NCBI GenBank assembly: GCA_951406725.2
Contig: OX597821.1
Coordinates: 3,534,001 to 3,598,000, forward strand
Length of the DNA: 64,000 nucleotides
Direction of reading: 5' to 3'
From: Octopus vulgaris
Lineage: Eukaryota
The notes below the pieces were generated by a model, which saw only the letters and a list, made by a program, of their open reading frames with translations, had not been told where the DNA came from and searched no databases. The position numbers were made by a program, and so were the translations under genes. Shown here piece by piece: positions 1 to 64,000 of the stretch (within the stretch, counting starts at the first letter, position 1; the number at the start of each line of letters is the position of its first letter).

Positions 1-552
1 ATATAATCATTGAAATTAGATTCTAAAATTGATTCCAATATGAGCACGTTAAAAGCCATAAGACCTATAATAGATTCCATGTTCATCCAACCTCTTCTTT
101 TCTACAAACGGATTCAATTTTGGTTGAATACATTAACAACCACTAAATTATCGGATGGAATCACAAAGAAATATTTTCCAACTTATGTGGTCAATATTTG
201 AATATATGTTGTACTTCCAACTATTATTTGCCAATAATATCTGAAATAAATTGTTTTATAACAGCTTTCGAATATTCACGTGTATGTACATGAACATATT
301 TTACTGTATAACACGTCAATATTTCAATAATGGTTTGTATTACAGATTATTACCACTAGCAATACGAGAATGTAATATTGTTGCTATGCACATGTGTGTG
401 TACGACTTTGTTTCTGCACATGCCTGGTGTGGCACCTGAATAAGTTTTACTAGTAAACCTTGCAAATGCCAATATACGTAAATATAATTTATGCTTGATT
501 TCTCTGTTTTGTACCGGAATGAACTTATAATATTTTGCCCTCACATATATAT

Positions 553-887
553 ATTTACTGTCCACAAGGGGCTAAACATAAAAGGGACAAACAAGGACAG
601 CCAAAGAGTTTAAGTCCATTACATAGACCCCAGTGCAAAACGACAGACGAAATACCTATTTCTTTACTACCCACTAAGGGCTACACACAGAGGGGACAAG
701 CAAGGACAGACAAACGGATTAAGTCGATTATATCGACTCCAGTGCGTAAATGGTACTTAATTTATCGAACCCGAAAGGATGAAAGGCAAAGTCGACCTCG
801 GCGGAATTTGAATTCAGAACGTAACGGCAGAGGAAATACGGTTACGCATTTCGCTCGGCGTGCTAACTTTTCTGCCAGCTCGCCGTC
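553..887 (-). mobile_element. SINE family D (Nin/Deu-domain-like), full copy 655-887 plus tandem partial 553-650
   Basis: Minus strand reads ggcgagctggcagaaa..gttagcacgccg..ttctgaattcaaattccgccgaggtcgactttgcctttcatcctttcggg; similar copies at ~26760, 32120, 43910, 48600. Confidence 0.85.
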
Positions 888-994
888 TTTTTTGCCCTCA
901 CATATAGTTAATATATGGATACATTCTCTACTACAAAATATTTTACACCACACTATCTCAAACTTTTAAAGCCAGGACATTTTCAGCACCGCCT

Positions 995-1025
<31 letters not shown>

Positions 1026-1026
<1 letters not shown>

Positions 1027-1242
1027 CTCTTTACTCTTTTACTCTTTTACTTGTTTGAGTCATTTGACTGCGGCCATGCTGGAGCACCGCCTTTAGTCGA
1101 GCAAATCGACCCCGGGACTTATTCTTTGTAAGTCCATTACTTATTCTATCGGCCTCTTTTGCCGAACCGCTAAGTGACGGGGACGTAAATACACCACCAT
1201 CGGTTGTCAAGCAATGCTAGGAGGAAAAACACAGACACACAA

Positions 1243-1283
<41 letters not shown>

Positions 1284-1438
1284 CATATATACGACAGTCT
1301 TCTTTCAGTTTCTGTCAACCAAATCAACTCACAAGGCATTGGTCGGCCAGGGGCTATAGCAGAAGACACTTGCCCAATATGCCACGCAGTGGGACTGAAC
1401 CCTAAACCATGTGATTAGTTAGCAAGCTACTTACCACA
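1026..1438 (-). mobile_element. tRNA-derived SINE family A with internal (TA)/(TG) microsatellite
   Basis: Head tgtggtaagtagcttgct..ggttcagtcccactgcgtggc (A/B-box-like) and tail ggcggtgctccagcatggccgcagtcaaatgact..(gtaaaaga)n; many copies in window. Confidence 0.9.
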
Positions 1439-1474
1439 TATATATATATGCATTTTCAAAATGTATGTATGTGT

Positions 1475-1773
<299 letters not shown>

Positions 1774-1824
1774 GTTTAAATATTTGTTGCGCAAGATTTT
1801 TTATGTGAAGTCGTGTGTTGAAAC

Positions 1825-2011
1825 ATATATTGTTATATTTCGGAATGGTCATATTGCCAGTTTAGCCAATAAAAACACACGCACTATATATTAAGATTAA
1901 GATTAATGTAAAGAATAAATATCACTGAAGCAAAATAACACCAAATATATAGTGCGTGTGTTTTTATTGGCTAAACTGGCAATATGACCATTCCGAAATA
2001 TAACAATATAT
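1825..2011. repeat. Inverted repeat, ~68-bp arms (1825-1892 / 1944-2011), ~51-bp spacer
   Basis: atattgttatatttcggaatggtcatattgccagtttagccaataaaaacacacgcactatat and its reverse complement. Confidence 0.9.
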
Positions 2012-2296
2012 ATATATATATATATAATACATATATTACACACATCCATAAATGAGTGTATTATGCTATTACACACACCACATATACACATATGTGCGTA
2101 TTATATGACGAAGAGTGTGGACTTTTCAACGAATTGATTTCTAACATTGAAAAACGATGAATCTCCTAAGCATGTGCTACTTTTAGTTCATATATCACAT
2201 ATCTTTTACTTTGGGTTAAGAGAATGGGTGCTCAACAATGATAAAAGCAGTGGCACCTAATTTTTTGTTGGTCGTGGCTATAATTACAACATCACA

Positions 2297-2669
2297 TTGG
2301 CAATCCGTCGGTTACCACGACGAGGGTTCCAGTTGATCCGATAGGAACAACCTGCTCGTAAAATTAACCTGCAAAGTTGATGAGCACTACACAGACAGAT
2401 GTACCCTTAACGTCATTCTCGGGGAGATTCAGCGTGAAACAGAGTGTGACACGGCTGGCACTCTGAAATACAGGTACAACAGAAACAGGAAGAATGTGAG
2501 AAAAATTCGTGGTGAAAGAGTATAGCAGCGTTCGCCACAACCCTTTGCCGGAGCCTCGTCGTGCTTTAGGTGTTTACGCTCAATAAACACTCACAACGCT
2601 TGGTCTGGGAATCGAAACCGCGTTTTTACGACCGCATGGCTACTCTAACCACTGGGTCATTTCACCTCC
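2297..2669 (-). mobile_element. tRNA-derived SINE family B, long-tail variant
   Basis: Head homologous to ggcgcaatggcccagtggttagggcagcggactcgcggtc..gtttcgattcccagacc of copies at 20787, 42588, 45133. Confidence 0.8.
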
Positions 2670-3329
2670 ACACAGTATTACATAGGTACATTCACAATAA
2701 GTTTAAATTGACTAACTTAAGTTGAAATTATAAATGGGGGGGGGGGGGGGCGCTGATTAGGAGAGAGAAAGAAAGTGAAATTACAGAACTGATTTAACTC
2801 TATTTTTGAAGGAGGTAAAGAAGCTTTGTAAGTCGTTATCATATATATTTATATATATACATATTTGTACATGCATACACATATATTCACACATACATGC
2901 ATACATAAGCCTACACATATATCCATATATACATACATATATATATTCATACATACATAAACACATACATGCATACATACACACATACATACGGACGCAC
3001 ATACATATATAAATACACACAAATACACACAAAAACACACACATGCACATACGTATATGGTCTTGTGACGCATCATTTTGTACATCGGGAGCATTTATAA
3101 GTGTCTCGGAAGTAGTAGCATATGAGTGAGATTATGCGAGATTTGATGGATACTATAACGTAATTACATTGCTTACCAGAGAAAACACATTATGCATAAC
3201 CTTTTAGAAGACCTGGATTTTATATACATATCCAAGCAAAAAGATGCTCATCATCTTACTAAGAGTACATTTTCTATCCCCTCGTTTCTATTCTGTCTAG
3301 GTAATGTGTCTACTCTTGGCATAGATCCA

Positions 3330-4580
3330 AGCTTTTAAGCAACATGGTCGGATCAAATCATTGTATATATATACGGGGATTAGTTAGGAATATTTCAATA
3401 GGAATATCAAGGTTTTCAGCTAATAAAGATATCTTTGAATCACATGAATTATATTACAATAATACTTTAGCTAGTGCTGGCTCCCGAGAGAAAATTCAAT
3501 ACATACAAGACACGGACACGCAAACTCTGCTAATTCCTCCACTAATAATACACATTACACACCAACACAACGTTACAGTAAGCGAGAAGTTTCACGTCGA
3601 CAATACGGCTAAAAAAATTTGGTCATGGTAATACACTACAAACCAAAACTTATACACACAAGCAACACAATAATACTACTGCTCATAACACAATAAATTG
3701 TCCCAAACATGTACAACACACAGTACAAATAAGCCATACAACAAATATAAACATTATAATATCCTTTGGTACAACCCAATCCACTGTTCACATTTTCAAT
3801 GGAGATCGCAAAGGAATTTTTGCTTCTTTAGACAAATGTTTCTAAAAATCAAATAGATACAATTCTACTCTTTAAAGGCACACAGTGAAGGTATCATGCG
3901 CTAACTGTATTAATTTAGAGCCTCATATGCACCGCATTAATAACAATAAAATGAACCAATTGTTCAATAACCCACCTATGGGAAATATAACTTCTGACGT
4001 GCGAACTACTTCCGGCTCAACAAAAAGAAAAGGCAGGAAATGTATACAGCAAAATATCAACAAAGGGGATAAAATCCAGAATGAAAGACACCATCGGGAT
4101 GGTAACAAAAATAGTGATATGGCCAACAGGGTAACGGCGTCGGAAAATTAAATCAGAACTACCACATATCTAATAAATCTTATAAATGTTCATGCAGGGA
4201 AAACTTAAAATGTCCATTGAGGAACTTCTGTTTGAGTACGAATATTTTATATAAATGTACCGTACTCACAGGGGAAGGACAACGTTTACATTGAGGCAAC
4301 GGCTGACTCATTCAAGAATAATCATCGCAACCATGATGCCAGGTTCAAGGCATTCAACATCTTTGGCTGATTCTGTGTGATGACTTAAGATACAATCAAA
4401 TATGATTTAACTTGGTCCATAATAAGGTACGTACAACCACATAATATCCTTTTCAGGAGATGCAGATTCTGCTTCAACAAATCACTGTCTATTTTGGGGA
4501 CCAATGATAAGATCGTTTATAGAATTTCTGGATCACTCTCAAGATGCTTACATGCTTATAAATGCACTCCCGCACAATGC
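3330..4580 (+). mobile_element. Degraded Penelope-like element: RT C-terminus, linker and GIY-YIG endonuclease remnant
   Basis: Frameshifted peptides SNH..NISIGISRFSANKDIF..YNNTLASAG, NILWYNP, RHTVKVSCANCINL, KCPLRNFCLSTNILYKCTV, VYIEATADSFKNNHRNH, YDLTWSII..RCRFC resemble Penelope motifs in the expected order. Confidence 0.75.
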
Positions 4581-4998
4581 AATGGGAAATAGTCTGAGTA
4601 ATCGTTAACCAAATTTATAACTATAATTTACCTTAAGACGTGGATGAATTAAATTCAAATCTAGCCTCCCCGTTCTTATAAACACTAAGTAACTATCTAA
4701 TTCGCTGTATGAGCTTATGTGCGCCAAACCGTGCGTATGCCTATATCTTCGTGGATGTTTGTACAAGCGAGAGTACGTGCACTGTATAACCTAAACGAGG
4801 GCGTTTATACACCCATATCTCTTAACGTTTGTATTTAATACTTTTCGTAGTATTGTGCATTCGTTTCTTTGTGCATCTGTCATTTATTATTGATCATCTA
4901 CAAAAAATGCAGTCGTATTCCTTAACTTGCTACTTTTCTATACATAAACTGAGAAGATATATTGTGGAACTGTCGTTAGTTTGATAAGATGCCTCTTG

Positions 4999-5108
4999 TA
5001 ATCACCTGAAGAGACATATCTACATCATCGGATACTGCTAAACGAGTTGTCAAGTATCCCACCCGTAAAGGATCGATGTTACATGAGCCGAAACAATTGT
5101 AGTGATTA
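4999..5108 (+). ncRNA. Type I hammerhead ribozyme-like motif downstream of the Penelope remnant
   Basis: Stem I taatcac/gtgatta, core CTGAAGA (5006-5012), long imperfect stem II (acatc/gatgt, ggatact/agtatcc), GAAAC-aatt-GTA with predicted cleavage after 5101. Confidence 0.7.
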
Positions 5109-6360
5109 TTAAACATTCTTGTACCTTCCATCTTCTGTCTCTCATTACTCAAATATATATATAGATGTGTGTGTGTGTGTGTGCGTCTCTGTGTGTATAA
5201 ATAAATGTGCGCGAGAATATTTGCATAAATTAGAGACCAGGTAATCTCAACGTGAAAAAAGAACGAAAGAATATCTTTGAATATCAATCGTACGCCTTTT
5301 CGTTCATTGAAATATAGATGATTCGTTAATTTATCCTACCGTTAATCTTATGGCACCAGATTTTTCACTGTTAACATCTGAAAGGTGTGAGCAAAATTTC
5401 ATTAGGCAGTCAGTCTATCCATTTCGTTATCTCTTCATCTATTTTAATAATCTATACTATGTATCTCTCATCTGTTAACTTATGAAGAAATAGAAATTGT
5501 ACTTGCAAACTTAATAAGACAAATGGATAAAATATGAAATTGATTTTCTCACATGATTTAGCTTTGATATTATACATTATTAGACACCAATTCGAGGCAG
5601 AAAAAGAGGAATGGGTACAGTAGATTGTGTCTTTTGTTTTAATTATTCAATTTTATCTCGACAAGATAATTTCTGAAACACTCTGTGATACCAGGAGTGT
5701 CTATTCAGCAAATGTCAGATATAATGTGTCTTCTATCTCTCTTCTAAGTTTAGATGTAAAACATATTCATCATTGAATGACTTTATTATCAGAATTAGCA
5801 TAGAAATCTGAACTTCTTAAAAAAAGTGATTGATTAACTATATTCGGGAGATAAATCCGAAAGGAAGAGGCGCAATAAAAGACACTCTATAGTGAAACCA
5901 TTAGCACATTAATCTGACAAGTGATAAAAATATTAGTTCGAACGCTGTTAGAGAAATATTTCCATTGCTTTCATTATTAAATTCTGGCATCTAATATCTA
6001 GTAACACTTACATTAAAATATTAACATTTAAACGATAGCATTTTATATAAACTACAGTGTCACCTACATCATTATGTAACAGTAAATGTTATAGCTATCT
6101 GGCAGTATTTCTCATTTGCGATATCGCTGTTTACAAGGTTTAAAACACTGAAGATTAAAACCTCCGTTTGCAACTTAGTTCACAGGGAAAGCCTGAAGGC
6201 AACTTTTTTATCTTAAGTAGGGCCTTGATTACTAAAGAGTAGGTTATTTTCTCATAATATTCTTTAAAGAGAATTAGTTTCTGTGTAGAGATTTAGAGTT
6301 TCATTATTTCTGCAGTGAGCTAAAACAAATTTTACTTTTTTTTTCTTATTGCGCGCGCGC

Positions 6361-6392
<32 letters not shown>

Positions 6393-8096
6393 TCATAGTA
6401 AAATATTGTAATCAGTTTAGGTTATATTGATACCCCTTTGATTCTAATTCACATTTCACTTCATGGTAGAAGATGTAAGAAATACTAAAACATGTTTATC
6501 ACTCTTTTTGAAAGCAGGAAATCTTTCAAGTGATGCCAACACATTTTCACCCTCAATTATTAATCAAATTCATTTTGTAAACAAAGATCTATAACTGCGT
6601 AGTTTAATTGAATGCCGAGTTGCTGACTTCCCATCCTCGAAGGAACGGATTGAATATGTAAAATATTCCGCCTCCTTATTATATATTTCTTTTAACTTAA
6701 ACAATGAATATTTTCTGTATTCCTGGACTATGTAGGATAGCAATAAATACAATAAATATAATAAAAAGAAACAGGACAGGAGAAACATCAGGTTAAAAGT
6801 TAAGTCTGTAGTATTAAGGAATTCAGGAAATACATAGTTAGATGCTTTGTAAGAGATAACATACACTGTTGTTGTTATGTTTAGTCGTTATCAATCCTAA
6901 TGAAGGAAATCTATGATCAAAAGCATTCTAGTCATGATCATCCAATCGATTTAGATGTATTTAGAAATACATTATACGTATTCGTTTCTTTTTTTGAATT
7001 GTTTGTATAACAATAGGATGTTGTGGTGAAGTAAATAAGTTTGGAAAATAAAATGGTTATTTATGGAACTTGTGTATAAATTGGCAAGCCTCTTCCAATT
7101 TTGCTTTCGAAACGTAATCACAAATTAAAAAAATTCAAGTCCAGATTACATGTACTTTAATCACGAAGCCACAAATAGAAAATAGAAGAGAAACATTAAC
7201 TGTAATCGTTGTTTCAGTCATTTGACTGCGGTCATATATAGCTATATAAATATGATTAAAAAAAAAACTCAGTAAATTTCTTACACTCTATCACCATTCT
7301 CTTCACATTTTTTCCATCTACGAATATAGGTTATAAAGCTTATAATTTTTTGTCTAGTGTATACACGTTAGAATAATTTACACACTATAATTTGGTTGAG
7401 ATCTAACGAATTATTTTGAGGCGCAATATAGCATCACAAACCAGAAACCCATTAGTTAGTAACTACAAACTTTTTAAGAAACTATGTCAGTATAACTTCT
7501 AATAAACTGAAGCCTGCAAACATTTATAGAACTAAATAGATACATGTCTATTATACAGTGTGGTATTAGACATGTATAACCTAATAGGTATGTATGTATT
7601 ATATTTAAAGTAATCATGACTGCATATCCTAAGCTAAATAATGTAGCCCTCTGCACATAGAAGCAGATTAAAGAACATAAATTTTCACTTCAGTCGACTA
7701 AAAATATATTCCACAATGAAACTGATTTATTAAAAATTCCGTTAGTAATAAACAATGTTATTATGGTATATCGGCCACATATATACACATAGATTATATA
7801 CGTATAAGTATGTGTCTGTTCTTATATGTAGTGGGTTAAACACGTTGCTGTGTTAAGCAATATACTCACATGCTACAAAATGAAATTATATTAAATGAAA
7901 TCCTTTGAGCATATTAAACTTCTAACAGCTGACCTCTATCATCCTTCTTCATGTATATGAAATCATTTGATATGATATGGAGTGAGATAATTAAATGTTA
8001 ATATTAATATAATTGATGTTGCAATATATCTATATACAGCATGAATTATATACTCACACATACATCAGTCAGTCAATCAATACATAATATACATAC

Positions 8097-8157
<61 letters not shown>

Positions 8158-8461
8158 TGTGTATGTGTGTGTGTGCATGTCTCTCTGTATATAAATATAT
8201 ATATATATACATGTAAATATGCATACATATACACAAGCGCACACACTCATTTATAGATATATATACAAGTATATGTATATATTCATATACGTATTACGTA
8301 TATATATATACGTGTGTGTGTGTGTGTGCGTGTGTATGTGTGCGTGTGTGTGTGTGCGTGCGTGTGTGTGTATTTCAGTGAAATATATGAAAGTAGGGTA
8401 TATATGACCTTTTTAATAGAATGCGACAGATTTCATCAAATAAGAGTTCAGAGCAGCTCAC

Positions 8462-8560
8462 CAGGTAATCCGTTTCATGGTTTAACGTTTGTGTGAGTTA
8501 AAACAAATGTAAAAATGTATCTCAAATATAAAACATAAAAATAGAAAACGTGATTTTTTT
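8462..8560 (-). other. Candidate exon of an unidentified host gene (99 nt)
   Basis: Acceptor ttttttgtttttgttttcAG, donor CTG|GTGAGC; contains aaccATGaaacggattacctg. Confidence 0.3.
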
Positions 8561-9424
8561 CTGAAAACAAAAACAAAAAAGTTGGTTTATAAGTACTTTC
8601 CTCTGTGAAAAAAGCATTCCTTAAACTATTTTCACTCACACACCACAGGTCACCATACTTTTTACTGGTATCGCGAATACCCTTATATGCATTTGAAGCC
8701 GTACTGTATGTGTAGGTGTTGATGTGTACAAATATCTATATAAATGTTTGATGTATGCATGTGTATTCATCTTCCCATATATATATTCTTCTACTAATAA
8801 GCATTGACCTGTCCTCTAAGTAACCTAACCTATATTCCCAAATTCTTCATTCCACGATTTTACCACCCCTACTCCCTCTCTCTCTGCCCCTCACTTAGGC
8901 TCTATCACAACATACCTGACACTCTTTTACTATTTACCATCTCATCTTTTTACACTCTCATATCTTTCTCTATCACCCTCACCTCTCATTCCTTCTACCT
9001 GACACACCTTTATTCTTTATATTCTCATATTTTTCTCTCTATCACCTCCACCTCCCCATTACTTCTATCAATTTATCCTCACTGACCACTAACCAGTACA
9101 CTTTCCTTCTCTTCGTTTCTCTATAATCTCTCTCCCCGCCATTATTTTTTCCTTTCTTTTTTCCTCTCTTCCTGTTTTTGATGTGACCTTTCAAACACAT
9201 TCCCAACTTTTAAGTCACTTAAAAAAAAAATCGATTCAATAACACAGTTTACAAACTCTATGCTTGGAATGACCAATTTTAAATACTATTGGAACTTAAT
9301 CACAAGGAACAGGAATCTTATATAAATACCATTCTGCCTAAATAATGGAACTGAAGATACAATATCCCTGCATATCTCACATCTATTTTCATTCCTCAAC
9401 TTCACTCACTATTTCATATCTTAA

Positions 9425-10350
9425 CTAGTTAAGCTGTAAATGCCTGGCAATCTAGAGTCAATAAAATCTTGGAAGGCCTGTTTTACAGCATCGTCGGAAT
9501 TAAATTCGTTTCCTATCGAAAAGTTATCCAAATTCTGGAAGAAGTGGTAGTTAGTGGGGGCAAGATCAGGTGAGTATGGTGGATGATGGAGAAATTCCAA
9601 CTCCAACATTGTAGTTTCGCCAATGTCATTTTTGCGATGTGTGGTCCTGCGTTGTCTCGCAATAAAATAGGTGTGGATCTGTTGACTAATTTAGGCTAGT
9701 TATTTTTGGTAAGTTTCTGCATCATTTGGTCCGGTTGGCTTCATTATACTTTCGCCTTGATTGATGAGCCAAGTTTAATGTATGATTACATTAATGAATC
9801 ACATCTGCGCCAGACCACCAAAGCCACACCATCAGCTTCTTTTGACGATTTTTGCTTTTTGGACTGTGTTTTGCTGGCTCCCCTTTGTCCAGCCATTGTG
9901 CTGAATATCTCCGGTTATTGTATTGGATACATTTCTCATCACATGTTAAAATTCGATTAAAACACTATTCATTTTTGTAACGAGAAAGTAGCATCATGTC
10001 GGCTTCCAAACGTTGCTATTTCTGATTAACTTTTTCACTTTACCGATTTGAATTAGGTGTATCACTATTATTTGCTTGCTAACACCAAACAACCACGATA
10101 ATTCACGGGCACTTTGAAATGGATCTGACTCGACGGTGGTTTTCAGTTCGTTATCATCCACTTTTGTTTCTGGTCGACCGCGTTGCTAATTTTTGAGGTT
10201 AGATTTACCAGTGAAAATTTGCAAACACATTTGATACTGTCTACTGTGTAATAACAGGAGAATTAAATACTCCATTAATTTTCCGAGCTGTCTCTGATGC
10301 TGTATTCCCAAGAAAGGATTCATACTTCAAAATTGTACGTATTTCCGATT
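9425..10350 (-). mobile_element. Degraded mariner (Tc1/mariner) transposase remnant
   Basis: RDNAGPHIA and HPPYSPDLAPTNYHFFQNLDNF motifs; multiple stops and frameshifts. Confidence 0.85.
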
Positions 10351-10551
10351 TGTCCATCTCTAAACAAAAATAAGAAAAAAAACAAAAACATTTATAAATA
10401 ATTTCTAAGGTGAAAATGAGTTAGAATAAAGAAATAAGTGTGTCAGGTTTCTAACAAAAAATAGATTGTCACAATAAAATAAAGTCGCAAAATGAGCAGC
10501 TGTCAAAGTTTATCATATAATTTACTAAAAATTTCATACTTGACAACCTAA

Positions 10552-10868
10552 CATTATTTACATTGTTTACATTTGACGGATATTTGTCCTCGTCTTGTTT
10601 GTTAACACAACGTTTTGGTTGATATACCCTCCAGCTTTCATCAGGCGTCTTGGGGAAATTTCGAACCTGGTTTCTCATTCCTAAGATATTTTTCGATGTT
10701 AGGAATGAGAATCCAGGTTCGAAATTTCACCAAGACACACTAAAAAGGCTGGAGGGTATATCAGCCGAAACGTTGTGTTAACAACAAACAAGATGAGGAC
10801 AAATATCCGTCAAATGTAAATAATGTAAATAATGTACATAATTCCCCATCTCTTAAATATAGAACTGT
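10552..10868. mobile_element. Palindromic Penelope-derived element, two inverted copies each with a hammerhead-like motif
   Basis: Arms ~10552-10684 and 10699-10836; composite consensus gacac-CTGATGA-a-GGCTG..CAGCC-GAAA-cgtt-gtgtt. Confidence 0.7.
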
Positions 10869-11466
10869 ATTGATGACCATATATATACGCTCACAATACC
10901 TAACACACGTGTGTACGTATGCGTGTGTGTGTGTGGGTAGATGTATGCTGCATCAAAATACCGTGTATTTTTGTATGTTTCAAATATTGAGTTGCCGAAT
11001 ATCTTCCTCTGGGTCACCAAAAATAGAAATTCCCTACACCTTCTACACGTGAGATAATGATTTTATTTTCCTTGTTATTTTTGTAGTCGCTAACTGGATT
11101 TTACTTAAGATCGCTTTCATTGGAGATCCTTATGAACGAATGCACTTCAACAGTTATCCTCACGATTCTTTCATTAAAATACAATGCATCCACATCTTTT
11201 TACCTTTGAATTATTTAAGTCGACATTGGAAGAGTTTAAGGATTTTTCATTCTAATTCTAGAAAGTTTACTTCTTTCATATATGTAGAAGAGGTACGAAC
11301 AAATTATTTTAAAAATGTCATAATTAGGCATGAAATTGCTGGGACAATTTTCAGGAAAAATGTAAAAAGCATAACAGCTTTTGAACATTTTCATGTAAAT
11401 GTAAATTTCTTAATAATGACACATCACATTTTATCCGCAGAATTTTATACTAGTAATATGTATAAT

Positions 11467-12036
11467 ATTCGGTTGTCGGGAAAGTTCGTGCCGATTTATA
11501 GTAGCTTACCGTTCGACTTATTTTAGAACATAGTTGAGTCCATAAAATAGGATTTCACAACACCTTCATGTAGTGCACAGATTAAGCTATCTTTTCGTGG
11601 AAGAAGATTTATGTTCCTATAACCCGTGTTAATTCTGTAAACCTTTAAGATGATAGATACAAAAGTTCATTTTCGGAACTTGATGCTTTGGGAACCAGAA
11701 AAAAAGATGCTGCGGCTCGGCTGGGATGTGTTACCCCACCCTCCATATTCACCAGATATTGCTCATTTGGATTTCCACTTATTCAGATCTTTGCAGAATA
11801 GTCATAAAGGTAAAAATTTCAATTCCTTGGATGACGTAAAAAGATACCTTGATGAATTCTTTGCCATGAAACCACCTCAATTCTGGGAAGAGGGTATTTT
11901 CAAGTTAAAGGAAAGATAGAGACGCATTGTGCAACAAAATGGTTCATATTTGGTTGATTATAAATATAATGGCAATTATCTATTGACCTTTATCTTTCCT
12001 TTAAAAATCGGCGCGAACTTTCCGGACAATTCAATA
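11467..12036 (+). mobile_element. Internally deleted mariner element with both TIRs
   Basis: TIRs attcggttgtcgggaaagttcgtgccgattt / aaatcggcgcgaactttccggacaattcaat, TA at ends; ORF 11650-11919 has WDVLPHPPYSPDIAHLDFHLFRSLQN. Confidence 0.9.
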
Positions 12037-12131
12037 CTTGCACACACACACACACATATATGTATGTATATATATTTATAAGAGAGAGCCGGATGCATAC
12101 ATATATACCTATATATATATATACCTATCTA

Positions 12132-12194
<63 letters not shown>

Positions 12195-13220
12195 ATATAT
12201 ATATATACGCATGTGTGTATATGTGTGTATTGTATGTGTATGTATCTACTTATATATTGCATTGTATTAAATAAAAGTAGAGCGTAAAGCAGGAGCCTAT
12301 AATTACATATTTATGGATCGAGCTCATTAAACATATTTTACAAAACATGCCGAGGCTTTTACTTCAAAGTATTACGTTTCAAGCCAAAACATTTTGGATT
12401 CACTGTTTTCTTTATTTGTATGTATTTCTATAGAGTAGCTTGACAAATTACACCGTTTAATTGTCTATACAAAATATAATATTTAATTAGATGTTGCCTT
12501 ACAGATTATAATAATTTAAAACAATGGATATTTATTTTTATTTTTGATATACCTTCTAGCTGGTATTTCCAAAACAATTACAATACGAAAACAATGGAGA
12601 GAATATCATGGAAACGATATGAAATAATACATAAACTTGAATTAATTAAATCTATGCTTAAACAATATGCATTCTTATTTGTTTCGGTAATAATTGAGTG
12701 TCTATTCTGTCTAACTACAAATGCTGGGTTTATCTCTTGCAATCATAGAAATGAAATAGAGATAAATGCTTTATTTTATCTTTGTTTACGGAATTTAACA
12801 TTTGAATTAACCATGTATAATCGTTAAAACATATGCTCTGTTCAACAAAGAAGCAAAAGAAAGTAATAAAAATTTAACAATATGGGTAACATTTAATGAT
12901 GTCAAACATAATTGGAACGTCACAGATTACGTAATACGGAAGATAAATCAATTTAAACTCATCAAGTACTCACATGGCTGGTGCCTATATTGCAGCTTAC
13001 GGAAGAATGAAAACGAAATAAAACTTCTGTATGATTTGAATTCAGAAACAAATTTCTTACGAAGATCGTAAATGAAATACCTACTAAAAGAAATGTTATA
13101 CTATATCAAACTTAAATTTCTATATATAATATTTGAAGTAATGAGCCGACTCTAGATATATTCACTAAACTATAGTGAAATATCTGTCTTGGTCTATGTA
13201 TATATATTTATAAGTCTTGG

Positions 13221-13580
13221 TGAAGGCGCATGGCTCAGTGGTGAAGGTGCATGGCTCAGTAGTTAGAGCGTCGAGCTTACGATCGGGAGGTTGTGAGCTC
13301 GAATCCCGGACCGGGCTGCTTGCTGTGTTCTTGAGCAAGACACTTTATTTCACGTTGCTCCAGTTCACTCAGCTGTAGAAATGAGTTGCGATGTCACAGG
13401 TGCCAAGCTGTATCGGCCCCTTCACCTTTCCCTTGGATAGCACTGGTGGCGTGGAGAGAGAAGGCCGGTATGCATGGGTGACTGCGGGTCTTCCATAAAC
13501 AACCTTGCCCGGACTTGTGCCTGGGAGGGTAAATTTCTAGGTACAATCCCATGGTCTGTGTCGTGACCGAAGGGGGTCTC
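13221..13580 (+). mobile_element. tRNA-derived SINE family C, first ~21 bp duplicated
   Basis: ggcgcatggctcagtgg..ttagagcgtcg..gagctcgaatcccgga A/B boxes; second copy inverted at 15268-15598. Confidence 0.85.
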
Positions 13581-13589
13581 AGGTCTATG

Positions 13590-13810
13590 TAATGTTAGTT
13601 TCAAGTTTTGGCAAAAGGCCACCAATTTTGGAGCAAGATGTAAGTGGATTATTCGATCGCAATATTCAGCTGGTTCTTATTTCATCGACCCCGAAATGAT
13701 GAAACGCAAACTCGACTCTGGTGTCAGCTGAACTCAGACCGTAAAGAGCGAAGAAACGTCATTAACCCTTTTTCCCTGACGGTAACGATTCTGCCGGGTC
13801 ACCGTCTTTT
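13590..13810 (-). mobile_element. Degenerate SINE family D
   Basis: atcgaccccgaaatgatgaaacgcaaactcgac..gaactcaga similarity to family D. Confidence 0.6.
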
Positions 13811-14794
13811 TGCCTTAATTAATATTACTGTTAATTTAATATATATACTTGAGCTTAACAATGGTGATGATAACGTTGAACAGTTAAGAGAACAATTAAG
13901 AATTTACGTTTAGCATTGATGTGTGTCACACTTCAAGCATTAAGTAAATTTTTTCATGAAATAAGACGAACGATTATCAAGTGAAAATATCAAATAAACG
14001 CACCAGCGTTAATAAAGCACGTGTGATTCAACTATAGAAATTTATGTCGAGCTCTGTTGAAAGTCACACTAATTATGATCCTTTGCTGATTTGGTGAAAA
14101 TGAATTTTTTGTTTGCAGAATAGAATTTATTAATGTTAGTGTTCCTGTTTCAAGTTAACTATGATATTAATTATTGTAATTTAATTTAGTTCAAATTTAA
14201 TGATGTGCATTAGACTTGAAATCATATTACATTCATATGTGCTGTTACATTTACAGGACTAAGTGATAACTATTATATATGTACGAGACTAATCAGAAAA
14301 CGTCTCTGACAGCGTTTTACCTAGTTTCCTTCGCAAACTTCTATTTCCTACCAGATTTCTGCAACAGTTGTCAAATTGTTTAAACAAGTATCTCTTGGAG
14401 AATAACACGCCTGTTAGCTTTAATGATTCAGTCGGTTTATGTTCAAGTCCAAAACAATTTCGACGCTTTCATATAAATTTGATTTAAACCTCTCAGTTCT
14501 ATGGCCGACTAAACACAGAGAACACATCAGTGTGTGAAGTAATTTCTGTGGCAGTTTTATCAATTTGCCGCGTAGTTGACTGTAACCAAGCAAGATGCAA
14601 ACACATCATTTTGACAAGTAATATACCCGGCACTGAATTGGTTTGGTCAATACTGAAGACAAAAACATTTAAAGTAAAATTTATGTTGGTATATCAAAGT
14701 GAATTTAGTAATCCATATATATAAGTAGGTATAAGTATATTTATATCACTAATATATACATACAAATGTATGTGTCTGTGTAGAAATAAATATG

Positions 14795-14847
<53 letters not shown>

Positions 14848-15192
14848 GCATACATGATAATAATCATATATATACACACACGTGTGCATATATATGGGAA
14901 TGAAGATAATATGAACAGAATCTAAAGCACACACTTTTATGTACATCATATGTAAGACGATATTAAAATTATGGTGATTAGTAACAGCTATTACACAAAG
15001 CTGTGAAACTGGCAATAGGTATAGAGGAATAGTGCTTGTAATATATGTGTGTTTATATGTATATATAGGAGTGACTGTATGGTAAGTAGCTTGCTTACCA
15101 ACTACATGGTCCCGGGAAACCTACAAAAATTTCTGAACGTACTACTAAACACGAAATCTGCCTCTATTACATGTGACAGATAAATATATATG

Positions 15193-15245
<53 letters not shown>

Positions 15246-15267
15246 ACATATATATATGTATTTTTTT

Positions 15268-15595
15268 AAGACCCCCTTCGGTCATGAATGACCATGGGAT
15301 TGCACCTAGAAAGTTACCCTCCTAGACACAAGTCCGGGCAAGGTTGTTTATGGAAGACCAGCAGTCGCCCATGCATACCAGCCTCCCCTCTCCGCGCCAC
15401 CAGTGTTATCCAAGAGAAAGACAAAGGTCGATACAGCTTGGCACCTGTGACGTCGCAACTCATTTCTACAGATGAGTGAACTGGAGCAACGTGAAATAAA
15501 GTGCCTTGCTCAAGAACACAACACGCAGCCCGGTCCGGGATTCGAGCTCACAACCTCACGATCGTAAGCTCGACGCTCTAACTACTGAGCCATGC

Positions 15596-15598
<3 letters not shown>
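15268..15598 (-). mobile_element. SINE family C
   Basis: Reverse-complement match to 13243-13580; flanked by (TA)n. Confidence 0.85.
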
Positions 15599-15636
<38 letters not shown>

Positions 15637-15683
15637 ATATACATATGTGTGTATATATCTATCTATCTCTGTCTCTCTGTCTA

Positions 15684-15751
<68 letters not shown>

Positions 15752-16083
15752 ATGAGGAAAATAAAACAAGGTAGAAAATGCGAAATTGATTTTATCATGA
15801 AGAACATCTTAGTACTGTTTTTAGTCGTTGCGACTTCTCCATCTTTGAGTGAAGCATGAAAAATAATTAAATTATGGAAATATTAAATGAAATGATTTTT
15901 AAAAATATTTCCATAGTTTTTGAATGCAAAGGACATTTTCTTTGTTACTGTCTGCCTCTGTCTCTCTTTTTTCTACTCATGTGCGGTCTTGGAAGCAGGT
16001 AGTAGGTAGTAGCAGTTCTAATATTTGATATGGTTTCTTGTTTTTTTATTTTTTAAGCAGCAGTAGTAACTGAGAAAGGAGGC

Positions 16084-16183
16084 GAAGAAGAAGAAGAAGA
16101 AGAAGAAGAAGAAGAAGAAGAAGAAGAAGAAGAAGAAGAAGAAGAAGAAGAAGAAGAAGAAGAAGAAGAAGAAGAAGAAGAAG

Positions 16184-16215
<32 letters not shown>

Positions 16216-16229
16216 GAAGAAGAAGAAGA
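16084..16229 (+). repeat. (GAA)n trinucleotide tract, ~145 bp
   Basis: Seen directly. Confidence 0.95.
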
Positions 16230-16234
16230 GGTTT

Positions 16235-16490
16235 CAGTTTTGCTGTCGAGCGTACTTGGGCTAGTATGAGGAGACTTTTTCATAGATTTGGGTTGTCTTT
16301 TGTTCTTTGGAGGATTAAATTAACTCTGTGGTCCCTTTTTAGTAGGGGAATGTTCTGGTGGATGGTATCCAAGGCTTCATTGTTAAGAGGGTTGTGTATG
16401 ATGGTGTATGGTATGGCTTTTGGTTTTAAATTCTTCTCTAATTTGGGCTGCCTGATTTCGTGGATGTTGAGTTGTAGAGCACGTTGAAAG
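16235..16490 (-). mobile_element. Penelope-like RT C-terminal/linker fragment
   Basis: Peptide RALQLNIHEIRQPK..KAIPYTIIHNPLN..IHQNIPLLKRD resembles the IPxxxTxNP linker of Penelope-like elements. Confidence 0.5.
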
Positions 16491-16671
16491 CATATATCAA
16501 TTAGTGATATATATATATATATACTTACCATAGAGATATATGTCTGATTTAGTGAAATGCAATGTGTATATGAAAAATTTATGTAAACATTTAGGCACAA
16601 TATAAGACCATAATGCACCCCTATTGTAAGAAATAAATGTTAAGGCTGTTAGTACTGTATGACGCTCAATA

Positions 16672-16707
<36 letters not shown>

Positions 16708-17544
16708 CTGACAGAGGGGATATGCATATATAGTGATAAATAGACAGATGTATGCATTTTCAGAACAGCTGTAGCATTCAAGTCATGACTATTGGACTTC
16801 ACTCTATCACGTTAAGGATTTCTCATATAGGCTTCCAAGATTGCTTGAAAGAAATACAATTTAAGTTTATTAACGTTTTAGATTCTCTCCATCCCCGTCA
16901 TTATAAAGTTTATCACTAACTATATTAAGATTATTGTGCGTTTCGTAATCATGACATATTCGATGTAGCCGGTGATGACAAGGGTAAAATAACACCTGTT
17001 TATTATCGATAAAGTAAGGACTGGAAGTTTCTTACAGAAAGAAAGCAAGAAGAATAAAGAAATACGCTTAATAACAAAATTGGCAACAAAAACTAAACCC
17101 ATCCATACAGTAGACAGAGAATAAATTACGAAGGTAAACTAGAGTTAACCAATGTTGTAATCATTGCACCTCGAATGCTAACCTTACAACAAATATACTA
17201 CAACACTGTCGCCGTCGATTATCATGTCTTTATTTGGAAGATCAAATGAAGAAATCACTGAAAATTTATGAAACAAGGATCTCCATTATAATTTGTTGCG
17301 GCAATATCCACACAACATATATTCTAATTTTAATGTATATAGGATAGTGCATCGTTCAAGTGAAATATGTTTATGCAATTTCAAATTTACTTATGGCTTG
17401 GAAAAATGAGAAATAATATATCAGATGCAGAGTAATACTAAATTTATTTATATTAGATATAGCATTATTTGGCAAATTGAGAAACGTATATAATTAATGG
17501 TTGCAGGAAAAATTATTAATTGCAACGAATTACCTACTTTTTAC

Positions 17545-17776
17545 TTGTTCCAGTCATTCGACTCCATAAATAGTTGGGCACCGCCTTGGAAAGTTTTATT
17601 TGAACAAATCGACCCCATGACTTCAACCATAATACTTATTCTATCGAACATATTTGCCGAATTGCTAAGATATGGGGATGTAAACACACCAACACCCGTT
17701 GTCAAGCGGTGGTGAGGGACTAACACAGACAAAACATACACGCATAGAAGTATACATACATAGACACGCACACATT

Positions 17777-17824
<48 letters not shown>

Positions 17825-17990
17825 CTATACTATACTATACTCGTCTTTCAGTCTCCGTTTACCAAATTCATTCATAAGGCTTTCGTCGGCTCGAGGCTTT
17901 AGTAGAAGTAAATTGTCGAAAGTGCTGCGCAGTGGGACTGAAACCAGAATGATGTATTTAGGAAGCAAACTTTTTGCCACATAGCCAGGC
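17545..17990 (-). mobile_element. Degenerate SINE family A
   Basis: Tail, central microsatellite and head all recognisable. Confidence 0.8.
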
Positions 17991-18629
17991 TTCCGTAGTC
18001 AGACTATAAGAAATTTACTTATTCATAAGGACAATAGATCTGCAAATGCTGCTATCATACCTTCATGAAACAGAACAGCATAATTATGCTGATTTCTCTT
18101 TTCAAGCTACTTTCAATTCTGTAATATTGAAATACAATATAGAAACGCAAACTACTCTTCTTCGTTTGTTTCACTTTTATATTTGTTGGTGGTTTAGAAC
18201 GACCACTTGCCTTGAAATAACTTTGTTAAACTCCATCGAATTTATAAGTTATCGATTATAAAATGTGAAATGGTAAGATAATGGTTTGAATAGCTTATAG
18301 TAATTAGAAAATTGTTTCATTTATTACTTTCTTATGGTAACTCCTTCCGATATGATCTTTGCCCTTTTTCAACACTTGCCTGTTGAATTCCTTTGATTTG
18401 ATTAATATAACTATGAGAAAGCATAACTACGTCTCGTTCAATTTCATTCACGTGTCGTATTGCATAATTGCAAGCTTACATAATGTTTCAATTTTCTTCT
18501 AAATATCACTAGATGTTTGGAGTAGCAAAAAAATAGGCAAATAAGGAGCCTATATGGGAACACAGCACCTGAAAAATATATGAGTAAAATATCCTCGAAA
18601 TATACCCCACTACTTTTAAAAGAGTTGGA

Positions 18630-18925
18630 AGCATATAACCTAGTGGTTAGATCAGCGGACTCGCGGTCGAGGGATCGCGGGTTCGAATCTCAGACCGGGC
18701 GATATGTGTGTTTATGAGCGAAACACCTAAGCTCCACGTGGCCCGGCAGAAGTTATTGGCGAATTGCTGCTGACTCTTTCGCTACAACTTTCTCTCACTC
18801 TTTCCTCCTGCATCTTGCAGCTCACTTGCGACGGACCGACGCCCCATCCAAGTGGGGAACCTATACGCCAAGAAAACCGGGAAACCGGCCCTTATGAGCC
18901 AGGCATGGTTCGAGAAGGAACGAAC
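18630..18925 (+). mobile_element. SINE family B, tail variant ii
   Basis: tagtggttagatcagcggactcgcggtcgagggatcgcgggttcgaatc head; matches 55720-55979 on the minus strand. Confidence 0.85.
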
Positions 18926-19731
18926 AGAAATTTAAAAGAAAGACAAGATGAGAAGCACGATTGCAACTTTATTGCGGAGAGGAAATTAAGGATGGTTTTC
19001 GATGGATGCATTCGATCGTAGGTACGCCTAATCTTAGCCAGTGTTTAAACGAAACAGTAACGAGCGATTGTAACACAACTAGTAGTGTATGAAGCGACAA
19101 TGTCAACATAAATACACAATTAAGTCAAATTAAAACTAATAAGACAATGCACAAGTCCATTTTCCGCAACTACATTATTAATGTCATTTGAAGGTAATTT
19201 GTAAATATGATGAGGTAAAATACACGCGACTGTGCAATCAGTGACAATGTTTTGCTTTGCTAAGCACAAAGTATTTGTGTGTGAATGTATTCCTGTATAG
19301 TTTGAAGCGGAACAAAGTTGTTTGACACATAAAGGGCAATATAGTAGGCGACCTAAATGAATTGCAACGTACAGCATCAAATAGATTACGAATAATATCA
19401 CTGGATGATTTGAGTAAACATATATTAATTTAGCTGCACATATCGATCTACGAGCCACATTTCCCTTACGAGGAGAAATTTGTGAAACGGTCGGTAGATT
19501 CACAAAGAGTAATAAAGATATATCTGACGGAACGAAAACTACTTTGCAGAAGTTAGTATCTAAATTTCATAAAGGTAACATAATTGACTCAGAATAAGTG
19601 AAAAATTGCAAGGACACCTCCAAAATGATTTGTTTGTGTAGTGAAATAAAAAGGATAGTGATTTAATCCATTCAATTCTTTTCATTTTTAAGAATGTATA
19701 AACAAATAAACAAACAATAATTTTTATCGAG

Positions 19732-19939
19732 AGGAGTCGCTGTGTGGTAATTAGCTCGCTTACCAACCGCATGGTTCCGGGTTCAGTCCCACTGCGTGGC
19801 AACTCGGGCAAGTGTCTTCTACTATAGCCTCGGGCCGACCAAAGCCTTGTGAGTGGATTTGGTAGACAGAAACTGAAAGAAGTCCGTCGTATATATGTAT
19901 GTGTATATATATATATATATATGCATATATATATATATG

Positions 19940-20015
<76 letters not shown>

Positions 20016-20158
20016 TACACATACATATATACGACGGACTTCTTTCAGTTTCTGTCTAGCAAATCAACTCACAAGGCTTTGGTCGGCCCGAGGCTATAGT
20101 AGAAGACACTTGCCCAAGTTGCCACGCAGTGGGACTGAACCTGGAACCATGTGGTTGG

Positions 20159-20192
<34 letters not shown>

Positions 20193-20411
20193 TGTATGTA
20201 TGTATGTGTGTGTGTGTGTGTTTGTCTGTTCCCCAACATCGCTTGACAATCGATGCTGGTGTGTTTACGTCCCTGTAAAATAGCGGTTCGGCAAAAGAGA
20301 CCGATACAATAAGTGTTAGACTTACAAAGAATAAGTCCTGAGGTCAATTTTCTTGACTAAAGGCGGTACTCCAGCATGGCCGCAGTCAAATGACTGAAAC
20401 AAGTAAAAGAG
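19732..20411 (+). mobile_element. SINE family A with an internal inverted duplication of its head
   Basis: Head 19732-19890, (TA)n, inverted head ~20012-20160, (TATG)n, tail 20215-20411. Confidence 0.9.
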
Positions 20412-20786
20412 TTTTAAAAAATAATAAATACACATGAAAAAACAACCACGAACCATACAACCTTGAGTAACATTGACGAGTGGTTTAATATATCAAGTCG
20501 ATCGTTTAGTTCTACTTGATATAAACTTGATATAAACGTTCTATGTGATAGCAAATACCGGCATTTGTTATTGAAACCGATGTATAACCAACCAGTATTT
20601 ATGGGTTTGTATTGTATTCTTCCTTTTATATAGTTACACCTACGACTAGGAGTATCCCAGTCATTATCATGGCACTTGCCACTCACCTACAATAGGTATC
20701 CAATCAACGCTTGGAATTGAACTCAAAGCAAATCAGCATTAAATTTTAACCAGTTAAACCTCAAAGGATACTACAATGAAGTTGTA

Positions 20787-21085
20787 GGCGCAATGGCCCA
20801 ATTGTTAGGGCAGCGGACTGCGGTCGGAGGATCGCGGTTTCGATTCTCAGGCTGGGCGTTGTGTATATTTATTGAGCGAAAATACCTAAAAGCTGCAGGA
20901 GGAGGAGGAGGTGGTAGCGGCGACCAATTTTGTACTCTTTCGCCACAACTTTCTCTCACTCTCTCTTCCTGTTTCTTGAGAAACTCTGCGATGGACTGGC
21001 GTCTCGTCCAGCTGGTGGGGGCGACACATACGCCACAGAAACCGGGAAATCGGGCTCACGAGCCTGACAGGGCTTGAAAAAGGCG
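20787..21085 (+). mobile_element. SINE family B, tail variant iii
   Basis: ggcgcaatggcccaattgttagggcagcggact head; tail matches 45320-45440. Confidence 0.85.
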
Positions 21086-22202
21086 ACATTTATGATTTTT
21101 TTTTACTACGATGAAGAATCTGAAGAAACTCCACCGGTAAATTTGCAATTTCAACGGTTACTAAACTATGCGGTCGAAACATATGTGAGTCTATTTGAAG
21201 TTGTATTTATGTACACAAATGAATTAAATTTAATGCTGATTCATCACAATCCTTATTGTCATTATATACATGCGTGTGTTAAATATCATACCCTCCACTC
21301 TGTATCTGAGTAGTTTTACATCAGAATCATTCTATATATGTATGGACATTTACGTTCTAGATACATAAAACTATCTTCGTAATTATGAGTCAACTATTAT
21401 GTAGAAATAAGTAAGTATACTTTAGTATTTTCATATGACATACCAAAATTGTGTTGGTGAATGGTCTCATGGGTTACTCTAGTACATTTATATGAATAAA
21501 AGCATACAAACATACTCACAAAAACACACAAAGAAAAAATGTGTGTGTGTGTATGTATATATATACATATATATATATAGAATGTGTATGTATATATAGA
21601 ATGTGTATGTATATATATATATATATATATATATTTATGCATACACACATATATATGTATGTATATATATATGCATATACACATATATATACACATACAC
21701 TATATAGTTCATTTTAGATGTGTTCTCATAAAAGAAATCGCCACAACATCTATAATAGGAACAAAGAACTAACATAATAGTAACATAAAAAGTTCATTAT
21801 TCCATTCAATTTCATCATTTAGCATAATTAATATATCAAAACTAATCTCTGAAAGCGTAAACGGCTAACAGAGAGGAAATGAAATAGATAACACAATCGC
21901 AGATGAAAGTATTATATTAGATGAAGGACAAAAAAAAAATTGTGATATTTGATGTGTTAATCATAAGAAAGAAGTGGTTAAAGATATTACATTCTTTGGA
22001 AATTATTTTCTTAAGAAACAATAGGGATACTATTGATCTTGTTATACATTTCAGTCTTGAAAACGTATGTATGTACATATGCATTTATTTATGCGTAGGT
22101 ATACATACTAGAACTTATAATATATATATATATTGCATAAACATATATACATAAATAAATCTGTGTATTCTACACGTAGAAGCTTTATGCTTGTATATAT
22201 AT

Positions 22203-22252
<50 letters not shown>

Positions 22253-22387
22253 ATTATGTATGTATGTATGTATGTATATGTATATATATATATAGTGTGC
22301 TCTGTATTTTGTTTAATTAAATCCTTCCTGTGGTTTCAAACAAAGATACAAAGCTCCATCGTTCAAATGTAGATAATGAAAACAGTG

Positions 22388-22426
22388 TCACATTTTAAAA
22401 TTAATAATAGTCGTGCATTATTATTA

Positions 22427-22521
<95 letters not shown>

Positions 22522-22650
22522 ATTATTATTATTATTCCCGTTACAGATTGTATTAGTATTGTGCTAGTTAGTTCATTGACATCTTGTTCCGAAAATCCAG
22601 TCTTATCGAGAGTATAAGTTAGGCATTTTCTCACAAAACCACGTGCACCG
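22388..22650 (-). mobile_element. 3' end of an older RLE-type non-LTR retrotransposon, split by (TAA)n
   Basis: GARGFVRKCLTYTLDKTGFSEQDVNELTSTILIQSVTG-(ATA)n-CTTIINFKM* aligns with the C-terminus of copies at 58075-58432 and 54630-55230. Confidence 0.7.
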
Positions 22651-25635
<2,985 letters not shown>

Positions 25636-26710
25636 AATGTAAATTTGTAATTTGGCTATAGAAGCTGGAGGTTTCGAAGCAATTGTCCGTAGTTATTCCG
25701 CTTCTCGTCGATTTTCAAAGAGACATTCACATAGAGCTGACGCCTATTGACGGTAGGTACTTTTCTGGTCCATCCCAAACAACATACGGCCTGTTAGGCT
25801 AGATAGATGTTTTCAGAGAATGCCGCACCAGTATTCCTTTTGTTGATGTTTCAGGGTCATTCTCAATATTTATTCCAGTAGAGTCTTTTTACTGAATGGT
25901 TATTCTTAGTATTTTTCTTTTTGCGACAACGTTATGTTATATAGGGAGATAATACCTTCATAATATTCTTGGGCATTTGCAATTTCACATGCGAGAGGCT
26001 TACAAAGAAAAAAAAAGCAGAATCTACATTTCGGTTCCGTCTTGAATCTGCAAGGAGTTCATTGCCTCTTTTGTTTATTAAGTATTTAGTAGCAACCTTT
26101 TGTTCTTTGAATGCAAATGCATAGCCTTCAAAGGGTTATATGAAGTATCGGTCACTAGTCCAAGAGAAGCTTCGCTTCATGTGTATATTACTGCATTTTT
26201 CAAGCCTGCGGAAAACATGCTAAAGCGTGCTCTTTATTCTCCGTATATTGAGCGTTTCACTTCCGGTCTCCTTCGAGGTATATTAGTTTGACAGTTTTGG
26301 ATTCATATGGAAGGTCATCAGGAAGAGAATGCTTCCTCACGAGCTCTCTGCCGACTAATATTATATTGCTTTCTTCACATATCATGACTAATTTAATGTT
26401 TTTTTAAATTTTTGCTGCTGTTGTTTCGCAATTGCTGTCTGAGAGAGACTATACGACATTCGAAGGTTTTCTTTGATCTCAAGCCTCATTTAACTCTGCT
26501 TACGTAGATCCAGTCGATACCGTTATTCCTGAGGAGGTTTTTAGTCGTAGTACCTTCAGGAGTACTACGTCTATGGACTGGATTTCTTCTAGAAACTAGT
26601 CAAGTATCACAGATGTTGTAATCAGCACCGGTACTGCAAATGCATTATGGGACGTTATATTGTGTGAGGAGAGTTCCGACTGCCATATTTTTGGAATCTG
26701 ACAAAATATT
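25636..26710 (-). mobile_element. Older degraded RLE-type non-LTR retrotransposon, upstream part of the 22388-22650 piece
   Basis: RSFSWTSDRY..FEGYAFAFKEQKVATKYL, KCRFC, CPRIL*RYYLPI*HNVVAK, KEYW, NRP, VNVSLKIDEKRNNYGQLLRNLQLL*PNYKFTF. Confidence 0.75.
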
Positions 26711-26756
26711 CTCGAGTCACTCTCTCTCTACTTACTTGCACCTTCATTTAATGTTT

Positions 26757-26990
26757 CCTATTTCTTTACTACCCACAAGGGGCTACACAGAGGGGGGGAC
26801 AAACGAGGACAGACAAAGGGATTAAGTCCATTATATCGACTCTAGTGCGTAAATGGTACTCAAATTATCGACCCCGAAAGGATGAAAGGCAAAGTCGACC
26901 TCGGCGGAAATTGAACTCAGATCGTAGCGGCAGACGAAATACCGCAAAGCATTTCACCCGGCGTGCTAACGTTTCTATCAGCTCTCCGGT
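26757..26990 (-). mobile_element. SINE family D
   Basis: Close match to 655-887. Confidence 0.88.
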
Positions 26991-27199
26991 TTTAATATGT
27001 TTCCATCTATGTCAATGGCGTTTTAATGTAGGACAGGTGAGATTGTGTCAGCAGTTTTGGGTAGTGAGGTATTGATTTGCTTCGTTCAACAATCAAACAT
27101 GAATATTTCTTTTGGACAGCTGAAAATGTTTTAAATACCAGCTGTTTTATGGTATTGGATTATATAAGCCTTAGTTAATGCATGGTGATCTCTTACAGA

Positions 27200-27650
27200 C
27201 TTTATGTTCGTCCCCGAAACTTACCAGTTCGGCAAAAGAGGACGACATAATAAGTACCAGGGTTTTAAAAAATCAGTCTTGAAGGCGATTTGTTCGACTA
27301 AAAACGCGGTTCTCCAGCATGGCCGCAGTCAAATGGCTAAAACAATTAAAAGAATAGAATAATAAAAGTATATATATATACATATATATATAATGTTTGT
27401 GTGTGTATATTTGTACTTATGTTTCTCTTCCTACTGTTGCTCAACAGATGTTGGTTTGTTTACATTCTATTTAACTTAACAAATCAGCAATAGTAATTAT
27501 TAGGTTAGCCTTGCTGAAACAAAACAATCATAAAAAGACAGAAAAATAAACCCAAGAGGCGGCAGAGATGATCTGTGCAGCTACGGTCCTTCAAAACTCT
27601 ATCGTAGCAGGGCTGCAGTTCAATGATAGAAACTAATAAAAGATAAATGG
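27200..27650 (+). mobile_element. Two degenerate SINE family A 3' halves
   Basis: gttcggcaaaagag..ccagcatggccgcagtcaaatgg and a second, more diverged tail. Confidence 0.65.
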
Positions 27651-27999
27651 TATAAAAAATAAGCAAATATTGACGCTAGAAGTTTCACGAGGTCGAAATG
27701 AGTCCCTCAATGAAACTTAGTTCTCACTGGATATAGTAAGTAAATTAATAAATATGCTAAAAGTTAAAGCGTTTCCAGAACATATAAGCCACCGCAGCAT
27801 ATGAGTAAAGTCAGTAAACAGGAATGTCTATCGATAGCTCAGAAGTTAGAATGTAAGGACGTCAGGAATTTATGCTTGTACAAGCTCAAGTAGTCCGACA
27901 GTTTATTTCTGAAGCAAACGATATACTAGTTTCTGCAAAACCATAAACAGCATAGATACAATTACTTTTCTATAAGGTGGAATTATGTGGCATACTTAC

Positions 28000-28005
28000 A
28001 GGAAA
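28000..28005 (-). other. Candidate 6-nt microexon
   Basis: Minus strand attgttttctttcAG|TTTCCT|GTAAGT. Confidence 0.3.
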
Positions 28006-29180
28006 CTGAAAGAAAACAATCTGATATGCGTTTATACACAAGAGATTGGACAAGCATATTTCATTAATTTTGGACTTGATAATGATATACAGAACACAAT
28101 GCTAAAATCTATAAAAAAACGTATATGACGTCACATTCCACAAATAACTATTCTCAAGATATGAAGAAAATGGTCAATGATCAAAATCCAAACCCAGTAA
28201 AAATAACACATCTAACAAAGAGCTTATCCCACTGGAGTTTCATCCGAAAACGTAGTTGCAACATAAACTAATAGAAACCACTTCATTAAAACGATGAGTT
28301 CGTGAATGTATTGAAAAGTTGAATAAACCGGGATATTTGCTACAGCAAATACAGAATAGTTAAACACACAACACACAAGGACATGTATACATATCTTCAT
28401 GAACATATATATTTATATATAGTCAAAATATCCGAGAAAAGATTTTTGTGGAACGTGATGAATTGAAGTAAAAAGATACAAAGAAAAACATACACAGTAA
28501 TTTTATGTCGGAAACATTTAAAATGTGTGTGCCTGTGTATATATATATCAAAAGAAGGAACAAGTATATCCAAGCTAGAGTAGTACCATTGTTTCATGCT
28601 ACTTCATTTTATTAATCACTGTAAGTATTACATCAGTTTCAAAATGTTGAGCAATCTTCAGCCACTTACAGCATTTTCCAATTAAATGGACAATGCACAT
28701 TCTTATCCCTATTTCATTTGCCAACATTATAAAGAGGGTAGATATATGAACAGAGAGGTTTATTTCATTCTTAAGAACATGATAGTAGTATGTTCACTCT
28801 TCGTCTGTAGATTTTATGATTGAGTTCACTTTGTTATTTAGAACTGTCAGTGGGGAGGGTTTTTTTTTCTATTTATAGATATAGAAATGGGTAGTATAAA
28901 TGTCAAAACCATAAACCCATTCCCATTTTGAGGAATTCAGTTTAGATATATTTGAATGTATTATAGCAAAAAGCTAGTAGGTTGAAGTTAGAGGGGTAGG
29001 GGGAATAGAGACTACTAATGCTCTAGAGGTTTTCAATGTCTCTTACCATTTAACAGCCAGATTCTATATTAAGAAATTTAAGTAAATATCCTTTAGATAA
29101 TTTTCTAAAGGATTTCAATAAATATAAGTATCATATATAGGGATAGAAAATATAGAAATCATTTCATATTTATATAAATA

Positions 29181-29568
29181 CTAGCAGTATCGTCCGGCGT
29201 TGCTCGGGTTTGTTTCGACCCACTGGAATTGGAATTTTTGAAAAGTAAAAATTTTGCATGATGTAGCTTGTTATTCTCTTCAAGTGAACATTTTTCTGGT
29301 TGAAATACACCGACAAGTGGCGACACAGAACTGAAAAAATCGTAAAAAGTAGGGATTTTCATAGAAAAAAGCACCTTCTTGATGTAAATAATTTTTGGTG
29401 TTAATATGGTCCGATTTGAATTTTATCTTCTACGGAAGGAAGAGCAACCCTTCTATCATACTCTCAATTTTGGTCAACTTGTGCCGCAGGGTCTCAGAGG
29501 AGATAGTGTTAGTTGAAGGCTACCAAACCTGGCGCACACAGACAACTTCAACTTTATATAGAGAGAGA
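29181..29568 (-). mobile_element. Non-autonomous Helitron
   Basis: Minus strand begins A|TCTCTCTCTATATAAAG and ends with hairpin cccgagcaacgccgg then atactgCTAG|T (TC start, CTRR end, A|T target). Confidence 0.8.
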
Positions 29569-30469
29569 TAACACACAGGCATTAATACACATACACACAC
29601 ATCTATGTATGTATGGGTGGATGGATGTCTGTATATATGTACATCTGTCCACTTCTTGCCATATTTTTATCCTTCACTTCCTACACACACACACACACAC
29701 ACTCTCTCTCACACACACACACTCTCTCTCACACACACGCACACACACACACCTTCTTAGCTTACAATTTTCTTTCAACTATTGACACTGACATATATGT
29801 ATGTTTGCGTGTCTATGTGTGTAAAGAGAAAGTGTGTTAATAGACGGAGTAAAGCCTTTGAAGTGAGAGAGGGAAATCGTAATATATTGAGTTTTTTCAA
29901 ATTCTTGCTTAATTGGGGGTCAAATTGAAAGAAATTTATATTCCATGACCGAATCGAATCTACTTCGAAAAATCATAGGTAAATTCTAATTGAAGAAATT
30001 CTATATTGTAGAATTGTATTAAAAAGGAACATGGGAACAGGCAGAGAAAATCTGCCTTTTATCATAAGAGATATAAATATTTATCCATTTCTATTAATAT
30101 AGAATAATAATCAGCTAGTAAATGGTGATTTATTTTACTGAGTTGAATTAAAAGAAACTGTTAGACATAATATTTACTAACTGTGGAAAAAAAAAAACTT
30201 TATCAATTTAGCACATATATCAGGAGTTAATAAGATATAGTAAAAAGTAATGGAAGGGAGGTAATCAAGATGAACCAAGTGATTTCCCCAGATATATAGA
30301 ATTTTTTGCAATACTATATAGGAGAGTATCAAAAAATTCTTGGCAGTGGCTCTAAATATTTTTTTGTTTACATAGGACAGAAATGTGTATGCTTATGTGT
30401 GAGTATTTTAAAGGAAGATTCGATGAGAGGCTCTTCTCAGTATCCTTCAACCTAAATTCATTCCTATGT

Positions 30470-30560
30470 ATTGGGCTGCACTCGTGGCTATAGCAGAGAA
30501 AACTCACACAAGGTGCCAGGCAGTGGGACTGAACCCGGAAGCATGTAGTTGCGACTCACG
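30470..30560 (-). mobile_element. SINE family A head fragment
   Basis: ggctatagcagagaaaact..aaggtgcca..cagtgggactgaacccgg. Confidence 0.65.
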
Positions 30561-31695
30561 ATTCTTAATGATATTTCTAAATATGTAGGCATATACATAT
30601 ACATAGTGCTTATGTGCATGCTTGCGCGTGAGTGGAAGTATACAGAAATTATGTACGTGTGTGTGTGTGCCTATGTGTGTGTTTCTGCGCCTTTGTCTGT
30701 CTGTGTGTCTCTCTGTCTATGTGCGTGCGTGTATATGTATGTATGTATATGTATTGCTCTACACTCGCGCAGTCACATGTACATGTTATTATACATATAG
30801 ATATTTATGAATGCGCACCTTTTTTTTCTTTACGTATGCGTACATTTTTATGCACACACCTCCCTAAACACATCGCTTTTGGTCTTTAATAATATTAATC
30901 TTATTCGTACATTGTGAATATAAAAAAAAAACGAGAAAAATAACACAAAATTCACCGAACATGGAAATCGTATCTGAGCAAATCGATTCGTCTTAAAAGA
31001 AAATATACAAACATACCATGAAAAATCACTGAGCAACAATGCTATTAATGAATAGATCAATAACATATCAATATCATGAGTTGTAAAATATGTAATAAGG
31101 GAAATAGTCATTAAATAACATTTGTAGCTAGAAATTTTTTGAAACAAAAATTTTGAAACAATGTATGGTATATGTTTTTCATATAATCTCCTAAGAGTCA
31201 GGCAAAAAAAAATCCTGAAGAAATACAATACACAATATATTAAACGTAAATTCAGTAGTGTAGGTTTGGAATATATAAATGTTTGATTGTGACCCTCATG
31301 TTTATACATGTGAACAACAATAGACTATAATAAAGCAAAATGAATCGGCAAGAATTTACGTTAAGTTTGCACAACGGTAATATACACAGACACACGTAGA
31401 CACACACAGACACTTACGTAAATATTTAATCATATATGCATCTATATATAAGTATATACACATATAAACAGACATTTATACATAACATATTCACTATATA
31501 TTTTCTTTTGTTGATTCTATAATATTTTTTACTATATAATACACGCTCATACAATACATCTGTGTGTGTGTGTGGAGAGAAAGAGAAAGCACGTGCGTGA
31601 TCACATAACAAGACTAAGTGTTCACACAAATGAATATATAACTGATTGTGCATATTTGTACATACGTTTGTAGGTTATATATATATATATATATA

Positions 31696-31735
<40 letters not shown>

Positions 31736-32029
31736 GACTGACAGACAGACAGACAGAGACAGAGAGATAGATTGATATAGATTGGCAGACAGACACAGAC
31801 AGATAATTGCACCACGCCTTTTCTCAGGCTTGTGCATTATATCTATACAATAAAATTTACATTTATATGTTTTTACAAAGTGTGACGCACAGCTAGAAAC
31901 ACAGGCACACAAACGCGCACACGTATTTAAGCAGCGTCAAAGTCGTTTAGCAGTACAAGTCCGCAGGATAATTCTACTAAATCTTATAAATCATATAAGC
32001 AACATCATACTTCCTCTCATATGTTAATG

Positions 32030-32690
32030 TATAGGTTTCAAATTTTGGCACAGGTCCAGAAATTCTGGGCGATGGGATAAATTGATTACATCGACACCAA
32101 TGCTTACCTGGTACTAATTCTTATTTCTTTACTACCCACAAGGGGCTACACACGGAGGGGACAAACAAGGACAGAAAAACAGATTAAGTCGATTATATCG
32201 ACGCCAGTGCGTAACTGGTACTTATTTAATCGACCCCGAAAGGATGAAGGGCAAAGTCGACCTCTGCGGAATTTGAACTCAGAACGGAGAGGCAGACGAA
32301 ATATCGTTAAGCATTTCGCTCGGGGTGCTAACGTTTCTGCCAGGTCACCATCAGCTTCGAAAGGATAAAAGGCAAAATTGACCTTGGGGACAACTGAACT
32401 CAGGAAGCAAAAACGGACGAAAGGCTACTTAGCATTTTCCCTGCCCAGTAACGATTCTGCCAGTTAGCTGCCTAATTTGTAGCTAAATTACTTTTAAAAT
32501 GAAAAGCTGTTAGCTGGCAGAAACATTACGGGCGGAGTTAAATTCCGTCGAGGCCGATTTTGCCTTTCATCACTTCGGAGTTGATAACATAAGTATCAAT
32601 TTTACACTGGGGTCTATGTATTTGACTTACCCCGCCTCTCCGAAATTGTCGGCATTTTGCCAAAATTTGAAAGCAATATTAGTTTCCAGC
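32030..32690. mobile_element. Cluster of SINE family D pieces in both orientations
   Basis: Full minus copy ~32120-32350, degenerate minus pieces on either side, plus-strand copy ~32510-32680. Confidence 0.8.
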
Positions 32691-32878
32691 TGTGACACAA
32701 GACCAGTCAAGTTAAGGTCGGGTCTTTAATATTCTAATTATATCTGATCCGTAATCAAAACATTGGTTTTATATCTTAGCATAAAGCCAGAAATATCGCC
32801 TGAAGGGGCGACGCTGCATGCAGGAACATAAAATAAATTTCTTATGCAAAATATTTTCAGTATAGTACTCAAGTATTA

Positions 32879-32914
<36 letters not shown>

Positions 32915-32920
32915 CTTATA

Positions 32921-33392
32921 AAATAAGGGCAAAATAAAAATTATAATGCCAAATATGCCGAAAAAAAGACAAAATTCTCAATAGCCATTATAATTTATGC
33001 GTCTCGAAACAAGCCAATAGAAATTTCTAAAAAATCCGTTATTACCGTATTGGTCCCAATTTCGGTGTTAATTCATAAGAATTTTCCCCTCTTCAGCGAT
33101 AAATACTTAAGACATAAATGAAATACTTACTCATATTTGGGGTACTTAGGTTTGCTCAGGACTTAGTGCTTGCTTTTTCCATGGGTATGAGTAAGTATTT
33201 CATTTATGCCTTACGTATTTATCGTTGAAGAGGGGAAAATTCTTATGAATTAACCCCAAAATTGGGACCAATACGGTAATAATGGATTTTTTAGAAATTT
33301 CTATCGGCTTGTTTCGAGACGCACACATTATAATGGTTATTGACTATTTTGTCTTTTTTTCGGCATTAGGATTTTTCTTTTGCCCTTCTTTT
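32921..33392. repeat. Long palindrome (~210-bp arms, ~50-bp spacer) with a hammerhead-like core in each arm
   Basis: Arms ~32921-33135 and 33187-33392; composite tatcg-CTGAAGA-gggg..cccc-GAAA-ttgg. Confidence 0.85.
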
Positions 33393-33487
33393 ATCTGTTA
33401 TTGATAATTTTAACCTTTCAAGGTATTTTTGATATGCTGGCCATTGATAAAATTTATTTTCCGAAAAAATTTTCATTCTACTTTAAT

Positions 33488-33557
<70 letters not shown>

Positions 33558-33560
33558 TAT

Positions 33561-33695
33561 CCTGTTGTGTCTGGAGAGAATCATTTTTATTTTGTGCCTT
33601 ATAATGTAACGTTCACCGCGAAAATTTCCACTTTTGCCAGTGAGTGTTACGTTATAAGGCAGAAAAAGAAAATGAAACTCCCCAGAGACAACAGA
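33561..33695 (+). repeat. ~135-bp hairpin element between (TA)n tracts
   Basis: ctgttgtgtct..tgccttataatgtaacgttcac / gtgagtgttacgttataaggca..agagacaacag. Confidence 0.8.
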
Positions 33696-33749
33696 ATATG
33701 CTTCAACACAAGAACTCATATAAAGAATCCTGCAAATCAAACCCAAAAA

Positions 33750-34987
33750 CGATATATATACATATATAATATATACATGTATATATACATATATATACAC
33801 ATATATATACACACATATATATACATATATATGCATATATATATATACACATATATATACATATATACATATAGATAATATATATATACATGTACATAAA
33901 ATTATATATACATACATACATATATATATACATATATATATATACACATATATATATATACATATATATATACACAATTTATATACACATATATATATAC
34001 ACACATATATATATATATACATACACATATATATATATACATACACATATATATACATACATATATATATACATACAGATATATATATACATATATATAT
34101 ACACATATATATATATATATGCACATATATATACACAGATTCATATACACGTATATATATATACACATATACATACACACATATATATACATATATATAT
34201 ATATACACATACACATAATATATGCACATATATATATATATACACACACATATATATACACATATATATATACACACATATATATACACATATATATATA
34301 TATACACATATATATACACTCATACATATACACATACATATACATATACACATATACATAGATATACACATATACATACATACATATATACAAACATACG
34401 TACATACTTATATATATACATACATATATACATGCATATATATATACATACATACATATAGGCATATACACATATATATACACATATACACATATATATA
34501 TACATATATATGCATATATATATATACACACATATACATATATATACATATATATATATACACACATCTATACATATATGTACATACATATATACATACA
34601 TATATACATATATACATAAAAACATATATACATACATATATACATACATATATACATATATACATACATATATACATATATACATACATATATACATACA
34701 TATATACATATATACATACATATATATATACATATATACAAACATATATACATACATATATATATATACATATATGCGTACATATATACATACATATATA
34801 CATATATACATATATATATATATACATATATACATACATATATACATACATATATATATATATATACATACATATATACATACATATACCCATACATATA
34901 TACATACACATATATATACATATATACATACATATATACATACATATATACATATATACATATATATATATATACATATACCCATCC

Positions 34988-35045
<58 letters not shown>

Positions 35046-35188
35046 GTACATATATACATATATATACATATATACATACATATATACATACATATATATA
35101 TATATACATATATACATATATATATATATATACATATATACATATATACATATACGTATACATATACATATTCATATATACATATACA
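33750..35188. repeat. ~1.4-kb degenerate (TA)/(TACA)/(TATACA) microsatellite array
   Basis: Seen directly; source of the 200-580-aa Y/I/H/T pseudo-ORFs. Confidence 0.95.
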
Positions 35189-36787
35189 CGGCATAAAAGG
35201 AAAATCTCATTCCTGAGAAACCTTGTGACATGCAATCAAGCTATATTCATGGCACTCACAGAAATGCATCTTGGACCCGATACAGGGGATGCAGAAATAC
35301 ACATACCGCAATATGCAGTCATACGCTCAGATATAATAGGGAGAAGCCATGGTGGAGTTGCAATGTACATCCGAGTTGACCTCACGCCCCATGTCCTATT
35401 GTCATATTCAAACTCAGTGTGTGACACTCGAATTGTACACATAAGACAACTGAATATCGCCATATGTACTAAATATCGCCCATCAGATGCCCCAAATCAC
35501 TCAGACATGTTTGAAGACTGCCTAACAAAAATAGGAGAATTCCTCACCAACCTTGAACAACACAACTGTGTATTCTTCATGTATGACTTTAACTTCCCCA
35601 ATGTGGACTGGACTGGGGGCAGATGCTCCCAGGGATGACACACCATCAGCAGGCACAGGCAGCGTCCCTGCTCCATCTCACAGATGCCTCTTTCATGGAG
35701 GAAATAGTTCTGCACCCAACAAGAGCAGATAATATAATGGATCGCTGCTTCACAAACAATATGGATATTATCCATAATGTTTAAAGTGATGCCGACACTG
35801 ATCTCGGATCACAACATAATAGAGTTGTCTATGTATGGACACACAGCCTATACGAAGCATCCACCATCTCTCCAACTTAAACTTTCATATAACAAACTGG
35901 AAGTTGATTGAGAAAGAGATCCTCAAACAGGATTGGCCTAAATGCCTCTCCACACCGGACATTAACATGAAACACAAACACTTCATGTCCATAATACAAG
36001 TCATATGTGACAAATATGTCCCAGTGTGCAGGGCCAGCATACACAAAAACAAAAACAGGATCCCTAGAGAAAGGAAGATTCTTATGAGACGACGGACAAG
36101 GATTGCGAACCGCCTGAGCAAGTCTCGGCTCGAGAGAATGCTAATGGAAATTGAGAAAAGTCTGCATCAGTCACATGAAAAGGAGAGAGCAGATAAAGAA
36201 GCTTGGGCAATAAAAAAATATAAAGTCAAACCCTAAAGCTTTCTGTAAGTTTGCCAAAGAGACAGCCACAGTGCACCAGAGAATAAGACCTCTCTTCCAA
36301 AGAGATGGCACTCACACAGGAAATCTCACGAGGATAGGTGAAATACTGAACGAACAGTTCCAAAGTGTGTTCACTACACCTCTAGGACACAGGCAAGTAA
36401 ACGACCCAGAAGAATTCTTTGCCACTTTACCTGCGGCCAAATAGGCAAAAATTGAGTACATCAACATTGAAGATGATGATATCACACTGGCCATAGATGA
36501 GATTGACACAAACTCAGCTGCTGGACCTGATGGATTTCCAGCGATTCTTCTCAAATCGTGCAAACGAGCACTTGCGAAACCACTACAGCTTTTCTTTTCA
36601 GAGCTTTCTTGCAAGTGGTAAGCTCCCAGTCAAATTGAAAGAGGGGGTAATATGCCCTATCCATAAGGGAGGTAGCAGAGTAGATGCAAAAAAATTATAG
36701 GCCTATCTCTCTGACCTCACACATCGGCAAAGTCATGGAACAAATAGTCCGCAAGAAACTAATCATGTTGCTTGAAGAAAATGACTT
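35189..36787 (+). mobile_element. CR1-group LINE ORF2 fragment (APE endonuclease to start of RT), degraded
   Basis: [37 protein letters not shown] (APE); AAGPDGFP..PIHKGG..YRPISLTSHIGKVME (RT start). Confidence 0.88.
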
Positions 36788-37149
36788 ATATATGTATGTA
36801 TATGTATGTTTGGGAGTCTGGCCCAAACCAAACTCCTAGCAACCGGTTTTCACTGCAGAGAGACCTGTTTGCGAATATGTATTTAAAGTTTTTCCCAGCA
36901 ACCACTGTCACTGATTTCGAAAAACTGTCTGAAAGCAATAATAAATCTCTGAACGAGATGTAAACAGGAACCGCTCGACAGCGTAAAGTATAATAGCCAT
37001 CTTAATATGGCTAACCAAAAAGGGTGGGTGTTACTGCTGCTTTTGACCCCAGGAGATCATCGTCTCCAGCTGGCTTTAGCCATATTGAGATAGCTAGTCT
37101 ACTTTACGTTATATATATACGTATGCATATATATATATATGTATGTATG

Positions 37150-37211
<62 letters not shown>

Positions 37212-37235
37212 TATATGTATGTACATATATATACG

Positions 37236-37274
<39 letters not shown>

Positions 37275-37665
37275 GTATATATATATATGCACATATATAT
37301 ATGTATATATATGTATATGTATATATATATGTATATATTTATATATATATATGTATATATCCTTCTGTTTTGCATATGTGAATTACAGGGTCTGTCATAC
37401 CCGGAGTCCAACTTTGATAGAAATAAGCATTCTTGACTGCTATTTCTATTTTTTCGGTATGCGGTCAAGCAACCTGTTTTGCCTGTCCCTTTTACTTATA
37501 TACAATATATATACTGAACTTTACAGAAGTTCCTGCCGGTAATCGGCTATATTTACATACCGAATTCTACCAGTAAATAATTGGGGTTTTTTAAAAGCCT
37601 TTATGGAAATTATTTACTCTTATCATTATATATATATATGTGTGTATATATATATGTATATACGT

Positions 37666-37770
<105 letters not shown>

Positions 37771-38439
37771 ATTATATATATAATTACAAATTGAGATAGG
37801 GGTTGTGAGTGCAACCCACCATGGGATAACATATATGCCAGTAAAGCACCCAACAAAGTTAATATATAAATGTTAAGAATTGCTATGCAATTAATTCAAT
37901 TATTGTATTATATGGGCGAAGGTAAAATGTTTTGCCACAAATTCATAATAAAAAATAAGAAAAAGGAGAAATACACCTTAATCAATAATCGACTACTACC
38001 AGATAATACCCATTCACATAATTTATTAACCAACTACATATGAACATCAAGGTCAAACACAATAATACAGAACAAAAGAGTGCACATCAATGAGTAATGC
38101 GTTACAATAAGTGCAATACGTATAAATACAACATCACACCACACTACACTACACCATACAACATTACACATCCCATCACAACACACCACCCACAGCACAC
38201 GGCCCACACACCCATCCCTACATCTTTACCCCCACACATACATACACATATCACATCACAACACACCATCCACACACCCATACCCACATCTCCATACCCA
38301 CACATACATACACACACACGTCCAGACCACTAGCCCACTTTCACACGTATATACATACTCTCTTATAAACACACGCACCTTTGTGTTGGGGGCACCTTCT
38401 GACCACTACCCGAAGTCAGAACGCCATTATAGATCGTTA

Positions 38440-38616
38440 GCTCCTACACTCATTTCTTTCTCTCCTTGTTTTTTTCTGTGTATCTTTCTGCCGAAGAGCG
38501 TAGGCTCGAAACGTAAAAGACTTGTTCTATTTCTATTCCTGAGCGCCATACTAATACATTTGTTTGTTTGTACTCCACCTGCTTTCGTCTTTTATTTATT
38601 TTTGCAAACCTTCCTG

Positions 38617-38617
<1 letters not shown>
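38440..38617 (+). mobile_element. Short repeat with minimal hammerhead-like motif (38483-38520)
   Basis: tcttt-CTGCCGA-a-GAGC-gtag-GCTC-GAAA-cgta-aaaga; same family as 56520 and 62355. Confidence 0.6.
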
Positions 38618-38667
<50 letters not shown>

Positions 38668-38831
38668 TTGAATCAGTCGTTTGCATCAGAATAAAAGAAT
38701 ATATATATATATATATAGATAGAGAGATACATTATACTATATATTCTATTATTCTCTTATATTTACACTTGTTTCAATCATTTAAATGTCACCAGAGAGA
38801 GAGGCAGACAAACAGAAAGACATACACAGGC

Positions 38832-38832
<1 letters not shown>

Positions 38833-38876
<44 letters not shown>

Positions 38877-38889
38877 TATAGATAGATAT

Positions 38890-38952
<63 letters not shown>
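38833..38952. repeat. (GATA)n microsatellite
   Basis: Seen directly. Confidence 0.95.
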
Positions 38953-38953
<1 letters not shown>

Positions 38954-40105
38954 AAAGACAGATAGATATTGTAATAGTGGTAAATATTTGCTCTTCCATT
39001 CTGGCCCTACCACATGTGTCTATCACAATAATTACGGATAATTGTATGGAACATATGTAGATCTTAATGCGTATTAATTTGCTTTTACTTTAACCACCCT
39101 GTAACAAATATCTAAAATTAATGTATCTCTCATTTTAACATAAATATTTCCGTAACAGATGAGTTTTGTTATCCGTTGTACAGCAAATTTCCAGGTATAG
39201 GTTAATTCACTTTTCAGTGTGTCTACTCGCAAAACATCTCAACGAAAAAAAAATTAATTATCTAGTATATATATATTTTTTATTTTACACAGGAGATATA
39301 TTTCATTTATAAGAATGATAGAAATATGTGCTTATACGCCTATGTTCTGTTATATTATTCTGTGAAATTCTATTTTAAAATTACCTTAAGTTTTATCAAT
39401 AAAAGAAGAAATATGTATCCAAAAGAATACGGTTCCATTAGAATTCTCGTGTGATTTCCGAGGCTTACGATTAAATTATTTTTTTTTTTTTAATGCCTAG
39501 TTTTATCAACGGATAAAATAAGAATGTTTGGAGGAAAAGCAAAACTTCCTGACATTATAAATATCGGTGTAAACATAACCAGCAATTTCTAAGTTACACC
39601 TGCCATCGTCTCCCCTTTCTTCATTATAAGAATTTTCGATTTCCCAAAAGAAATAAATACTACTCTCATTTATAGGTTCCAGGTATACAATATCTTAATC
39701 TCAACAAAAATTTTAAATCATTACCGATATGTTTAGAGAAGAGCCGATTTACAATCCGATAATGGTGCTAGAGGAGGATTAGTTAACTTAACTGAATTTC
39801 CCATGGTACGCGTGCTTTTATTAGTCATTCGCCATAATTTTGAGTGATACACAAGACGGGTAGATAAGAAGCCATGAGCAATCTGAATTTAGTGTAGCGA
39901 ACTCTAATTAACAGATATATAATCAAGAAAGTCCCAAAATACACGCGTGTGTGCATGCGCAGACGTGTAAGATAGAAGTGTATGTATCTATAAAGTTATG
40001 TCTGTACCAGTGTATGTGAGAACGTATTTATACATTCCTGTCAATGTGTGTATACAAGTAGTTATACATACATATATGTATACATTGATACATAGATACA
40101 TATAT

Positions 40106-40165
<60 letters not shown>

Positions 40166-40368
40166 GCATATATGTATGTATATGTGTAAGTATATCTACA
40201 TATATATATTTATATGTATATCTGTATTTCTGTATATATATATATATTATTTAAATATATAACAAAATTATTAAAAAAATATAATTAATATCACACATTA
40301 TATTTATATACAAATATATATATATACATATATATATATAAACATATATATATATATATACATTATAT

Positions 40369-40490
<122 letters not shown>

Positions 40491-40513
40491 CATACATATA
40501 TATACATATATAT

Positions 40514-41085
40514 CCTTAAATCCTTAAATCCTTAAAAATGTTTTAGCCCGAAGGCCGCGGCCATGCTGGGGCACCACCGCTGAATGAGCTACACTAGTTT
40601 GTGAATCCACCTCTGATACGTGTCACTTGATCAACAAGGGAGTTCGATGCTGCTGCCCGCATCCGTGCCTCCTGTCGTGAGGTAGGTTCATCTGGGACTC
40701 CCAACAAGAAGAGATCCAGTTTAGTTTTAAAGAAACCCACATCCACACCATGTAAGTCTCTCAGGCATTTAGGGAGGATGTTAAAAAGCTGTGGTCCTCT
40801 GAAACCCAAGCTGTTGCAGTATCTGGACCTGTATTTTGATGGTGATGTTGGTATCCTTGGCACCACGCAGCGGCGCCCCGTTCTGCGGTTGGAGTAACTT
40901 TGAATGCCAAAGTTTGGGACAAGACCCTCCAGGATTTTCCAGATGTATATCACTGCATATCTCTCCCACCTCCGCTCCAGGGAGTAGAGGTTTAATACCT
41001 TCAGAATTTCCCAGTAGCTGACATTTTGCATTGAGACGATTTTCTTTGTGTAGCTTCTCTGAGTTGCTTCGAGTTCTGCTTCGAG
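40514..41085 (-). mobile_element. CR1-group LINE 3' end with (TTTAAGGA)n tail
   Basis: LEATQRSYTKKI..SYWEILKVLNLYSLERR..GPQLFNILP..FKTKLDLFL..PDEP; 3' UTR motif gtgccccagcatggcc. Confidence 0.88.
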
Positions 41086-41117
41086 TATGCATATATATAC
41101 ATACACTAGGATACTAG

Positions 41118-42028
41118 TGAGCTGGACATAATATGCAGGTGGGCTGAAAAGAGTGGCGTGCAGTTCAATGCTGGAGAGTTTCACGCTCTATAAGGCTGGA
41201 TGCCGTGCCCAATGGGTACACTGGACCTGGGGTGACTGCAGTCTCGGAGGCACAATCGGTGCGGGACCTGCGTGCTTACATGAGTGGTGATGCAACCTTT
41301 CATGTGCATGTTGCTAGATTAGCATTGAAATGTGGGCGGCTGACCGGATGGATTCTTGGAACTTTCGGGGCAGGGGACCAGGAGACCATGATAATCCTGG
41401 GCCACTTTGACTGTTGCTCTCGGCTGTGGTCACCATCCGGTGTCAAGCTGATCACAGAACTTGAGGCGATCCAACGAGGCTGCACGGGGGGGATAGCCTC
41501 TGTGCAGCATATAAGCTATAGGAAAAGACCAAGAGATTGAGACTCTATTCCTTAGAGCGTAGATGAGAAAGATATGCCATAATATACATCTGGAAGATCC
41601 TAGAAGGAATTGTCCCAAACATTGGCATCGAGAGTTACACAAATGCCAGAACTGGGCGCCACTGCATAGTGCCAAGGACTCCAAATGTGCCATCAAGATG
41701 TAGGACGAGATACTGTGATAGCCTGGTCTTCCGAGGCCCACACCTCTTCAATATCCTCCCGAAGAACCTAAGAGACCTGCATGGGGTGGATGCAGATGTC
41801 TTTAAAATGAAACTGGATCTCTTTTTGTCAGGTGTCCCAGATGAACCAACTTCACGGCAGGAGGTGCAGATGAGGGCAGCTGCATCGAACTCTCTCAAGC
41901 ACCAAATGGCAGTTGCTAAAAAGCATTCGTGAAATAAAATCATGTAACAACACCAAATGGCGGTGCCCCAGCATGGCCACAGCTTGTGAGTTGAAACTAG
42001 ATAAATAAAAATAATAAAAAAATAAAAT
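41118..42028 (+). mobile_element. CR1-group LINE 3' portion (RT C-terminus to 3' UTR) with an A>G-rich segment
   Basis: ELDIICRWAEKSGVQFN..SVRDL..DCCSRLWSP..LEAIQR..GPHLFNILP..FKMKLDLFL..PDEP; same 3' UTR motif. Confidence 0.88.
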
Positions 42029-42122
42029 AATATATATATACAAAAATATATATAAACCTAACTTTACACCTTAATTCACATTTATGATTCATATTATTTG
42101 TAACCCCTTCCCTCCCGTTACC

Positions 42123-42165
<43 letters not shown>

Positions 42166-42229
42166 TTGTGTGTATGTGAGTGTGTGTATGTGTGTGTGTG
42201 TGTGTATCATAAAAGGAGCTTTGTTAAAT

Positions 42230-42480
42230 GCGACCTGCATCCAACCCTTTGTCTGAGTAATGAGTTCCACACTCCTTTACATAAACCCGTGTAGTACGAT
42301 GCGGGGCACCATTCTCGGGATAGGGTAATCGGCAGGATACGCGACATGTAATAGATGTAAAAAAATAATAATTTGGCAATGGATGTGGTACGCATTGCTT
42401 TGTTGCGGATAAATGTTTCTCATGAGGCTGACGAACCGAATACATATTTCCAGAAGGAAGATTATGCAATGATATATCTT
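42230..42480 (-). mobile_element. Possible piggyBac-like C-terminal cysteine-rich remnant
   Basis: HPLP..TCRVSC..NG..RTTRVYVKECGTHY loosely resembles the CxxC..RxTxxxCxxC domain; weak. Confidence 0.25.
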
Positions 42481-42587
42481 ACATATTTAGTGCCCCGCAG
42501 TAAATGCCAAAATCGATGTTAAATTTTCAAATATATAGAATGCTTTCTGTTATACAAATAATAATCATATAAAACAGCAGTTGGCAT

Positions 42588-42755
42588 GAAGGCGCAATGG
42601 CCCAGGGGTTAGGGCAGCGGACTCGCGGTCGTAAGGTCGTCGTTTCGATTAATAGACCGGGCATTGTTTGTGTTTATTGAGCAAATACATCGGGGGGGGG
42701 GGGCTGGTGAACCCCGCTGTACTCTTTAACCACAACTTTCTCTCATTCTTCCTTC
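42588..42755 (+). mobile_element. SINE family B 5' part
   Basis: gaaggcgcaatggcccaggggttagggcagcggactcgcggtc. Confidence 0.8.
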
Positions 42756-43739
42756 TTACTTGTGCCACAAAGCAGAGGAACCATGGTTGAATCCACTTTG
42801 GTGTGGTAAACTTTCAGACCCTAGTCTAGATTGCGAATCCTCTGTACCCCAGGATGGTTCAGCTCTCCACCCGTTAAAACCCACCGTTTACGGAATGAGG
42901 ATAACGTAGTTTTAGCGCCCGTGCAACTGCCACTCTATCGCATTCTTAGTAGCTTAGAGTAGGCTCGAATTAGATATTATTCTTTGTGACTAATGTTGTG
43001 AGTCCTGATTAGAAGAAAAAGAAGACAGCAGTTGGCAAAAATGGTATCATATAGAATGCGAATCATGTCTGAAAATAACAATTCTGATCCAGAGAGAGTG
43101 AAAGGGAGAGAGAGTTTCCTCTTCTCACTGACTTTTATGCGATCATTATTTGCAAAGCCGAAAACATTTTATATATTTGGAAAGTTAACATTGATTTTGG
43201 CATTTAGTGCGGGACACTAAGAGAAAGAGGAGGGAGCGAAACAGATAGAGAAAGAGAAAGAGTGTGTGTGAGAGGAGAGAGTGATTGGGTGAGAAAGAGA
43301 TTTACAGGAGAAAGAAAAAAAGCAAAGTAAAGTGGGAAGGGAAACACTGATCTACGTCATAGGAGACGGTCAGCCAGGACCATAAAACAGTTAGGGCTGT
43401 CTGAAAGAAATACACATGCTATTTATGACTTCAAAACGCAAACATATAGACTCACACGAAACCACGCGTATGCAAATATACATACACCCGCTCACACGCA
43501 TAAAAATACATACATACCTCCTAGATAAATACAAACGCGTGTATGAATGTAAAGGTGAGTGCATATAAATATAAACGTGCAACTAAATACACACACATAC
43601 ACATATGTGTAATGACAAACAAAGAAAACCCATTCACATATAAATATTGATGCACATATACATATACAAACAGATGTATACATACATATAAAAATACACA
43701 GATACATATACATACATATGGATATCTACACACCCATAT

Positions 43740-44142
43740 TTCATTTCTTTATTGGCCACAGGGGATAAACATAGGACAGACAAACGTGTCATGTCAGGTA
43801 CATAGACCCCAGTGCGTAACTGGTACTTATTTAATCGACCCCGAAAGGATGAAAGGCAAACTCGACATCGGCGGAATTTAAACTCAGAACGTAGCGGCAG
43901 CCGTAAAACCTATTTCTTTACTACCCACAAGGGGCTAAGCACAGAGAGGACGAACAAGGACTGACAAATGGATTAAGTCGATTATATCGACCCCAGTGCG
44001 AAACTGGTACTTATTTAATCGACCCCGAAAGGATGAAAGGCAAAGTCGACCTCGGCGGAATTTGAACTCAGAACGTAGCGGCAACCGAAATACCGTTATG
44101 CATTTCGCCCGGCGTGCTAACGTTTCTTCCATCTCGCCACCC
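43740..44142 (-). mobile_element. Tandem SINE family D (partial plus full copy)
   Basis: Two consecutive gaccccagtgcg..aaggatgaaaggcaaa..aactcagaacgtagcggca blocks. Confidence 0.88.
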
Positions 44143-45132
44143 TTATACACACCCATATTTGCAATGTGCAAAGCGGTGGGATAAACCCCAAACCATGTGG
44201 TTGGGCAGTACACAATCCTTGCTACACAGTCACAGTGAAGTTGAGAAAGAGTGGAAGTTAAATGCTTGGCACATTTTAACAGGAATATATCAAGGCAAAG
44301 AGTATTATCTTCTGTGTATACATTTATTCAAATTCAGATGACTTACTCTTCTATACGAAGCCTAGTGAACGTGCCTATTTTGTAAAGGTGAATGAACTGA
44401 TTTAATTGGATTAGACATCGCTAAGACTAGCATTAATGCTGTCATATGATTAGAAAGGAAATTTTAAAATGTAAGGAAGTAAAAATTTAAGATCTTAGAA
44501 GCGAGATAAATCTAGTGAGCTATTCCTAGAGTTTAAGTAAGAGTAGAAGGAGAGGCGTTAAAGTTAAGAAGAAAATTGCTGTAGTTTGTTCGTTGCTTTG
44601 GAGTAGATCCTTCAATGAATTCTCACAATTGATAGCAGAATTGATTGAAAGAGGATAACAGCGTAATTATTTAATATAATTGACTTTCGAATGAAAGTTC
44701 TAAAGACAATGCACATTGATTGTTTGAACGAATAAAACTTGTTTTTAGAGGAATTCCACGAATGAACGCTTATATCAACAGCACAAAACGATCATGGAAA
44801 TCTTATAATTCTGTGACACTGCTTCATTTAAAATTTGACTGAGATATTTCCTCGTAACTAGCAAACGTTAATTTGTGGTACTTAAAATCTAAATGCAAGA
44901 ATCAAAGGAGATGACTGTAATAAATATTGCAAATATCGATGAAGCAAAATGTTGAGAAAATATCAGTGTCAGAGACAGAAGAGGAGAGAGATCGATATGA
45001 TCTCTAGAGGGAGTTTCAGTTTATTAATTTAATGGATAGCTTAATCTAACCTAATGTGAAAACCTTTTGCAGGTATATTAGTAATAGGGACATTTCTCAG
45101 AATTATTTCAGCCAACCATACTTCTATACGTG

Positions 45133-45440
45133 GAGGCACAATGGCCCAGTGGTTAGGGCAGCGGACTCGCGGTCGGAGGATGGCTGTTTCGATTCCCAGA
45201 CCGGGCGTTGTGTGTGCTTATTGAGCGAAAACAACTAAAAAGCTCCACGATCTCCGGCAGTGGGTGGTGGCGACCCCTGTTGTACTCTTTCACCACAACT
45301 TTCTCTCACTCTCTCTCCCTGTTTCTTGAGTAACGTTGCAATGGACTGGCGTCCCGTCCAGCGGTGGGGTGAGGGGGACACATACGCCACAGAAACCGGG
45401 AAACCGGGCCCATGTGCGTGGCCAGGCTTGAAAAGAGCGA
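45133..45440 (+). mobile_element. SINE family B, tail variant iii
   Basis: Matches 20787-21085. Confidence 0.85.
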
Positions 45441-45689
45441 AAAAAATACTTCTGTACATCCCTGTGTATTTTATCATCGTTTTGAAATGTGTTTGTTTAT
45501 TTTTTCCTAAAGAGCAAAATGACAGCGACTAAATTTGAAATTCACATACACAGTCGACAATATTTGTTGCAATACTATATAAGTATTAGCTCAGTGCAGA
45601 ATACAACGAAACATAAAAATACCATTCCCACAAATATTACAGTATTCATTTTCTTTTTCTTTTTAATATTTCACTATCAGACACAGGTG

Positions 45690-46124
45690 TAGGAGTGGCT
45701 GTGTGGTAAGTAACTTGCTTACGAACCACATGGTCCAGGTTCAGGCCCTCTGCATGGCACCTTGGGCAAGTGTTTTCTCCTATAGCCTCAGGCGGACCAA
45801 AGCCTTGTGAGTGGATTTGGTAGACGGAAACTGAAAGAAGCCCGTCGTATATATGCATATATATATATATATGTATGTATGTATCGATGTATATTTGTGT
45901 GTATACGTTTGTGTGTCTGTGTTTGTCCCCCCAACATCACTTGACAACCGATGCTGGTGTGTTAGGTCCCGTAACTTAGCGGTTCGGCGAAAGAGACCCA
46001 TATAATTGGTACTAGGTATACAAAGAATAAGTCCTGGGCTCGATTTGCTCTACTAAAAGGCGGTGCTGCAGCATGGCCGCAGTCGAATGACTGAAACAAG
46101 TAAAAGAATAAAAGAGTAAAAGAG
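45690..46124 (+). mobile_element. SINE family A, full length
   Basis: ggagtggctgtgtggtaagtaac head through (gtaaaaga)n tail. Confidence 0.9.
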
Positions 46125-46305
46125 ACGCGCCAGGCAAAATGCTAAGCGTCACTTCGGCGCTTATGTTCTGAGTTTAAATTCCGCCGACGTTGATATTGCT
46201 TTTCATCATCGTGGAGTCTTTAAAATAATTACTAACTTAGCAGTTATGTCGATGAAATCGCCGTACTCTCTCTGAAGCAATAGTTGGCCTTGTCCTAAAA
46301 ATTGT
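46125..46305 (+). mobile_element. Degenerate SINE family D directly after SINE A
   Basis: cgccaggcaaaatgctaagcg..ttctgagtttaaattccgccga. Confidence 0.65.
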
Positions 46306-46869
46306 ATACCTATATTTCATAATCCGTGAAGTAAGAGAGTAGACCATATCAATCCGTATGGCGTCAAGATAATTTTACTTCAATATGTAATTACGCTCCT
46401 TTACTTTCTGATTTTATATGAATATCGCATGATTTCTTGTTTTGCGGATGTTTATATAATAAAGTACAAGTTATGGTAGACTTTTCAAAATTATCTTACA
46501 CCCAAAATATGAGGTTTTGTATCAAAATTAACTATACCAGATCGCCTGGGAGATATATTTGGTGAGACGCATCGATATCGAAAAATTAGCAATTAAATAT
46601 TTTCCGTATGTTTCTACGATTACTTCCCGGTTTATCCGTCAAGTGAACGTTCCACTCCCTTACAAGTAACATTTACTTAATTATCTGGCGAAATATAAGA
46701 CTCCGACTGGTTAGTTACATACAGATTCTGCCACCTATAATTTGTCAAAATATTTGGTTAAACTCCAGTCTATAGTGTAGAAAACGTGTGCAATACGTCT
46801 AGTAGTACGATAAAAAGGGAGTTCTCTATTGCAAAGCAAGCTTCTAAAAAGTCGGTTATACACTTCTAC

Positions 46870-47012
46870 ATTGAAGAGATGAGGAATTATGTACACTATT
46901 TACATTATTTACATTATTTACAGAAGGCTGGAGGGTATATAGGCCGAAACGTTTTCTTAACAACAAACAAGATGAAAGACAAATATCCGTCAAATGTAAA
47001 TAATGTAAATAA
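46870..47012 (+). mobile_element. Collapsed copy of the 10552-10868 palindromic element
   Basis: Inverted tail aagagatgaggaattatgtaca..atttacatt joined to aggctggagggtatataggccgaaacgtt..caaatgtaaataatg. Confidence 0.7.
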
Positions 47013-47199
47013 AGTCGGTTATTTCGTGTATATTTTACTTCATTTGAGTTGGTAATATTCAATTACATTCAATAAAAGCATTATCAAAACCTAAACCAAC
47101 ACAGGATTATTTAATTTTCTATGGATATTTAGAACTAGACTCTCAAACACGTAATTACTAGAGAACTTGTATAAGTTCTGAAACATTTACTCACTTTAG

Positions 47200-47374
47200 T
47201 ATTGGGTTGTCCGGAAAATTTGTGCCGATTTTTAAAGGAAAGAAAAAGGTCAATAGATACTTGCCATTACATTTATTGCACAATGCACAATGCGTCTCCA
47301 TCTTTCCTTTAACTTGAAAATACCCTCTTCCTAGAATTGAGGTGGTTTCATGGCAAAGAATTCATCAAGGTATC
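47200..47374 (-). mobile_element. Mariner right end, same family as 11467-12036
   Basis: tattgggttgtccggaaaatttgtgccgattttt TIR; reverse complement of ~11845-12036 with a deletion. Confidence 0.85.
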
Positions 47375-47975
47375 ATCAGCCGCCTGGACTACTGCTCCCA
47401 ACTATGGTCACCACACAAAGTAAAATTAACAGCAGACCATGAAGCAATCCAGTGAAGCTACACAAAGAAGATCGTCTCATTTCAACAGCTCAGCTACTGA
47501 GAAAGGCTGAAAGAGCTAACTGTCTACACCTCGGAGTGAAAACGGGAGAGATATACACTAAGATGCATCAGGAAGATCCTGGGATTGTGTCAAATTTTGG
47601 CATTGAAAGCTACACATACACCAGAACAGATCACCTATGCACAGTACCAAACATGCTAACAATACAGTCGTGCTTCATGACCAGTTACTTCAACATCTTG
47701 GGTTTGAATGGCCCACAGCTTTTTAATATTCTCCCAAAAATCTTGAGGGACCAACGCAAAGTCGATGTAGCTTTCAAAACAAACATGGCTGCTTCCCTAT
47801 CGAGAGTCCCAGATGAACCTAGCCCGCAGCAGGAGGTACAAACGAGGGCAGCGACATCAACCTCTCTTATTCACTAAATGTCACTAAATATCACTGGAGG
47901 CTCTCAGTAATAAAAACGCGGCAAAATGGCCTGGCTCCAGCATAGTCGCAGTTTTGAGCTGAAACCGCTAGAAAA
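47375..47975 (+). mobile_element. CR1-group LINE 3' end, older copy
   Basis: SRLDYCSQLWSP..EAIQ*SYTKKI..GPQLFNILPKILRD..RVPDEP; degenerate 3' UTR motif. Confidence 0.85.
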
Positions 47976-48191
47976 AAGGGATACGTTAATCCTGAAAAAT
48001 AACCGCCCTGACACCCTTCATTTATTTCGGAATGCCATTTTGTACATGTTGGAAAAAGGTCAGTAGGTCCCTCCAGAGGGCCGCAAGAGACTCGGAACAA
48101 CTTCCATTGTACTCGCCCTGAAATTTTACGCAAGAATTAGCTTCTAGTTTCTATAACGAAGTTGTAGTATTTCTTCGTATAGAAGGACAAA

Positions 48192-48250
<59 letters not shown>

Positions 48251-48277
48251 ATACACACATCCATTTTTATTTTATAT

Positions 48278-48335
<58 letters not shown>

Positions 48336-48569
48336 ACGTATATACACATACATCAGTATATTTATCTATTTCTCTCTTTCTTTCACTCTCTCTCTCTTTC
48401 TCTTTATATATATGTGTGTGTGTGAGCGTGTGTATCACACAACACACACTTTATCATATATATGCATGTATATATAGTAAACATATCCAAATATATAGAC
48501 ACATACTTTTTTTTATATGCGGGTTAATCAGGCTACCGTTGCTTTCATATTCTTTTCTACTCTCAACAC

Positions 48570-48765
48570 AAGTTTCGAAAATTTGGGAGAGGGGGGGGGC
48601 AGTCGATTAGATCGATCCAGTACCCCACTGGTACTTAATTTATCGACCCCGAAAGGACAAAAGGCAAAGTCGACCTCGGCGGAATTTGAACTTAGAACGT
48701 AAAGGCAGACGAAATATCGCTAAGTATTTTGCCCAGTGTGGTTACGTTTCTCCCAGCTCACCACC
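48570..48765 (-). mobile_element. SINE family D
   Basis: ggtacttaatttatcgaccccgaaagga..gtcgacctcggcggaatttgaact. Confidence 0.8.
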
Positions 48766-48897
48766 TGCAGCAGGTTTCATATTGAGAAAGTTACCAGTCT
48801 GAACACGAAAGAAATATCAGTCTGGTTAAACCCGCAAATAAAGAATATTTACCTACCAATGCGGTGCTTTGCCCTCATTCTCACTGTTCCATGCTTA

Positions 48898-48955
<58 letters not shown>

Positions 48956-50752
48956 TACACACACACACACAAACATATATCTATATATAATACGTACACA
49001 GTAGCGATATCCAATATGAGGGACTTTGACTACCATTTGTAAGCGTTCAAACGTCTTCCTTCCTTAGCACACGATAAGATTTGGTGTCCGCACTTGCCTC
49101 TGGCATTTCCTTTAAACTAAATGAGAAGTTGTTTATGCTTAATGATTTGACAGAGTACCAAGCGAAACGAGTAGAATTAGCTTTGCATTGTGGAAGCTGA
49201 AAAAGCGACGAAACCTCATAATGATGGTGCCGTTCTTAGAATAATACAAATGTATCGGGCAAAATTATTTACGCATGATATGGTTTAAATTACAAGTATT
49301 GTATATAGCTGTGCATAAATTAAAAGAAAAGAAATCCATCTATTCGCATTGAAATACGTGACAGAGAGCATTTTCAACATTTGAGGTGGGTAGGGTTCTC
49401 AAAATTCTTAATGGCACTTTTATCTGCTTTGTAAAAATGTAAGATCAACAGCACCGTCATAGTCGAGGAAGCAATGTTCCATAATACGAAAGATATAATT
49501 ATGAAACGAAATATCTGTTGGCACAGATATGGTGAAAACAATAAAACTACATAAATTACGGATGCCTAGTAGTACGAGAAGAGGGCCTATATCCGCCACT
49601 GAAATTCGAACTTATCGATAAAATTAAGACTAATATATTAGCCACCGCCACTGGCAACTTGGCTTCAGTTGCTGGTGACAAAATCAGAAAAGGATATCAA
49701 AACCCCAATGTTTCAAATGAATACTCATCGAAGTGAAGTGCCAATGATAATGTTTCCGAATATATTTTTGAAGATAAATGGAATAATATACAGTAAGTTG
49801 TAGGGAACAGAATATTTTTGTCAACATATTGTATTGTTTCTATTCAAAAGAAGATATCAAATCTACATGTTTACATAATTATTATGTTTCATATATTTTT
49901 GAAAACATTCTAACTCAAATCCCGAGTAGATGATCTTAATGCGCGTTCGCAGATAATTATCCGATTGTATTTTATTCTAAAAGAAATTTGATGTATTTTT
50001 GTTCCACGAAGACGTTATTTACGACTTTTCAAAACGATTTATGAGAAGATACGAAGAAGCATATATTTACCCGAGAACAGTGAAAGATATTACTAATACA
50101 GAAGCCAAACTATCGGTTTTCAGAAAGTTTACAGTTAAAACTGAATGTGAGATAAACACAAACTTCATTTAGTGTACATAATGCAACATCCCTTTAGGAG
50201 ATAAAACGAAGTGAAACAAAAATTGTAACTCCAAATTACCTGGTGTCAATGTTTTAGTAATTTTACTTTTCTTTCATTTAATCTAACATTTCTGTTCTGA
50301 AAGAAATATTGCGAAGGTGTCCATAGTGAATTGTGTGCATACATGCACGAAGAAGCGAAGTTTAAACGGAAATATATACATAAATATAATCGAGGGTATG
50401 TACAAAAGTATTCAGATGACTTGAGCTCGAGAGAGACATCTTACTGCCAAAGGAGTGCGAATGTACACCACCCCATGCAGTTGCAGGCTTTCTTTATCGG
50501 TTTCAGCTCATTAGACTACAACGCATGCAGCCACAGACACACACGCACAGAAACACACACACATATACACATACGCTCACACACACACACATATTAATGC
50601 AAACATACTTATGTACATGGATGTATATATACTTATACATATATATATTTATACATGTTATATAAAAGTATATATATCTATAGATATATGTATATAAATA
50701 TATACATACAAATATCTTTATACATATATATATGGACATAAACACGTATATT

Positions 50753-50817
<65 letters not shown>

Positions 50818-51986
50818 ATATGAATATATATATAGACACACATATACATATATATTCTATATTATGCATTATGCTCTATCTCCTCATTTGTTACACGAAA
50901 ACGTTCATGTTTGTGGGAGGGTGTCTGTGTGTATGCGTAGGAGTTTGTGCGTGTGTGACTGTGTACGTGTCTATGTGCATGTAAGTGCGTGTTTGTGCAT
51001 CTGCACATTCTGTATATGTCTTGAGAAATGTCAAACCAGCGATAACTAGGTTCATTGCGTTGTACATTTAGACAATAGGAATTAATTAAAATTGAGCAAT
51101 GAAATGATTCAGCGAAGAATATGTTGCTCTAACTTGAAAAATGGACAATAGAATGTACAAGATAATTTTATTTTCTAAGAATTAATTTACACTTAATTAC
51201 ATAAGTTAATTGAATTTAATTTGATCACATCATATTCTTTATTATATTGTCTAGAAGACATTCTGAAACTTATTTAATGTATGTTTTAACAAGTTGTCTC
51301 ATGATAACACTGTATCATTTGCATTATTTCAGAAAAGTGCATATTTGGTAACCTAGAGACAGCGGTATTATTGTTACTTGAATATAAAGCTATTGTGAAG
51401 TTGGACGCGTCGTGTCCTGGATGTGTCTTAGAACATACATAATTTTTATAAACGCATAATATATACATACACAGACATATACTCATGCACACACACACGC
51501 ACGCACACACACACACACGCACTTACAAACACATACACACACATATGCATATGAATGAATATATATCCTTATCACATCCTGTTTTTCAAATTACAAGTCA
51601 GCGTGAGTCGGTTGGGTTATGAAATGCAATATATGAAGTCAGTTATTTGGAATACTAACATTCGGTGGTTTTTGTAGGAACGGTTAATTTCAGATTGAAA
51701 AAAGAGAGAAAAGGAAATTGAAAGAAGGGGAAAGATAGAAAATCGCACAAGTTCTAGGAGATGTCGTTGAGTCGTTGGATGATAGGTTATCCATAATTTT
51801 GCATAGGTTAAACTCTGAAATTGAACTGACAGTTCGTAAGGCGGCAATGTACGCATTGATACCTTAACATTCACTCCCATCACAGGCACTTCATAGCAAA
51901 CCACATTTAACAGCATAATTGAACACATAAGTAGCAGGAAGATCAGATAATCGATAGAAAATTGATCATGAAGATGCATGAATAAT

Positions 51987-52390
51987 GGAGTGACTGTGTG
52001 GTAAGTAGCTTGCTTACCAACCACATGGTTCCAGGTTCATTCCCACTGGGTGACACCTCGAGCAGCTGTCTTCTACTATTGCTTCGGGCCGACCAAAGCC
52101 TTGTGCGAGGATTTGGCAGACGGAAACTGAACGAAGCCCGTCGTATATATGTTTATATATATGTATGTGTGTGTATATGTTTGTGTGTCTTTGTTTCTCC
52201 CCCAACATCGCTTGACAACAGATGGTGGTGTGTTTACGTCCCCGTAACTTAGCGGTTCGGCAAAAGAGACCGATAGAATAAGTATTAGGCTATCAACGAA
52301 TATGTCCTGGGGTCGATTTGCTCGACAAAAGGCGGTGCTCCAGCATGGCCGCAGTCAAATGACTGAAACAAGTAAAAGAGTAAAAGAGAG
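51987..52390 (+). mobile_element. SINE family A, full length
   Basis: Head to tail intact. Confidence 0.9.
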
Positions 52391-52437
52391 CACTAATCTT
52401 AGTAGTAATAGTAGCTACCGGACCAGCAGCAGCAGCA

Positions 52438-52439
<2 letters not shown>

Positions 52440-52504
<65 letters not shown>
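52440..52504 (+). repeat. (GTA)n microsatellite
   Basis: Seen directly. Confidence 0.95.
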
Positions 52505-53287
52505 CAGGATTAAATGTTGTGTGCTGTTATAATAGGAGAGACAGGATCAAGCGAGTGTCTAAACGGACCCTACAATATAATATCAGAAGATAATGATAAA
52601 ATAAAATTTAAAAAAAAAACATATCTGCCGAAGTCACGTACTTTTGTTGCTGAAAAAACAAATGCAGAAATGTATTGGGAAATTTAAAGACCGCTATGTA
52701 ACACAAACTTTATCATTAATGATTATCAATCGATCATTAACATTTGTCATTAACCAAATTGCTAGATTGTAAAATGATTGATAAATATTATTTTCTAAAG
52801 TTCACGTAGTAAAATTTACTAACTTATATTTTAATAGGAGAATCACTTAGTGCAATTCACTCATTTTCTTTTTCTGTTTATATCTTTTCAAATTCTGGAA
52901 TGATTTACTCAACATTCCATTCACACTTCCGCATTTAATATCTTTGCTTAAAACACATTTTAATGCTAGTATTTTATTTTAGGAAATATTTGCTGTTTAT
53001 AACAAATATTTCTTTTTCACTCGAAGATAAAATGTTTCCCTTTTCCTGAAACACAAATCAATTAAATGTTGCTTCAAGACAATGAATTTTTCCAGGCAAC
53101 AAATAGTATTTTTATTGTGTAAGCACCTCTAACAATATATGCACACACTTCAGCACACATACTCACTCACACATACATACACACACACACACTTACCCAC
53201 ACATACAGACACATGCATATTTGAGCGCATATACAAATATAAGAAAACACACGCACCTCCACACATATACACATTTATAAAGATATA

Positions 53288-53322
<35 letters not shown>

Positions 53323-53332
53323 GTATATACAT

Positions 53333-53392
<60 letters not shown>

Positions 53393-53428
53393 TAGATAGA
53401 TAGATAGATAGATAGAGAGAGAGATAGC

Positions 53429-53461
<33 letters not shown>

Positions 53462-54302
53462 TTGAATATATACTATATGAATATGAATGCACGTTTGTAT
53501 AAATGTCATATGTATTCTCCCATCCACATACATAGAAAGTTCCATGCCTCGGCATACGGTATACAAACACTGACACAAATATGCAAACGTATCATGTATT
53601 TCTCTTCTTTCTGCAAAAGATTTCATCAAGTAACAGAAAATAACAACAAAAATCGAAAGGAAAACGCTTATATGCACCAAGTCAGCAGCATGCGTATAAT
53701 TACTACACAGATAAACCCACACGTACACACATACACACATATGCATACAGGCACATATATAGACACATAGATATATCTATGTATAAATATGTGTACATAT
53801 ATATGCAAGCGTATTGACAATCTTAACGATGCTCGCATACAGAAAGAACTACATCGCCATAGCATAAATCTTGAATACCATTGCGTATACATAAATACAA
53901 AACACGCACACGTGAATACAACATACGCACACAATAACACCAACTACATGTACTGTGCATATTTATTCTCGGTGACAAGTATGCTTTACCATACAATCTT
54001 TTGTGTAACATTTAGTTTTCTTTCCGTATGTATTTGGAAATCATAACCTCCGGTTAACCCTAAAATATTCCATGAATTGAGATTGCGATTGCTGTAATTT
54101 CATTTTCCCTGAAGGGCAAAGTGTTTAATAATCACAAGGATATATTTAGAAAAAGTGAATAATACGAAGTAAATGGGGAAAAAAATATGTTCCATGAAGT
54201 TGCCTAAGGTTTAGCATATTTTAGAAAATACTAGCTTTTCTCAAATCTGTTCTGCAACGATAGAAAGTTTCATATTTATTGTAGAAACCAAAGTAGCATC
54301 AG

Positions 54303-54349
<47 letters not shown>

Positions 54350-54629
54350 CTAAATCTATATATATATATATATATATATAATATGTGTGTTTGCATGTGT
54401 TTCTGTGTTTAAGTGTGTGTGTTCGTGCCACTGTGTATGTGTGCGTGTGTGTAATATATTATATAATATTTGCCATAGGCTAGATGAATAGGAATATCTG
54501 CACAAAACAATATATATGAATGGTTGTTCTCTTCTGTTTTTAATTATTTCAATTCTTCCTGAGAGAAAAGAGTTGGTTTCAAGGAAAGATGGAAACCTCC
54601 ATCTTTGAAAAGTATATAACAAAAACAAT

Positions 54630-55230
54630 ATCATATTTTAAAATTTTTTTCAAAAATCTTGCATGCTTTTACTGTTCGATGTACAAATTGTATTCGTCAT
54701 ATGCAATTTGGTTGATTTACCTTTCTGAAAATCCTTGTTTGTCCCAGTTGTCAGTGGGAAATTTACTCAGAAAGTCGAATACTGTTGGTATAAATGGGAA
54801 TTTATAATCTGGATATAGAAGATAGAAGTGTTGAAGCAGTTATCTATAGTTATCTCCTTCCTCTTTCATATATACGTCAGCGAACAGCTGACCACTATGA
54901 TGGTACATACGTTTTCTTGTCTGACCCAAACAACAATATTTGGCCTGTTAGGTTTACAGATGACACGTTTTGATTGCAATGATACACCAATATTCCTTCT
55001 CTTAATGTTTCTGCATGAATTCAAAGATAGGGAGATTCTGTATATTTATTCGCGGACAGTCTTTTTTTTCTTCTGAAAAGCCTTCTGTGTAGTTTTTCTG
55101 ATGACATCGTGTCGCATGATGAAATTTCTCGGTCGGTGATCATGACATGTGGGACGTCTTCCATGGAAATATGACATTTTAGTTTACATTTTACAGCTGC
55201 AGGGTCTTCATTTAGCAGTTCAAACAAGTA
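54630..55230 (-). mobile_element. Degraded older RLE-type non-LTR retrotransposon 3' part
   Basis: KCKL..EDVPHV..RHDV..KEYW..NRPNIVVW..YPDYKFPFIPT..DKQGFSE..TVKACKIF. Confidence 0.7.
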
Positions 55231-55264
55231 CTGATGTATTATGCAGTAGGCTAAAATAATACAT

Positions 55265-55352
55265 CCTGGGGTCGATTTGCTCGACTAAAGGCGGTACTCC
55301 AGCATGGCCGCAGTCAAATGACTCAGACAAATAAAAGAATTAAAAGAATAAA
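55265..55352 (+). mobile_element. SINE family A tail fragment
   Basis: cctggggtcgatttgctcgactaaaggcggtactccagcatggccgcagtc. Confidence 0.8.
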
Positions 55353-55719
55353 AGTATATATCATCGTCGACGCAGCCAGCATCTATTCGGTGTTTATGAT
55401 GTATTACTATCACTTCTACAAAGAGGTTTTCGGATTTTTTTTCTGAAGTCTTTGCCTTTCGATATTGAAGACAAATCGTTGTCTTTTACCATTAAATCCC
55501 AAATCAAATATTATGACACATCCTATTATAAATGATAGAGAATATCTATTTGAGATGACGAATAATTCATATTGTACTGTGGATGTTCGTACTGTAGTTA
55601 CATGATTAAATGAAGACATAGACGAAGACACTGACAACACAAGTTTATATGCTGCGTATAAGAAGCAATGTACTCCAGCATGTGAGGCTGACGACCAAGT
55701 TGTTTGTTGTTGTTGTTTC

Positions 55720-55979
55720 TTCCTTCTCGAGCCACGCCTGGATCATAAGGGCCGGTTTCCAGGTTTCCTTGGTTTATAGGTTCCCCACCTGGACGGGACG
55801 CCGGTCCGTCGCAGGTGAGCTGCAAGATGCAGGAGGAAAGAGTGAGAGAAAGTTGTGGCGAAAGAGTCAATAGAGGTATTTCGCTCATAAACCCACACAT
55901 TGCCCGCCCGGTCTGAAATCCGAACCTGCGATCCCTCGACCACAATTCCGGTGCTCTAGCCACTAGGCTATGTGCCTCC
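55720..55979 (-). mobile_element. SINE family B, tail variant ii, with (CAA)n tail
   Basis: Reverse complement of the 18630-18925 type. Confidence 0.85.
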
Positions 55980-56462
55980 AAGACAACCAAGTTAGCGACA
56001 GGAAAATATTTAAGGGACGACAAAATTATTCAGTTAACTACCAACGTGGGAGATAGACCGGGCCGAAAATAATGGCTGTAAATGAAATCTGTTTCATATT
56101 TAAGACGGAGAATTAGCAAAGCCAAGTAACATCTTAAGTGCTAGTCATATTTATTCCAAATAAATATTGTCTACAGAAGAAAAATCTCTAGTGGAGAGAC
56201 ATGTGTTCTGTAAACTCATTGCTAAATTGTACTTTCAGAAACAAATATTTTCTCATGTGGAAACACACATTTTCCCATTTAGCATGAAGTATTCATTGTG
56301 CTTTTTTCTTCTAAATGCTATCAAAGGTCTCTGATACAATCACATTCTTAAGAAAAGATAAATTACTACACGATCTGAAAACAAATTACCACAATATGAA
56401 AGGCTGACATGAACATACATGCGTTCTTTCATACATACAAACAAACAAACATACATACATAT

Positions 56463-56497
<35 letters not shown>

Positions 56498-56514
56498 AAT
56501 GTTTAGGCATATAT

Positions 56515-56672
56515 ATTTTCTTTCATTTCCCCGCCCCCTTTCAATGTTTTCTGTCCAAGAGCGTAGGCTCGAAACGTCAAAGGGTTCTCCAGTCATCCTG
56601 AGCGTCAAACTAATACACCTGCTTGTTGTTCCTTCAGTTGTCTTCATCTTTTGTTTTCTGTAAATTCGAACT
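56515..56672 (+). mobile_element. Short repeat with degenerate hammerhead-like motif (56546-56583)
   Basis: ttt-CTGTCCA-a-GAGCgtagGCTC-GAAA-cgtc-aaag; flanked by (TA)n. Confidence 0.55.
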
Positions 56673-57408
56673 ATATATATATATATATACACTCACGTAT
56701 GTAACATAGAATTTGAGTAAGAATACGAAGTGACTGCGATCTAAATTGTAATAGAGAATACCTTGTACCCATGTATATATGTGCCAAGTACTTTAAGCGT
56801 TCATCTGTAATGTATTTACGACCACTTATCTTTAGCCGTATATGTACGTGCATGTACGTATATGTACGTGCATAAGTCTTGTGTGAGCTTGTGTGTGTGT
56901 ACATATATGTGGATATACATGGATACATGCATATATATATATATTCATATATACGTACATACACGTATATATATGCTTGTATATATGCCTGTCTATCTCT
57001 ATGTATGTACGTATGTATGCATCTATATGTGAATGTATGTAGTATGTACGTATTCATTCGCATATATCTTTATATATGGATATATGCCGTTGAAGGTGAA
57101 AGAGGTGAATTTAAAATTGAGAGCTATTAGGTACGAAAGGAAATTCCGAAAACAAAAGCAAAAAAATAGATAAACAATGCAATGCTCCTGTCTGTATTAC
57201 ACACGGTTTCTCAACTTTGAGCTAAAGGAGAAATATGCTACACATAAAATCCGATTCGACCTCCAAGCCAATACTGTTTCTTTTATTCTTAACGTGATAA
57301 ATTCACTTAAAAGTTATGAATAAATTCCCCGACGTTCTCAGGCGTATCAAACAGTAAAGATAAGAGAAAGGCAAGGAAAATGAAAGCCGCTTCAAGCAAC
57401 CCTTTCAC

Positions 57409-57494
57409 CTGTTTCAAATTCAATTGTCGAGAAAGTTTTGAAATTGCCATCATGATTCTCACTAAAGGGCGTGAACTTGGAAACTTTGAAGATT
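57409..57494 (-). other. Candidate exon (86 nt)
   Basis: Acceptor poly-T-cctccAG, donor CAG|GTGAAA; two frames open. Confidence 0.3.
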
Positions 57495-58074
57495 CTGGAG
57501 GAAAAAAAAAAAGAGATCGACAAAGATTTCCAACTGTGGCAAGTGAATTATGCATTCAAATGCTTTCAGCGATACAGTTGTGAACTGATCATACAAGAAT
57601 AACATGTGGCATGCTAAATGAAGTCAGTAAGAAAAAAAAGAAAATGTTACTGGTTACGTCAGTGGTGAACTTAGCTCAAGATATGTTAAACAAGCGGACG
57701 TTTGCGTTGGAAACGAACGCACTGACGTCTTATGATCTCAAAGATTTATTATATTCCAAATCTTTCAAATTAACAGACACTGAATTATAATAAGCGATTC
57801 ATTCAAATGTCTGTTTACCATATTCCGCTATTGGACTGTGGCTATGAAAGGACAAAAAATTGTAAGTTTTACTCGAACAAATCCAGTCGGTGCTTACTTT
57901 TTCTAAATCTAATATTATCCTATATTTATCGAGCTGTTAATTTATTAAGATGTAAAGAAATCTCTTCTAATCGCGTAGCTTTCTGAGTCAAATACAAACA
58001 CATACTTATGCATACATATATACATACGTACAAACATATATTCATACTTACATGCATACATACATGCATTCATC

Positions 58075-58432
58075 AATAAAATGTAAACACAATAGACCTG
58101 GTATAATGATTTCTTAGTGGGGAGCGAAACTGTGTGCAGTTGTGGAAATCAGCTGCCCAGGGGAAGTAATTATAAACGTGAAGATCATGGAAAAAGAGAA
58201 TATCTACCTTGAACTTTTGAGAAATCTTCAGTCACTCCATCCAGATTACAAGTTCAGCTTCATGCTTCTAATCTTTGGGGGTACTGGAATATGTAACAGA
58301 CTGCCTAAATACCAATGTTCAGAAATTAGGCTTCTGATAACCGGGAAAGAGAAAACTGATTCGAAGACTGCAGATCCAATCCATCAATGAAATTGTAAAA
58401 ATTTGTAAAACTTTCGAGAAATTTATCATGTA
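58075..58432 (+). mobile_element. Older RLE-type non-LTR retrotransposon 3' end
   Basis: KCKHNRPG..VVEISCP..EKENIYLELLRNLQSLHPDYKFSF..YVTDCLNTNVQKLGF..LQIQSI..VKICKTF. Confidence 0.75.
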
Positions 58433-58525
58433 AATATATATATGACCATGTGTAGACATGCAACTATATGCATGAGAATTCATACATAAACTAAAGCGTA
58501 CAAATATACACACACACACACACAT

Positions 58526-58595
<70 letters not shown>

Positions 58596-59008
58596 CGGAG
58601 ATGTACGTGCATAGCAAGTGATTTGATCTGAGATCGTGTGCTGGAACGAAAACTATTGCAGCGTGGAAGCCATTTAAGAAACGCAAAAAACCGTTAGATT
58701 CACTTCAACATTTAAATATAATTTGTCAAAACATTTTCACCGCTTTGAGACCGCGACCTGTTCACTGACAAAACTGACAATAATACGATGCAAGGTGAGA
58801 TTCTATTTAAAACGTAACTTTGAAAACGAAAACAATTATAGTTGTTTCTTTGGAGAATTTTTTTCCTGTTGGTGTTTTGATGTGCAAAATGCGACATATG
58901 ACAGGGTCCAAAAATATGAGAGACAACAGAGTCCAATTTATATAACTGAAATTAACGTGGAATTGGAATATGAAAGGATGTTCTGTCGACAAACATTGAG
59001 ATATATGA

Positions 59009-59048
<40 letters not shown>

Positions 59049-59872
59049 GGGACAAGAACGCAAAAGACAGGTGAAACAAAAATGGGACAACAAAATATCC
59101 ATACAGACGATATGAGGAAAACAAGGACGGATCATCGAAGTTTCCTACCATCGGTCGAGTTCCAGATTTTCTTTGCAATTTCGGTTGGTTATACTCGAGA
59201 TTGCTCCTGTCTGGCAAGACCCAAGGAAAAAAAAAGCTAAGTGCATTACATTCCTTGGAAGAAAGCAGCGAATGTATACAAAACAAGGACGGAAAAACAG
59301 AGAAATGTTACACTAATACAAATAACAGGACAAGTGTATTTCGGCTAAGGACGAATTAAATTGAGCTGGCGTTTCGGAAGTAAAGCCTTAAATCGGGGAC
59401 TAAAGATTTAACAAGCACCGGAAGGAATATAGATGATGCACTGACAGTAGTCCAACAAAGAAAGGTCAGGCCTGGCCGAACACCGGTCACATGGGGAGAG
59501 AAGAGAGAGAGGTAGAGGCAAAGGGATAGTAGAATTAAGGAGGGGTGAGAGAAAAACGAAGGAGACACAGTGAAGTGAAAGAGGGAAAGTGAGCATGAAT
59601 AGAAGGCCAGGAAATGTGAGAGAACGAAAGAACGAAGAGTGGAATGAACGAGGTGAGAATGTGCCAATAGAAATATGGAAAGAATGAAATAATAAAAGGA
59701 ACAATAGAGACGTACAAAATTTAGAAATATACTCTTACATATAAGAGACCAAAGTGCACGTACGCCACTATATTATATATATATAAAAATGCAAAAATGG
59801 GACATGAACGCAAAACATCCAGACAGTTAGGAGAAACAAAAACGGGACATCAATATATATATATATATATAT

Positions 59873-59932
<60 letters not shown>

Positions 59933-61156
59933 AGTGAGTGAGATGGGATTTTTTCCAGTTCTGAGTTACTTCTATTAAAAATATAATGCATAAATGTCAA
60001 TGTGATTGATCTTACGATCAGGAAAATTAAAATGAATGCTGAATACATAACTTGACACACACGAACGCGCACACCTCCACAAGTTCGTATATGCACACAC
60101 ATATTCATACATACATATACACATGCATACATACATACACACATATTTAATACATACATATATAAATATATATATATATATATCTATATACATACATATT
60201 CTTGTTAGAAATGTTAGACGGAGTAATTCATACAAATCTGTCGCAGCATTAGATTTCGTTAACTTTTACAGAACTAAATAATCTATACATTTAAATCACA
60301 GGGCTAAAGTTGAACAAACTATAAATAAGCGTCTACAAAAAATCGTTATATATTTTCATTGATCAACTCCATGTGTACATGTTCTTATTTTATAATGTAA
60401 CCATATCAAATTCTCGTTTACAGTTATTTTCACCTCATATATATGTACGTTAGAGTCTCTGTGTGGGTATGAAGGTGTATTATATGTATAATTATATATA
60501 TATATACATATATATATATAGATACACGTATATATGTGTATATATGTATATATAAATATATGTATATATATATATATATGTATATATATTATATATATAT
60601 ACAAATATATTTAAATATATATACATACACGTATATACATGTATATATATATATACAGGTATGTATATATATGTGTGTGTGTGTATATGTGTGTATGCGT
60701 GTGTGTTTGAGTGTGGGTATGTGTGTGTGATGCACACACACGTACGCACATTTCCATGCATCTTCAGGAAATATAAATGTCTATATTAATGTAAGCATAT
60801 ACATGAACACACAACAAAATGTATGCACAGAGGTGCGAGTGTATGTGTGTATGTGTGCGGGAATACGTTCGAATATTGCTTATTAATATATACACATGTT
60901 CAATAATGCATATGCACAATAAATGATTTTTTGTAGGCAAATCGATATTTGTGAACATTAACATATTTTCCATTAAGCTTCATCGGTAAAAACGTACATA
61001 TACATTCTGAGACAGACCTATCGCTTCTACACGAAGACATACATACATATAAATGTATATATATATATATCCACATATATATAAATATACATATGCATGT
61101 ATGTGAGCGTTTATGTATAAGTATATAGAATTAGACATGTATATACACACATATGC

Positions 61157-61229
<73 letters not shown>

Positions 61230-61550
61230 TATGTATATATACTTGTGTACGTGAGTATGTACCCACTTCTTATAAAATCTAACTCTGGAACTGCAATACT
61301 AAAGCTTTGATACCACCATGCAACCTCAGTAATTGGTTGGGTGAACTGCTAGCTTTGCGACCAGGTTTTTGGGTTTCGATTTATGAGACGTTCCACTTAG
61401 GCTATGTCTTATCCAAAAGCATTCAAAGACGATGCATTTTCATTGGCATTCAGTTGAAGTGATATCTATGAATTAAATGTCCTCATGTGTGTGTACACAC
61501 TCACACACACACACACACACAAACACGCACGCCCACACTCACATTATTTC

Positions 61551-61686
61551 AAAAGCAGCAGAAATATCACAAAAAACTGTTACTCAGAGTTTCACGTTCC
61601 CGTTCGGCTGACAATTTTGTTAGAATCCGACAATCGGGAACATGGAATTCTGAGTAACAGCTTTTGTGATGTTTCTGCTGCTTTTT
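61551..61686 (+). repeat. ~135-bp hairpin element
   Basis: aaaagcagcagaaatatcacaaaa..ctgttactcagagtttcacgttcccg / cgggaacatggaattctgagtaacag..ttttgtgatgtttctgctgctttt. Confidence 0.85.
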
Positions 61687-61771
61687 AATAAAGCATATTA
61701 CTCTAACTCTGGTAATTGAGTAGTCTTTTTTCCACCTTATTTCACATTTATGTGCTTACTCCGAAAAGTTG

Positions 61772-62322
61772 GGAAGCTGGCAGGATCGTCCGCATGCCAG
61801 GCAAAATGCTTAGCGGTATTTTGTTTGACGCTACATTCTGAGTTCAAGTTCCGCCAAGATCGATTTTTAGGCACAGGAGTGGCTGAGTGGTAAGTAGTTT
61901 GCTTACCAACCACATGGTCCTGGGTTCAGTCCCACAGCGTAGCACCTTCGGCAAGTGTCTTATTAGTATAAGACACAGATATACAGATATAGCCACGGGC
62001 CGACGACAGCTTTGTGAGTGCATTTGGTAGACCGAAACTGAAAGAAGCCTGTCGTATATATGTATATATGTACATATATATATATAAGTTCATGTGTGTG
62101 TGTGTTTGCGTGTCTGTGTTTGTCCCCCCCCCACCAACATCGCTTGATAACTGATGGTGGTGTATTTACGTCACTATCACTTAGCAGTTCGGCAAAATAG
62201 ATCGATATAATAACAACTAAGCTTACAAAGTGTAAGTCCTGTGGTCGATTTGCTCGACTAAAGACGGTGCTCCAGCATGGCCGCAGTCAAATGACTGCAA
62301 CAATTAAAAGAGTAAAAAAGAA
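61772..62322 (+). mobile_element. SINE D head (61772-61865) followed by full SINE A (61871-62322)
   Basis: gctggcaggatcgt..gagttcaagttccgcc, then ggagtggctgagtggtaag..ccagcatggccgcagtcaaatgactg. Confidence 0.85.
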
Positions 62323-62354
62323 TATATATATATATGCGTGTGTGTGTGTATACA

Positions 62355-62560
62355 CAGTCGCCATGATAGATCGTTAACCACTACACACATTTTATTCTCT
62401 CTTTTTTTTCTGTCCTTGTTTTTTTTCTCTGTTCCTTTCCGTAGAAGAGTGTAGGTTCGAAACTTAAAAGACTTTTTCTATTCCAGAGTGTTATACTAAT
62501 ACATCTGTTTATTTTGTACATCACCTGCCTTCGTCTTTTGATTTTTTCGTAAACTCTCCC
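62355..62560 (+). mobile_element. Short repeat of the 38440/56515 family, decayed hammerhead-like motif
   Basis: ctttccgtagaagagtgtaggttcgaaacttaaaag..atactaatacatctgttt. Confidence 0.55.
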
Positions 62561-63534
62561 TCTCTCTATATATATATGTACATACATACATATATACATT
62601 TGTGCGTACGTGTATCTATATGTCTATTTGAGTCAGTGAATCGTGCATGTAAAGGATATTAACATCGAAATAAAACTACAAAGTTGTGTATTACTGACTC
62701 CATTATTTGCTTTATGTTTCATAAACCTTTTCCAATCTCTCCTCATCAAAAATGTTTTGGACTGATACTTAGACCATTGGAAACCTATAAACAAGAAAGC
62801 TTTTGTTAAGAAATTGCAAAAGAAAATACATCTATGCATACGTTCTGACATACACACGCACACACTCACACTTTTACACTCACACACACAGAGTATTATA
62901 TATATCCAACATATAACGGATAAGCATATGTAGAGGTATATCGTTCTTCCAGCAGCACATTACGTGTACAGTTCAATTACACCTGCACCTTCATACATGC
63001 ATACAAATATGGCCACTTCTTTGCACGTCTTTGTAGATACACAGAAACACATAGACGCGTATATGTAAACATACAATAAAATATATTTGTCTATGTGTAT
63101 TTATGTATGTATGTGTATATGTATGTATGCATGAATATATGTAAGTTTTCATATATGTAATATATATGTATACATCAGCTTTTCAATGTTTGTATGCGCT
63201 GAAAATTATATTTGCTTAGATGCCATTTTATTTCTATTTTGCTTATTTCTTCTGCACGAGTCTAGAAAACGGAAATAAACAGGAAATTCGTTTTTTGTCT
63301 TATACATAATGAAGGAATTTTTGCATACATATATTTCACCTTTGATATGTGTGTATATATACTACATTTCTATGGTGATATTTTTGCAGTGTATCATAAT
63401 CCTGTGTAAGTCATGGATTCTTGTATAATTTGCAATAAAAAAATGTGTACAGAATAGAAAATTTTGCATGATAGCAATTATATGTATATGTGTGTAAGAA
63501 TAAATATAGATATATTTCTATGTAAGTGTGAATG

Positions 63535-63640
<106 letters not shown>

Positions 63641-64000
63641 GGGGTGTGTGTACGTGTTGATGGATGTAGGTTTGTGTGTTTATTTAAGTATCGAAAGGTG
63701 TACATAAAACATATATACAAACTTATAGGTATGTTTGGAAATCTCTCACGACACACATATTTTAATGCATATGTAGGTATATATGCAATGTGTGTTCGTT
63801 GTGCTGCAAGTGTTCTGTAAGATATTCTATGGAAAGAATCTACGTTTATTTCACAAATATCATGTTCCGTTTATCACAATTGACCAAAGGATGACAACGG
63901 GGAAATAGGAATAACGATTTACATTTTCCAACACACTGCTATACACACACGCGCGTGCGCACAGATATGCAAATATATTTATGCATATATGTTTCAGTGT

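What the first reader, a model, noticed from the sequence alone, without database searches (positions are those of the whole stretch)
41130..41505. LINE copy with clustered sense-strand A>G changes: possible ADAR-hyperedited RNA fixed in the genome
Seen: two relatives in the window read aga agc tac aca aag aaa atc gtc tca atg (minus copy ~41030-41060) and agc cgc ctg gac tac tgc tcc caa..agc tac aca aag aag (47378-47470). This copy reads ggc cac ttt gac tgt tgc tct cgg..cga ggc tgc acg ggg ggg ata gcc tct gtg. The changes at conserved residues (S>G, Y>C, Q>R, S>G, Y>C, K>G, K>G, M>V) are all A>G. Upstream, CRWAEKSGVQFNAGE and LGTFGAGD are what typical YxWAxxNNMxFNxxK and LRTFRTRD motifs become after A>G; that upstream consensus is inferred. 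The bias stops near 41510, and many surviving As follow G. Established: ADAR edits A to I (read as G) in dsRNA clusters, disfavours a 5' G neighbour, and is unusually active in coleoids; CpG decay or APOBEC would give C>T/G>A instead. Inference: a hyperedited LINE RNA was reverse-transcribed and inserted, so RNA editing left a heritable DNA record and could inactivate new retrocopies.
Basis: partly seen in the sequence, partly recalled or inferred. Interest (0 to 1): 0.9.

Follow-up and report, generated by a model that had tools for sequence, protein, structure and literature searches.

The report
RNA-editing scars in inherited LINE copies
A jumping-gene (LINE) copy carries 45 one-stranded A-to-G changes in about 360 bases, over half of them also seen in contigs from sequencing runs listed as probably DNA, and at least five other copies in the genome carry such clusters, likely because the enzyme ADAR edited the element's RNA before it was copied back into inherited DNA.

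Summary
Confirmed. Against the majority of 29 sister copies, this 5'-truncated LINE has 45 of 121 As changed to G in 41135-41491, against 3 of 150 downstream and 5 T>C; background is 2.2%. Neighbours fit ADAR (5' U/A favoured). Contigs of two probable-DNA samples from one study cover 25-26 of the Gs. Motif scans found five more clear copies in related subfamilies and five weaker ones; 2 of 2,538 copies carry both test edits at one site. One copy, L126, is edited on the antisense strand (74 T>C, 0 A>G), lacks its 3' tail and is present in another study's contigs. Best reading: ADAR-hyperedited RNA reverse-transcribed into the germline (0.85); the duplex partner was not found. The neighbouring inverted copy is unedited and probably younger, so it is not the cause. 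Inactivation is not shown, since the copy is truncated anyway. The principle is published for retroviruses and for L1-made insertions in cultured cells; nine searches found no report for inherited invertebrate LINEs. This scan noted the same phenomenon earlier in this and other genomes.

The parts
41117..42003 (+). 5'-truncated copy of non-LTR LINE family A (C-terminal part of the reverse-transcriptase ORF plus 3' UTR); may begin at about 41104; about 3% other divergence from the family majority
   Evidence: RVT_1 domain in sister copy L003
41135..41491 (+). Hyperedited tract: 45 A>G among 121 As with ADAR-like neighbours; runs to within about 20 nt of the 5' truncation; 27 of 35 affected codons non-synonymous
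   Evidence: probable-DNA contigs over 41106-41362
41188..41395 (+). Two deletions inside the tract (13 nt near 41191, 18 nt near 41393, the second between two GTCCT words); other copies also have deletions in these intervals, so no link to editing is shown
41492..42003 (+). Unedited 3' part of the same copy (3 A>G of 150 As in 41511-41995, all shared with other copies)
42004..42040 (+). A-rich tail running into a TA-rich tract; no target-site duplication can be read in the microsatellite
   Evidence: sequence
40525..41080 (-). Head-to-head copy of related family B, unedited (1 A>G, 0 T>C), 98.6% identical to its family majority; probably a later insertion; pairs with 41455-41997 at 71%, so with only the last ~37 nt of the tract
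41081..41116 (.). TA-rich spacer between the 5' ends of the two copies; the X1 contig differs from the assembly here (41089, 41090)

Best explanation
This LINE copy carries a private, one-stranded cluster of 45 A-to-G changes, likely because ADAR deaminated about 37% of the adenosines in a double-stranded stretch of the element's RNA and the element's reverse transcriptase then read inosine as G while copying that RNA into germline DNA. Shown: the cluster, its strand, its sharp 3' edge, its neighbour bias, the presence of the 5' part of the tract in probable-DNA contigs, and its recurrence in independent copies of three related families (A with subfamily A2, B and D). Inferred: that the enzyme is ADAR; that the duplex was formed with an antisense LINE sequence (an inverted copy at the source locus or an antisense transcript); that insertion was by target-primed reverse transcription from the intact 3' tail, copying about 510 unedited bases and then about 390 edited template bases before stopping. 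The antisense case L126 would be the other strand of such a duplex used as template, which fits its missing tail.
For: Spectrum and clustering. Pooled neighbours in five tracts: 5' U 48/63, A 58/109, C 34/114, G 23/99; U/A vs C/G p=5e-12; upstream-G depletion is the ADAR motif (PMC5625713, passages). Editing of 21-60% of target bases per tract is close to the 'nearly 50%' given for ADAR-edited avian retroviruses (PMC12925331, passage). Independent copies: L062 17/44 As in 136 nt with no other change inside; L158 11/20 in 42 nt; L160 18/87 in 316 nt; L126 74/124 on the antisense strand; L171 9-10 A>G in the last ~70 nt. The sense-edited copies reach the 3' end of the element (L062 has a short deletion just before its tail); the antisense one stops about 55 nt short with no tail. 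DNA support: the latter from a second study for L126. L1 is known to copy ADAR edits into new insertions (3 of 235, PMC11702581 section 7).
Against: No duplex partner was found. L158, L160, L095 and L126 have no inverted relative of families A, B or D within about 10 kb; the window has only the 71% B copy; the family RNA folds only modestly on its own (z -2.15, 1 of 20 shuffles as good). The 3' G preference seen here (53/99 vs 110/286, p=0.01; 33% of edited sites) is stronger than the 20-25% reported for octopus hyper-editing (PMC5625713), although target composition differs. Strand bias is not established: site-matched scans gave 5 sense copies to 1 antisense. Contig support for the window copy covers only 25-26 of 45 edits and one study. 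Human L1 reporter RNA showed no editing (PMC5224506).
Confidence: 0.85

Rival explanations
1. Edits were written in place after insertion: a host transcript through the locus formed a hairpin, was edited, and converted the resident copy by RNA- or cDNA-templated repair.
For: Would explain either strand (L126) and tracts with two internal edges (L062, L160). The window copy and L062 both have an inverted B copy upstream, and L062 has an inverted A2 copy 1.8 kb downstream.
Against: The B copies are unedited, and in the window B pairs with 41455-41997, almost wholly outside the tract. Four other edited copies have no inverted relative within about 10 kb and five more have none within their 3-kb loci. 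Inverted neighbours occur in 2 of 11 edited and 2 of 59 unedited loci; the baseline is understated because long copies fill the flanks.
Confidence: 0.06
2. An adenosine deaminase acted on DNA, on the cDNA strand of the RNA:cDNA hybrid or in R-loops.
For: L126 has A>G on the strand that is the first-strand cDNA in target-primed reverse transcription. ADARs can edit DNA in hybrids in vitro (PMC12925331, passage).
Against: It predicts T>C on the sense strand, whereas the window copy and nine others show A>G on the sense strand. [quoted passage not shown] L126 lacks the 3' tail expected if it had been primed normally.
Confidence: 0.05
3. A burst of reverse-transcriptase misincorporation (for example under dNTP imbalance) produced the A>G run.
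For: The tracts lie in retrocopies and have sharp edges.
Against: The same 5' U/A preference appears on both strands. Other substitution types inside the tracts of young copies are near zero (L062 0, L126 4 beside 74).
Confidence: 0.02
4. Assembly or RNA-polishing artefact, or a real subfamily state.
For: Run kinds are guessed, and X1 or X2 may be the assembly's own source. Some A>G differences in other copies did prove to be subfamily states (A2).
Against: The window's Gs are private and no near-identical copy turned up (next best 83%). Contigs of two samples carry the tract, one with a different flank. L126 is present in another study's contig with 2 differences over 649 nt.
Confidence: 0.02

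Closest known systems
ADAR-edited pseudogene insertions made by L1 in cultured human cells (PMC11702581; section 7 and passages read)
   Same: ADAR edits in an RNA copied into DNA by a LINE reverse transcriptase; clustered and one-directional
   Different: There 3 of 235 experimental somatic insertions, in inverted Alus of passenger mRNAs. Here natural copies in the reference genome (L126 seen in two studies), in the LINE's own coding sequence and 3' UTR, in an invertebrate, with one antisense case.
[quoted passage not shown]
   Same: A>G clusters ascribed to ADAR and fixed through reverse transcription; about half of the As changed
   Different: Exogenous LTR viruses in somatic cells or culture, mostly in U3 or inverted repeats; not endogenous non-LTR elements
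APOBEC 'DNA editing' of LTR retrotransposons in vertebrate genomes (PMC4866542, passages; PMC2873906, passages)
   Same: Deaminase scars fixed in genomic retroelement copies, strand-biased, motif-bearing and easiest to see in young copies
   Different: G>A from C-to-U on cDNA, LTR elements only, reported as absent from 19 invertebrates. Here A>G from a likely RNA step, in LINEs.
Transcriptome hyper-editing of repeats in metazoans, extreme in octopus (PMC5625713, passages)
   Same: Clustered A-to-I in repeat-derived dsRNA; upstream G depleted; short 3' LINE fragments behaving like SINEs
   Different: Transient RNA change there, DNA here; downstream-G preference stronger here than reported for octopus

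Membership tests
Non-LTR retrotransposon (LINE) | Reverse-transcriptase ORF | tested here: met
   PF00078 RVT_1 in two ORF pieces of sister copy L003 (E 1e-11 and 9e-16)
Non-LTR retrotransposon (LINE) | Variable 5' truncation with a common 3' end and simple-repeat tail | tested here: met
   5' starts of 30 unselected copies spread from 363 (limit of the fetched flank) to 1889; tails
Non-LTR retrotransposon (LINE) | Endonuclease domain and clade assignment (CR1, L2, RTE or other) | not tested
   Only the 3' 2.4 kb was assembled; no tree was built
ADAR hyper-editing footprint | Dense cluster of one substitution type, A>G on one strand | tested here: met
   45/121 vs 3/150 downstream and 5 T>C
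ADAR hyper-editing footprint | 5' neighbour preference (U, A over C, G; G depleted) | tested here: met
   Window 32/60 vs 13/61, p=3e-4; pooled p=5e-12 and 5'G p=6e-6; 5'G alone not significant in the window copy
ADAR hyper-editing footprint | Tract coincides with a long dsRNA | tested here: inconclusive
   No local partner covers the tract; the source locus and antisense transcripts could not be examined
ADAR hyper-editing footprint | Inosine in RNA and dependence on ADAR activity | not testable with these tools
   Needs raw RNA reads and enzyme perturbation
Heritable (germline) fixation | Present in genomic DNA of more than one animal | tested here: inconclusive
   Window copy: two samples of one study, one with a different flank. 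L126: contigs from two studies, which meets the test for that copy if the run kinds are DNA as guessed.
APOBEC DNA editing of retroelements | G>A clusters on the sense strand | tested here: not met
   3 G>A in the tract

The most novel reading that the evidence does not exclude
ADAR is a recurring germline mutagen of active LINE lineages in this animal. Edits reach not only dead copies but also source elements that are copied onward: L174 and L175 lie on different chromosomes and have different subfamily bodies, yet share the same seven A>G changes at their 3' ends. Either strand of the edited duplex can serve as template, so antisense RNA is also written into the genome (L126). RNA editing would then help shape LINE subfamily evolution and leave a datable DNA record of past germline dsRNA.
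Probability: 0.3. Interest if true: 0.85.

Novelty: new variant of a known kind. Interest (0 to 1): 0.66.

Why it matters
RNA editing is normally erased with the RNA. Here it appears to be inherited, and often enough to count: 2 of 2,538 copies at one site, perhaps 0.2% after allowing for missed edits (inference). A 2016 review states that roles for ADAR editing in Alu subfamily evolution and in suppression by mutation had not been determined (PMC4982230, passage), and a human L1 assay found no editing (PMC5224506). These copies make the equivalent question testable for LINEs from genome sequence alone, and each one is a single-molecule record of germline ADAR activity and dsRNA extent. The antisense copy points to a non-canonical template for LINE reverse transcriptase. 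Such copies could also confound RNA-editing maps, because reads from them mis-mapped to unedited sisters would look like hyper-editing.

Tried and rejected
1) The adjacent inverted B copy as the duplex partner: rejected (unedited, closer to its family majority, pairs outside the tract). 2) A fixed 3' boundary with editing excluded from the element's 3' end: rejected, because tracts occur in the last ~70 nt (L171, L174, L175, L177); the scan at site 2116 found 0. 3) L095 as a long lightly edited copy: most of its A>G are subfamily states; 4 private A>G in 37 nt remain, two of them required by the search, so it is weak. 4) L062's 3' A>G changes: subfamily states; only 1780-1915 is a tract. 5) L159 is too diverged to call. 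Seven hits had only one or two changes near the motif and L182 belongs to another subfamily; one required G in that motif was a subfamily state. 6) A>G excess in subfamily lineages: 10 A>G vs 3-5 T>C in two lineages, none in two others, in A-rich sequence; not conclusive. 7) Tract ending at the 5' truncation as a sign of reverse-transcriptase stalling: true for the window copy and L158, within 150 nt for L062 and L160, but 6 of 30 unselected copies also end within 150 nt upstream of the test site; a lead only. 8) Expression: no RNA holder listed; no evidence either way. 9) X3 does not cover the window tract and X2 and X7 do not cover L126's tract; contigs cannot show absence. Supplements of the papers were not read and may bear on novelty.

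Full report
Observation. The window lies at G000:C8:3534001-3598000 in a 2.8-Gb genome. Window 41117-42003 (+) is a 5'-truncated copy of a LINE family, here called A, with at least 3,405 first-look candidates. A sister copy carries RVT_1. Against the column majority of the 29 best other copies, 41118-41510 has 45 A>G among 130 As, 5 T>C, 3 G>A, 2 C>T and 6 transversions. 41511-41995 has 3 A>G among 150 As, all shared with other copies. The edits run from 41135 to 41491 (45 of 121 As in 41130-41495; 43 of 117 by a BLAST alignment). None of the 29 copies shows such a cluster. Among 68 reference copies the same interval has 178 Gs at 8,198 As, at most 7 per copy; Fisher p is 3.5e-15 against the downstream part and 1.2e-8 against T>C. 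A search with the tract alone found nothing closer than 83%. Neighbours: 5' T 14/20, A 18/40, G 8/30, C 5/31; 3' G 17/27. The edits change 27 of 35 affected codons.

Is it in DNA? One run search listed 24 runs; six held some words and two held a large share (X1 0.50, X2 0.43; two samples, one study). Laid on 40900-41700, X2 gives a 252-nt contig over 41106-41357 with no difference (25 edits). X1 gives a 312-nt contig over 41052-41362 with 4 differences and no gap (26 edit sites); two of the differences are in the spacer at 41089-41090 and two are not located. So the tract is not confined to the assembly, and one sample has a different flank. Limits: the run kind is guessed, the study may be the assembly's source, and 41363-41491 was not covered by a listed long contig. 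X3 and X4 gave no such contig, which proves nothing.

Is it alone? I scanned the genome with short motifs requiring two or more edits. Sense strand: one search gave 2 hits (window, L062), one search gave 3 (those two and L095), one search gave 3 (L158, L160, and L159, too old to call), one search gave 13, one search gave 0. Antisense strand: searches gave 1 hit each, both L126. Reversed-motif controls were 0 throughout. The fully degenerate motif at the first site matches 2,538 copies, so 2 of 2,538 carry both test edits; allowing for missed edits, about 0.2% (inference). Each hit was compared with its own subfamily, because subfamily A2 differs from A at many A/G sites. Clear tracts: L062, 17 of 44 As in 136 nt with no other change inside; L158 (family D), 11 of 20 in 42 nt at its 5' truncation; L160 (family B), 18 of 87 in 316 nt; L126; and L171, 9-10 A>G in the last ~70 nt. 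Weaker: L095 (4 private A>G in 37 nt), L177 (6 in 19 nt), L183 (8 A>G and nothing else in 308 nt, three of them also seen in another subfamily), L174 and L175 (7 each). Of the 13 hits, seven had only one or two changes near the motif and one was another subfamily. Pooled over the window copy, L062, L158, L160 and L126, the 5' neighbour rates are U 48/63, A 58/109, C 34/114, G 23/99, and 3' G is 53/99 vs 110/286.

The antisense copy. L126 (G000:C11, family D, whose other copies are mostly over 99% alike) has 74 T>C, no A>G and 4 other changes over 571 nt, after 186 nt that are identical to the majority. It stops about 55 nt before the element's end, with no tail. Read on the opposite strand the context is again ADAR-like (5' U 24/26, A 23/29, C 16/36, G 10/28). 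A contig from another study spans 649 nt of it with 2 differences, and X1 has 179 nt with none. The simplest reading is that an edited antisense RNA was the template, primed from the unedited end at the TA-rich flank (inference). Editing of the cDNA strand is the rival.

Surroundings. Head to head with the window copy lies a family B copy (40525-41080, minus), 98.6% identical to its majority, with 1 A>G and no T>C. It pairs with 41455-41997 at 71%, almost entirely outside the tract, and it is less diverged than the A copy (about 3%), so it probably came later. L062 also has an unedited inverted B upstream and an inverted A2 copy 1.8 kb downstream. L158, L160, L095 and L126 have no inverted relative within about 10 kb, and L171, L174, L175, L177 and L183 have none within their 3-kb loci. 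These families insert into TA tracts and often sit together (A-type neighbours in 4 of 29 other B loci). The family RNA folds only modestly (z -2.15). The duplex partner therefore remains unidentified; I infer that it lay at the source locus or was an antisense transcript.

Mechanism. Shown: private, one-directional, context-biased tracts in retrocopies, present in probable-DNA contigs for two of them. From established knowledge: ADAR converts A to I in long dsRNA and reverse transcriptase reads I as G (PMC5224506, PMC2873906, passages). Inferred: a LINE RNA partly paired with an antisense sequence was hyperedited, target-primed reverse transcription began at the intact tail, copied about 510 clean and about 390 edited template bases, and stopped; the product entered the germline. 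Confidence 0.85. Rivals: conversion in place (0.06), deamination of DNA (0.05), polymerase error burst (0.02), artefact or subfamily state (0.02). Against my reading: no partner found; the 3' G preference is stronger than published for octopus hyper-editing (PMC5625713); the sense bias is 5 to 1 in site-matched scans and not significant. Inactivation by editing is not shown by truncated copies.

Onward copying? L174 (C6) is one change from A2 copy L103 over reference positions 1690-2350, while L175 (C11) carries states of a different A2 sub-branch, yet both have the same seven A>G changes in the last ~60 nt. Either an edited 3' end was re-used (template switch, conversion, or an edited source), or the terminal hairpin is a site-selective hotspot; single A>G changes at 2410, 2415 and 2420 also recur across sub-branches. 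This is one pair and is unresolved.

Comparison and novelty. ADAR edits fixed by reverse transcription are published for avian retroviruses (PMC12925331, passages), BLV proviruses (PMC8025556, passages) and 3 of 235 L1-made insertions in cultured human cells (PMC11702581, section 7). Inherited deaminase scars are published for APOBEC G>A in vertebrate LTR elements, with invertebrates as a negative control (PMC4866542, passages). A review calls the role of ADAR editing in Alu subfamily evolution undetermined (PMC4982230, passage). Nine full-text searches (listings only, apart from the papers named) found no report of inherited ADAR-type tracts in invertebrate LINEs. The library lacks most subscription papers, Carmi et al. 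2011 was not held, and no supplements were read. Earlier notes of this scan describe the same phenomenon at other loci of this genome and in other genomes; I did not check their loci and do not count them as support. Verdict: real, a new variant of a known kind, interest 0.66.

Noticed in passing
L126:1286-2060 (G000:C11:64319945-64320719): Family D LINE fragment with 74 T>C and no A>G (antisense-strand editing), no 3' tail, followed by a ~120-bp segment that occurs again about 300 bp further on; present in contigs of two studies
   Followed up: yes
L174 (C6:123206663) and L175 (C11:84959186), last ~60 nt of the element: Identical set of seven A>G changes on copies with different subfamily bodies; possible onward copying of an edited 3' end, or a site-selective hotspot
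   Followed up: partly
L095, L104 and the long copy in L163 (family A2 sub-branch), reference positions 904-906: Three adjacent As are G in all three copies (K>G at a residue kept in families A and B); could be an edit inherited through a source element
   Followed up: partly
L177:1456-1820: Six A>G in 19 nt right after a ~150-nt internal deletion in the element
   Followed up: partly
window 40525-41080 and L064-L092, L128-L156: Families B and D are very young (many of the best-scoring copies 99.5-100% identical over 1.5-2 kb) and insert in TA microsatellites, often next to older LINE copies; probably still active
   Followed up: partly
window 19761-20160: 400-bp near-perfect palindrome (95%); 5 of the 10 arm differences are G/A in one direction; smaller palindromes at 10551-10835 and 1825-2011, and an inverted pair at 13246-13579 and 15269-15598 (91%)
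   Followed up: partly
window 47378-47950: Older relative of the same LINE clade (66% to the edited copy over 47523-47883); not assigned to a family or tested for editing
   Followed up: no
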